From the NCBI GenBank assembly GCA_000442015.1, contig KE560904.1, forward strand, positions 1 to 64,000: a stretch of DNA of 64,000 nucleotides, written 5' to 3'. Numbering within the stretch: the first letter of the stretch is position 1; each line of letters begins with the position of its first letter. Both the position numbers and the translations under genes were made by a program. Under the pieces are notes generated by a model. That model ran no database searches. It had not been told where the DNA came from and was given only the letters and a program-made list of their open reading frames with translations. Shown piece by piece: positions 1 to 64,000 of the stretch. This stretch comes from Rozella allomycis CSF55. Its lineage: Eukaryota.

Positions 1-134
1 TCATGAGTTAAGTATTTTTCCGACTTAATGATTCCTTGTTTTACCAGAACCAATACCAGGGTTTCGTAAAGACCTGCAAACCTTAAAATTTAGACCCTTG
101 TAAATAATTAAAAAAAGATACCCTTGTAAAAATC

Positions 135-2243
135 ATGAGCAAACAAGAGAACATGTTTAAGGATCAAATAAATGTTCCACGAGGCGAACGAGTTGATATA
201 TTCGATCCCCTGGCTTTGTTGAATTTTATGAATATGCAAATGATTGATGAAACTAAATTGTTCGTTCTATTTGGAGAGACGCGGAAGATTGAAATGTCAG
301 GACGAGAAGCAGCGATTGCACAGGCAGCAGAAAAGTTCAAAGTATTTGCAAATCCTGTTGGAAAAAGTAGAGAAGATAGGGCAATTCCAGTTGTGTCTGG
401 ATTGAGTGGAATTGGGAAGACTCGGTTGATGGAAGAATTTGAAACTATATTTGACATGGCAGGTGTAGGTCAACCGCGTTTTGGTGTTATTGTTTCTTAT
501 GAAGTTGGGCATAATCCTCAGCCAGTTGAGCAGAGTATGCGAATTGAGGCCTCATTTTCATGGAGATTGTTGTATCGGGTGTTTATAGAGGGAAATGGAG
601 TGGACTTTATAAAGTGGTTTGGAACATGTTTACCTGTTAATGGAGCTGGTTTGACTCTTGATACAGCCTTGGAAGTGATCCGAATGAAGGCTGAATCATT
701 GGGATTAATTGGCGAGAATGACGTGTTCCATATGTTTCTTGGAGTGGACAAGTATCATTATATCGAGGATGTTAAAGGAATTCCAGTCTCTCATGAGCCT
801 CTCTTGCAAGATTTGATCAACGCCATTAATGGTGTGGTGGCGTCGCCTGTTGATAACATTCGTATCTATCCGATGGGTGCTTGTAAAAACTTGTCTGTCG
901 TATCCATTCTCAGGACACAGTCAATTAGATTACCTATGTCCTTTCTAAGTGTCGCTGAAATGGAACGATCAATTGAGTCTATACCATGTGGTTTGAATCT
1001 TTTGAAGCAAGCCGCTGTGCGTAGACATTTGTTTTATTTGGGAGGAGTACCAAGATGGTTCACGCAATATATCTTGACGCTAGTGGACAAAGTATCAGAG
1101 AGCGTGGACAAGGTCCCAACAATTGAGCAAGCCAAAAAAGCGTTTCAGTGCACCGAGGCGCAATACATAAATGAATGGGGAAGGGTGAGAGAGAATGGCA
1201 GGCGCAGGCATTTGGAACAAATCGAGTTTATCAAACTTGCAGCATACTCCTTTTCTGGGTTAAAAGTTGTACTAAATTCTAAGGACATTGGAAATTTGAG
1301 TTGGGCACATCTTGAAGGCTCTGTGTGTTTGATTAATGACAATTGTATATCAATTCCGTATGCAATAGTTCGCAGAATTGCTGGCTACGACTCAATAGAT
1401 TTCACAGATAGGGCAGTTAAGTGCTTCATTGAATGTCTCAAAGGACTGGTCGAGACAGTGGACAAATTGATGTATGAAAAGTCACCATGGCAGCTTTGGG
1501 GAGTCTTTGGTGCCTATTTGCACGCCTTGCGCATTAATGCATTACTTATCATTGGCAAGGACACAGTGAAGGTAAGGGAGCTGTTTGAAGGGGCTTTGAT
1601 TAATGGATGTGACCAGGAAGTCAAGTTGAGGCCCATGCTAGTAATGGAAACAGAAGACAAGCTCTCATCGCAGTTGGGATCATCTGTCAAAAGAAAAGGG
1701 CGTGTTGATGAAGTGCACGATTACCTGCAAGAAGGGATAGTTGTAATCAACGGTGAAAATGGACAAGGAGTTGATCCATTCTTTGCTCTTGAATCAACAC
1801 AAGGTGGATACATTTTAATTAACGATCAACGGAAGCATGACTCTGGTGAACAAACGGTTACCAACTTGATACATAAGGCTCTAATCAAGCCAAACATTCA
1901 GCATGTCTCTGTCACCGTTATCCCATGTCTTTTTAGCTGTTTTTCTTCCTTTTCTCTTACCGAAATTCCAAAAAACTCAATTGTCGTGTCATATCCTCAA
2001 TCGAAAGCATATCATGGTTCGATGTGGATTCATCCAGCAGCTTCTCCGTATATCAATGTCAACAATACCTCAATCACTCATCTGAAAAATATTTTGAACG
2101 GTGCCGATGTTGCAACTGCTGCCAGACAGATTATTGCTAACAAAAGAAAATATGCATCAATTGTAGAATTGGATGAAGATTTGAAAAGATTTGGCGCCTG
2201 TATCAAAGAAGAAGAGAAGGAAAGAATTGTATTTGCTAAATAA
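135..2243 (+). CDS. Crinkler (CRN)-type effector/toxin module: P-loop NTPase + PD-(D/E)xK-like nuclease + C-terminal helix-hairpin-helix
   Basis: Intronless 702-aa ORF. Walker A VSGLSGIGKT; degenerate Walker B FLGVDKY; LGGVPRW motif; REase-like GVDPFFAL...LINDQRK; HhH-like PYINVN...ARQIIANKRKYASIVEL. No LFLAK/ubiquitin-like header is visible. Confidence 0.7.
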   Translation: MSKQENMFKDQINVPRGERVDIFDPLALLNFMNMQMIDETKLFVLFGETRKIEMSGREAAIAQAAEKFKVFANPVGKSREDRAIPVVSGLSGIGKTRLMEEFETIFDMAGVGQPRFGVIVSYEVGHNPQPVEQSMRIEASFSWRLLYRVFIEGNGVDFIKWFGTCLPVNGAGLTLDTALEVIRMKAESLGLIGENDVFHMFLGVDKYHYIEDVKGIPVSHEPLLQDLINAINGVVASPVDNIRIYPMGACKNLSVVSILRTQSIRLPMSFLSVAEMERSIESIPCGLNLLKQAAVRRHLFYLGGVPRWFTQYILTLVDKVSESVDKVPTIEQAKKAFQCTEAQYINEWGRVRENGRRRHLEQIEFIKLAAYSFSGLKVVLNSKDIGNLSWAHLEGSVCLINDNCISIPYAIVRRIAGYDSIDFTDRAVKCFIECLKGLVETVDKLMYEKSPWQLWGVFGAYLHALRINALLIIGKDTVKVRELFEGALINGCDQEVKLRPMLVMETEDKLSSQLGSSVKRKGRVDEVHDYLQEGIVVINGENGQGVDPFFALESTQGGYILINDQRKHDSGEQTVTNLIHKALIKPNIQHVSVTVIPCLFSCFSSFSLTEIPKNSIVVSYPQSKAYHGSMWIHPAASPYINVNNTSITHLKNILNGADVATAARQIIANKRKYASIVELDEDLKRFGACIKEEEKERIVFAK

Positions 2244-3073
2244 ATCTATTTGTGTCCCTTACAAACAAGTATTAAACGATTACTAACATAAATCTAAGAC
2301 TATTACATGCTTTCGGCATATTAGTTGATTTTCAATCTCATGCCAAAGCTACTCAATGGCCATCTATCTCTACAAATTCGCAATGTGTGCATTATAGAAC
2401 CCGCACTCCCGCAGTCATATAATTGGTTTTCAGAAGCGTCCAGTTTGATGAGTTTCCTCCCATTCTTTGTGGAGTTTTGAGAAATATGTTTGCGGTTTTG
2501 CGGCTTTGCGCGCATCCCAATTTCGATACACATAGTGGAATAAAGATAGCATAGATTCATTCACATATTGACTCAGGTGTTGGCAAGAGTTTAACAACGC
2601 TTTCGTTTATCCCTAACTGGATATTGGAAATTTGGACGGTTTCATGGATTAATGTTTCACCACATAACACATTCCACAGGCCACAGCTGCTTGTGTGCCC
2701 CTGTCCCATGTTTCTAACTTGTCATTGTTTTTACAGCATTCTTGTTTAAGGATGGCGGGAAAATATGCTCATACCTGACTCCTCTGATATTCACTTTTAC
2801 CGGTGTGTCGATATGCTACACGTCCACTTGTTATCATTTTTGTCTAATACTAATTGTATTCTTTTTGAAAAGTACCTTACATGAATAAAAGCAAGGCAAA
2901 TGACATCACTATCACTTAATTAGAAAAGTGATGGGAAAAAGAAAATTAATAGAATTATAGAATTAATCAAAATCATTCCAATATTCCGTGCTATAATCTG
3001 ATCAACGAATAATTCGATTTTGAAGTTCTTTCTTTGGAATCGGAGCAGCCACATCTTGATCTCTTGACTCTTC

Positions 3074-3913
3074 ATGTTTCTACTTTCGTCTATTTTCGCT
3101 ATTTTATTTTCGACCATTTTTTGTTCAATAGAAATAAAAACGGCGAGTATCGAAAAGTACGATAACCAAAAACTCTCCTTGAAGAAAAAGTATGCAATAA
3201 CTACTGTAAATAATCCTAGTGTCACCCCTTTCACTAAAATTGACTCGATAACTTTAAAGAGTACTGATACGTTACACATTTACATTAATGCTAAACCCCA
3301 AATATACCAAGCTCTTGCCATACTTAATGACAGTCACAAAAACTTTAAAACTATAGGTGCTCAATCAAAGAACGGAAATTTAGTATTCAAAATTGTAAAA
3401 TGGTTTATATTTGTCTAGTAGACTCCAAAAACTCTGGCAGGTTGGCATCCAGGTGACTCATCCTTGAAAATTGTTCTTGGAACTCATGCCGACAACAAAG
3501 ATGCCGAGTCCGTTGAATGGCTCATGGGATTGTTGAAGTTTGATATTGAAGAGCCTGTACTATCCCATCCAGCTAATCCTTTAGATGCTTTTCATCCACT
3601 ACCAGAAATACGACATGTGTTTAGAGAAGATGTCAAAAGACCTCATGCATTGCTTTCTTATGTATTCACAGTTATCGTTTTGGCACCTTGGATTTTACTT
3701 TTGAAGCAATGGAGAAAGTTGGAGGTGAATCTTAGAAATTTTCATTATTCATTTTCGTCCATATTGTTTATTGCAAGCATAGTTGGAATCAATTATGTGT
3801 TGGTCAGAGCGTGGATATCGTGGCAGTTGTTTCAAACTATTGGATACTTATTTGCCTTGTCAGTGGTTACAGTCTTAAGTGGCAAAAGTGCATTAGGGCA
3901 AATTTCTATATGA
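3074..3913 (+). CDS. SWP1: Oligosaccharyltransferase subunit ribophorin II (Swp1/RPN2)
   Basis: Signal peptide; one short intron near 3395-3421; PLPEIRHVFREDVKRP motif followed by three TM helices. Confidence 0.85.
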
Positions 3914-3948
3914 AACAACCAATAATAAATCAATGAATTTTATACTGA

Positions 3949-5980
3949 TTATATACACGATTCGGAAGTTGAAGTCGATATGAAATTTTGATTTATTGTT
4001 TCCATTTCAATTACGATGATATCTTTTGAAGAATTGACATTATTCCAATATCGGGGTGCACACTTGACTTTATAGAGAATTTCGAATGAATTTACTTTAT
4101 AAAATAGCGTTTCATTGTCATGCTCGTGAATGCTTTGTTCTTGATACACCTTTCTTAGAAAGCTAGCACCTTCAGCTGGGGGGTCCCATTCAGGATTATT
4201 GGCCTTTAAAATCTACAAGAATATTATACCTTGAAATTAAGAAAGGACGCTTCCATTTTTCCATCATTAGATTGCATCACTTTATCTACCTTATGGCCAT
4301 ACTAAACTCAGTAACTATTGAACAAATTACAATTGAGTTCCCATGTCGTTTGAAATCAAACACAGCGAATGAACAAACTCTGCCTATACCTTGTATATGA
4401 ACAGAAAACTCGCGAAAAAAGTCAATTATTTCTGATGAACATTTTGACATTTTAAAATAGAGAATATATGGGACAACTAATACTCCAACCACTTCATAGA
4501 TCAAACTTTGGATGCGATAACTGTAAAGTCTTTCAAATTCTTTCTTGACTTTATATGATCCTGGGTTCCTCTTCCAACTAGAAGGAATAAAGTGTATTTT
4601 ATCAATAATGTTAGACATCAACTCTTTAGTATCCACAAGAAGAGTTTCATTCGCCATTAAACAACGGGAAACGGCCAATATAGCACCGAAAACGCCTAAA
4701 TACCAAACCAATGATCTACCAGAGCCTATTTCTAGGAAAAGAATTTCTTCTTTAGCCAAACCAACGAGTGCTAATGTAACCGTAACAGTTCCAGAAACAA
4801 AAACAAGGAAACGCCCTATAGCATCAAACAAAAGATTGGGAAATTGAGAAAGGTATAATTCGGCGAATGGAATGCTTTCATTCAACCTCCGCTGAAATAA
4901 ATGGTCCATTTCATTAAAATCTCGAAAGCGCATTTTGGAGTACTCAGTATAGTTTCTGGCAGATAAATTCTCAAAGTTTTTGTGGTTCTCACTAGCTATT
5001 TTAAAAAATGTAAAAATAAATAGAAATATTAATATAAATGGTAAAAATATAAAGTTGATCAACGCCATCCTTTGGAATCTCTTCTCCAATCTAATCAAAT
5101 GGAACATTCATCATTACTCCAAAGACAAGAGCTTCTTGCAACTAGAATTCATAATGAATTCATTTAAATCGCCATCTTCTTTGAAGACAAAATTGCTTAT
5201 GCAGAAATCTAAGTTCCATTGCATTTGTTTAGTCAAGAAATGAACGTCGCTTTTTAACAATATAAAGTTATATGTACCCCAATTTTATATCAATAATGTC
5301 CTTGTTATACAATGCTATAAAGTAGTTTTCTTTCCTCATTATTCTATTGGCGATATCATGGGCATTCATTTGGTGAAAAGTAAACTCATATTCTTCTTGC
5401 AATTCAATAAATTTATTAGTAACTTCATGCCATTCTAAACATAGCAATTGGTTCGCATCAATGCCTAAAACTTGATTGTAAAATTTTGACATTTTTATCA
5501 TCTCTTGAATGTCAAAGCTCATCTTAACTAAACAATAAACCCAAAAACATAAAAATAGCACATAACAAATGATGACAAAGTAATTTGGTCTACTAAATAA
5601 TTAACAATTGGTCTACCGGGTGGAAAAGTCTATCAGCCTTTTCCATGTAAAACTCTTTTCATTGTTGAAAAACTCTCTATAATTTACAAATGACATTAAA
5701 AATAAGGAATAAATCATCACAAGTCCCAAAATGCTGATCTATTCCTATTTGCAACACTTACAATGTATTTAGAACCCGCCTTGTTATAGCATTCATTAAA
5801 CCTTTCGAAACATAAAATTCATACATCTTCATAAGATTTCAAACGAATCTTTACCCGTCTCAAAAACATGTCAAGAGATTTTGATGTCGTCCATTTGAAA
5901 TGTGTGTTTGCTTTATTTTCTATCAATGGCTTTAACTCTAGAATAAAATTGGGGCTAATATCTTCTTCGTCATATGTCAT
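3949..5980 (-). CDS. ATG9: Autophagy lipid scramblase Atg9 (multi-exon; 5' end uncertain)
   Basis: AHDIANRIMRKENYFIALYNK, FRDFNEMDHLFQRRL, IIDFFREFSVHIQGIGRVCSFAVFDF and GKMEASFLNF motifs. Confidence 0.92.
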
Positions 5981-6255
5981 GATCGGTAGGGTCTGCTTTG
6001 CCACAAAGTTTTATGCCATCAACAAAGTTTGTCTGAAGATATCATTCATTCTACTTCGTTGCCATCAAAATACTTAGAAATTGTACCGAATTACATTTAT
6101 TCGTGTTTACAATAAGAGTATCTGCAAATCCATCCGTTATGAAAGACAGGAATTAAACGGATATCGTAATCCAATTAACTTGAGACAAAAAATAATATAA
6201 TACTCAAGGTATGCCAACAACTGGGAATCAAAGAACCAGCCACTGCCATTTGCCA

Positions 6256-7077
6256 ATGAATAGTCAAGAAGGAAACCAAGTTTGGGATTTTATTGTCAAT
6301 AATATTGACACAGTAGATAAAGCTGATCAATATCTTACCCAAATTCTGCAAGAAATAGACCAAATTCTGGGAGAGACTTGTCAAGACGCATATGCGTTAT
6401 ACAAGAAAATGGGCGAATACTCCAAACTGATAAAAAAATCACACCAGCATTTATCAGTAATAGAATTTCGAAATATAAAATAGTGTTGGGCTAATGTATT
6501 TCAAACCTTCCATGACTTGAAAATTGATCAACTTCAAGATTCGGAAAGTGAGAATAGTGATCTTCTTAATGAATCTGTTACAGAAACAGTTGATATAGAA
6601 GAAAAAGAGAATATAAATATACAAACTCCTCTTAAAACTGTGATTCCTAGAACTCCTTATAAAAAGGACAATCAGTCATTGCTACATAAAATTCTAAAAT
6701 CAGGAGCAACTCCTAAAATGAATGCAAGTCCACAATCGAATTCAACAATGTCATTTCTTTGCTCTCCACCCGCCACCATGGCCTTTGTGCGTTCTGCCAA
6801 GCACATACAATCGCCTATGAGTGATATTTCAATGCTAAGCACCCCCATTAATGCACAATCCGTTTCAGGACACAAATTTCACACCCCGTCACCTGCCTTT
6901 AGTGCCAATAGTGCAAATGTCGGCAATGATTCATTTATAGTTCGAACAGATCAAAGAATAAAGTCATTTCGAAGAATTTCAGATTCAGCCTCAGACATTG
7001 ATCCACTTGATCTTACAATGGATAGCGAAGATTTAAATTACAAAGCTAATGAATCGGTCGTTATTTCTCATAAGTAG
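6256..7077 (+). CDS. Possible DASH/Dam1 complex subunit Ask1-like protein (helical N-domain + S/T-P-rich tail)
   Basis: A 27-nt intron at 6457-6483 joins DKADQYLTQILQEIDQIL...HLS to CWANVFQ, resembling the Ask1 'LEQxITLxLQEIDxNF...FWKQFF' pattern. The tail has many TP/SP sites. Confidence 0.45.
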
Positions 7078-7124
7078 CATTAATGTTTGTAAAAATAAAT
7101 TCAATATATCTCTATTTATTTAAT

Positions 7125-7414
7125 TTACATGACTGTGGGTTTGTCCGACATTCTAGGCACCCATTTCAGCATTTTTTCTTTCAAACAGAAATTTATATAT
7201 TACTTTGATGTTTGACAGCATATAGGAATCCAGCGATAGTTTCAACTTCATCAACTTTTGAAGTATGTAGGTGGTCATTAACACACATTAAGAGCTCGCG
7301 TTTTCTGATTCTAGTATCATTGCCACGTTCTTTTAATGAATAGGATCTCTTATATTTCAACAGAGATTCTTCATTCAAAAGATGTAAATCTAATGAAAAA
7401 TTGGTTGTTTCCAT
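7125..7414 (-). CDS. SAP30: SAP30-like protein consisting of the Sin3-binding domain only
   Basis: LDLHLLNEESLLKYKRSY...RELLMCVNDHL...VDEVETIAGFLYAVK matches the SAP30 Sin3-binding pattern. A short 3' exon encodes KKMLKWVPRMSDKPTVM*. Confidence 0.7.
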
Positions 7415-7546
7415 GCGGAAATATTCTTTCAATTTATAGCAATAGCAACAGTGAGCAGCTTGGAAAATTGCTTTGCCACCGGGAAGAAAATTTTTGAGAA
7501 ATTTATGTCCGAATTCTGGCTAATTTTAGACTTGTAATTTTCTAAA

Positions 7547-8783
<1,237 letters not shown>

Positions 8784-8881
8784 ATTTACAGGATGAACGC
8801 TTTATAAAGTAGTAAAATACTAATAAAAAACATTTGTTGAATTTAATTATCAACTTTGGCGTTTGTAACCCTTGGACTATT

Positions 8882-9576
8882 ATGACAGAAATTTTAGATT
8901 CGCTTCCATATTTTGATCAAGAGTATGAAATACCTGGTATTTTAAACTATCAAAATAAAATAGAAATAAAAAGCGAAGTTGATCGGTTAATAGAAAAGGA
9001 ACTTGCAAACTCAACCTTTGCTCCTCCAGAGCCAGTGGAAAATCTTCGTTTCAAGGTAAAACATACATATCCACATAAAAGGATGACAGCGTACTAAACT
9101 CAGAGTTTGAGAGAATGGATAAAGGGGTAGAAATGTCACAACTGGATATGGCTCGCTACAGATTAAACGTCCCAAAATCCAAAAACAAAAAAGAATGGAT
9201 AAAAGCGATAGAAAATGCATACATACAATTGGAACATCAAAGAATTAGGTAAAAGTAGAAGAAAAAAGGAATAGGGCCACAAATTTAGAGCTACTAAAGG
9301 CCTATGGTGCAGACGCATGGAATATTTATAACCAGCAAATGCGAGAGTTGGAAAATTACATTAACAGAGACCTGGAGTTTGTCAAAAATAACATAATTGA
9401 TATAAATAGGCAGAGAAAGATTGAGCAGGTAATAAATGGAACGATTGCTATTTCAGATAAAAGCAGGCAATGCAATTGAAGGTTTGGAGTTGAGAACGAA
9501 AGAAGCCTTGGACCAATTGATGCAAGTTCAATTAGCCGTTGAATTAGCAAAAAAACAATTGAGTAATAAGCAATAA
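8882..9576 (+). CDS. SPF27: Pre-mRNA splicing factor SPF27/BCAS2
   Basis: LDSLPYFD, LDMARY, WIKAIENAYIQLEHQRIR, NLELLKAYGADAW and INRQRKIEQ motifs across short introns. Confidence 0.88.
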
Positions 9577-9724
9577 ATGGATTTTCTTGATTTCATTCAT
9601 TAATAAAAATAGTAGTGTACCAGCTTAATAAGAAATGCTGCAGATTAATTTATCCTCTATAGACAAAGTGAATTGGATGATGAATTATATAACATGTCTC
9701 ATTTTAGCCAAGCAAAACTTTCAG

Positions 9725-10209
9725 TTGACGGGCCTGCCAGGTAAAGCTGAATGTCTTCCAAGTATCTCTGTGTGTTGATTCAACAGGAAGAAATAGCTAT
9801 TCAGTGTCACTTGTCGCCAGAGAACTCCCACTTTACTGATACCAATGTTTTCAATAACAATGGCTATGAATTTCAAAGGATGAGGTTATTCTCAATAAAA
9901 ACAAAGTCCAATCTTGTATGGATTTTAATAAGATTGCGCAGTCGAAAAAACGTTCGAAAATCCACCATATTTCATTTCTCAAACAGATTTGAAATGGTCG
10001 ANGTCTCAATTTACCGCAACAGTCCATACAATATTAGTCTTGCTATTGTGTATGGCCTTTTGCTAAAGCTCGACAGATCATCGGTCATATCAGTAAGAAC
10101 TAAGAGGGAATTCTCTGGAGACAAGTGACACTGGAAAGCTATTTCTTCCGTTGAATCAACACATAGGAGCAGGCATTGCACCAGACAAATACCGCAGAAT
10201 ACCCGTCAA
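9725..10209. repeat. Long imperfect inverted repeat (arms ~9725-9847 and ~10079-10209) enclosing smaller hairpins; candidate structured ncRNA or degenerate MITE
   Basis: 9769-9829 pairs with 10106-10165 with few mismatches; terminal TTGACGGG/CCCGTCAA; an N at 10002 lies in the loop. Confidence 0.85.
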
Positions 10210-10267
10210 TAAATTTATAAAGGTATAATTTGATTCTTACGGGTTTGGCGATAGAAAATTGAAATGC

Positions 10268-10812
10268 GGGATGTTAGGAAATTTCGACAATATGAAATTT
10301 GTTCCTGCACGTCCATTCGCTGATTTAGAAATTGATAGTGAATTTTACGAAGTCGCAACAGAGTATACACCTCTCGAAAAGCCATTTTCACATATATATG
10401 TTGATAGATTTGTTCATATATATCCGCAGTATGTGGAGGTGCAGCAATACTATTTCCCGCTTTCCGATGTGAAGAAAGTAATGATTGATGATATTGAAGA
10501 TGTGTATTTACTTGAAGATAGCAATATTAAGTTATTTAAACGATGGGGTAGAGTTAATAAAATTGAGATATAGGCAGGACTAGGATGGAATGGAGTTTGG
10601 TGGGCACGTAATTTTACGAGAAGTAATTTTGCATCGTATAATATGGTAATGAAGCTGAAGAGTCAAAAGTTTGTAAAGGTGGTAAGGACATGAGAGTTGA
10701 TTGAAAGGGGGTGACTTTGGACAGGAAGGAGGGATATACAAATCTGAAGGAATATTTAATAGCGAGAAAGAATTGGAGAGAAGAGAGAAATAAAAATGAG
10801 AAGAATGAATAA
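10268..10812 (+). CDS. Uncharacterised protein with YYFP...KxWG...WW motif (two introns)
   Basis: Splicing gives ...QQYYFPLSDVKKVMIDDIEDV...FKRWGLGWNGVWWARNF...; stop at 10810-10812. Confidence 0.55.
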
Positions 10813-10830
10813 AATATTTGTACAATTTAT

Positions 10831-13800
10831 TTAAACCAACTTTTCTGATGACAATTGGCGTTTGCAACGTTTGTATAGTTTACTGCTTGTATGCTTTCGT
10901 ATTTTTTTGAACCCCTTTGCAAGGAAAGGAACTAGGTAGTGTTCGCCAACAATAGAAATGACGAATTGTAAGACGAGTAAGCCCAGCATGATAACCATGA
11001 ACGAGTTTGGCAAGTCGATCAATTTCAACAAGTCATGAGTAAGAGACGCGGGCGAGAACATAACAAGCAAGTTTATGAGCAAGGCCAAGAGAAGACACGA
11101 TACAAAGCGTTCTATTTAAGAGAATGAATGTGAATACTGTTTGAAGTTATTGGCAACCTGAAAGGAGGACCAGAGCAGAATAGAAAGCCGTAGATGGCAT
11201 ACTGAAAATTCGCAAATAGAAAAAGAGCGGAATTTTCAAAGCTGGGAGTGTTTTTAGTGTCAGGAGCAGGTGGCATTGGAACGTATCTATAAAGTAACAA
11301 AAAAGGTGATACTCTGGCAATCTCTTTACAAGAATGAAAATAATTGATTGGAACAAGGCTTGAATAAATAAATGGAAAATGACAGAAAAGATTATTTTCG
11401 GGGCCATTAATCTTCCCGCTGGTCTCTTTCTAACTAAATGAAGACTTGGTTTTGAGTAGGCCACTAACTATGAAATTTCAGAAATAAAGATACTTGTTAT
11501 TGCGAGAGGCAAAACCAAAACGAGATCAATGTAAAGGAATTGAAAATCGCCTAATGTAGCACCGAAAAAGTATGAGAGACTGACGCTGGTGAATTGAATC
11601 ATAGAGTAAAGAGCCATAAACTTGAAGCAGCCAAAGGATGTGACGAGAGCCGCTCGACCATCTTTCATGATTTGGATGACGCCTTTAATGTCGATAGCTT
11701 TTTTGCAAGTGAAGGGAGCGGCAATTGAAGCGTCCGCATCACTTAGGGAAATGCCAACATCAGCAGCTTTGAGAGCCCCACAATCATTTGATCCATCGCC
11801 AACCATAGAAACACAATAACCAAATGAAATTAAAGTGTCGATTAAGAATAGTTTTTGGTCGGGTGACATTCTGGCAAAGACTCTGCATTTTTCTATTAAT
11901 TTAATATTTTCATCTTCTTTAGAAGCCAAAAGATAATCAAAGGCATCCCCTGTCATTACCAATTCAGCGTTTGAAGGAACGACAGAGTTTATGATTGAAT
12001 GATTTTTAGCGTCAGTGATTAAAAGTCTTCCATTTTTGATTTCAAGTTGAACAATTGAAGAATTTGAAGGAACAATTTTAACTTGTTCAGCAACTGCAAG
12101 GGCTGTCAGGACATTGTCGCCTGTGCTAATAATAGATTTACACCCAGCCACAGATAGATCTTTTAAAACAGAAAAAGATTCAGGTTTGATTTTGTTTGCC
12201 ATTATAATAAATCCAAGAAAGTTTAAATTGTTTTCTATTAATTGTCTATCATTGTAATTTTCATCTTGATTGATATTTTTGTATGCAACAGCAATAACTC
12301 TGTAGCCAAGACTAGTGTAAATTTTCAACTGAGAATCAAATAGATCTTTTTTTAGATCTACGCATAAGCCACGCAAAGATTCGGGGGCACCTTTAACATA
12401 AACTTTTAGATCGTTGCAATCTTTGCTCTGTACAATAACAGAAGTTCTTCTTAAACTGGCAATGAATTCATGAATTTTTAAAATAGAAAATGATTCTGAA
12501 TGATTCTTGTTGTGAATTATTGTTTCCAATTCATTTAATGGAGAATCTGAAATTTCCAATCCAGTCAATTCAAACATTTTAACATCGATTGGATCACCCA
12601 CTAGTTTGCCATCAACGTTGTGTAAAGAATGACAAGTGCTCATTGCAATAAACATTTCTCTATTTATTTCAGTAAATTTATCTTGATCATCACTTGAAAT
12701 AATTTTCATTTCTTCATAGCCAAACTGAACACCTTGGACGTCTAATCCTTCTTCTGTGATCGTTCCAGTCTTATCAAACACAATACAATTCAATCTTCCA
12801 CTAACATTAATTCTATTAATTGAAATCTATTAATTTACTTGTTTGGACTAATACAATAAATATGTTCAGATCTCAATCTTTTTAATGCATAAGAAATTCC
12901 AACACTCATTGTGGCTGGTAGTGCAGGGGGTATAGCTATAGTAAACAGATCTAAGGCTCTTTTCATTATATATCTCCACGAATTGCCAAATCTTATAAAA
13001 TTATAAATAGCCAAACAAAATCCAAGCCCAGCCAAAATTGCTAAAAATCCAACAAAATACAACGCATCTGAAAATAGTTTAGATGAATGTGGCTTGGGAA
13101 ACAAAATAGATCTAACCAAATTTCCCTTCAATGTACTAAATCTACTTTTAATAACCAACAATCTAACATTTCTTCTTCTCAACACCTTTGTTCCATGATA
13201 AACAACATGTCTCTCTAATCTCTCCAATGATTTCAAATTATTCTTAAACGTTTCTTTACTAACAGGCACTTTTGGAACTGGAACACTCTCCCCTGATTTC
13301 TGAAATTTCCTATTCTGTTACCTGTCAAAATACTTTCATCCATCAAACAATCCCCATCAACTATTATCGCATCACACGGTATCAATCCTTCAATTGGAAC
13401 AAAAATATCCCCAGGAACTAAATACTCACTCCCCACAGTCTCCTCTACATTGTCTCTAATCACTTTGACTTTAACATTGCTTTGACACATATTCTCCAAA
13501 TTAGCATAATTCTTTTGTATAAATTAAATCTCTTTTACTTTTCTTGTTTGATATAAAGTATCAATCAAACTCACAACAGTTATTACAAATATACAACTAG
13601 CATAATAGTAATATTCATCTGTAGACCACAAAATTATACTAAACAACTGAAACACATTGAATGGGTGCAAAATCTATTCAATTCATTCATTTAATCTCAC
13701 TTCATCCACAAGAATCAATCCCAACGACTTTTTTGGAATCTCAAGTTGATTCAATCCAAATATCTCAAGCTTCTCTTCAACTTCAAGCTTTCCAATTCCC

Positions 13801-14262
13801 TTTTTGTTCTTTTCAAAATCTTCATTCAAGGTTTGAAACATCCTATAAATCTCTACTCTCTCACTTACCCTGTATCAACAAACTCATCTCGACCTTCATC
13901 ATACATCATCCGAACACAACAATAGTCAAAGTACACCCGTCTCTTCACTCGTCTCATTTCTAATGTATTGTTAATACCGTCATAATCTCCACCTCTTTCC
14001 ACTCTCACTATCATCCTCTGTCCATACGAATTCTATTTCCTCAAATTCCAAATTTTACCGTCACACACACATAATTCGCATATTTTATTAAACATTCATC
14101 ATAATATATCTTCCATTTAAACCACCGTTGCAACAGAAATAATAGCCCAAATGTCATCACACTCCCAAACACAAATATCCCATACTTCACTCGACTAAAT
14201 AATAACCCCTGTATCGTTGCGTGTATGTCATGGCCCAGCGTCACACGTTGCGTTGTTGTCAT
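10831..14262 (-). CDS. P5B-type ATPase (ATP13A/Ypk9 family, polyamine transporter-like)
   Basis: PPALP in TM4, DKTGT phosphorylation motif, [44 protein letters not shown]. Confidence 0.93.
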
Positions 14263-14574
14263 CGACTTGCAAGTAAAAAACTTTCAAAATAATAACTTGG
14301 AAATTTCACAAATCAGAACTTTATTTTTATTCGCCCCCGGTAAATGATCACGTGAACAAAAGAGTTTGGAAATAAAAATGTGAGAATAGGAAAATATTTA
14401 TATTCAATGCCAGAATAATAGATCCGCAAGTTTTTGATGGGGCTATAAATAGTGTCAATAAAAGTAAATTAACAATCAATTAAATATTGATTCATCTGCA
14501 TATTTTTTCAGTTTATATTCAAATAAATTCTTTGAAAACTTGTTTTTAATGCACAATCGAACTTCAGCCACTAT

Positions 14575-15582
<1,008 letters not shown>

Positions 15583-15620
15583 TAAATAAATATTTTATTT
15601 TCCTAATTTCTCCTGCTGTG

Positions 15621-16046
15621 TTATCCCATTGAGAGTATCTGAGTCAATTTATCAATGATCCATTTTTGTTGATTTATTCTCTTCTCAATTTCGGTATCAA
15701 GAGAAGATAATTTATTTGATAACCAATCTTCCTCACCTAAATTAATTATTTGCCTTGGATGGCACTCTTCATCGTTTTGGACTTTCAATTCTTGTTCTTG
15801 AAGTTTCAGTTCTTCAATATACAGCCTTGTGTACTGAACTATTTCCAATTTAGTCAAATTAGAATTTTGTTTGATCAATGGATTAACAGATTTCAACCGA
15901 TTCAAAACGTCATTGAATTGCTTTCTGGCTTGCCTTTCTTGCAATTTTCGCCTATGTCTTTTCCTGGCTTCATTATCGGCTTCATTTAGTGCTTATTTTA
16001 TTACAGAATTAAATTTACGATCAAGTTGAAACGGTACTACTTTCAT
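15621..16046 (-). CDS. Small bHLH transcription factor
   Basis: Spliced MKVVPFQLDPLNEADNEARKRHRRKLQERQARKQFNDVLNRLKSVNP...LTKLEIVQYTRLYIEEL gives basic region + HLH, followed by a coiled coil. Confidence 0.7.
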
Positions 16047-16081
16047 ACAAGAGAAATGCCAAGAATAGAAACGGCAATTTA

Positions 16082-17452
16082 TTAAGATGTTTCAGTTGAA
16101 ACAAGTAGATCTTTGGGTAAGAAATAAGCGCCTTGCTGAACATATGTTTTTAAGTGAAAAAGCCTTCCAGGGCTGAACAACGAAGCTGCCATTGGATGTT
16201 CCGAAAGCTTCTTGATAATATCATATTTCCAAATGGTCCCTGTTTTAGTGGTATCACGATCTCTATTAAGTAAATATTCAAAATAGTTGTTTTTATTGAC
16301 CATATCCTTTTAAAATAGAATCTAAAGGTTTACCGTAACAGCCCAATCAAAGTGACAAAGTGAGAATAGAACTTTGAACGCTGGTATCCTAATATCATCA
16401 TCGGGATTAGTTGCTATTGATAATAAGAAACTTAAAGCAGATGTTTCGCAACCAATTTCATAATACAAAGCACGGCAAAATTCACTCCCACTTGAGATTA
16501 GCCCTCGGCAGTTGAAAATATTTTCTAAAGAGAGTAAGCATGCAGACCTCTTTTCAGCTACTGAATGAATGCATTCAGTTATCAGTCTGGAAATCATATC
16601 CTTCCCTTGGATCTTTATGTTCCTTACAATAACAGCAGTTTCAATATCTGAGCAAATTGAACCAATAGCAGACCACGCATTGTTTTGAACGATTAAATCA
16701 GCGCACTGTGTGCAGTAATATATAGAATTTATAATTATGTTTAAATTAACGATTGAACTGAATTCTTTGGTTGCAGAAAAGGCTAGTAAGAATTTCAGAC
16801 AGGAACTTAAAATTAATGAATCACAGTAATATTCATTGGATTCTGGTAGAAAGTTCAAAATCAATTGAGGAAGCTGGTAATAAAGAAGAACGGAAACACC
16901 ATTTGGGACCTGACAAATCTTAGTTGTATAGGCGAATCTTTAGTACTTGGTTACACAACTCAATGGCATTCATTTGTGTCAGCAAATCTTCTTTCATAAT
17001 TTTCTCGGGGAATGTTTGCAACAAGCCAAGCGAATTTCCCCACTCTGGATTCACACAAGACAACTGACCAAAAAGGTCCATAATCCTGAAATATATGATT
17101 TGATCGCTGTATTACATAATTTTTAAGATTACTCTAATCCAGAGCTAATTACGGCGTCTAAAACCTTTGACGTAAATAAGTTTAACCGTAAGCTTCCCAG
17201 TTTTGCAAGAAATGAAACCACTTTATCACCCCAGTCTTCGTCCTTTATATGTGAAATCAAATTCAGAACAAATTCTTCGTCCACATAGTTTATGCCTGCG
17301 GCATCATCAAAAAGCTTGAAACAGCATTTCAGGGCCTCGTATCGAATATCACTTTGAAAATCATTTAAGGCTGTATATAGTAGTTCCTTTTGTTGGGTGT
17401 ATATTTCAACAAACGAAAGTGCCTGAATTTCCTCTTTTGAAGGATAGTGCAT
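16082..17452 (-). CDS. PSMD5: 26S proteasome assembly chaperone PSMD5/Hsm3 (ARM repeat)
   Basis: EDLLTQMNAIEL internal motif; C-terminal FEYLLNR...KYDIIKKL...LKTYVQQGAYF resembles the PSMD5 C-terminus. Confidence 0.75.
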
Positions 17453-17594
17453 ATTTTTATTGTATTTTCAGAAATTTCAGTGGTCAAAATTTAAGCATAG
17501 CTAAAATTAATGCATTAGATTTTATGTTTTGATAAATAAACTTTAGATTAAGTTTGGATGCCTTTTCGTGACCCTGGTTTTTGATAAATACTAA

Positions 17595-19629
<2,035 letters not shown>

Positions 19630-19811
19630 TCAAAAATATTTTTCATATAGGTTAAAAAAATAAATAAAAATCCAAAAAAATTAAAAAATAGAAAAAAGAT
19701 TAAATGATATTCCAAATAAATAAATTTTCGCTTCATCATCTTTTTATCTTCTTGGTTTTCCATATTAAATTCTAGTCTTGGCTATATAGCTAAACCCTGG
19801 TCGTCGTCACC

Positions 19812-20709
19812 ATGGACAGTCAAATAGTTGAAAACAACGCAGAGTCTTTCACAGACTCTATAAGATCAGAACTAAAATGTCCTATTTGCCTAGGAATTTT
19901 GAAAAACCCGTATACCACAATAGAGGTAGTTTTAGCTATTTTCTTTTTAAAAGTGTCTACATCGATTTTGTTACACTTGCATTGACACATCTTTACGTAA
20001 AAATAAACGTGAGTGCCCTACATGCCGAGCAAAGTGCCCTTCGAGGAGATCCCTTAGACCGGATTTTAGGTATTCCATGATCATCAACACGCTATTTCCT
20101 GATTTAAAGGCGTACGAAGATAATCAAGTAGAAGTATATAAAGGTTTTAATAGGATTCGTGGATGGTAATCGAGAATAAGGAAATCGCAATGAAATGGCG
20201 CCAGCATGTGTCATCTGTAAGTACATAATCTGATACTGATGTAGATCAGAAATAAAAGTTCTAAAAAGACTCCGAATAAATTTAATATAACCCCGAATAA
20301 GCGTGACAGGTCCCACGATATCGAGACACCGCCAAAGCCAAAGCACGTGAAGCATGAACTATGCTTGGAAATTAAACTTTCAACTTTTCCAAATGATAGA
20401 GTAACACCTTCACTTGAAAAATCATACCTTAAAACTATTGAAAGATGTCTTGGTAAGGATCATCTTGTTGTAATAACAAAGTTCGCCATGTACGCTCATA
20501 CTTGAGTGTGACGCTATTCAAAGGTGAAAACAAGGGTAATCCGATTATTATTTCTTAAGCCAGACTTGCAGATTTATTATAACAAGAATAATTCCTTCAA
20601 GAAGCTCTCTGATGACTTTATGATTTTAGATCTCGTTCAGTCGGGTGAAGTGCTTAGGAAAGATCTTTGTTTGTACTATTCTATTGTAGATAATATCATA
20701 AAACAATAA
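19812..20709 (+). CDS. RING1: RING1/RNF2 (Polycomb PRC1 E3 ligase) orthologue: C3HC4 RING + RAWUL; six exons, not recognisable in the ORF track
   Basis: Spliced [58 protein letters not shown]...INTLFPDLKAYEDNQ. C-terminus SYLKT...VRHVRSYLSVTL...QIYY...FKKLSDDF...KDLCLYYS. Confidence 0.88.
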
Positions 20710-20710
20710 T

Positions 20711-22495
20711 TTATTTATGTAATCTCGTTAATACTTTCTCCCATTCATCAATTACATTTTTCTCTCCCGATAAGCAGATTGCAAAATCCAAAGTCTTGAC
20801 GATGATTTCTATTCATTAAATAACTTTATTTTTACGATTTTCATTTTCTTTTGACGCAGTAAAGGGCTTTTGTAGTTTCCATTCTTTCCCTGCCTTTACA
20901 TTGTCACGCNCCTTTCCTGCCTTTAAATTGTCACGCGTGCCTCTGCATTGAAGAATCACATCTGTGAGTAGAATAAAGTAATAAACTTTATTCTTTTCTG
21001 TTCCTTTTTCATTAATGATGAAAATTTTTACTTGAATCATTTCTTGTATAATATTTTAAGCATAAAGCGCTTTCTATTAATAGTTTTCTGTGGGGTTTGA
21101 TGATCTATCTATGAGCCCCAACAATTACTTTTACTTGTTCCTCTTGCTTTAGTTTTAACGCTATTTCATAAAGTCTGGATGCATTTTCATATTCTCTCTT
21201 TTTGTCGTTAATTTCATTTGTTCTTTTTAGAAGCTCTTTTAATGCTTGCGTAAGATTTTGGTAGTCTTCGTGATCAACGTTGGTGCAGCTTATTAGGCTT
21301 TGTAATAACAGACAATATCTTGGGATTCTTTGAAAGGGCATCATCAAGTAAGAAATTAAATCAACTTGAGAATGCCTTAAATGTCTTTTCCTTTCTTCTG
21401 CAAAATCAAAAACATTCTTTCTTTTCAAACATTGGCGCCAAACATCAACAGCAGTTTCAAAATTATTTATATAACTTAAATACAGTGAAGTATAATTTGA
21501 GAATTGTTGAAAACATCTACCAAGCATTTTTTCTTCTGTTAATGGATCCTTTACTCTATTGTTACAGTTCAATTTACATGCATCAACTTTGGAAGGAAAT
21601 GTTCCTTGTGGAGTTTCAAAATGGAAGAAAAGTTTGAAAAAACTTGCTTGATTTCACTATTGTAATAATTGAAGTCATTTACGTTGGATAAAGAATCATT
21701 TTTCTTTTAGAAGATATCGACGAAATGGAAAATTCAAGAGGTTTCAAATAGAGCTGCATCACACACGAGAATTCAATTTACGTTATCGACAACCATCAAA
21801 TGGTCGACATACGTTTCTTCTGTAGAAATTATTTCTTTAATAACATGATGTCTCTTTAAAATTACTGTCTCTTCAATTTCCTCAATTTTGAAACTTGATT
21901 CTCGAGTATAAAGAACAGGCGTATTATCCACTGTATCAATCAAGCCCATTCGTTCCAATGACCATTTCATGTTTCTTAATGTTTCTGGTGAATCGCCTAT
22001 CGACTCTTCAGAAAAAGATTCAGTCTTTTCTGTAGATATTACGCTGCTCATGGACATTGTATGATTTCTATAAAGGGGAATAACTTTTACATCAATCGAC
22101 TCTGTTATTGGAGCAAATCTTTTCCATTTTTCACTCAACGATTCATTAGAGTATGTACTATTCATCGAGTCATTCATTGAAACATTTTTTGCATTTTCAG
22201 ATTCATAATATTTCTCTTCAACTTCAGATGTCACAAGGCCTTTCATATTCTGATCAATCAGTACATCATGATTAAATTCTTCAAAACCTTTTTCATGTTC
22301 CAATGAATCTTTATTAATTTTTGTATTTTTTGAAATATCTCCTAATTTACTCCACAAAGTAATCAAAAGAATTATACTGATTATGGTGTAATAGTCTACT
22401 ATTGAATAAGAAATTCTCAGTGCTATGACAAATGCTATCACCAAAATATAATCTCGCATTCTCTTGTGCCCTCTTTGGTTTCCAGGAGAATTCAT
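20711..22495 (-). CDS. RhoGEF (DH-PH) with hydrophobic N-terminus
   Basis: KRHHVIKEIISTEETYVDHL, YLSYINNF and LISYLMMPFQRIPRYCLLL (DH); PH-like C-terminus YYFILLTDVILQC. An N join lies at 20910. Confidence 0.85.
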
Positions 22496-22541
22496 CTATA
22501 AATGGACTGGATTAACTTTGCCACAAAGAGGTTAATATAAA

Positions 22542-23539
22542 ATGGAAATTAAAACTACACAAGATGCATTAAACTTTATTAATTCATGTGACACGTTTTT
22601 GTTTGATTGCGATGGTAAAAAACAATTTGATTACTAAATAGGCGTCCTTTGGAATGGCTCCCATGTTATTCCGAAATCGGTAGAGCTTTTGTCATACCTT
22701 AAATCAAAAGTACAAATATTCTTGGCTTACAATTCAGGGAAAGAGAACAGTCCTTGTGTCAAACAATAGTACTTCCTCAAGAAAGGGTTATTTGAAAAAG
22801 TTGGAAGCGATGAAATTCTCAGTCAATGAAGATGATATTTTTCCATCTTCGTATGCAGCTGCTTATTATCTTAAAGAAATTGAAAAATTAAAGCCAAATG
22901 ATAAAGTTTATGTAGTTGGAATGGGCGGAATTGTTGATGAGCTTGAATTGGCAGGATTTGAAACATTAGGCATTACAGTAAAAGGAAAAATATGATATGA
23001 TAGGATAATGTCACGGAACACACATTTTCTGCGGCTAATGAACTTTTGAATAAATTTGATCCCAATGTAAAGGCAGTAGTTGTTGGTTTTGATCTTCATA
23101 TGAATTATGCAAAGTTGGCAAGAGCATTTGATCAACTAAATAGAAATTCAGACTGCAAGTTTATTGCTACAAATGATGACTCTACTTTTCCTATTCAGGG
23201 TGGTGTGTTGCCAGGTACCGGTGCCTGGGTAGCGGCCTTGAAAGAATGCTCGCAAAAGGAACCAGTTATAACTGGCAAGCCTTCTACTCATTTGTTCAAC
23301 GCATTGAAAAAGTTCTACGGTCTTGAGACTGACAAAACTTGTATGATTGGTGACAGGTACTGTTTGATAATATAAAAGATAGAATTGACACGGACATAGC
23401 ATTTGGGAAAAATCATGGAATGAAATCACTGCTAGTGTTAACTGGAATATCATCAAGATCTTCTCTTGAAAACACTCCTTTAAAGCCAGATTATCATATA
23501 GAATCAGTCACAAAACTATTTGAATTAATAAATACATAA
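22542..23539 (+). CDS. PHO13: HAD-IIA phosphatase (Pho13/phosphoglycolate phosphatase)
   Basis: TFLFDCDGVLW, VSNNS, FIATNDD, GKPS, MIGDRIDTDIAFG, LLVLTGIS. Confidence 0.92.
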
Positions 23540-23636
23540 TCCTTTTATCACTATATAATCATCCGACTATAGATCTACATCGCAATCAGAAGCGAAATTC
23601 ATCAGCCACATCTGCCCTAGCAACAAAATTGTTTGG

Positions 23637-26004
23637 ATGTCCTTCTTCGACTGCAACACCGGCCAATTCGTTGATTATTCTATAGGAGAGAAAATTATTG
23701 CTTCATCAAAAGTCTGCGACGGTTACCTGGATTGTCCTAACCTATCTGACGAGTCTTACTCTAATCAGTGTTCCGTTGATGCTAACACTTTAGTGATATT
23801 CTGGGCCGTAGTAGCTTCTTTGCTTATCGTATTTTGCACTTTTGCCTTTGCAAAATATCTTTTGATCCCAACGTACAAGCAACAAATAAGAGCTATGCAA
23901 CCCGTTTCTTACATAGTCGCATCATCAGGATGNTTTAATCGCATTTTGCACTTTTGCCTTTGCCAAGTATCTTTTGATACCAACGTACAAACAGCAAATA
24001 AGAGCTATGCAACCCGTTTCTTACATAGTCGCATCATCAGGATGTTTAATTGGATTGACTTTACCATATTTTCTACCAAGATATCCAAGTTTTCAAATTG
24101 TTCAAGCTGAGGTGTGGATCTCCATGATATCATTCTACGCGGTTAGTTCAAGTGTTTTAGGAAGACTGCATCGCCTATCTAAAATATTTCTTTCAAAAAC
24201 ACCCAGGAAAATGAAGTACTCAAATGCTGCTTTAATGTTTCGTATAGTATCCGGATTTGTTTTACTTGTGGTTTTGTTGATATTGTTTCTAGTTACTCAG
24301 TCATTAGGTGTTTTATATTCCATTGTTGCCTTTAACTTTATCGTTGTATTTGGAGCTATTTATTTGCTCTTTTTACTGAGAAAGATCAAAAATCGTTTTC
24401 ACAGGGGCTCGCAAGATTTGTTTTTAGTGTTAACCATTTTGATAAGCTTGGCATTTGGCCTTACAACAGTTCTTAGTGATCCATCCTCATTCAAGAATGG
24501 AGAAAGAAGAATGAGTACCATTATGGGTTCAACATTATCATTTCTATCCTTGATTTACAACACTGTTATCATTTTGGCGTCGGTTCGACTGGCGAAAGAA
24601 GAGTTTGATAGTAACTATACGACTGATTATGGTGTAATATCTCATTCAACTTATGCAAATAATCCTAACCCTAGGGAGGCCATTGCCAAATGTTTAAAAT
24701 CTATTAGCGAGGTGTTTGGTGGAGCCCGAGCTCCTTCAGTTCTTTTTGTAGGATTCACTGAAACGTATGACTTCAAAGAAATTCAAAAAGCTATTATTGA
24801 AGAAGCTGTTGATGGCACTCCGTTTATTGGGGTGTCTAGTTGTTTAGGGGTTATGTCGAATGCGTCAACATCTCCAATGAATGGTGCTCCTTACTGTGGT
24901 TTATGGGCCTTGCATGATCCCAACGGAATATACTTAACAGGCTTTGCAGCATGTAGAGAAAATACACACGAAGGATGGTTTGAATGCGGTGTTAATGCAG
25001 TGCAACATGCTCTTAGTCAATTGGACAAAGACAAGCTTCTCCCAGAGTTTGAGAAGAAGCCTGATTGTGTTTGGATGCATGCAACTCCCGGAGATGAAGA
25101 GAGAGTTATCGCTGGTATTCAGAGTATATTGGGAACAAAGGTGACAATTGCAGGAGGATCTGCAGCAGATAATACAATTTCTGGTCGTTGGGCTTCGATA
25201 TCACAACATGGTACTACTCAAAATGGAGTGAATGTTTGTTTATTATGGAGTAGTGTTGTCACGCAAAGTTTGTTTTATTGTGGTTACAAATCAACTAAAA
25301 CATCTGCAACTGTCACCAAAGCCGGGCATCGTAATATTATCGAACTGGATGGAAAACCAGCGGCAGAAGTTTACAATCAATGGACAGGAAATCTTTACGA
25401 GGAATACTTGAAAAAATCTGGAAATATTCTGGCGCAGTCTACATTCTTTCCATTAGGGCGCCAGGTTGGGGTAGACGTTGAAGATATGCCTTGTTATCAA
25501 ATGTTGCATCCTGAAACAATCAACACCAAGCACGAAGTTTCACTGTTTGCCGCGGTTAAAGAAGGAGAGAAGATTGAATTAATGAGAGGAACGGAAGCGT
25601 CTATTGTCAATGATATTAGCAAAGTTTGTCGAAGGTTGATGTTAAATAGTGGATTTTCACCTAATGAAATTAAAGGCGCGTTGGTCATTTATTGTGCTGG
25701 TTGTATGTTAGCATCAAAGGATCATATTGAAAAGGTGATTAAAAGTATGAATTCAACTTTAAATAATGCTCCGTTTATTGGTACTTTCAACTTTGGAGAA
25801 CAAGGTCGTTATCCTAATGGTGATGTTGGGCATGGGAATTTGATGTTTTCTGTGTTGTTGTTTTCAAGCAATCCCAAAGTAGTTCTCAGAAACCCCAAAG
25901 AAGGAGTTGTGATCAAGAAGAACTTATCAAAAAGTGGTACTCATTTATTGGATAGCGCACCTTTGCAGTCAATAAAATCAGCAAGAACTTTATCATCCAA
26001 ATAA
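23637..26004 (+). CDS. LDLa + class-C-like 7TM receptor + C-terminal FIST (FIST_N/FIST_C) domain; broken by an assembly join at N23933
   Basis: VCDGYLDCPNLSDE...C (LDLa); seven hydrophobic helices with IRAMQP and W...LGRLHRLSKIF; FIST motifs IGVSSCLG, TPGDEE, AGGSAADN, IIELDGKPAAEVY, YCAGC, FNFGEQG, HGNLMFS. Confidence 0.8.
23828..24043. other. Overlap duplication around single N (23933): allelic or paralogous contig join
   Basis: About 105 nt occur on both sides of the N, with mostly synonymous differences. Confidence 0.85.
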
Positions 26005-26029
26005 ACAGTCAATTTCATTTTATATATAA

Positions 26030-26639
26030 TTATTTGTTATGCCAAAGCAAATTTCTCCAAGAATCCCAGTAATCGCTATCGTTGTAGAGGTATTGCATTG
26101 ACGCTTGTAAGGAGGTTTGAAGTACATCTCTTTCATGTCTGAAAAGTAGCATCACAATGCCCCAAACGAAAGCAGAAAAATATGCGAAAGCATTTCCATC
26201 AGGTTTCTTAATAAGACCCTTTTTTACCGCCAATTTCGCCAACCCTAGAACATCCCGTGAAAACAAGTAAAGAACAATCTATATACGTAATAATGTTTTC
26301 TGCTACCTGATGATTAATTGGATTGTCTTCTCCAAATACCATGTAACCTCCAAAAAGGCCAGCTAAGAAAGAATCACCGAGATTTTCTTTCCCTTTTGTT
26401 AATTTAAATACAAGCATGAGGGTCTTGTATATTGTAACGAATTTTGCCAGGTTTGTAGCATGTTGAATAGTGGCATTGAGAATAATTCTTATTTTCTCCT
26501 CTAACGGACCCGATCGGAAAAGAAATGTCATTACAAGAGCATGTGGAAATCGAATCTTGGTTCCATAAACTGCACCATTTCTAAAGCCTTTAATTACTGA
26601 AAGGATGGGATGGTAGTAAGGATCAGTCAATATGGTCAT
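26030..26639 (-). CDS. PXMP4: Peroxisomal membrane protein 4 (PXMP4/PMP24, Tim17 family)
   Basis: KGFRNGAVYGTKIRFPHALVMTFLF; LQASMQYLYNDSDYW. Confidence 0.92.
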
Positions 26640-26659
26640 GAGTTGTCTGAATTTTCGTA

Positions 26660-27773
26660 ATGGAAGAAATCGAACCAGTAGAATCTATCTCTTTAAAGTT
26701 CCAAGGTGTGGATAAAACATATCACCCATTATTTTATTACGGCTTTTGTGATGATTTATCTACAGATGAGATAACCTTCACATTTGATCCAAAGACTCTC
26801 CACTTTCTAGTTGAAACTGATAATCCAAGACACTCTCTATTAGATGCTATATCTTCTCATTTAGAAGCGGATGTGGATTTTACCTCGAGTCGGGAGAATT
26901 TTGAAAAACTCGTTGCTGAACAATCAGAATATGAAATTTTAGGTGATAAAGTATTGGAATTTGAGAAAAATGGCGCCCATTTTTATTTGACTCGAGTAAA
27001 ACTTATCGACTTGTTGTATAGTGCAATTGGAACACCAATGGATTTAAGGGATTCAAAAAGAGGCTGGAACTTTTTCTTATATGGTATATTGATGGTAGCA
27101 ACACCATACTTGAATACGATGACGACCGATGGGAGTTTTTCTTATTATATATGAAAGACGAGGGATCTGAATATCCCATACCCTTAGGATATTGCTCGCT
27201 GTATAATTTTTTTAAATATCCCGATGGCGTCCGTGCTAGAATAAGGTAATTTATTAATTATCGCTTTATATTGTCAATTCATAGTATTGCCGCCTTATCA
27301 AAATCAAGGCTATGGAAGTACACTACGTTAAATCATTTCATGCAGGAATGTTTTATGAGCATATATTAGATCAATTGATAAAAGATGAAAATGTGAAAGA
27401 AATATCAGTGGAAGATCCAAACGAGCAATTCATGGTCATAAGAAATAAAGTTGATTTTGCCAGGGTGACTTCACTTCAGCCAGATATTGACGACTTATTA
27501 AATCGAAACAAATTTAAGGAATTAAAATCAAATATTAAAATAACTGATAGGCAATTATTTAATTGTTTAGAGCGCCACTTGTACTACAGTTGTTCAGACA
27601 AAGACAAAGAGAGATTAAGAAGATTTATGAAGAAAAGGATTTATGTTGATGATTCGGTATGCGATTAAAACTGTAGTGATTTAGGAAACATTTGACAATT
27701 TAGGTAAAAGGCAGAGGTATTCAAAACTAAATCAACTTTTCAATCATTACGTAAAGAAAATAAAGAAATAATT
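26660..27773 (+). CDS. HAT1: Histone acetyltransferase type B catalytic subunit Hat1 (3' end approximate)
   Basis: LFLIWYIDGS...DDDRWEFFLLY, GYCSLYNFFKYPDGVRARIS|QFIVLPPYQNQGYG, ISVEDPNEQF. Confidence 0.88.
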
Positions 27774-27793
27774 CATTATTTTATCTGTTTTTA

Positions 27794-28884
27794 TTAAAAA
27801 TATTCAACTGGTTCGTAGGGAACTCTTTTTATACATTCAATAGGATGGATGTCACCATACGCAACTTCTGCCGCAATTTCATCAGGAAACCATCTGATTA
27901 GCAAATTTTGATTAATTTACGGTCCGATAACATAATTTAGTTTGTCTGTAAGTTCTGCTCTATTTATCGGATTTAAATAAGACAAGCGATTCAATTTTGG
28001 GCAAAATATTCGTTGATGTCTAAAAGTAAATATGGCCTCAAATATCTTCGTTCTATATTCTGTTGGAATCAAACGAGTTCTCTCAAGGAGGTTTAGAATT
28101 TCATCTACGCTTTCCGACTCTGCTTTCCGAACTAACTTCATTGCTTTAGAAAGACCAATTCCATGTAATGACTCTAAATAATCACATCCAGACAAAACGC
28201 ACGAAGTTAGTAATTGTGTCGGTGAAAGGTTTAAAGATTTCAGTATTTCGTCGCAATCTAAAGATTGGGCATATTCGTTGTTAAATTTGTATAAAATCTT
28301 TGTAATGAAGGCTTGGAATCTACCTTTTTGGCTCCAAACGGTATCAAATCCGAGTCTTCAGTTATTACCGCATCAACTAGGCCATTTTTGTTTAAATATG
28401 ATAACTGTGCATCCGCTTCGTAAGGAGCGACAATAAATGGAATTTTATGTACCCTTAGAACTTTTATAAGATCATGAGCGTGAAAGTGATTAATTGATAA
28501 GCACTTTGCATATTCTTTGAACATTTCTGATTTACTCATATTATCATTTAAACCAAGTTTCTTTAATTGCTCCTTCCTTTTTATTAGATATCGGTAAAAT
28601 TACTTTGACCGTCTATCATCTGTAATTTTTTTCATAGGAAGTGCACCACCATCAAAAACAAATAGCGGTAAAATATTATTTTGAAACAAGAGATCTATTT
28701 TTCTCATGCAATAATCAACGTGAACAGAAGTAGGGATCCCTTTGCCAATCTTTACCGGATCAACGTAAGCTCCTTTGTAGAGCCAGTCATAACCATCTAT
28801 TCCTATCACTTTATTTTTTAAGTCTCTTAAAGTAACAGTTTTAAGATGCGGCTTTAAATGAGCTAAAAGTCCATTAATGCCCAT
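27794..28884 (-). CDS. EXO1: Exonuclease 1 (XPG/Rad2 family), nuclease core only
   Basis: MGINGLL, GIDGYDWLYKG, VFDGGALPMK, VAPYEADAQL, ITEDSDL, SGCDYLESLHGIGL, FRHQRIFCP. Confidence 0.88.
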
Positions 28885-28990
28885 TCTGTAATTTCAGATT
28901 TTATTCATCCCGTTAAAGTTGAAAACTAAACTGCCAAATCATTTTTCAATGCCTTGATCGCTGTGTTTAAAGAATAACACAAAGCCACAA

Positions 28991-29734
28991 ATGAAGGTTC
29001 TTTCCGATTTTATTAAAAGATTTCATCTCGATAGCACTTTCTGTAAATTGATTAGATATTGATGAATAGGCCTCCTTTCTGCACGCAACACACAATTAAT
29101 TTACGAATACTTTAAATTGCTTGATACTAGGAATCAAAACTCACTTGATGATGTTCAATTTTTGGCCTTTATGCAAACAAGCACCGATTTAAAGGTGAGC
29201 GAAATATACAAAATCTTTGATGTATTTGATCTTGACAGATCAGGTTCATGCGAATTTGATGAAGTGAGGCAACGCTATTTGGTCATATAGTTCTATTTGC
29301 TTGTTTGTATATTAGTAGCAATCAAAGATGGTCAAGCAAAAACATTTCTGTATCGACATTGGCGCACATGTTTTGAATTGCTCGATGAAAATAGTTCAAA
29401 ATCTGTTTCTAAAAAGGAATTCGAAACATTGGGGTTCTTATTTAATTTTTCAAACAAAGCTGTCAAAAAGATATTCTCAGAGTTTGATGTATCTGGAAAT
29501 AGTGTAATTAATGAATTGTTTTGAAAAGGGGTAGGAACTTGATTATAAAGAGTTTCGATTGTTTGCATTCGCAGCTATTGATTTGGAAGCAGAATTAGAG
29601 AAAAAGCAAAAGAGACAAGAAAAGGCAAGAAGGCAAAGTATAATCTCAAAATCAGGTAATAGCCCTTGTAAGGCCTCTTTAATATAGATCGAAGGTCCAT
29701 AAACAGTGGAATGAGTCATGGCAGTTTTAAATAA
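28991..29734 (+). CDS. EFCAB9: EF-hand protein, EFCAB9 orthologue (CatSper-associated Ca2+ sensor)
   Basis: Spliced HLDSTFCLLSARNTQLIYEYFKLLD...FDEFYLLVCILVA...FLYRHWRTCFELLD...GFLFNF...FDVSGNSELDYKEFRLF parallels the remembered EFCAB9 sequence throughout. Confidence 0.85.
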
Positions 29735-29834
29735 ATATTGCTTTGTTTTTCTTTCTTAAATATAACTAATGGATATTGTATTTGGCTTTGGAGGATGTTT
29801 CCAAACGTGGTAAAAATCGATTGCAAGGGTTGAA

Positions 29835-31129
29835 ATGCCGAGTGATTTTAACGTTACTGAACAAATGGATTCTACATTTATGTTTACTTCTGAATCTGTA
29901 GGAGAGGGACATCCTGGTAATACTATATGAGTAATTGTAGAAGACAAAATATGCGACCAAATATCTGACGCTATCCTTGATGCGTGTTTAGCACAAGACC
30001 CACATTCTAAAGTTGCGTGTGAAACTGCCACTAAGACTGGAATGATAATGGTTCTAGGAGAGATAACAACGAAAGCTAATTTGGACTATCAAAAGATAAT
30101 TCGAGAAAAAGTTCGCGAGATAGGGTACGATTCCAGTGAAAAAGGATTTGATTATAAGACTTGTAATGTTCTTGTTGCCATTGAACAACAATCACCTGAC
30201 ATTGCGCAAGGATTGATACAAACCTCAACAAGGATTGAAGATATTGGAGCTGGTGACCAAGTAAGTGAAAAGATTATATATTTCAAGGGTATAATGTTTG
30301 GATATGCTACTGATGAAACGGAAGAAATGATGCCATTGACAATCATCTTGGCACATAAAATCAATATGAAGTTGAGTGAATATCGCAGAAATGGAACATT
30401 GCCTTGGGTTTGGCCAGATTGTAAATCGCAAGTTACTATTGAATATAAAAATGAGAATGGGGCTATGATTCCATTGAGGGTTCACACCATTGTCATTTCA
30501 ACGCAACATTCCCCTGACGTTAGCTTGAAGCAAATGAGAGAAGAATTGATAGAAAAAGTTATCAAAGTAAAAGAATTCATTATTAATAGAAAAAGTCTGT
30601 TGTCCCTTCTAAGTATTTGGATGAATCAACGATTTATCATTTACAGCCATCTGGGCGTTTCATCATCGGAGGACCACAAGGTGATGCTGGATTAACAGGA
30701 AGAAAAATCATTGTCGACTCTTACGGTGGATGGGGCGCTCATGGAGGTGGTGCCTTTTCAGGAAAAGATTTTTCAAAGGTCGATAGATCAGCCGCTTATG
30801 CTGCAAGATGGGTAGCTAAATCCCTAGTTGCAGCTGGATTGTGTAGAAGATGTCTTGTTCAAGTAATAATTGTTATATCAATTCATTTAAAGGTGTCTTA
30901 TGCTATTGGTGTGGCAAAACCTGTTTCCATTTATGTCGATACATACGGCACTGGCATAAAATCAAATTTGGAATTATTGAGAATCGTTGAAGAAAATTTT
31001 GATCTTCGTCCCGGTATTATTGTCCGTGAATTAGACTTATTTAAACCTATCTACAGCAAAACGGCTGTATATGGTCATTTCGGGCGTAATGAATTTCCAT
31101 GGGAAAAGCCAAAGCAACTTAAATATTGA
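29835..31129 (+). CDS. SAM1: S-adenosylmethionine synthetase
   Basis: [36 protein letters not shown] signatures. Confidence 0.97.
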
Positions 31130-31285
31130 ACAATTATAATTAAATAAATCGACTAAATTTAACTATTTAATATCCTACTTTGGTCGGTATGATTTACAAT
31201 CACTTAATTTGACATTCTTGAATCTTATTAATTAAATAACGTCATCAAGAGTAAAAAGTTGTTAAAATGGAACCATGTAACATAA

Positions 31286-33937
31286 ATGCTAAGCTCTATT
31301 TGGCTTGGTTCCCTTTTATACTTTACGTGCATTAACGCACAGAACTCCACAAATGATGGAACGTTTAATATCTTGGCAAACTCTGGTGTATCTGCCATTC
31401 ATGGTGCTCCACTCTCAAATGGAAAGATTCTATTCCTTGGCAAACAAAGTAAGACAAATATATAGATGTAATACAAGGCAAATCAACATGGTTTAATTCA
31501 ATGAAGAAAACTTCGGCCATATTTGATACGTTGAATGGAACAGTCGAAACATTGGAAATGCCATCAGCTACATTTTACACTTCAGGCGGGTTTTTCCCTA
31601 ATGGGGATTTTATAAGTATTGGCGGCGATAAGGACAATAGACCTGATTCTTTTTCATTATCTGGTTATGATGGATTACGCCGATACAACTTTTGTCAAGA
31701 TAAATCAAACATACTTTGTTCATCGGAAAATTGGTATACTTCCTCGGAAAAAGTTCAAGATAGCCGTTGGTACTCGACTGTTGAAAATCTTCCAGATGGC
31801 CGTCTCTTCATTCTAGGAGGTAGCAGAGCGGAAGCACAAGTGCCTTCAAAATCTATTCTTTCAAATACTTTTGAAGTCTTTCCAGTTATTAACGAAGTTG
31901 ATTACAATACAATGTTCCCTTTCTTAGAGCATTCCTATCCTTATGTTCTTTATCCATTTGTTCACTTGTTGTCTAATAATAGGTTGTTCATTTTTGCTAA
32001 CCAAAATGCCACAATTCTTGATGCAAGAACTTATACCAAAATCAAATCACTTCCAAGACTTGATAATGATATTGTCATTAGAAATTATCCTTTCATGGCT
32101 TCGTCGGTTCTGTTGCCCTTGTATCCAGAAACAAATTATAACAATGAAGTATTGATAGTTGGAGGTGGAAGAAGAACAAAGATGGTTCAAAGGCTAGAGT
32201 CTCTCCCAAGCATGACTTTAGCAAAAAATTTGGAAACAGCTTCGGATCAATCTGCTCGCATCGACCTTGATGTTACAAGCCCCATATGGGAGATAGAAAA
32301 AATGCCGCAAAAGAGATTGATGGGAAATGCTATTTTAATGCCCGATGGAAAAGTTTTGGTTTTGAATGGTGCTCAAAGAGGTGTTGCTGGTTATGATTCG
32401 GTGGCTAGTAACTCATTGCTAAAACCAGATTTGTATGATCCAAAAGCCCCCAGTGGAAAAAGATGGAAGACCCTTGAAGCTATTGCCAATGTTAAAAGAG
32501 TTTATGGTTCTGTTGCCTTTCTACTTCCAGATGCTACAGTATTGATTGCAGGCAGTGATCCGCATTCTTCACCTTGGTCATGGGGAACCTATCCAACAGA
32601 ATATAGAGTGGAAATTTATCGTCCATATTATTTATATTTTAATGAACAAAGACCAAAGATTAATAGTATTCCAACGGATGTTGTACGGTATGGAGAAACA
32701 TTTGACATTGACGTGAATGGGCCATGGGATAGCGCATGCTTAATCAGATCGGGATTTGTTACTCACAGTGTTCAGATGGGTCAACGGTTTGTTGGTTTGG
32801 AAGTTATTGGGAATAACACCCTTTTGGCACCACCAAATTCGAAAATTGCCCCACCAGGAAAATATATGTTCTTTGTACTTAATAATGGAGCACCATCTGA
32901 AGCAATGTGGATCAATATTGGCAAGGCGTCGCTATTTGGGGGTAGTGTTTCCCACTTGCACAAAAGATTATGGCACATGATACAGTAATACTCTTTTCTC
33001 ACTTTCAAAAGGATTCACAGAGATAATGCAAGATATGTAGCCGCCTCGTGGATTAGGATGGCATATCACGATGCAGGAACATTTAGGGTCAATGACAAAC
33101 TAGGTGGTCCAAGAGCTAATTTATTACACCCAGAAGTTGCCAAATATCCAGAAAACAAAGGATTGTCGGATTTTGCAAGAACTGTTGCGATGATTGTCAG
33201 GGAATTTGAAGGGTTCAGCAGTATTTGTCTTTACATATTTTAACTAGTGGGTGACGCGATTTCAATGGCTGGTGTTACGGCCATCGAGTTTCTGGGAGGT
33301 CCAAGAATTTCCTGGAGAAGAGGTAGAGTTGATTTGAAATTAGGCGAAACTATTTTTGGGCCAGGAAGAATCCCAGATCCGTTTGAAAGAAACATAAATT
33401 CGGTACAAGAATCCTTTTTTGATATGGGGCTTTCCACAGTAGACATGGTAGCTTTAATGAGCATGAATTCAATTGGGTATGACAATTTTAGTTATATCAA
33501 TAGGGCTGTTCATCCAGACGTTCCTCAAGTAGAAGCTATTCTTTCATCTGTAAATTATCGTTTCAGCAATCAATATTACAAAGAATTAGTTGGACACATT
33601 TGGATTCCTGTAAAACATAAAGAATCAGGAAAAACTTACTATGTTGCTGATGATAATCCATTATTGACAAAGCTTCCAAGCGATATGTCTTTGCTAGATG
33701 ACCCAACAAGTTTAGCTCTCGTTCAAAAGTAAAGTTGCTAATTCATAATGCAATAGGTTCGCGGCTGATGAGTATTTCTACACAGAAACATTTGCTTCTG
33801 CATTTTCTAATCTTGTGCATCTTGGAATGAATATTGATTTTCCAGAGCAAGTGAGTGAACATCCACTAGTTCCTGAACCCAAAGAAATTGTGAATAACAC
33901 ACTTCAAATGAGATTTGGCAGTCAAAGAGTTAAATAA
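31286..33937 (+). CDS. Secreted glyoxal/galactose-oxidase-like (AA5) protein fused in frame to an APX/CcP-like heme peroxidase domain
   Basis: Signal peptide MLSSIWLGSLLYFTCINA; SGVSAIH, RWYST, YPFVHLL, RNYP, RSGFVTHSVQMGQR, APPGKYM. A 27-nt GT-AG intron (32985-33011) bridges to IRMAYHDAGTF...GGPRISWRRGRVD...LPSDMSLLDD...KFAADE. Confidence 0.8.
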
Positions 33938-34151
33938 ATTGCTGATTATTTATTAAACATTAAAATTGTGACTAATTAGTTTCAATTGCAATTTGCATCA
34001 GAATAACGTTTCTTCAAACCCCAAGATAAAAAATATAAAACCATTTAAGTGATCGAAATGGTTTTTTAATCAAACTCCCATGATAGAACAATGTTATGTT
34101 TTCCTAATATCTGATCATTAAATTACATTAGTGGCTTGTAAATTGCCTCAC

Positions 34152-36626
34152 ATGAGTCAAAATCAAAGTACACAGGCATTCTTGAGCCCAAGCAATACTG
34201 TTGTTAGTGATTTGGCCAAATTGGAAAGTAAGGAGAGTATGGTTAGAAGTTTGGATGACATTGAATCTATTAAAACCAGCAACCGAAGAAGGAAATTCTG
34301 GTCAAATTTGGTCAAAACTCGGACAAGAAAGTGTATTTTATGTAGTATTATATCGTTTATAATAATTTTGATTATATTCATACCGTTGACACTCTTTGTT
34401 ATTGCCCCATCAGTCGCGCAGAGCAGCATTGCGAATTCTAAACTTGTTATTCATAATTTGGATATAACCGACCCTAAAATGGATTCATTTCTTTTGTCAA
34501 TGAATGCAACTATGAGTGACACTGGTTCCTTTGATGCATTAATGAAAGAAAGTAATATGGAAATGTTATTTAAGGATAAATCATTTGGGCTATTCCCAAT
34601 GCCCGCAGTTTATATTGAGGCGGGCAAGTCAACGGCTTTATTGTTCAGCGCGCGGGTTAAGATAACGGATGAGCAAGTTTATCTACAATTTTCTAGAGAA
34701 ACAATAAATAGGAAAGACGTTTCTTCGAGCATGAAAGGAAAGATCTCTGTGACTGTAATGACACCAATAAAGGCATCATTGACATTGAATGATATTCCTT
34801 TTGAAAAGAGCATGACCCTTAACGGCATGGACGGACTGAAGGAAATGGAAATACTTGAAATAAATTTGCCAAAAGATTTAAGTGATGGAATTCAATTAGA
34901 AGTTGACGCGAGAATGAAAAATAGATCACCAATGTCGATGATTATGGGAGATGCATATTTTAATGTGTTTTATCAAGGGATATTGACAGCGAGAATGACT
35001 TCAAAAGATTTGAAGATGAAGAAGGGATGGAATAAAGTAAAAATGACGGGACAATTATTGCCTATATCTAAAGAAAATGAGCAAATAATGTCAAAGTTTT
35101 TTTCTGATTCAATGAATGGCATAGATTCCAATTTGGTGGTCAAAGGCGTTTCAACAGATTATCATGGGAAGCAAATACCCTGGCTCAACAAGACAATAAA
35201 CAATTTGAGCCTTTCTTCATTAGCCCCTGGAATGAAAAACTTTAATCCTATTTCTGGTATGGAAATAATAGAAATGTCTATTGAATTTGTTAAAAATGAT
35301 CCTTCATTGATGAGGGTAATGACAAAGATAAAAACAACATACCTTCTTCCTCCAACTTATAAATTCTCTACTAATCTTAAATACATTGATCAAAAAATGA
35401 ATATGATAACCAAAGATGGTATTCCATATGCATCCTTGAAGCTTCAATCAGAGAGTTGTAACGACCAGGGTCATTCAGTAGTGGCTTCGCTTGTTGGTGA
35501 TATGAGAATCAATGTTCCCAATAAAAGATATTTTGATGAGTTTTTAGAAAATCAAATGAAAGAAAAGAGTGTAGACTTTAGATTTACTGGATTGTCAACA
35601 GTTCATATGAATACAAAGATTGGAAATATGATAGTGAAGGATGTACCCTTGTCAGATACAAAACAAATGGATGGAATGGATATTTCAAATCAAAATCCAC
35701 TGATTGGAGAAATGATAATGACCAAAGGAACAGCTGAGAAACTCTTTATTGATACGACGGTAAAGATGACAAACCCTGCAAGCGTTACAGTTTCTGGTAT
35801 TGGTGATGTCAATTTTAATCTATTCTTTAATTACTCGAATGTTCAAGTTCAAATGGGCAGAATTAAGATTGTAAATTTCAACATGGCCAAAGGAATGAAT
35901 CAATTGAAAGTCGTCACTGAGCTTTGGGCAGGCAAAGAAGAAGATTTTCAATTTCAGCAAGCCAAGAAACAATTCTTTTCAAATTTTGCTTTGGGGTTGA
36001 AATCTGATGTTGTTCTCAAAGGCTACAATGAATCATCAACAGTGTTTGCAGTAAAGAACGCTTTGTCTAAAATTGAAATGCCATCGTTTGTGCCTGGGCA
36101 GATTATGGAAATAACAAAGAAATCTTACAGCTTTGTTTGCTTATCTCGTGCCCGCCTGTACGCATCCTTCGATCTCGCAAATCCCTTTGATGTTCCTCTA
36201 AGACTAAATGAAATAATCAACATGGAAATATCTTCACCAAAAGTCAAGTTTTTAAATGTTAAGATTCAAAATCAACTAATTCGAAATGTGTTCATCTATC
36301 CAAGACAAGTGGCTGAGAAACCAACGTATCTCCAAGTCCCAATTCTCAAAACAGTGTTAAACTCTCTTTTTAATTTGGATAATAGTACCTCATCTGATTC
36401 TAATGGCNATTTGGATAATAGTACCTCATCCGATTCTAATGGCTCCCATTCCCGTTCTTTGCCTGATCTGTCTCATTTTAATGTAAAAGGAACTGTCAGG
36501 ATCTCTCTTGGTCATTTTCCAATCACTCTGAACATTACACAATCAAATGTTCCAAATGATATGATTAATCGATGTCCTCCTGAAGAACTGATTGAACCTC
36601 CCACTTTTGATCCCAAAGATGATTAA
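34152..36626 (+). CDS. Single-pass membrane protein with repeated DUF3712 (Tag1-like) beta-rich units
   Basis: Intronless. One TM followed by APSVAQSSIANSKL; repeated motifs IPFEKSMTLNGMDGL / VPLSDTKQMDGMD and NRSPMSM / NPASVTV. An N join lies at 36408. Confidence 0.7.
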   Translation: MSQNQSTQAFLSPSNTVVSDLAKLESKESMVRSLDDIESIKTSNRRRKFWSNLVKTRTRKCILCSIISFIIILIIFIPLTLFVIAPSVAQSSIANSKLVIHNLDITDPKMDSFLLSMNATMSDTGSFDALMKESNMEMLFKDKSFGLFPMPAVYIEAGKSTALLFSARVKITDEQVYLQFSRETINRKDVSSSMKGKISVTVMTPIKASLTLNDIPFEKSMTLNGMDGLKEMEILEINLPKDLSDGIQLEVDARMKNRSPMSMIMGDAYFNVFYQGILTARMTSKDLKMKKGWNKVKMTGQLLPISKENEQIMSKFFSDSMNGIDSNLVVKGVSTDYHGKQIPWLNKTINNLSLSSLAPGMKNFNPISGMEIIEMSIEFVKNDPSLMRVMTKIKTTYLLPPTYKFSTNLKYIDQKMNMITKDGIPYASLKLQSESCNDQGHSVVASLVGDMRINVPNKRYFDEFLENQMKEKSVDFRFTGLSTVHMNTKIGNMIVKDVPLSDTKQMDGMDISNQNPLIGEMIMTKGTAEKLFIDTTVKMTNPASVTVSGIGDVNFNLFFNYSNVQVQMGRIKIVNFNMAKGMNQLKVVTELWAGKEEDFQFQQAKKQFFSNFALGLKSDVVLKGYNESSTVFAVKNALSKIEMPSFVPGQIMEITKKSYSFVCLSRARLYASFDLANPFDVPLRLNEIINMEISSPKVKFLNVKIQNQLIRNVFIYPRQVAEKPTYLQVPILKTVLNSLFNLDNSTSSDSNGXLDNSTSSDSNGSHSRSLPDLSHFNVKGTVRISLGHFPITLNITQSNVPNDMINRCPPEELIEPPTFDPKDD

Positions 36627-36681
36627 TATTGATATAAATTATTTTACTTTAATGAAATATTTGCCTTTAAACATTGTTATN

Positions 36682-37775
36682 TATCTTACCTACTCTTTCG
36701 AAACTAAACCTAAAGAATGTATTTATCAACGAAATTAATATAAAGAAATTCTCAGATACATTAATGGAAATAGAACCAAAGGTTTCGGCGTACTGCGATT
36801 ATCCCTTACATCCACAGCTCAATGACGATGTAAATATATGTAATTGGTATACTCTCTAAATGGAAACATAAAGGATATTCTTAATTGATTTACTCAACTT
36901 CTCCTTCTGGAATAATCCAACTAGCGATCCATTTATGGTCAATTACCAAGGAAAAGATTATAGTGGATACGCGTCCTTGTGCGCCATTATTAAGAGAGCC
37001 ATAGATGAAGATTATGATATGCTAAACCCACATTTTTGGTGTGAACTGGATTTAAAAACATGGGCCTATATCTGTCGTTCTACAACAAATCAAAATATGC
37101 CTCTACTAGAAAAAAGACTAGAAATTCTTAAAGAATCAGGAAGCGCACTATTAAAAGTACTTTTTGTTAATTGATTTTATTATATGAATTTGGCGGTGAC
37201 TTTGGAAATGTAATCAGCAAAGCTGATAGGGATGTTTATGCATTCATTGAACTTGTGCTTCGTTACTTTCCATCATTCAGAGATGAGGTTTATCCAGAAA
37301 GTATTCCTATACTCCCGTTTTTAAAAGTCAAATTCTACAAAAGGGTGCAAATATTGATAGCGGATGTTTGGTCATGCTTTGGTGGAAAAAACATTGGTGA
37401 ATTTACAAACATTGATGACATAACAATGTTTGCCGATTACAGGTAACACATAAAAGAATCTAGCATAGGGTACCACAGGTAAATGTATTGATAAATGAAA
37501 TTTACAAGGCATTGTGTGGACTAGGAATCTTGGAATATTCTCCTGCACTTCTTTCTAAGCTGAATTCATCATTAAACGAAGAGGGCGAAAATTTGGAACT
37601 TTTCTCTCAAGAAGAAATTGATATTAGAGCGTCTTCAATCCTTGCAGTGGAAAGCATCAAAAAGTATCTGAAAGGTTGGAATAGCATATTGATTGACTAC
37701 TACTTGTGGGATTTCGCTAAAAGAACAAATTTATCGCATATTCCAATACATCGCATACGCACAATTTACTATTAA
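36682..37775 (+). CDS. QNG1: Queuosine salvage protein (DUF2419, QNG1/C9orf64); 5' end at an assembly gap
   Basis: DLLNFSFW, YSGYASLCAIIKRA, FPSFRD, FYKRVQILIADVW, ITMFADYRVPQAL, HRIRTIYY. Confidence 0.9.
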
Positions 37776-37787
37776 AGATTATTTATT

Positions 37788-38615
37788 TTAATATTGCTTC
37801 TTCTTTTCATCAATAGACATATTTCCAGGGCCAATGTTAACCAACATGAGCAATCCCCCCATCACTGAAAGAGTTTGAAAAAAGTCGTATTTTAAAAAGT
37901 CTCTTTCAGGATGTTCGTGATGAAGTGACCACCAATTGTTGACAAAAACATTGAATAACGACAACATAGCGATCAACAGAATGGCTGAAAACTTGGCCTT
38001 GAACCCTACAACCACCATAACGCAAACTACAGATGCAATAGCTATAAATATTAAACGAACCAATGACATCTCCTCACCTCCAAACGCAAGACCTAAGAAT
38101 AACAAAACCAATAACACACGACCAAGCAAAGTCATGTAGGTAGATGTTCCGTTCTTGTTAATACTGGGGAGACCAGCAAACATGGCATTCTTCTTATCCA
38201 TCGTTATGTATGATTCAGACGCAAGTAAAATTAACCCACCAAGCAGAGATAAGTTTCTCAAAAGATATTTCCAATCTAATGCGAATCCATAGAATATAGA
38301 TTGTAAAATAGTGTTAACTCCAAGTCCGATAACTGCAATATTAGTGTGCTTCTTCATAACTGCAAGAGACGAGCATATGATCATTGTTGCCGTTATTGCA
38401 AGGAGAAAAATGTAAGCAAAAAATGACGAGTATCCCTTGTAATAAGTAAAGTACTGAACTTGCATATTCCATTGAAACAAAATTCTAAACGAATCTTCCA
38501 AATAGGTCACAACCAAAAGGAATCTTGCAAGGGCTGGCAAGTGCGGTTTCAAAGGTTGAGACAAGCTATCTAATTTTTCTTCCAATTGAACTGATATCTG
38601 CTTTAGGTTATCCAT
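37788..38615 (-). CDS. ERV29: ER cargo receptor SURF4/Erv29
   Basis: LPALARFLLVVTYLEDSFRI, RDFLKYDFFQTLSVMGGLL, GPGNMSIDEKKKQY. Confidence 0.95.
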   Translation of the reverse strand: MDNLKQISVQLEEKLDSLSQPLKPHLPALARFLLVVTYLEDSFRILFQWNMQVQYFTYYKGYSSFFAYIFLLAITATMIICSSLAVMKKHTNIAVIGLGVNTILQSIFYGFALDWKYLLRNLSLLGGLILLASESYITMDKKNAMFAGLPSINKNGTSTYMTLLGRVLLVLLFLGLAFGGEEMSLVRLIFIAIASVVCVMVVVGFKAKFSAILLIAMLSLFNVFVNNWWSLHHEHPERDFLKYDFFQTLSVMGGLLMLVNIGPGNMSIDEKKKQY

Positions 38616-38686
38616 CACCAAAGTAGGCAGAAAAAGTTTCCGAAATTTTCCTAAATTGACCGATTTAAAAATAAGACAATTCAAAT

Positions 38687-39823
38687 TTATTGTTTAAAAG
38701 ATTTACATTGCTCCAAAAACACTTTTAGTTTATTTGGATCATGGTCAGGCATCCTAATTACTGTAATGATTTATTTTTACATTCCATGTCCCAAATTGAC
38801 AATATGTGGTAAACCAACGGAATCAAACTCTTTTAAATTTTCATTGGTAAGTTCCTTCAAAGTTTCAGTTTCAGCAAACAGTGCACAGGGATCTAAATTT
38901 CCTTGAAGACAAATTCGTTTCGTTATATTCTTTGATGCTTCTATTGCTTCCATGGTATAATCCAGACCTAAAACGTCAATATCCAAGTCTGAAAGATCTT
39001 TTAAAGAAGAGTGCGCTCCCTTGCAAAAGAGTGTCAAAGGAATCCTCTCCGTGATTTGAGCGTCAATTAACTTTTTTCTAAAGACAGTGACAATTTCTTC
39101 AAGAAAAGGAATGCCAAATTCTTTGTAAAGTTTTGGCGATAATTCTCCTGCCCATGAATCAAAGAGTTGAATTGCTTGAGCTCCTGCCAATACTTGCTCC
39201 ACAATATAATCCGCTATCACAGAACTCAATTTGGCTAGCAATTGTTTTGATTCCGAAGGATATCTATACAACCACGCCTTAGCTTTTGAAAATGTTTTTG
39301 ATCCACCGCCCTCAATCATATATGCCATAAGAGTCCATGGTGCACCCGAGAATCCAATCAGAGGTACCCTTCCATTCAATCTATGCCTAGTTAAAGTAAT
39401 AGCTTCAAAAACGTATGACAATACATCTTTAACTACTGGCATGCGTAATTTATTCAAGTCCTCTGGGGAAATCAACGGGCAAGGAAAATGCGGCCCCTTG
39501 GACGGTAGCATTTGTACCTCCATGCCCATGGCTTGAGGTATTACAAGTATATCACTAAAAATTATCGCCGCATCTAACAGTCCATCATATCGGTCAATAG
39601 GTTGCAGTGTAATTTGGCATGCAAGTTCAGGAGTTTGACAAACTTTAAAGAAATCATATTTTTCTCGAACTTCCCTAAATTCGGGCAAATATCGCCCTGC
39701 CTGTCTCATTACCCATACAGGCGGAGGACAAATAACTTCTCCCAAGGCAGCTTTTAAATAGTTTGTATTTAACATTCTAGGATATGCTTTGTTGCTCGAT
39801 AAATTGGTCTCTGTAAATGTCAT
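38687..39823 (-). CDS. HEM12: Uroporphyrinogen decarboxylase
   Basis: PVWVMRQAGRYLPE, AIIFSDIL, IGFSGAPWTL, QGNLDP, NLGHG plus a short last exon. Confidence 0.96.
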
Positions 39824-39973
39824 ATAGTCAATTCTTCAATTTCGGAATTCGCAGTCATTCTGTCTTGTAGACTTTGGGTTTCATTCATTATAAATCAGTT
39901 TTTTTCTATTTACTAATTCGCTAGAGAAGTTGGTTAAAAAGTTGATATTAGATATATTAAAAACTTTATTTGT

Positions 39974-40877
39974 TTAAAAATTAGTAACGAGTTCTCTTCC
40001 ATTTTCATTTTCAAATTCAATTTCCATGTGACGGCGTTCTAAATAAAATCAAGTAACAAGCATTACTTTTCTTTTTTGGTTTCTCATCAGATGGTCCTTC
40101 ATTATCGTTAACATCTGAATCAGAGTCCCAAGCGACATTATCATCTTCAATATCTTCGAGGGATTCAAGATCAGAATACCCCTCAACAAACTCTCTTTCC
40201 TCTTCCTCTTCGATTTCTTCCTCTTCAAGCATTTGATCGAAAGTTTCTTGATTAAAGTTGTATATGTCTCCATAAACCCCTGACTTTAAACGTTCCAACA
40301 ATTCTTTCTGGATGGTTTGTTCCAGTCTAGCCGCACTTTCAGCCTTTATTTCTCGGCTGCGTTCTCTTCGCTCAATTTTGGGTTTAATCGCAACAAGTTT
40401 TGGCAAAGTTTTTGATCTAAGCCTTCGCATCTTCATTAACACCTGAGTTATTCTAGTCAGGCGCTGTTTGCATTTATGCACTTGAAATTTTGACCAATAC
40501 ATAAGCTCTTTATCAATCTGTTTCAAATTCAATTTAAAACATACTTGTTCCAATGCTTTTAAATAGTTATTGCTTAATTTAATTTTTTCCCACATGTTTT
40601 TTGGTGTATGAGCCCTTTCCACGGTTTTTATAAAAAGATATATAGATCCTAAGATAAAATAAAGAATAAATGTTTGCCTTCAACTTCTTTAACTGTTGCA
40701 TATTGTGAGTTGGCTAAAGGACATGACTGTTTGTTACAAAGTCCAGAAACATTATATTCGTTACGACAAAAGACTTGCGTCTTGGTTCTACATTTAAATT
40801 TCATGTTAAAAATACTTGGCTTTAAATGAACAAAATTGGTTATTAATAAGAGACCAGATTACGTCGTCGTGTTGCAT
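39974..40877 (-). CDS. MAK16: Ribosome biogenesis protein Mak16
   Basis: MQHDDVIW...[60 protein letters not shown], acidic tail. Confidence 0.95.
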
Positions 40878-41029
40878 TAAAAATTTTGAACGACGGAGGC
40901 TTGGCTAAACGAACGTACAGGGGATTCGGAACAAATATATTTGACACTTAAATTAGTTAATAAGTACAAGTAAATAAATTGAAAAATTATCCCTCAATAT
41001 TTTGACATTAATTCATAAACAAATTTAAG

Positions 41030-42579
41030 ATGGATAAAACAATCGAAAACACAAAAAAAGCATTGGCCCCATTGGTCAAACAAACACCATTGACTGACAA
41101 ATTGTTATCGAGACCTCCTTTTAAATATCTGCATAATTTAATTACGGAAATCATAACCCGAACAAATTACGCAAATGACATCTTTTCTCCTGATGAGCTT
41201 GTGGCGGAAAATATCACGGTATGGAAAAATATATAAATATATAAAAGGAAAAAGAAAGTAAAATTGCGTTCTTGAATAAAATTATCAGCAGAGTAGGTAA
41301 AAGACGCTAGATCCCCTGAATATTTAGAGAATACTCTTAATCAGCAAGTTGAAATTAAAGCAAATAAGATTGTTGCAGGGAAAGACTCAGATTTAACCAA
41401 TTTGTTTCTTCAACAGTTAGTAACAGCCTGTCAAATGAATCAACAGTCGCTAAACGACAGTGCCGTTATCACCCCGAAGTATAAAATTTCCATTCTTGTA
41501 ATAGACCTATAAAACCAGAAGCCGTCCAAAGGAATCTGTCGGCAGACTCTAATAAGTACAATACGTATATGGTTAATCATAAAGGAAGCCTGACTCTGCA
41601 GTTAGCCAGGACGATTACTCTAAATCTTCACATCAAAAAGAACCCAAGATAAAAGAAAAGAACAATTCTTCGGCTCATTCTTCAAAGGAATCCCTAAAAG
41701 GATCCAATGAGAGTATTAAATCAGCGAGAAAGACAGAAGATGTGAAAATTAAAAAGAGTAGCAGTGAGGCCATCAGCGAAGAGCCTGCTCGACCAAAAAC
41801 TTCAAGACCAAAAACAGCGAGAGCAGGCCCTCCAAGAAAGAAAATCTTAGAAATGACCGAGTATCCAAAGCGATTACTTTACATATAGTGATATTTCACA
41901 CAAAGAAAACGAAATCATGATTCCAGTGTCTGAACTCTCTGATATTAAAGAAGAAAGCTTTGTCATAATCGAAAATCACGACGACGTAACATACAAAAGC
42001 GCAATCGACGACGGTACGCACGGCGGCCTGGTGAAAAAGCTGATGCATAACACAAAAGACGCTATAGATTATTCTTCAGATTTGACTACCATTCCAAAAC
42101 CTCACGAAAATAACTCAAATGATTCGGAAATTGAATCGGTCAGAAAACAGGTACATTGCTCGTAAAATAGAAAAAGGTCAAATCAATTAAAGAGTCTCTC
42201 CAAGGCTACGTGAAGAATTCTCATATGTTTGGGAAATCTCTTGACTATGTCCAAGAAGACCTAAACTCTATGATAAATGAATTCAATCTTTGGCGCAATG
42301 AACTTCAGCTCAAAAGAAAAGAGTACCTGGATGCTGTCAAGTAAGATAAAAATTATTCTAATATTAGATGCACAAGCTTGATATTGGAACCAATGAATAA
42401 TCAGATATTTGCATTGAAAAATTCTATCCTTGAACAAGTAATTTATACTTCTCTATTCGTAAAAGGCGCAATTAATTAGGGACAAAAAATCTATTGTTTT
42501 TGAAAATGAAAAACAAATTATATCCCGTATTAACTCTATGATAATACCGGCGCAGTTGTAATATTTAGGTGTAAATAAA
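41030..42579 (+). CDS. IFT54: Intraflagellar transport protein IFT54 (TRAF3IP1/MIP-T3); 3' end approximate
   Basis: PLTDKLLSRPPFKYLH, KIVAGKDSDLTNLFLQ, RPKTARAGPP, HGGLVKKL, GKSLDYVQEDLNSMINE. Confidence 0.9.
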
Positions 42580-42781
42580 ATACTCTTTTAAGCTTTTTTG
42601 AACTTCCATAAAATAATTTCTATTGTCAAGATCTTTCAATCAATGTTTTATATGCCAGTTTATCTCTTATAATCTATGACATCGACCGAAAGATCTTGTT
42701 ACTTGTCACAGACTCACAATAGACTCCTTTTTTGAAACTCTTTTGAACTTCCACAAAAATAATTATGACGTAATTTCGTAA

Positions 42782-43552
42782 ATGAATACAGTTTTCATTC
42801 AAGGTGCTTCAAGAGGCATAGGCTTTTCTCTTATAAATGAATTGATTGGCAGAAATATATTCGTTATTGCATCTTGCAGAAATATTAAAAACGAAAAGCT
42901 CAACAGTTTGCCAAAGAGCCATTTAAAATTGATTGAATTGGATTTATTAAATGATAAGCACATCGAAAATTTTGGGATGGAATTCAGCCAAGCGATACAA
43001 GGGAAATTGATGCTATCACATGTTAGCATGGCGGGAGTTCTGATTCCCGAGAAAAGCATGAAGCAAGTTTCGTATGCTTCAATCAACGAATCATTTAAAG
43101 TTAATTGCATTTCCCCATTTTTGATAGTGAAGGAAACGATACCCTTCATGTTACAAACAGTCAAGAGCCCTTCATCAAACTTGAAACCTACATGTGTGTA
43201 TATATCTGCAAAAGTCGGTTCAATTTCTGAGAATAATCAACTTGGAGGCTGGTATTCTTATAGATCTTCCAAAGCGGCAGGGAATATGTTGTGGAAGACC
43301 CTTTCTTGTGAATTAGGCCCAAAAGGCATATCATGCTTTAGCGTTCATCCAGGTAATAATATATTTTTATTGAGATTTGGTTTTGTGGATACTGACATGA
43401 CTAGGGCTTACCATAAGAACATTCCACAAGAAAAAGTGCAAAGTAGTTCTGAAGCAGCGAATCGATTAGCTAATCTTATTTTGAATAACAATTCAAGGGA
43501 TTTGAATGGAAAGTTTTTCGACTTACAAAATAAAGAGTTCATTTTATGGTAA
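42782..43552 (+). CDS. Short-chain dehydrogenase/reductase, C-factor/CsgA-like
   Basis: IQGASRGIG, SAKVGSISEN, GGWYSYRSSKAA, HPG(...)FVDTDM. Confidence 0.9.
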   Translation: MNTVFIQGASRGIGFSLINELIGRNIFVIASCRNIKNEKLNSLPKSHLKLIELDLLNDKHIENFGMEFSQAIQGKLMLSHVSMAGVLIPEKSMKQVSYASINESFKVNCISPFLIVKETIPFMLQTVKSPSSNLKPTCVYISAKVGSISENNQLGGWYSYRSSKAAGNMLWKTLSCELGPKGISCFSVHPGNNIFLLRFGFVDTDMTRAYHKNIPQEKVQSSSEAANRLANLILNNNSRDLNGKFFDLQNKEFILW

Positions 43553-43591
43553 ATTTTAGTTTCAGCCACTTCTTCTATAAAAACAAAAAAA

Positions 43592-44909
43592 ATGACAGGA
43601 CGTTATGCAAAATGGACCAAACTTCAACTTATCAATAGGATTAAAGAGTTAGAAAGCCAGACGACTGTTCCCCTCAAAGATTTTTCATCCAGAGGTGACA
43701 ATCGGCCTATTGATTTCAACAAATATGGTCAAAGGCACGTTGCTTTTAAGGTTGCATATATTGGCTGGAATTATAGTGGTGTCGCTATATCTCATATGGA
43801 AGATAATTCTGTAGAGGTATGTATGTCTGTACCAGAAATTTCAGAGTTATTTACTCAGTGCGTTAATAAAAACGTCTTTCATCAAGGACAAAGACTACGC
43901 TAAGCTAACCAGATGTGGCAGAACCGATAAGGGAGTGAATGCATTTGGGCAGGTAGTGATATATTTCCAATCTTTCTAGGTTATATCTTGTCACCTAAGA
44001 TCAAAATTCACGAAAGAAGAGCTTTTGATGGATAACTTTGAATCAGAGGATAAAAAGGAATATGATTATTGCAGAATAATTAATAAAGTGCTGCCCAATG
44101 ATATTCGTATTTTAGGGTGGAGCTTTGTGCCAGAAGAATTTAATGCGCGGTTTGATTGCATGTATAGAAAATACAAATACTTCTTCCCTTGTAACGATTT
44201 AGATGTAGGATCAATGGCTTTGGCGGCTAATTATTTTGAGGGCACCCATGACTTTCGAAATTTTTGCAAAGTCACCCCAGAAACGCTGGATCAAAATTAC
44301 AACAGAACGGTCTTGGAAGCTAAAATAGTGAAGTCATCTGAGAGTCCTCATTCGTAAGTTTTTAATTGTAAATGCGAAAAGGTTAAAGTCGAACTCAATA
44401 GCTGGTTTCTATGAATTTCATGTCAAGGGTCACGCCTTTTTGTATCATCAAGTGCGGTGTATGATCGCCGTACTTTTCTTGGTTGGACGTGGATTAGAAA
44501 AACCAGAAGTAAAAAATATCTTTTGTGTTTTTCAGATTGTTAAACAACTTTTAGACACTGACACTTTCCCTGTTAAACCAACATATGAATTGGCGGCTGG
44601 TGAAAATCTTGTCTTGTACGAAGCGGGCTATGAAAACTTGATATTTACGCCCGTAGATCCCTCTTTTACTTTTACCGAGTGGTTTTACAAGATAGAAAAA
44701 TCCCTAGTCGACGTTGTAGTTCTTTCACAAATGTTAAGTGATGCCGTTTCATCTGATTTCTGCAAAGAAATTTATGAGAAACAAAGCGGACCTTTATTAT
44801 CCAAGTCATTTAAAGGACAACTTTACAAGAGGTTGTGCGACCGGAAAACTTGCGGTAATATTTTTTACTTGTATTAAAAGATTTACACAAAAAAATCAAA
44901 ACCAACTGA
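43592..44909 (+). CDS. PUS3: tRNA pseudouridine(38/39) synthase (TruA family, Deg1/Pus3)
   Basis: RHVAFKVAYIGWNYSG, RCGRTDKGV, FNARFDC, GTHDFRNFCK, AFLYHQVRCM. Confidence 0.92.
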
Positions 44910-45012
44910 TTTAATAAACATTCTTTTTGAATTATAGTTTTTACCTCACTTTAACGTAATTGTTTGACGCTCTTTCAGTATTTTGAAAATTGATATTTAC
45001 ATTATCGTTTCC

Positions 45013-47422
45013 ATGCTAACATTTACTAGTGAAAATGTTTTAAGTCCTTTGGCAGAAACAGTGACAGCCATATTGCTACATATCGAAGAAACAAATAACA
45101 AAAATCTCCCATTGGCTGATTTGTCAAAGGTGGCGTCAAATGTTCAAGATCAATTGTCAAATCTTATCAACGTAGGGACTTCTATTCAGGAATCCATTTT
45201 GAATAATCAGAAATTTTATGATAGATTTAGTGAAGCGATACATAAACTAAAGAAATCGTTATCTGATCTCGATGTTTCAATCAACAAACTGCAAAAAGAG
45301 GGAAGAGATAGTGAAGCTAAAGAAGTCCTAAAGTCATCTATGAGGGACTTATTAGAAGGTATGCTAATAATTAGCATCAAAAGTAGGAACGGCACAATTG
45401 TTGAACTGTAACGATGAGTTTGAAATTTCCCATATTATTGAAAGTGGTGAAAAGAGTTTAACCTACTTGGCAAAAATTAAAGAAACAAATGATGTTTCTA
45501 CTTTTGCGCAGCTCGTGAAGCCTACATGTCAAGAATTTGTTGATCTAATATCGTACACAAAATCTAGGGCATCTGAGCTCTTGGATGAAAGGATTAAGGT
45601 TGAATTAGAAGATTATTCTGAAAAAATTTCAAAGGAAGCGTCTATACTTATAAGCTCAATGAAATGCTACCTTAGCAATACCAGCTCCGAGTCAAATAGA
45701 AGTTTAAAAGATTCTTGGATTCAAGCACTTCAAGACTCAATTGTAGCGATTCTGAAAATTGTAAAAGGCGAAGAGGAAAATGATAATGAATCTGATAAAG
45801 ATAAGACGAATAAACTATGGGATTTTATGGACATGAAGGAAAAATTGGCCCTTGCTATTCAATATTACAAAATGGGGAAAGTTTCGGACTCCAAGTCTGT
45901 TCTTGAAAAAATTGAATCTGATATTGTGTCTGCAGAGCAAATAATAAATCAAATTCCATTACTAGCGGGTAATGAAACTGTATCAAGGGGAATTTCTAAA
46001 GCCAAAAAGGATATATCATCAATCATTTCTTTGATAAGTGAATCTAATTCAGAAGAATCGGAGAATTTAAACACTGAAAAACAATTTTCGGATATCAATA
46101 ATCTTTTCTTGAAGCTTGACAAAGTAACAAAGCAAACAATAGCTGGTCCTGTTCGTAAGGCCTTTGATGAATTTAAGACATCTGAAAATCTTCTATTTTA
46201 TGATAAAAATAAGGGCCATATTGATGAAATGTTGACGACAATTGAGAGCAAGAGTCCTGAAGATGCCAAAGCTATTTTTGCGAATTTCCAGAATGCCGCG
46301 GAGAATATTTTAAATGCTGGTGAGATTATTTCGCATCAAAATGTTTATTCGCAAAATGAAATACAAAATTATCATAGAAAATCAATTTGGGCATATAAGA
46401 ACCTAAACTCTGCTTTTACTTCTTGTTTGAGTTCTAAGACTGAAAATTCAAATGGCTTTAAACAGAAATTTGTGAAAGAATATGTCAGAGATGTTTTTAA
46501 GACCTATCTTCCTGTGATTCAAGAGTACAGTGAATTGCTCTTGGAGTGCACATCACCGTTAGGTATTTAATGTTATTAATCATAAATAGACAAAGAGAAC
46601 AGAAAAAATAAATCGGATAATGATAATTCCTTGATGATGAATTCCCTTGTGGAGGCTTTGCCACAATCAGATCACAAGTTAAAGAAAGACGTTCATGCGC
46701 AAGAGTTTACAGAAACTAAAGTGAATGAAGAAAAGGGTTCAAATGATGAGAAATTCCAATCTGATGGCGGGACAGAATATTTGCTAGTAAAGGAAGAGCA
46801 GCCCAAACTTTTAAGTCAAGAAGAAGCCATTAAGAATCCTATAAAGGTGAGAAACTAATTTATTATAGATTAGGCGGTCGCACAAGAACTCTTCGTCGCA
46901 GCCTCCAATTGGAGTGAAGAAAACAATCCATTAATTAGAACTACAAATGACTTGGGAAAACACATTGAAAATTTGTCAGAAACATATCGTGATTCTACAT
47001 TTAAAGCGAATTTAATCGAAACAACAAAGAAAATTGTATTGTTGACCCAAAGTATTATTGATTACGCTTTGTACATTGCAGAGCATTGTAGCGATCCAAA
47101 ACTCCAAAAACACTTAGTTGAAATTGTAGAAAGACTTCCAACTATTGGTGTGCAGCTTAAAATCGTTTGCGCTGTTAAAGCATCCAGACCAAATGACTTG
47201 GACACTGAAACACAAATAATAACGTGTGCTAAAAACATCATGCGTACAGTCAAAGATACAATAAGTGCCTGTGAATCAGCGTACTTGAGATACACATCTG
47301 AGCCAGTTGCATCTCATCCTAAATTGATGACTCTAAAGAATAAGAGAATAACAAAAGATCAAAATCTTATTACTGATTTTGCAGACCTAAAATTTGTTCG
47401 AAAGATATACAAGATTAAATAA
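45013..47422 (+). CDS. Vinculin/alpha-catenin family protein
   Basis: Head TSENVLSPLAETV...LADLSKVASNVQDQLSNLINVG; tail WSEENNPLI, IAEHCSDPKL, ERLPTIGVQLKIVCAVKA, CAKNIMRTVKDT. Confidence 0.85.
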
Positions 47423-47472
47423 AGTCATTTTAAAAGATATTTACTATTGACCCTTGAATACAACCAAAAATA

Positions 47473-48876
47473 TTAGTTTATTAAGTAACACAGTGAGAAT
47501 AGGATGAGACTGATGATGCTGGCAATTGAATTCTGGCTAGCGTTTGAAGTAAGATAGCCATCCATACCAAGGTGGGCGTTTCCAGCTTCTTGGATTGAAC
47601 CAGACACATACTCATCTGCCTGCTTGGGTGCAGCATCGCTTGAATCTTGATCTTGCTTTTTGACAGTTTTAGGCTTCAATCCTTTGTCTGCTGATTCACT
47701 GTCACTAGAATACATTTTATCGCCATCTTCTGCTTCTTCAGAATCGTCGCCTTCTTCGTTTTCGTTTTCAGATGACCCATACTCTTGTTCATCGTCGTAG
47801 GTGGACTCATCCTCATCTCCATCCTCCGCTTCATCCTCGCCTTCATTTTGAGTTGAACCTTGATCTTCATCTTCCTCTGTTGCAGAAGTGTCTTCTTCAT
47901 CTGCATTTTCAGATGACTCATCGTTTTCGTCATCCTCCTCGTAAGTCGCCCCTTCATCGTCTTCGCTTTCACTTTCAGGAGACTCTTCATTTGTTTCGTC
48001 GTCTGTTGAATATTCGCCGACGTCATGTTGTGAAGCACCTTCATCTTGCTCGATTTCCTCCGTAGAATATTCACTCGCATCGTTTTCTTCGTCCTCCTCG
48101 TCAGATAGTTCTTCGTCACCTACTTCATCATCTTCAGTTTGAGAATTGTTATCTGCTTCTTCTGGTTTTGTTGAATATTCACCCAAGTCATTTTGAGATG
48201 AACCTTGGCCTTGTTCGTCTTCTTCCGGCTCTGTGGAATATTCACCCGCGTCATTTTGAGAAGAACCTTGATCTTGTTCGTCTTCTTCCGGCTTCACGTC
48301 GTTTTGAGTAGCGCCTTGGTCTTGCTCATTTTCCTCTGTAGAATATTCACCCGCGTCGTTTTGAGTAGCACCTTGATCTTGTTCATTTTCCTCTGTAGAA
48401 TATTCACCCGCGTCGTTTTGAGTAGCGCCTTGATCTTGCTCATTTTCCTCTGGTTTTGTACCTGCGTCATTTTGAGTAGCGCCTTGGTCTTGTTCATTTT
48501 CTTCTGGTTGTGTAGCATATTCTCCAGCATCATGTTGAGATGAACCTTGATTGTCTTCTTCGCTGGCCTGTTCGTTGCCAGCATGTTCATATTGAGATGA
48601 ACCGGTTGATTGTTCATCCATAGTAGTTTCGGCTTGAGTAGGATTTGCCAGCTCCTCCTCTTCTTCGTCGTTTTCAGAGTCAGTTGAGTAGTGAGATTGA
48701 ACAGGATTTGATTCACTATCGTCAGTGACATCGGACTGATATTGACCAGGAGCGTCTGTATCAACAGAACCGGTGTTTGCAAGATCGCCTTGATAATTGC
48801 CGGTGTTGTGCGCATCCGCTACTACAAACAATAGTGCAATACTTATTAAAACACAAAAGTATGTCGACTTTAACAT
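47473..48876 (-). CDS. Secreted, probably GPI-anchored, extremely acidic repeat protein
   Basis: Intronless 467-aa ORF; N-terminal signal peptide; D/E/Q/N-rich body; small residues then a hydrophobic C-terminal tail (SNASQNSIASIISLILFSLCYLIN). Confidence 0.75.
   Translation of the reverse strand: MLKSTYFCVLISIALLFVVADAHNTGNYQGDLANTGSVDTDAPGQYQSDVTDDSESNPVQSHYSTDSENDEEEEELANPTQAETTMDEQSTGSSQYEHAGNEQASEEDNQGSSQHDAGEYATQPEENEQDQGATQNDAGTKPEENEQDQGATQNDAGEYSTEENEQDQGATQNDAGEYSTEENEQDQGATQNDVKPEEDEQDQGSSQNDAGEYSTEPEEDEQGQGSSQNDLGEYSTKPEEADNNSQTEDDEVGDEELSDEEDEENDASEYSTEEIEQDEGASQHDVGEYSTDDETNEESPESESEDDEGATYEEDDENDESSENADEEDTSATEEDEDQGSTQNEGEDEAEDGDEDESTYDDEQEYGSSENENEEGDDSEEAEDGDKMYSSDSESADKGLKPKTVKKQDQDSSDAAPKQADEYVSGSIQEAGNAHLGMDGYLTSNASQNSIASIISLILFSLCYLIN
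48165..48560 (-). repeat. Coding tandem repeat, ~51-63 nt units encoding (P)EENEQDQGATQNDAGEYST variants
   Basis: About seven imperfect units are visible in both the DNA and the translation. Confidence 0.9.
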
Positions 48877-48931
48877 GTGACTGAAAGGGGTAATGCGTCA
48901 AAATACTTAAAATAGAATGAACCAATCAAAG

Positions 48932-50584
48932 TTATTTGGATTTATTTTTATCGACAGTTTCATAAAATAGGTTAGCCACTGAAGGTTCCTTGAAGCGTAC
49001 AAAATACTTTGTTGGCTTGGTATCACCCGTAAACAATGCGATGTGAATTTCTTTCTTGCCTTGATTGTAAGAACAAATAAATGAGGGAAGGTAATAATTA
49101 AATAGGACTTTACCAGAACCTTCGGAGCGAAACAATGCGCGAGATTTTTGCGTTTCTTTGTTTCTATTGACTTTGAAAATACCAACACCTGATTGAAACA
49201 GAAAGATTGAATTTACCCAAATCAGACCATTCGTTGTTTTCTTTTAGTTGGAAGATTTTCGATCTAGACTCACATAAAACTTCTTCATTTTCTTCTCCTT
49301 CTCCTGTTTTAATCAATTCGTCATTTGATCTTTTATTCAAAAATGATTCTTCTTCTCCTTGAGGGATTTCATCATCGTTTTCTTCTTTTTTATCCACTTT
49401 CGCCCCAAAGGTAAACCCAGAGGAAGAATTATTATTAGTTCCGAAAGAAAAAGACAATTGTGGGGTCGAATTTGAACTTCCGAAAAGAAATGGCTTATCG
49501 GTTGGCTTTGTCGATGTGACGTCATTTATTGGATTTCCAAAAGAAAATTGACTTTTTTCAGTTGTTAATTCTTTCTTTTCACTGACATCTTTTGAGCTGC
49601 TTTCAAACACCTCTGTTTTACCAAATGCAAACTTGTTTGTTGGTTTAATATCTTCTTGCGTTGAATTTGAAAGTGAAAAGTTTGATTCAATTTTGAAACC
49701 ATTAGACTTTATTGGTTCCTTTGATCCAGTCGTAGAAGCGGCTTGGCCAAAAGTAAACTTTAGTGGCTCTTTTGATTCAGTGGTGGCAGGTTGACCAAAC
49801 GTAAACTTTGGTGGTTCCTTTGTTTCAATAGATGAGGCACTGCCAAATGAAAACTTTGGCGGCTCTTTTGATTCAGTAATGGTGGTTTGACCGAAAGTAA
49901 ACTTTGGTAAGTCCTTTGATTCCGTCGCGGACGTTTGACCAAAAGTAAACTTTGACTCTATCGGTTTTTCTTCTCCAATTTTAAAGCCGACATTTTTTAC
50001 TTCTTCTAAGACGACTTTTGATTCCAATTGACCATTTTTATTGTCATTCAATTTTACAGTGTTTTCACCCTTGCCTGGATTTGATAGTTTGTTTTTCACA
50101 TCAGGATATTTTTGTAGAATTGTGGAATAATGATTTTTATAAGAATCAAAAAACTTTGATAAATCAATAAACGGGTTGGTTTTGATTTCGTTTCCGATTT
50201 TAGTTGTAAAAGACATATTTAGTCCCTTAATGGACGCATGGAATTCTTTTTCCCTGTTATCTTTGACCGCAAAATTCTCTTTTGAAGTATTTTCTTCAGT
50301 CTTTTTCTCTTGCTCGGGCTTTGGCTTTGAGCCAAAGTTAGCTAAAGATGCGAACGGATTTACAGCCGATTTCTCTTTATTTACTAGTCGTCTTTTTGGC
50401 TTTGATATTCTAAATATGCTTGGTTATATTAGTGTTACTGTCTTGTTGAAAGGATACTCTCGTCAGCCCTTTTCCAAGATCCTTCATCCTTCTACCAAGG
50501 TAAAAAAATATTTACTTGCACATCTTCATCCTCGTGGTCAAAGTTTAGTTGAGTTATTTGCTGGTTTGCTCCTCTTTTCGACAT
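48932..50584 (-). CDS. NUP2: Nucleoporin Nup2/Nup50 (N-terminal NUP50 motif, FxFG repeats, Ran-binding domain)
   Basis: MSKRGANQQITQLNFDHED; repeated KFTFGQ/FSFG; KTGEGEENEEVLCESRSKIF...WSDLG; RSEGSGKVLFN. Confidence 0.85.
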
Positions 50585-50830
50585 TTTCTTTATTCGAAAT
50601 TTCCTTGGCCACAATGTGGGTCGACGAAAATTGTTACAAAGGCAAATTTTATATAATTATATTGAATGTACTAAAACAAACTATAAAAATCAGTATGTGT
50701 GATGCGTAGTATTTTTTCGAGTTAATACGTTATTGGGAATTTTCCGCGGGAACTTGTAAAAGGCCTAAAGCGTTATCCATAATAAATACAACTAATGACT
50801 AAAATTAATGCCTAATTATCGGCCTTTTAT

Positions 50831-51668
50831 TCAATATTTCCGGTAACGATCATAATTTCGACCAGAGTCACGCCTGCGCTCATCTCGACTTTCTCTTCGT
50901 CTAACGGGAGATCTTGTGTGATCTGATGATTTAACAGGATCAGAGCTCGAAGCTTTCTTTATTCCAAAACCTAAAAATTTCAAAATCAAAAGTCTACCAA
51001 ATCGGCGTGGCTTCCAACCTTTCACTGTCCTTCCTCTTTCGACGTCAACAATGATGCGATAGCCATCGATTCTCATACCTTCAGCATCACGATATGCAAT
51101 TTTCAATTCTCTCTCCTTTTCAAACTCCACAAACGCGTATCCCCTGGATATACCCTTTTTGTTTTTCACTATTCTTAACTGTTTTAACAATAGACAATAT
51201 AAATACGTTAGTGATGTTCCCAAAACGCTCAAATTCTTTCTTTAAAGACTTTTCAGTTGTTTCTCTATTCTTCGTCTCATTTTTGTAAGATTATTACTAG
51301 ATGTGCAACAAATAATGTTTTGTAAGGATTTTCAGTAGCTTTTTCATTTTTCGATGGATCCCCTATCACAAAGTAATTCCAACCTTACAATTATTGATCA
51401 GCTCATGCAATTTTTCTTTCTTTCTTTTATTTCGTTCGTTGCGCTATTTTAAATAATGCAAAAATATTACCAATCGTTCTATTTTCTCTTTTAATGTTTC
51501 AGTGTGAATATATCCGTCGTCAGTCCCTAAATTGTGTAAGTAGTCTGCAACAGGTGTAATAAAAGGACCTTTTCTTTTCGAAAAATCCGGGTCTAGAGGA
51601 GGAAGTGGATCAACTATAGGACGAGGTGCAAATAATTTTAACAAAGGAGCTGGTAGTACCTTCGCCAT
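50831..51668 (-). CDS. SNP1: U1 snRNP 70K protein
   Basis: LPAPLLKLFAPRP, NPYKTLFVAHL, SRGYAFVEF, IVDVERGRTVKGWKPRRFG. Confidence 0.93.
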
Positions 51669-51930
51669 TTCAGCAAGGGTTTGAACTTTCAAACGCAGTA
51701 CAAACAATTGGACAAAGAAACTAGGATAAAAAATAAATTATTAAATTTTGGGTAATCGCTCTTTAATAATGAGAATCTAAACATTGTTGATTTGGAGGGG
51801 TTATTTTTCATGTAGTCAATAAGAAATTGAGAATCTAGAATCTTCTGGTTATACTTTAAGCATTTAAATTGCATTTGGAACTATCGCCTTTTTGAACTTC
51901 ATTTTCGTTGGCCCGTTGAGGCTTGGTTTG

Positions 51931-52339
51931 ATGATCGCTAAAAACAAAACCTCCCAAGCAGTAAAAAAGATAATCTTGAAGAAACGACTTCAAAAAGCTC
52001 TCAAAAATGATTGTATAAATATGGAAAGCTTGAAAAATGATGATTCTAAAAAGATAATACCGCATTCAACCAAGAAGCCAAATCCTTTAACAAAGGCTAG
52101 AAAAGATTATCAGGAAAAGAAAAAAAATGAAGATGAAATCAAAAAGGTAAAGTATTCTAATATGAATAAATCAGAACAAAGAAGAAGAGAAAATAAGAAA
52201 TCAACAGTTGAAGCAAGAAAAAGAACGTCGAAGAGATCAAAGCCGAAAGAAGCTTCTGCAAAGAAACAAAAGAGGACAGCCTGTATTAAAAAATCATATT
52301 AATCATTTACTGCATAAAATTAAATCCGAAATGAATTGA
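51931..52339 (+). CDS. Small basic rRNA-processing protein (Fyv7/TAP26-like)
   Basis: Lys-rich coiled coil; spliced C-terminus KLLQRNKRGQPVLKNHINHLLHKI. Confidence 0.65.
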
Positions 52340-52361
52340 ATAACATGCAAAATTGTTTTTA

Positions 52362-53344
52362 TTACTGGAATTTGATATGATCAAATTCTTTAAATAAAGT
52401 TGTGTCAATAAATTCTATCCACTTTATTTTCTTAAGTCTTGGTAAATTTCTTATCAAATATAAGCAATTGCTATCCACTAACAGCGGATTCTTACTGAAG
52501 TCTATTTCTTCTATTCCACGGCATATTAAAGAAAGGGCGGGGAACCATTCGTGCAATACGTTACATGACGACAAAACGACCGATTTAAGCCTTTTTAACA
52601 AAAATATGCTATCGAACAGCTTTTTGGACAAAGGATTTCCAGATAGATTCAAATGAACTAAATTGGGAAATTTCACATGCATTTGAAGATCAAAATCATC
52701 AAAATCAATATTTAGATTCCTTAGAACTATTTGAGTGATAAATGGGGCAGCTTTAGCTCTTGCTATTGATTTTATAAAACCTTTTTCTACGACGCAATCT
52801 GATATTTCCAGTTCTCTTAACGATGACATCATTTTCCAGATAACTTTATGGCAATGATCACTATTTAAAAGATTAACTTGAGAAAGTTTCAGAGAAGTTA
52901 ACAATGAACAAAATTTAGAGGAACAAATTAGGTCACAGCGAAAAAACTCGCTCTTTACTAATCCAAATTTCCGTAATCTTAATTGGTTTAACAGGCGCAA
53001 GGAAGTCTTGGAAATGAAAGGAAGGGATGTGATATTTAGCTCTACTATTGAGTCTTTAAAAGTATGAAGCACTTTAAACCATTGACTAATTTCCTTTCTT
53101 GAGACTGAAGACAGGTCTATGTCAAAAGCAGATACTTTAAGTTTAAGCCTAGAGATATATTTTAAAAATGGTAACGAAAGACTGTATTTTTCAGTCAATA
53201 AAAGTTGGAGTAACTGGTCAGCTAGTGATGAAGGGAGGGCATCTAAACTAGAATTTTGAATTTCTTGATATCTTACTATGGTGATTTTTCAAATGATCTG
53301 GTCAAAACAAGCAAGCATTTTAAACGCAAACTTGAATCTAGCAT
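52362..53344 (-). CDS. Leucine-rich-repeat protein with BC-box/cullin-box-like N-terminus
   Basis: First exon MLDSSLRLKCLLVL splices to YLDALPSSLADQLLQLL; LRRs such as FPNLVHLNLSGNPL and IEEIDFSKNPLL. Confidence 0.6.
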
Positions 53345-53436
53345 TTTTTAGGGCAATATTTTCTTTATGTTTTTCAAACTCGCTCAGAAATTTCGGAAAT
53401 CAAGTCAACTATAAAATTTATTTGTTTACGAAAAAT

Positions 53437-54359
53437 TCAAAGCTTTCCTTTTTGCTTCACTGTATTAATGCTCAATTTTTTAATTACAGAAATTCATAAT
53501 CAGCAATTTGCTCTCAAAGGAATTCATTCTCTCAATCAGTAACCTCATTTCAAGCTTATTGGCTTTGTGTAAATCTTCACGAATTGTATCTCTAAGCAGC
53601 TTTTTTGATGTTTCAAATGCCACAGGAGGTACCTTAGCGTACCCCTCGCTAAATTTCAATAATTTCATTCGAAACTCGTCCTTTTTATACACATGGCTTT
53701 GATATTCAATACATAGTTATTACGAAACAATTTTGAGTTCTTTTAATTCAGCTGAATCTACTTTTCTACCCTGAAACTAAATTTGAGACTAATTGAAAAA
53801 AGCTTACCAAAATTTCATTTGAAAGAAAGTGACCAAATGCCCGAGGAAATAGTATGGAACTGCAACCTTCAGGGCAGAATCCCCATTTCATAAACGGTGT
53901 CTGAATCCAACATTCATCTGAGCACACTATCGCATCACCTTATTTGGATGAATACATTTATGTACTAAGAAGAGAAATGGTGACTGATACTCCTATGGCT
54001 GGTCCATTCCATCCAACTATCAGCACTTTTGGAAAATCAATAAAGGCGTCGATGCAGTTCTTTGTAATTTCTCCATCATCCTGAAGCTTATCTAATGTTA
54101 ATCCAACTGCGTCTTTGTTTAATAATTGCCCGCTAATTCTTTGTAAGATTGACATTTACCTACTAAAGAATTTACCATTGCCTGTTAACACCAGGACCTT
54201 TACAGTGCTCAATTCTTTGGCCAAACTTAGGACTGTCAATAAACTCTCGTATAGTTCTCTATTGAATGAATTAAGCTCATTTGGACGATTAAAAGTCGCT
54301 TCCAAAATGCCGTTTTCATGATTATTCAGTTCAATGCCGAAAATTGTGGGCAACGCCAT
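53437..54359 (-). CDS. Enoyl-CoA delta isomerase (crotonase family, ECI2/Eci1-like) with PTS1-like end
   Basis: TFNRPNELNSFN, LTGNGKFFS, FIDFPKVLIVGWNGPAIG, TPFMKWGFCPEGCSS. The spliced C-terminus is NFLKQKGKL*. Confidence 0.88.
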
Positions 54360-54640
54360 CTTGAAATTTCATAGAAAGTAAATATCTAACAAAGAACTAT
54401 TTTCTTCTACTCCTGCTGTAGGGTAGATATCAGATGCTGCCCGTCTTAAAAAATTAAGAATAAGAGCATTTGCCCTTTCAACTTCTCGATATAAATTCTT
54501 TGAGAGTTAAGTCATGAAACAAATGAGAATCTTTAAAGTCATCGACTCATCGCTTTATAAAGATGTTAATTGTTATGTAAAGTTGTGTAGTTTTCAATCC
54601 AACAATACTAATCCAAAAACTAATCTATCAAAATTTTTAT

Positions 54641-55659
54641 TCATTGTTTCATCCAATCATGATGTAATACGTCATCCAGACTAAGCCTGTTATCTGGTAA
54701 AACGTCAAGCATTCCCCGAATCAAATCAGTCACTGACTTGTCTTCAATAGCTTTATCAAAAGGGCATCGGGCAGTACAAATAGATCGAAATAATTCTTTT
54801 TTGGTTTTTGAGATGAACGGCAGTCTTCCAAATACCAATGCGTAAAGAATGACGCCTAAACTCCACGTATCAGTTAGTTTTCCGTCATATTTTTTGCCCC
54901 TAATGTGAATTAAGTGAATTAGTTACAAAATAATTTCAGGTGCGGTATACTCTTCAGATCCACATCTAGTAGACAAAAGATCGCAATCACGTATGCTCCT
55001 TGTTAGTCCAAAATCTATAATTTTCACAAGCAATCGCTTTTTAGGAGACATTAGTAACAATATATTCTCCAATTTAAGATCTCTGTGAACAAGATCAATG
55101 GAGTGCATGTATTTAATCGCACGAACAAGCTGGTGAAAAATATCCTTCGCCTCAAATGCCGATAAGCCGTCGTTATCAGCAACATAATTAAATAGTTCAC
55201 CCCCATCGATATATTCCATGACTAAGCATATATAGTCATTTGTCTTAAACACGTCATGAATCTTGACAAAATTTGGGTGTTCCTGCACCGCCTATTCTTT
55301 TCTATTAAATTAGTTACTTTTAAGGCTCTTATTTCTCTAACAAGACTAAGCCGAGCCTTGGGTGATTTTTTCAACAAATTAATTGAAATCAACTTAAGGG
55401 CCACCATTTCCTTGCCGTCTAATGTGCCTTTCAAAACTGTTGAAAATGAACCATGCCCAAGTTTTTTCAAGACACGATATGGACCAATGCATCCTGATTC
55501 TACCCCTGGGCATTCTCTTATTGCGGCAAAAAAATCATCAGCATCAAATTGCGATTTAAATAAAATAGAACTCTTGTCTGAATTTGAAATATCTACTTTA
55601 GAGGAATGAGAAGGATTTGTGACCACCATCCGCGACAGGAGTCGTTTAATATAGTACAT
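54641..55659 (-). CDS. Ser/Thr protein kinase (CAMK group, Prr1/Ppk27-like)
   Basis: LGHGSFSTV, VALK, HRDLKLEN, DFG, STRCGSEEYTAPE, DTWSLGV. Confidence 0.9.
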
Positions 55660-55870
55660 AATTTCTTATTTTACGGTTTTCCAAAATTAGCACATAGTTG
55701 AATAGAAATTTCAAAACATCGCCGATTCGCCGAGAAGGCGAGAAATACTCAGTCATTTAGAAATTCAATAGGTACTAAAATAGACATAATTGAGGGGAAA
55801 GCATTACGAATTACACATAACTTATATGCGGAAATCATAAGAACCAATTGAAAATTTATTCCAGTAATTA

Positions 55871-56708
55871 CTATGACCTTCCATATCGCTTACCAGAATT
55901 AGTCTCATAATTGTTCGTCGATTGTTGCAAATATAACAATAAAGAGGGATTCTTTGCCTTTACAACATTTAAAACCTCAGCCAATCTAGATTTAACCTGC
56001 TGATACTCAGACTATCAATAAATAATAAAAACATTACTCTCAAGTGCTTGTAAGACCTTTTCACATGTTCTTTAACTTCTTGATCCGTAGATCCCTGGAA
56101 GTCAAGGGATAAAAGTTCAATGTATTTATAGCCAAGATTTTGAAAAAAAGCAATTTTGGCTTGTCCATCATTTTTAAATTTGAAAATTGCTGTAAAGCTT
56201 TATGGCGAAAGGAACTAATATTACTTATCATTGTTTCCACAATCATCAAGGATACGAGTACATATATCAAGAAATTGATAAAAGTCCGCCGTGATATTTT
56301 GCTTATTTTGTAACGCACGGTAGTTATTCAACTGGATGATGCATTGATAATGAAAGAATAGATCTTCAGCTTGAATAATTTCAATTCTATATCCATCGGG
56401 TTCTTTTTCGCTGCCCTAATTAACTCGATTCATGTCTAATACCAATCTGTATATTCTAACTTGAAGTGGTTCTTGACGAGCGCCCGCGTCATGAAATTCA
56501 CGTACCTCAAAAATTAATTCCCGTGAATATACCAATTCTATCAATTGAAATATACCAAGTTACCTTCTGCTAATTTGGATTGCAAGTATAAATCATTAAA
56601 ACTTCTAGGTTCTGCACTTGTTCTTTCTACTTGATTATTCCCCTTGGATTTTGCAAAGGTATTTGATGAAGCTGGTCTAGCTAAAAAAATAGGATCGGGC
56701 TCTGCCAT
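55871..56708 (-). CDS. SAS6L: SAS-6-like protein (SAS6L); five exons, absent from ORF track
   Basis: Spliced YSRELIFEVR...EPLQVRIY...EDLFFHY...LQNKQNITADF...FTAIFKFKNDGQAKIAFFQNLGYKYIELLSLDF...RLAEVLNVVKAKNPSLLLYL. Confidence 0.82.
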
Positions 56709-56770
56709 AGTAATATTGTTTAGAAAGTATGGTCTCTAGGCATGAAAAATTAATTCTGAAATTTCCACGT

Positions 56771-57400
56771 ATGGACCGTAAGAGTTTTAATTAATAAAAG
56801 AAAGGTGACGATAGACGAGACTCTTATCGTGGTTACAAAAGATCAGAACCATATCACCGACGAAGTCATCGTAGCCGATCTAGAAGTCGTCACGAAAGAC
56901 GTCGAAGTAGATCCATGGAAAGATACAAAGCTCCAAGGAGTTATAATAGACACAAAGAAGGTTTATTAAATTTATATTTTTAACCTAGATGATCGTGACG
57001 ATCGTTATCATCGAGAACGTAGAAGCGGCCATTTTCGAGATGATCGAAGGGCACAAGATGAGAATAAAAAATACCATCAAAATGAAAGGAAAGAAAAATC
57101 AGAGGAGAAATTAGAAGAGATAGAAGCTGCGAAAGAAGTAAATTTGGATGAAATTACAGGTGATGATATTGCAAAGATGCTAGGATTCAATGGTTTCAAT
57201 TCTACAAAGGTATTCTAATGTATTTATTCAAATACAAGGGAAAACAGGTAACTGGAAACAGCGTTGGAGCTGTAGATGTCAAAATTGTCCGCAAGTATAG
57301 AAAATATATGGGAAAAAAGAATGATTTTACCAAAGAAGACGAGAACAATGCAACTAATCCTGCATTAATGGATACTAGTGTGCCATATCCATTTGAGTGA
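56771..57400 (+). CDS. SNRNP27: U4/U6.U5 tri-snRNP 27 kDa protein
   Basis: RS-rich N-terminus; MLGFNGFNSTKGKQV...RKYRKYM. Confidence 0.85.
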
Positions 57401-57584
57401 GAAATAGTCTAGTCATATTTATGAAATTTTTAGCAGTAAAGCATGACCAATAAACAACTATTTTTATTTCTTTGGGCAATTCCAATTTCCAAATAGCCAT
57501 ATAAAGTTTACACATAACATTTGATTCATCAATATCGGACTTTCGCCACACCACAACAGAGAAATTTCAAAATTGAAAATTCCA

Positions 57585-59759
57585 ATGTTACGTAATGATG
57601 TTGCAATGGTGGAAGTGCCTCAATCTCAAAGACCTGGACAAACAGGTAAATTATAATTTTGTTTCTTCATAGCCATTTATCGTAATCCAAAGAGCTATCA
57701 TGCTCTAGACCACAGAAACTCGCGCAACTTGTACACCTTGTATGATGTGTTTGAACATTCAGTCAAAAAATGGCCAAATAATCCATTTCTTGGAACATGT
57801 GTGAATGGAGCGTATCAATGGCAAACGTTTAAGCAAGTAGCTGAATTAAGAGGTAAAGTGAATTGTTTGATAAAGATATGATCGAGTTGGATCAGGATTG
57901 ATGACTTTGTTAGAGAAGAATGGAATTAAAAAGACGACAGCATTGGGAATCTACTCTATTAATCGCCCAGAATGGGTAATAACAGCAGAGATTTGCAATG
58001 CGTACAAAATGGTAAAAAATAACGAAATGAATGTTAGGCATCTGTAGCACTTTGTAATAAACTAAGAATAAAATGATAAAGATGATACATTGGGACCAGA
58101 CGCTGCTGCATATATATTGAACCATTCAGAAATTGATGCTGTGGTTGCAGCAAAGGTGGCCATACCTAATCTGTTGAAAGTGGCTCATAAAGTACCGAAA
58201 TTGAAAGTAAGAAGAAGCGATGAATAGGATAGGTTATTGTATCGATGGACAGCCTTAATGATGAATGTTCAGATATAACAAGACAATGGGCAAAGGATAG
58301 AAACATAATTCTTGTTGATTGGAATGAATTGGAAGTTCTTGGAAGAAAATATCCCAAAGCCCATGAGCCTGCAGGACAAGAAGACATTGCGTGCATTTGT
58401 TATACGAGTGGAACTACCGGGGATCCAAAGGGAGCGTTATTATCTCACAAGTAAGAGAGTTGAATGTAGAATAAATGAATGATGACTTGCATGTTGATTT
58501 CAATGGAATGTTTTGAGATTGATATTGATGAAACTGATGTTCATATTTCATATCTTCCTCTTGCTCATATTTTCGAAAGAATGTTAAATGTGGCTTTGAC
58601 ATGTTCTGGATCTAGAATTGGATTTTTCAGGGGCAACAGTAAAAAGAATTTTAAGGATTTAAAAGTATTAAATTTGGTTGAAGATATTCAAATTTTAAAA
58701 CCAACATTATTCGTTTCAGTGCCACGTTTGTTTAACAGGATTTATGCAAAGTTGGTGGATGGAACAATCAACGCTGCTGGGGTGAGAGGGATGTTGTTTA
58801 GAAAAGCTGTTTCAGATAAATTAAACAATTTAAAACAATACAATACTGTTCATCATTCCATTTGGGATAGAATTCTATTTAGCAGAGTAGCAGCGATTCT
58901 TGGCGGCAGAGTTCGTTTAATGTTGACTGCGTCTGCTCCATTGGCTGGCGAAGTGATGAATTTCTTAAGAGTTTGTTTTTCATGCCCAATGATTGAAGCG
59001 TATGGCGCTACTGAAACGACTGGTCTGGGAACGTTAACATTCATGAATGATTTCTCCACTGGCCACGTTGGTGTTCCCTTTCCATGCGTTGAAATAAAAT
59101 TAGTTGATGTGCCTGAAATGAATTATCTATCCTCTGACAAACCTTGTCCAAGAGGTGAAATCTGCATTAGAGGACATTCCATCTTCAAAGGCTACTTTAA
59201 AGATCCTAAAAATACCAAAGAATCTTTAGATGATGAAGGCTGGTACTTAACTGGTGATATCGGTAAAATAACACAAGATGGAAAGTTGGCTGTCATTGAT
59301 AGAAAAAAGAACATCTTTAAATTGGCTCAGGGTGAATATGTAGCTCCAGAAAAAATTGAAAATGTTTATCTTAATTGTGAATATCTTGCTCAAATATTCG
59401 TTCACGGCGATCCCCTCCAGGCTGAATTGGTGGCTATTGTAGTTCCAGAACCAACTAAACTTTCACAACTTGCCAACAAGCTAGGATTACAAAATCAAAA
59501 TTTGGAAAATTTATGTCGTTCTGATGTCATCAAAGAAAAATTACTCGCTGAAATGAATCAAGTGGCAAAGTATCAGAAATTGCAAGGGTTCGAAATTGTT
59601 CGCGCCATTTACATTGAACATTCTCCATTCACCGTTGAAAATGACTTGCTTACTTCTACAATGAAACTAAAAAGGGCTAAAGCAAAGCAATTTTATAAAT
59701 TACAATTGGACCAACTATATGATGAATTGAACCGCTCAAAACAACTGTCGAAACTTTAA
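57585..59759 (+). CDS. Long-chain fatty acyl-CoA synthetase with PTS1 (SKL)
   Basis: GIYSINRPEW, CYTSGTTGDPKG, ISYLPLAHIFER, EAYGATET, TGDIG, IDRKKNIFKLAQGEYVAPEKIE; ends in SKL. Confidence 0.95.
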
Positions 59760-59833
59760 ATAAACTTTCAAAATCTTTATTATTGTTTTTTAAAAGGTAA
59801 CAGAAACTAATTGAGTTCGTAAATGCTAGTTTG

Positions 59834-60964
59834 TTATCCAGAATTGACAAATTGTTCTCTGTCATTCTTAATATGCTTTTGAAAGCTATGCCCAAAACCT
59901 TCAACATAAACTTTTTTACCCGCTTGGACAAGTTTTATTCGTCGTTTGCCAGTAACTCCATTTCCAAACAACTTGACATTTGCATTCAATGGATCTCCTT
60001 TCTGTTTTACTCTTAAATATTGATCCCCTGGAAATTCATGGTTTACATGATTGGCAAAGGCTTTATCACCAATAGGTGGCTGCCCAAACGTGACTATTTT
60101 AACTCTGGGCATGTTAGGGATACTCTTAATATGGAGTGCTGCTAGCACGGCTAATGTTCCGCCAAGAGAATGTCCCGTCAATGTTATTTTTTTAATGCTT
60201 CCAGGCTCTTGGGCCATGAGTTTCGCCACACTTTCCGTCACTTGGTCAATGTATTCTTTGTGCATGTTGTAAAACCCGGCATGGACTTTGGAATCGGTTT
60301 GTTCATAAGCAGCGGGAAGTACCTTCAAGTCACTTTTAATGTCATCAGTTGATGATGTTCCTCTAAATGATATGGTCAATTCACCTGGCTTCTTTAGAAC
60401 TACCCCTCTCACCTGTTTGGGTTCCAATTTATCATCTATGATAATCACATTGTCTCGATTAACCAATTGCTCTTTTGGCAAATAAGGTATGTATGCATCC
60501 AATAATGTAGGCTTCAACTTTTCCATGTAGATTGCGCTATCTTTTGAGTAGACGCCATTCTCTTCCAATTCAAATTTTGATATCATGTCATCAGTACTTT
60601 TAAAATGAAAGCTTTGCTCCACTTCCTGCAATAAGGTTCTTCGTCGAAGACTTTGTCTATTGCCTAGATCTGGTCGAGCGTTAAACGCGCCTGCTTGTTG
60701 ATGAAGAGGTTCTCTACTCTGAGTTATTACCGTGTTAGGTTCTGAAATTATCGCTGATTTGAGAACATTATTTTCATTGGCTATGTTTGCACTTGCCACA
60801 GTCTTAATATTTGCGCTTGCACCACTCTTTTTCAAATTTGCACTCATCCGTGGATCCATTAATAGACTATGTCTACGGAAAACGTTAGGAACTTTAACTG
60901 GTGTTTCATTAGTGTCAATAATAAAATAGAATAAGAGTATCAATAGTACTTGTAAGACTAGCAT
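59834..60964 (-). CDS. Secreted class 3 lipase
   Basis: Signal peptide; ISFRGT, VHAGF, TGHSLGG, TFGQPPIGD, GDP and a C-terminal His. Intronless. Confidence 0.88.
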   Translation of the reverse strand: MLVLQVLLILLFYFIIDTNETPVKVPNVFRRHSLLMDPRMSANLKKSGASANIKTVASANIANENNVLKSAIISEPNTVITQSREPLHQQAGAFNARPDLGNRQSLRRRTLLQEVEQSFHFKSTDDMISKFELEENGVYSKDSAIYMEKLKPTLLDAYIPYLPKEQLVNRDNVIIIDDKLEPKQVRGVVLKKPGELTISFRGTSSTDDIKSDLKVLPAAYEQTDSKVHAGFYNMHKEYIDQVTESVAKLMAQEPGSIKKITLTGHSLGGTLAVLAALHIKSIPNMPRVKIVTFGQPPIGDKAFANHVNHEFPGDQYLRVKQKGDPLNANVKLFGNGVTGKRRIKLVQAGKKVYVEGFGHSFQKHIKNDREQFVNSG

Positions 60965-61073
60965 TTGGAGTCTAACGTTTGTAACAAGTTTAACTCCTGC
61001 AACATCATTAAAAATAGCGTTTCCTTAAATAACTTTTCGGTCAAAATTTCACGGTATTTGCTTAGCCTCGAAA

Positions 61074-63061
61074 ATGTATTGGTGGTTTTATTCACTGGAA
61101 ACTTCACCAGCAACCGATGCTAACGCTAAAATAGATTCTTTTAAAACATACAAAATTTCCACGATTCAAAAATGGCTGCCATTTCCTTACATCGATCATG
61201 TTCAGCTTGAAAGAGAATATTCCCGAAAACAATCTGGAAATAACTATTCTTCAACTTTAAATGTTTTAGAACATGAATTGTACGAAGCGAATATTGAAGA
61301 TATGACGTTAAAACCTATTTATTGGTCAGGGAAAACATTTACTATCCGAAGGTATATACAATACGAAAAAATGAAATAGATCGAAATGGTTTTATGAATC
61401 TGAAAATTTTATTGTACCTTGTGATGAAGTATTGGAAAGAATTTTGGAAGAAAAGTATTTGGAGTTTGAAGCATTTGTTACAGCAGATGATGAGAATGAA
61501 GAAGATTGTGATATTAAGCCGGAAAATGAATCGGTTAGACGAGCAAGCAAAAAAGGATTTCAAGTGCAAGAATTCAAACTTGGCCAGCCTTTTGAATATA
61601 TGACTGGTCATTTCATAACAGGAAAGCATAATAAAGCGTGGATTCATGATACTACAATAGCATCACAAATAACAAAAGCTATTGTGCACTACGTGTCAAA
61701 GTCACATGCAGTAGAGCTCCCAAGTTATAAGTTCTTACGCGGCATTAATAGGTTTCGGATGTCAGCAATGCAGTATAACCAACAAATCACTTTATTAAAC
61801 AATGAAAAGGAAAAGTATAGTGTAATTATTGAAATGGCAAGAGTGGGAGAATCTTTGGCCCTTGAAAAGGATTGCAGATTTACGCCAAATCATTTAGTTT
61901 TTGTTATTCACGGGTAAAATGAAATATGACCATGAATTCAGAATAGGACAAAAGATGCTGGAAAAAAAGGATAGAGATATTGTCGTCAATACAGACCAGA
62001 TGAGATCCATCATCAATAGAATTCATCCTGATAATAAAGTCATGTTGCTGCCGGTTCGTTGGAGAACGCAGCTTGAGATGTATTCTGATGGAGACAACGA
62101 AAAATTTGATAATCTGTACAAAGATATCACTTTGCAGTCTATTCCAATGATACGCGAAATAATGTCTGACATTCTACTTGACATTTTACTATATATGAGT
62201 CCTTCACATTCCAGCTTGATACTTGAAACTTCTGTGGGTGAACTTAATCGCATATACAAACTCTTCAAAACCAATTTTCCCGACTTTAGTGGCAAGGTAT
62301 CTTTTTTTGGACACTCATTGGGTTCAATAATTGCCTTTGATATTCTGTGTCATCAAGACATCCCGCCAATGAGTCCTAAATTCGCTAATCTTAGAATTAA
62401 CTCATCGGAAATCCCAGACTGGATGCCGAAACCCGCAATTCCTGTCCAGAATAATCCCAATTTCAATCTTGATTTTGAAGTTGACAACTTTTTTGCTGTG
62501 GGATCTCCCATTGGTGTTTTTGTATTGCTTAGGGGACTTAAAATCATTGGCGGAAAGAATGAAAATACTTTGAAACTTTACAATACCCTTTTAAAATCGA
62601 ATTCCCATGAAAAACTTGTCACGATTGCTTGCAAACGATTGTTCAATATATCAGATTTTTATGACCCGATTTCATATCGAGTAGAACCTCTAATTTGCAG
62701 ATCATTTAACGAAGAGCCATGTGCAATTGAATCAATTAAGAATGTAAGTTGCTTTAATGTTTTGTGATAGGAAACTTCAAATTTGGCTAAAGGCGTGAAT
62801 TATTTATTTAAAATCAAAAGAAATCTAACATCGAGCAATTCTAACTTGCAAAGTTCTAATAGCCGCCCACAAAGTCCAGATGAAAATAATGATCCTCATT
62901 CCATCGTTCAAAACTTAAACAACACCGGTAGAGTGGACTATTACCTAAGAAATGATTCCCTTCTTGTGAACCAATATCTAAACTCTATAAACGCACACAT
63001 GAGTTATTGGAGAAATGAAGATCTATTGAATTTCATTATCCAAAATATTTATTATACTTGA
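61074..63061 (+). CDS. DDHD-family intracellular phospholipase A1
   Basis: HLVFVIHG|IGQK, LPVRWR, FGHSLGS, FFAVGSPIG, YDPISYRVEPL, GRVDY, HMSYW. Confidence 0.9.
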
Positions 63062-63092
63062 TTAAATAAAATCGCATTTATATTTTTAGGCA

Positions 63093-64000
<908 letters not shown>

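Follow-up and report, generated by a model that had tools for sequence, protein, structure and literature searches.

A corrected RING1 gene model and a probable PCGF gene in the genome of Rozella allomycis

Results

Gene model of the RING1 locus

The window (the whole 64,000-nucleotide stretch of Rozella allomycis CSF55 contig KE560904.1 analysed here) contains on its + strand six short exons that form a single open frame of 252 aa, from an ATG at 19812 to a stop codon ending at 20709 (Table 1). All five introns have GTA..AG borders, and the first separates a Glu from the third zinc-binding Cys of the RING motif. The original prediction, made from the letters alone, had described six short exons at 19812-20709, hidden from the open reading frame track in a genome of the fungal lineage, and each of these points was borne out: the exons splice into one frame, none forms an ORF of 100 aa, the genome is that of Rozella allomycis, and the RING match is beyond chance, as exon 2 alone drew 28 matches from the PDB, of which the best 10, at 52-65 bits, were RING2 chains. 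The RING motifs that were quoted (ECLHRFC, ECPTCR, SRRSLRPD) are present in the spliced protein. The motif LYYS is also present, at 20671-20682, but it is not the end of the protein, since 8 residues follow.

Table 1. Coordinates of the RING1 gene in the window and of related genes on other contigs of the Rozella genome.
Feature	Location	Strand	Description
RING1 exon 1	19812..19925	+	Start codon, pre-RING helix, zinc-binding Cys 1-2, I53 equivalent; N-terminal arm motif lacking
RING1 intron 1	19926..19953	+	28 nt, phase 0; fixed by homology; spliced otherwise in the public model, which goes out of frame
RING1 exon 2	19954..20127	+	Six remaining zinc ligands, R81/R91/K93/R97/R98 equivalents, post-RING dimerisation helix
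RING1 intron 2	20128..20153	+	26 nt; not fixed by homology
RING1 exon 3	20154..20216	+	Linker; borders not fixed by homology
RING1 intron 3	20217..20244	+	28 nt; not fixed by homology
RING1 exon 4	20245..20452	+	Basic linker, then RAWUL strands 1-2
RING1 intron 4	20453..20481	+	29 nt, phase 1; fixed by homology
RING1 exon 5	20482..20535	+	RAWUL helix; left out of the public model
RING1 intron 5	20536..20563	+	28 nt, phase 1; fixed by homology
RING1 exon 6	20564..20709	+	Remaining RAWUL, final strand 20671-20682, stop codon
Probable PCGF gene (L071)	G000:C837:29472-30187	-	Five exons; introns 29, 28, 27, 26 nt
EZH2-like gene (L150)	G000:C314:21900-23800		CXC and SET domains
ASXH (DEUBAD) gene (L094)	G000:C253:9233-9520		41.7 bits vs Pfam cut-off 25.8
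Third UCH gene (L057-L059)	G000:C417:40381-41100		Assembly gap within gene

We enumerated 144 complete splice forms (GTA donors, introns of 18-60 nt, at most five introns) and ranked them by their RING and RAWUL profile scores. Introns 1, 4 and 5 were common to the top 12 forms, and only introns 2 and 3, both in the linker, varied. These two were picked by length, and intron 2 is the same in the public model; an alternative donor six bases later, at 20134, would give a 20-nt intron and a protein of 254 aa. The basic linker of exon 4 may serve as a nuclear localisation signal. Intron density in Rozella is given as 2.5 per kb in the accessible text of PMC8476143, and the assembly measures 11.9 Mb. 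The only match of sequencing-run contigs was to an A-rich stretch between genes, which has no bearing either way on expression.

The locus is present in public databases as O9G_001992 / EPZ34861.1 of Rozella allomycis, the top protein match, with a second record RKP21235.1. EPZ34861.1 has 191 aa and a start and stop identical to ours; however, it runs out of frame after residue 33 and returns to frame only at the seventh zinc ligand, whereby four of the eight ligands are gone, and it has no exon 5, little of exon 3 and an incomplete exon 6. Against a RING1 RING profile the six-exon model scored 122 bits and the public model 62.8 bits; against a RAWUL profile the scores were 31.9 and 5.2 bits, respectively. 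EPZ34861.1 and RKP21235.1 show two differences; one of these, a single site, falls on a third codon position of the six-exon frame and is silent there. Judged from the sequence, the public 191-aa model is mis-spliced, with loss of zinc ligands and of the RAWUL core, and the six-exon model brings both back.

Directly 5' of this gene lies a poly(A) polymerase gene (window 17595-19450, +; Pfam PAP_central and PAP_RNA-bind) with similar short introns. On its 3' side a convergent gene (21105-22495, -) matches the beginning of a RhoGEF domain at E 0.045. At 20885-20940 and near 36500, and likewise in locus L003, a short stretch is duplicated in tandem with one N where the copies join; these are probably scaffolding artefacts.

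Family membership and key residues

In the comparison of exon 2 with the PDB, the next family after RING2 reached 29.7 bits, and BMI1 19.9 bits. A protein search with the same exon matched 269 of 271 candidates; of these 269, 120 were listed, and wherever a listed name was informative it was RING1, RING2 or RNF1/2. The whole protein scored 122 bits with the RING1 profile versus 52 bits with a PCGF profile for which 29 of 52 PCGF frames from metagenomes were used. A two-family tree of 37 rows placed it on the RING1 side (split 100/99), and a 46-row tree that included nine of eleven outgroup RINGs, two being left out, placed it in the RING1 group (87/100); an AU test did not reject a position on the central branch (p 0.26). 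The phylogeny thus agrees with the RING1/RNF2 identity first proposed, as do the PDB and protein matches and the RAWUL profiles described below.

All eight C3HC4 zinc ligands are present in the six-exon protein (positions 51, 54, 67, 69, 72, 75, 87 and 90). In RING1B numbering, I53, L55, R81, P88, R91, K93 and R98 are retained, with the substitutions K97R and D56G. According to the available parts of de Potter et al. 2023 (PMC10638273), I53 and D56 bind the E2 and K97 and R98 the nucleosome; I53, K97 and R98 are named there as residues of catalytic function, D56 being found in animals only, and Arabidopsis RING1, which is active on H2A, has G56. An N-terminal arm motif is found in 20 of the 24 homologues that could be scored (of 33) and is lacking in the Rozella protein, as it is in two plant sequences, and no upstream exon encoding it was found in 19230-19900. 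The N-terminal arm of RING1 wraps the PCGF subunit.

The predicted RAWUL domain is seen in the spliced protein. Pfam RAWUL (PF16207) gave no match on single unspliced exons and no candidates in a genome scan whose control gave no signal anywhere. A profile of 32 homologues selected on the RING alone, however, gave 31.9 bits on the spliced model versus 11.6 for the top of 1000 shuffles, and three RAWUL profiles gave 34.4, 21.2 and 40.7 bits, each reached by none of 2000 shuffles. The proposed RAWUL match therefore failed with Pfam on unspliced DNA and held with homologue-built profiles on the spliced model. Taken together, the sequence comparisons leave hardly any doubt that the window gene is the RING1/RNF2 orthologue of Rozella allomycis, encoding the PRC1 catalytic subunit, and that it is intact once five short introns are spliced.

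A candidate PCGF partner

A second gene of interest lies on contig C837 and was found by reading all 49 zf-C3HC4_2 matches in the genome, among which it ranked 44; in the window, RING1 exon 1 matches the same Pfam family at E 0.006. A further in-frame ATG is located 8 codons upstream of the modelled start. The public record of the C837 gene (EPZ32088.1 / RKP17138.1) has 174 aa and is named merely 'RING-type'. EPZ32088.1 shares its first three introns with our model, and its final intron is over-long and removes the RAWUL core.

Several other routes to a PCGF gene were tried and rejected. With the RING1 protein as query, the only matches besides the window gene were three unrelated RINGs, and a metagenomic PCGF query recovered nothing but the window gene. 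In the C837 gene the motif is interrupted by an intron, and the gene therefore escaped two DNA patterns, which gave 15 and 19 matches. On contig C500 a RING1-like pattern hit was dismissed as an antisense chance match, and the PCGF pattern gave 0 matches in viral contigs.

The RING of the C837 protein possesses all zinc ligands and a PCGF-type RING helix, and scored 71 bits with the PCGF profile versus 45 bits with the RING1 profile. Its best single-domain PDB matches were PCGF1 (53 bits), BMI1 (45), PCGF6 (43), RING2 (42.5) and RNF4 (37). In the two-family tree it fell on the PCGF side on a long branch, and its median tree distance was 2.48 to PCGF versus 4.0 to RING1. A tree with outgroup RINGs did not resolve its PCGF position, and an AU test did not reject placement outside PCGF (p 0.26). 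When the protein or its last exon served as query, the matches were confined to its own public record and a single repetitive artefact.

RAWUL is the sole Pfam match of the last exon, at E 0.044 and 14.7 bits against a cut-off of 33.5. Two profiles, the second a combined one, gave 15.0 and 19.7 bits, which none of 2000 shuffles equalled; a PCGF-only profile gave 5.7 bits, a score reached by 27 of 2000 shuffles. A single-sequence fold of the exon was uninformative (pLDDT 50, best Z 5.0, RAWUL not listed, some PB1 at Z 2.9-3.7), and a MAFFT alignment with PCGF RAWULs was set aside as its second half was out of register. We consider it very probable from these comparisons that the C837 gene is a RING and RAWUL-bearing PCGF gene, its RING being clearly PCGF-like and its RAWUL weak.

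Prediction of a complex between RING1, entered as two exon chains, and the C837 protein gave a score of 0.46 versus 0.01 for the best control, with contacts agreeing to at least 84% between runs and a partner pLDDT of at least 69. This score should be read with some caution, since in the benchmark values of 0.60 or below were seen in 5 of 78 solved complexes and in all 4 passing mismatches of 180, and since solved RING1B-BMI1 structures may permit a pass by likeness.

Other Polycomb components

The genome contains three full H2A genes, all with the C-terminal lysine pair (PKK tail). K118, K119 and six acidic-patch residues are intact in the two of these that were checked, so that the K119 conservation asked of Rozella H2A is present. 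The lysines permit the mark and do not indicate it; H2A K119 is widely conserved, in yeasts without PRC1 as well. A short diverged exon resembling an H2A C-terminus (G000:C861:65743-65793, L008; E 0.06), also with a terminal lysine pair, is perhaps an H2A variant.

For PRC2, we found an EZH2-like gene whose frame continues upstream of the start in the published sequence; EED, RBBP and two SUZ12 fragments are Rozella entries in Supplementary Data 8 of de Potter et al. 2023 (PMC10638273), as far as that material was available. An ASXH gene scored well above the Pfam cut-off. There are three UCH genes, one of which, on contig C559, is UCHL5-like. The third, on C417, gave 53 and 57 bits with UCHL5 versus 49 and 36-40 with BAP1/Calypso, one exon differing by a small margin only. 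From its sequence it appears nearer to UCHL5 than to BAP1 and would be a second UCHL5-like paralogue, and a clear BAP1 was not found among the three UCH genes.

RYBP/YAF2 (PF17219) gave 0 candidates in a six-frame genome scan that ignored introns, which does not imply absence; loss of RYBP in fungi is inferred in the accessible text of de Potter et al. 2023 (PMC10638273). The CBX Pc-box (PF17218) likewise gave 0 candidates in a genome scan whose control gave no signal, so that absence is again not implied, and in the same source the Pc-box is not found outside animals. The genome search proposed with the original prediction thus yielded a probable PCGF gene, an ASXH gene and EZH2, and neither a RYBP match nor a clear BAP1.

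Discussion

The presence of PRC1 and RING1 in Rozella is already published, and the novelty that had been thought possible for this locus does not hold. De Potter et al. 2023 (PMC10638273), in the parts available, report PRC1, as 'either RING1 or PCGF', for Rozella allomycis as well as Gonapodya prolifera, with confirmation of PRC1 in Spizellomyces. The file OG_RING.fa of their Supplementary Data 8 holds ROZALL004212, a high-confidence RING1 orthologue, which is the same 191-aa sequence as EPZ34861.1; locus, start and stop are those of our gene, from which it differs by a broken RING and a truncated RAWUL. The six Rozella entries seen in Data 8 are EED, EZH, RBBP, RING1 and the two SUZ12 fragments, with no PCGF, and the PCGF alignment seen from the same paper holds no Rozella sequence. 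In their BLAST table ROZALL001245 matches BMI1 with an E value of 3e-5 over subject range 20-90, and the stated BLAST default is 1e-5. We infer from these parts of the paper that ROZALL001245 is the C837 protein, missed just short of that default. Our literature search, which most subscription journals lay beyond, found no further paper joining Rozella and PRC1.

What is added here is a modest, testable increment, namely corrected RING1 splicing and an unlisted probable PCGF gene. The published RING1 sequence looks catalytically dead, and in the corrected gene both RING and RAWUL are intact. The PCGF partner would move Rozella from a one-subunit case to a species with PRC2 and what is probably a complete PRC1 core, and both complexes would thereby be placed at the base of fungi. 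Of the minimal PRC1/H2A-ubiquitin system originally predicted, the genetic parts are present and more complete than published, whereas activity on H2A we only infer.

Compared with human RING1B/RNF2 in the RING1B-BMI1 complex (PDB 2ckl, 4r8p, 9dby), the Rozella protein has the same order of RING, flanking helices and C-terminal RAWUL, and I53, R81, R91, K93 and R98 are all present. It differs in length (252 vs 336 aa), in lacking the N-terminal arm, and in D56G and K97R; also unlike the human system, no CBX or RYBP match was found in the Rozella genome. Plant RING1a/b share the Gly at 56 and, in the sequences inspected, the missing arm motif; the Rozella protein is much shorter and falls outside the plant sequences in trees. 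Within the entries seen from de Potter et al., Spizellomyces punctatus is, like Rozella, an early-branching fungus with RING1 (SPIPUN007233) and PCGF (SPIPUN008085), and its further entries EZH, EED and SUZ12 set a precedent for a full core with PRC2 in a fungus. Gonapodya prolifera, also early-branching, has PCGF and a putative RING1. Both RING1 entries display an arm-like motif by eye, which Rozella RING1 lacks, and Rozella branches deeper than either, beside Microsporidia.

We hypothesize that RING1 and the C837 protein act as a minimal RING1-PCGF H2A ubiquitin ligase, the pair working through H2A mono-ubiquitination, and assign this reading a probability of roughly 0.55 by analogy with human RING1B-BMI1. 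According to this hypothesis the two proteins would form a heterodimer held by the RING-flanking helices, with a ubiquitin-loaded E2 bound on the RING1 side via the I53/R91 surface. The R97/R98 pair would dock onto the acidic patch of H2A-H2B, and one ubiquitin would be added to H2A K118/K119. Both RAWUL domains would bind targeting partners, the scans for RYBP and CBX having given no match. The genome also encodes PRC2. The pairing step by itself, RING to RING, is in our judgment probable.

The readings that compete with this hypothesis concern the product, the partner and the gene itself. The pair could form without writing a bulk H2A mark, serving instead as a chromatin scaffold or ubiquitinating other substrates independently of PRC2. 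This we regard as unlikely, even though it fits the missing RYBP and CBX matches, the lack of a clear BAP1, and the statement in the accessible text of de Potter et al. 2023 (PMC10638273) that H2AK119ub is undetected outside holozoans and Arabidopsis; those authors themselves raise such a reading. A proteomic survey (bioRxiv 10.1101/2021.11.30.470311, as far as seen) reports the mark in some holozoans only, with Spizellomyces among the cultures, but its authors caution that ubiquitination is hard to detect and is missed by mass spectrometry without enrichment. Moreover, residues for binding the E2 and the acidic patch are retained in a fast-evolving RING1 gene, and K118/K119 and the acidic patch of H2A are intact.

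Alternatively, RING1 might act without the C837 protein, as a homodimer or with another RING, the C837 gene being a PCGF in decay or put to another use, or else a RING1 paralogue that has diverged, and the AU test and the outgroup tree leave room for this. We find this improbable given a frame that is open over five exons with every zinc ligand and a PCGF-type helix, given the nearness to PCGF in both profile scores and median tree distances, and given the complex prediction, which lends weak structural support to the pair. The different splicing of the public models could also be taken to mean that the six-exon model is over-read and that the RING1 locus is foreign DNA or a relic without expression. 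Such a reading is very improbable: the intron sizes, 26-29 nt, are like those of the three introns common to the public and present C837 models and agree with the ~30 nt given for Rozella introns in the available part of PMC6349667; the gene is in both public Rozella records; its coding GC is 0.37, against 0.36-0.39 in five neighbouring frames; every invariant residue is retained; and the Allomyces entries seen in Data 8 include neither RING1 nor PCGF.

A wider form of the minimal-ligase hypothesis can be stated, and we hold it as doubtful: a two-subunit PRC1, its PCGF concealed by faulty annotation, would write H2AK119ub without RYBP or CBX, beside PRC2, and the ASXH protein together with the second UCHL5-like enzyme would erase it. 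If true, H2AK119ub would for the first time be known from the fungal lineage, of which Rozella, a reduced endoparasite, is the deepest branch, and the pair would be the smallest natural PRC1 for reconstitution; the 'RING1-only' and 'PCGF-only' species of published profiles would then be annotation artefacts in part. The two small proteins also offer material for testing whether a PRC1 from neither animals nor plants ubiquitinates H2A.

Additional observations

Several other frames of the window deserve mention. An intron-free frame of 711 aa at 108-2243 (+) has a P-loop-like motif and a higher GC content (0.41), and presumably resembles a Crinkler-related protein. The N-terminal half of a 695-aa frame at 23917-26004 (+) is membrane-spanning, and we take its C-terminal half to be FIST-like; the FIST domain is better known from bacteria. 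A frame of 511 aa at 31453-32988 (+) is, we assume, glyoxal/galactose oxidase-like. On contig C639 (L002:1901-2656, -) we noted what we take to be a thymidine kinase-like frame adjoining a PA-RING ligase gene. Finally, a 474-aa acidic repeat protein at window 47473-48897 (-) has a signal-peptide-like start and a hydrophobic end, and a similar one lies antisense in L009 on contig C500; both are possible surface proteins.

Follow-up and report, generated by a model that had tools for sequence, protein, structure and literature searches.

A predicted AA5–class I peroxidase fusion protein of Rozella allomycis with altered metal sites in both halves

The window, a stretch of 64,000 nucleotides of contig KE560904.1 from Rozella allomycis CSF55, carries on its forward strand a predicted six-exon gene at positions 31286-33937 (Table 1). 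The coding sequence runs from the ATG at 31286 to the TAA ending at 33937 and, once spliced, would yield a protein of 837 residues with a single terminal stop. The amino-terminal half has the fold of the AA5 copper-radical oxidases and the carboxyl-terminal half that of class I heme peroxidases. No second DNA copy of the gene is present in this assembly, and in one metatranscriptome dataset under the same label seven pieces were mapped, none of them on this gene. The gene at about 29900-31129 (+) presumably codes for a relative of SAM synthetase. The gene at 38777-39835 (-), which we take to resemble uroporphyrinogen decarboxylase, suggests that the organism makes its own heme. Between the fusion gene and the latter lies an intronless frame of 834 codons (34122-36626), whose product has DUF3712/Tag1-like domains and a single transmembrane segment. 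In this frame 11 residues occur twice, on either side of the N at 36408, probably as an assembly artefact, and the single-N positions of the window (10002, 20910, 23933, 36408 and 36681) are probably scaffold joins.

Table 1. Features of the AA5-peroxidase gene and of the residues at its two catalytic-site regions, in positions of the window
Feature	Position	Strand	Remarks
Exons 1 to 6	31286-31448, 31478-32984, 33012-33220, 33248-33476, 33504-33728, 33757-33937	+	
Signal-peptide-like N-terminus, residues 1-18	31286-31339	+	Hydrophobic core, then polar stretch; modelled helix 2-16
AA5 glyoxal-oxidase-type propeller and C-terminal Ig-like domain, about residues 25-535	31358-32919	+	PF07250, PF09118
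Intron 1	31449-31477	+	29 nt, GT-AG; identical in EPZ34870.1, nearer acceptor in RKP18323.1
Tyr88, replacing the cofactor Cys (galactose oxidase Cys228)	31576-31578	+	Cys in 194 of 208 homologs covering the column
Tyr153, cross-link Tyr (Tyr272) retained	31771-31773	+	Tyr in 226 of 232
Tyr397, axial Tyr (Tyr495) retained; Gly398, replacing copper His496	32503-32508	+	Tyr in 241 of 243; His in 237 of 243
His484, second copper His (His581) retained	32764-32766	+	His in 238 of 239
Linker between the folds, about 8 residues	32920-32943	+	End of last AA5 strand to start of first peroxidase helix
Probable peroxidase helix A	32944-32984	+	Upstream of intron 2, in the AA5 frame
Intron 2 (junction intron)	32985-33011	+	27 nt, GT-AG; contains the TAA closing the AA5 open frame
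Remainder of the class I heme-peroxidase fold	33012-33835	+	PF00141, 88.6 bits; split by introns 3-5
Distal pocket: Arg572 and His576 retained, Trp replaced by Tyr575	33055-33069	+	Arg, Trp and His each in 49 of 49 homologs
Intron 3	33221-33247	+	27 nt, in-frame TAA; excision drops a 9-residue insert relative to CcP
Asn700, replacing the proximal heme-ligating His (CcP His175)	33466-33468	+	His in 49 of 49; direct CcP alignment; Asn also in RKP16987.1
Intron 4	33477-33503	+	27 nt, stop-free; left in by the RKP16987.1 model
Leu716, replacing the proximal Trp (CcP Trp191)	33541-33543	+	Trp in 49 of 49
Intron 5	33729-33756	+	28 nt, in-frame stop; last peroxidase helix continues past the intron

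The AA5 open frame (31453-32988) closes at a TAA (32986-32988) that lies within the 27-nt GT...AG segment of intron 2, and excision of this segment preserves the frame. The earlier note on this DNA had placed the AA5 stop inside this intron, with in-frame removal and a quoted junction peptide, and the sequence bears this out. Introns 3 and 5 also carry in-frame stops, so that an intron-internal stop is normal in this gene. The acceptor of intron 2 is AAG, as in intron 1, and the 11 other inferred introns (four in the same gene and seven in two paralogs) measure 26-30 nt. An alternative acceptor at 33020 defines a 36-nt intron, likewise in frame. Of 11,801 stops in resampled window DNA, 152 (1.3%) show such a bypass that keeps the frame. 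The AA5 and peroxidase parts share the strand and a continuous frame, and a GC scan of the junction found no AT-rich spacer between the two domains: GC content across the junction is 0.41-0.42, compared with 0.25-0.28 in the flanking intergenic DNA. As read from the sequence, the fused transcript is probably real.

The domain junction itself probably lies about 40 nt upstream of intron 2, at the probable helix A of the peroxidase fold. This helix aligns without gaps to both paralogous peroxidases and its predicted register is the best of 13. Among null windows, 14 of 508 and, in a second set, 99 of 2167 reach equally high scores. The HMM scores of five junction models are nearly flat (155.0-158.2 bits, the 36-nt intron being slightly best), and gaps of 1-3 bits among them lend modest homology support to helix A. 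The AlphaFold model of the peroxidase part has a mean pLDDT of 78 with its helix 4-18 at 55-69, and the alignment to yeast CcP starts at residue 13. Because this model leans on its alignment, it too gives modest support.

Two public annotations cover the gene. EPZ34870.1 (A0A075AX12), from the same strain, is already fused, with 819 residues. Its sole difference from the 837-residue model is the deletion of an 18-residue stretch at the junction, where it uses an 81-nt intron (32942-33022) with a GAG acceptor. This intron falls outside the local 26-30 nt class, removes the probable helix A and is likely a gene-model error. The second annotation splits the gene into RKP18323.1 (561 residues, ending at the AA5 stop) and RKP16987.1 (214 residues), which are found on separate short contigs of 6443 and 3187 nt. 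RKP16987.1 begins past the distal pocket and retains an intron, and is thus a poor gene model. At the residue level RKP16987.1 is identical to the window. RKP18323.1 is 97% identical to the AA5 part of the window (31286-32988), with about 16 differences, all in its first 310 residues. It represents either an allele that has diverged or a second copy that was collapsed.

The protein is probably secreted, as far as its sequence tells; by hydropathy pattern, the highest 19-residue mean of the 837 residues (1.43) is located in the propeller. The AA5 half carries the Pfam domains Glyoxal_oxid_N and GO-like_E_set, corresponding to a Kelch propeller and an Ig-like domain that are both present. Its model is confident and has as best fold match the glyoxal oxidase 9n3u (E 1.6e-43, rmsd 2.4). 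The two-lobed helical fold of class I peroxidases is present in the fold model of the carboxyl-terminal half. This model, which was built on a peroxidase alignment, scores Z 24.2 against 7oqr; against yeast CcP, Z is 22.8-22.9 (rmsd 2.7, 237 aligned residues). Every one of the 60 PDB sequence matches and 50 fold matches listed for the peroxidase part belongs to class I. The domain contains no Cys. Its confidence is low in the full-length model because that half had no homologs in the alignment: a joint AA5 and peroxidase alignment misplaced the peroxidases and was dropped. Gene anatomy, the public fused model and the fold models together support the proposal of the earlier note that both folds reside in one polypeptide, probably a secreted one.

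AA5 enzymes depend on a Cys-Tyr radical, an axial Tyr and two His, five residues common to all AA5 according to the accessible portions of PMC4703870 and PMC11611005. The corresponding columns were identified in an alignment of 249 of 250 sequences tied to solved structures, including the galactose oxidase Cys, and by direct alignment to 2eib. The AA5 half retains three of the five site residues and lacks the cofactor Cys and one of the two copper His. Loss of the cofactor Cys means that the Cys-Tyr radical, and with it H2O2 production by the AA5 route, would be lost. A Cys-to-Gly variant of GlxA is described as unable to cross-link (accessible text of PMC4736821). Three other AA5 homologs are without both the cofactor Cys and the copper His, one of them through a gap, so that degenerate AA5 folds are rare and not unique. 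Degenerate copper sites in AA5 folds were observed in an 856-residue protein, a Myrmecia bisecta protein and a Synchytrium microbalum protein. Non-catalytic AA5 folds may form a scattered, unstudied class.

The peroxidase half was compared with 49 class I peroxidases (39 CcP/APX-like and 10 KatG-like), the roles of the distal and proximal residues being those given in the accessible parts of PMC7583937 and PMC8069737. Besides the distal Arg and His, the protein retains Asn605, which bonds the distal His, and His706. The proximal His-Asp-Trp triad is broken: Asp763, the bonding partner of the proximal His, is retained, His is Asn700 and Trp is Leu716. The Gly neighbouring the Asn700 position is replaced as well. 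The second assembly has identical residues at all four lost sites (cofactor Cys, copper His, proximal His and proximal Trp). The catalytic losses are therefore not assembly errors, and that explanation was rejected.

The reading frame, of 837 codons with five canonical introns, is intact at an identity of about 25-40% to relatives. Of 44 AA5 columns conserved in 90% or more of 69 homologs, 39 are retained in the AA5 half; besides the cofactor Cys and the copper His it has lost one Pro and two further Cys. Its end branch (1.06) is not flagged as long, and the 15 tested AA5 substitutions between the assemblies fall in less conserved columns (0.31 versus 0.46, P 0.017). The peroxidase half retains 34 of 59 conserved columns. 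Its branch measures 6.48, compared with a median of 0.36, in a quick tree from an unfinished search that leaves the domain unplaceable. No ortholog of the fusion gene was found in protein and metagenome searches.

A search of the genome yielded three loci for class I peroxidases and two for AA5 proteins. Contig C769 (L008, 2836-3779 and 3908-6206) carries two intact genes on the same strand, one for a class I peroxidase and, 128 nt after its end, one for an AA5 protein. The peroxidase is a stand-alone protein of 277 residues and the AA5 protein (738 residues) is membrane-anchored and carries PAN domains. Each of the two AA5 genes found thus has a class I peroxidase as its partner, fused in one case and adjacent in the other. 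With two AA5 and three peroxidase loci found in the genome, the adjacency is unlikely to be due to chance. Since the C769 peroxidase lacks a signal peptide, the two products of this pair would probably not meet in one compartment. Origin of the fusion by tandem duplication of the C769 pair was considered and is unsupported for the AA5 half: a branch with 97% support separates the two AA5 proteins in the AA5 tree (FastTree), and a protein of the aphelid Paraphelidium is related to the C769 AA5 at 53% identity. As to a duplication origin of the peroxidase half, the quick tree leaves that domain unplaced.

No second chain with an AA5 domain and a class I peroxidase, the architecture sought by domain search, was found across protein, metagenome and structure-atlas searches. 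Among 1611 candidates for fused homologs (peroxidase-annotated proteins of 417-1329 residues) there were two matches, both ankyrin-peroxidases. An AA5 search gave 78 matches, none of them listed with PF00141. A HMMER search was followed over the best 150 of 8596 matches, and among 239 collected proteins a peroxidase was present only in the protein's own records and in the two ankyrin-peroxidases. Pfam detected no PF00141 in 22 long or odd AA5 homologs, and the search with the peroxidase part (146-468 residues) returned none from 422 candidates. A metagenome scan with the fused record found no case in 20 stretches, no AA5 was detected in 7161 open frames around 160 peroxidase loci, and no ESM Atlas cluster is listed with both families. 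These blanks are soft, since the fused EPZ34870.1 is itself hidden behind an unfused cluster representative. The two ankyrin-peroxidases are class I enzymes with carboxyl-terminal ankyrin repeats and intact catalytic residues, and an ESM Atlas cluster of 60 members is alike. Neither a paper on this protein nor literature joining Rozella, AA5 and peroxidase was found in the literature search; subscription papers, for instance the original genome papers, and supplements may list the protein. What stands out in this fusion, so far a single one and already annotated automatically, is the degeneracy of both sites.

The leading reading, which we hold at about an even chance, is that of a constrained, secreted double pseudoenzyme that acts by binding while intact paralogs carry out redox chemistry. 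Loss of metal-binding residues in both halves makes a repurposed binding protein likelier than a self-activating enzyme pair. The AA5 half would be unable to build its radical, the peroxidase half would have no or weak peroxidase activity, and selection would keep the fusion in this doubly inactive form. The former alcohol/sugar pocket of the propeller may grip glycans of the wall or of the host, at the interface of spore, cyst or host. The peroxidase fold might serve as a loose holder of heme or another ligand or as a protein-interaction module, for which APX-L, a peroxidase fold that functions without heme, provides a precedent. Redox chemistry would be left to the intact paralogs on contigs C769 and C500. 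Several observations speak against this reading. Some chemistry, residual or altered, could lie behind the residues that are retained, namely Arg, His and Asn on the distal side, the proximal Asp and three of the five at the AA5 site, and the column losses and very long branch of the peroxidase half also fit relaxed selection. One of the two public annotations splits the gene, and the searches turned up no ortholog in which the fusion or the substitutions recur.

A rather unlikely alternative is that the fused protein is redox-active but rewired. Tyr88, Tyr153, Tyr397 and His484 would form a tyrosinate-rich metal site for Fe3+ or Cu that has no Cys-Tyr radical, and heme would be held by a non-His proximal ligand below the intact distal Arg/His/Asn pocket, the outcome being non-canonical peroxide or metal chemistry. 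The Cys is indeed replaced by a potential ligand, Tyr, beside three retained site residues; Arg572, His576, Asn605, His706 and Asp763 persist; and 1cce, a CcP titled as a bis-aquo heme enzyme, is among the fold matches. CcP proximal-ligand mutants, for instance His-to-Gln, can retain some activity. Asn is however shorter than His or Gln, the adjacent Gly is replaced too, and in a half that keeps 34 of 59 columns the persistence of three distal residues is unremarkable. That the protein is a two-site metalloprotein with new chemistry, combining a three-Tyr/one-His AA5 site and a heme without proximal His, seems to us doubtful. If it were true, a class I peroxidase, normally intracellular, would have been recruited to the secretory path and wired to a remodelled AA5 domain at the parasite-host interface. 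Together with the C769 pair this would mean that oxidase-peroxidase coupling arose a second time among eukaryotes, in the earliest-branching fungal lineage.

It is unlikely, with a chance somewhat below that of the new chemistry, that the fused protein is not the one main product. Retention of intron 2, or a transcript ending there, would give an AA5-only protein of 557 residues, the peroxidase being separate or minor. The two proteins annotated on separate contigs and the modest homology support for helix A agree with this. The missing AT-rich spacer, an intron 2 within the 26-30 nt class, the 1.3% chance of a bypass, the stops held by introns 3 and 5, the poor quality of the RKP16987.1 model and the fused state of EPZ34870.1 all argue for a single product. 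Decay of a once-active oxidase-peroxidase fusion that is under relaxed selection, heading for loss and without current function, is improbable to a similar degree, or slightly more. Damage to both active sites, the long peroxidase branch and the failure to find an ortholog would be expected of it; 837 codons without stop or frameshift and five canonical introns despite deep divergence, a well-kept AA5 core and variation that avoids conserved columns would not. The model of the earlier note, a working self-activating copper-radical oxidase with its peroxidase at the host or cyst wall, has a domain pair that mirrors known functional pairs (accessible parts of PMC9770985 and PMC4736821) and a signal-peptide-like start in its favour, and is very improbable given that both assemblies lack the cofactor Cys, one copper His, the heme-ligating proximal His and the proximal Trp. 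As for a role at the host or cyst wall, the one outward pointer is the signal-peptide-like N-terminus. Of the proposed natural covalent oxidase-peroxidase pair, the two folds in one chain are supported, and catalytic residues of both families are missing; the H2O2-making, peroxidase-activated function is unsupported.

AA5 oxidases need a peroxidase to switch on, and a natural one-chain version would be prized. The domain pairing does exist in a eukaryote, with both metal sites remodelled. It offers a testable case, limited to a single gene of one species, in which an early-diverging parasite would have repurposed the AA5 and class I peroxidase folds jointly. It is also a caution for annotation by domain content: databases name the protein 'peroxidase' and 'galactose oxidase', and the names in the EPZ34870.1 record give no sign of the missing catalytic residues.

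The double pseudoenzyme reading is best seen against the systems to which the protein is related. It resembles AA5_1 glyoxal oxidases (9n3u and homologs from Mucorales and Gonapodya) in its start, which is signal-peptide-like, in the seven-bladed propeller followed by an Ig-like domain and in keeping the domain-3 His and both site tyrosines, at about 35-40% identity. It differs from them in the absence of the cofactor Cys, of the His496 equivalent and of two other conserved Cys, and in its carboxyl-terminal peroxidase fold. To class I peroxidases (yeast CcP, Leishmania/Trypanosoma APx-CcP and the two intact paralogs) it is linked by the fold, by about 25-31% identity, by the proximal Asp and by the Arg, His and Asn of the distal side. 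Unlike them, the Rozella domain has Asn for the proximal His, Leu for the proximal Trp and Tyr for the distal Trp, lies behind a probable signal peptide and an AA5 half, and sits on a long branch. The Perox-AlcOx pair of Colletotrichum and Magnaporthe likewise links an AA5 oxidase genetically to a secretion-bound protein from the peroxidase-catalase superfamily, the oxidase being secretion-bound too; it consists, in the accessible parts of PMC9770985 and PMC12951238, of two head-to-head genes for an alcohol oxidase and a class II peroxidase, both active. The likeness to this fungal pathogen pair that had been suggested does not hold at the level of peroxidase class, the one described here being of class I (CcP/APX-like) and not class II (PMC9770985, accessible part). 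Further differences from it are the single chain in place of head-to-head genes, the glyoxal-oxidase type of the AA5 half and the degenerate sites. Hybrid B heme peroxidases, which are secreted, are also fungal fusions with a PF00141 domain, which is amino-terminal in them, has WSC/CBM partners and strictly keeps the proximal His motif, as far as the accessible text of PMC8945051 and PMC4232752 goes. The Rozella protein lacks their Cys-Gly-His proximal motif (PMC8945051, accessible text), and Pfam identifies no WSC domain in the 819-residue record. The closest parallel in kind to a functional role outlasting the loss of catalytic residues in a class I peroxidase fold is APX-L/TL29, a stand-alone plant thylakoid protein reported to be without all catalytic residues (accessible part of PMC8069737), compared with which the Rozella peroxidase half retains the distal Arg and His.
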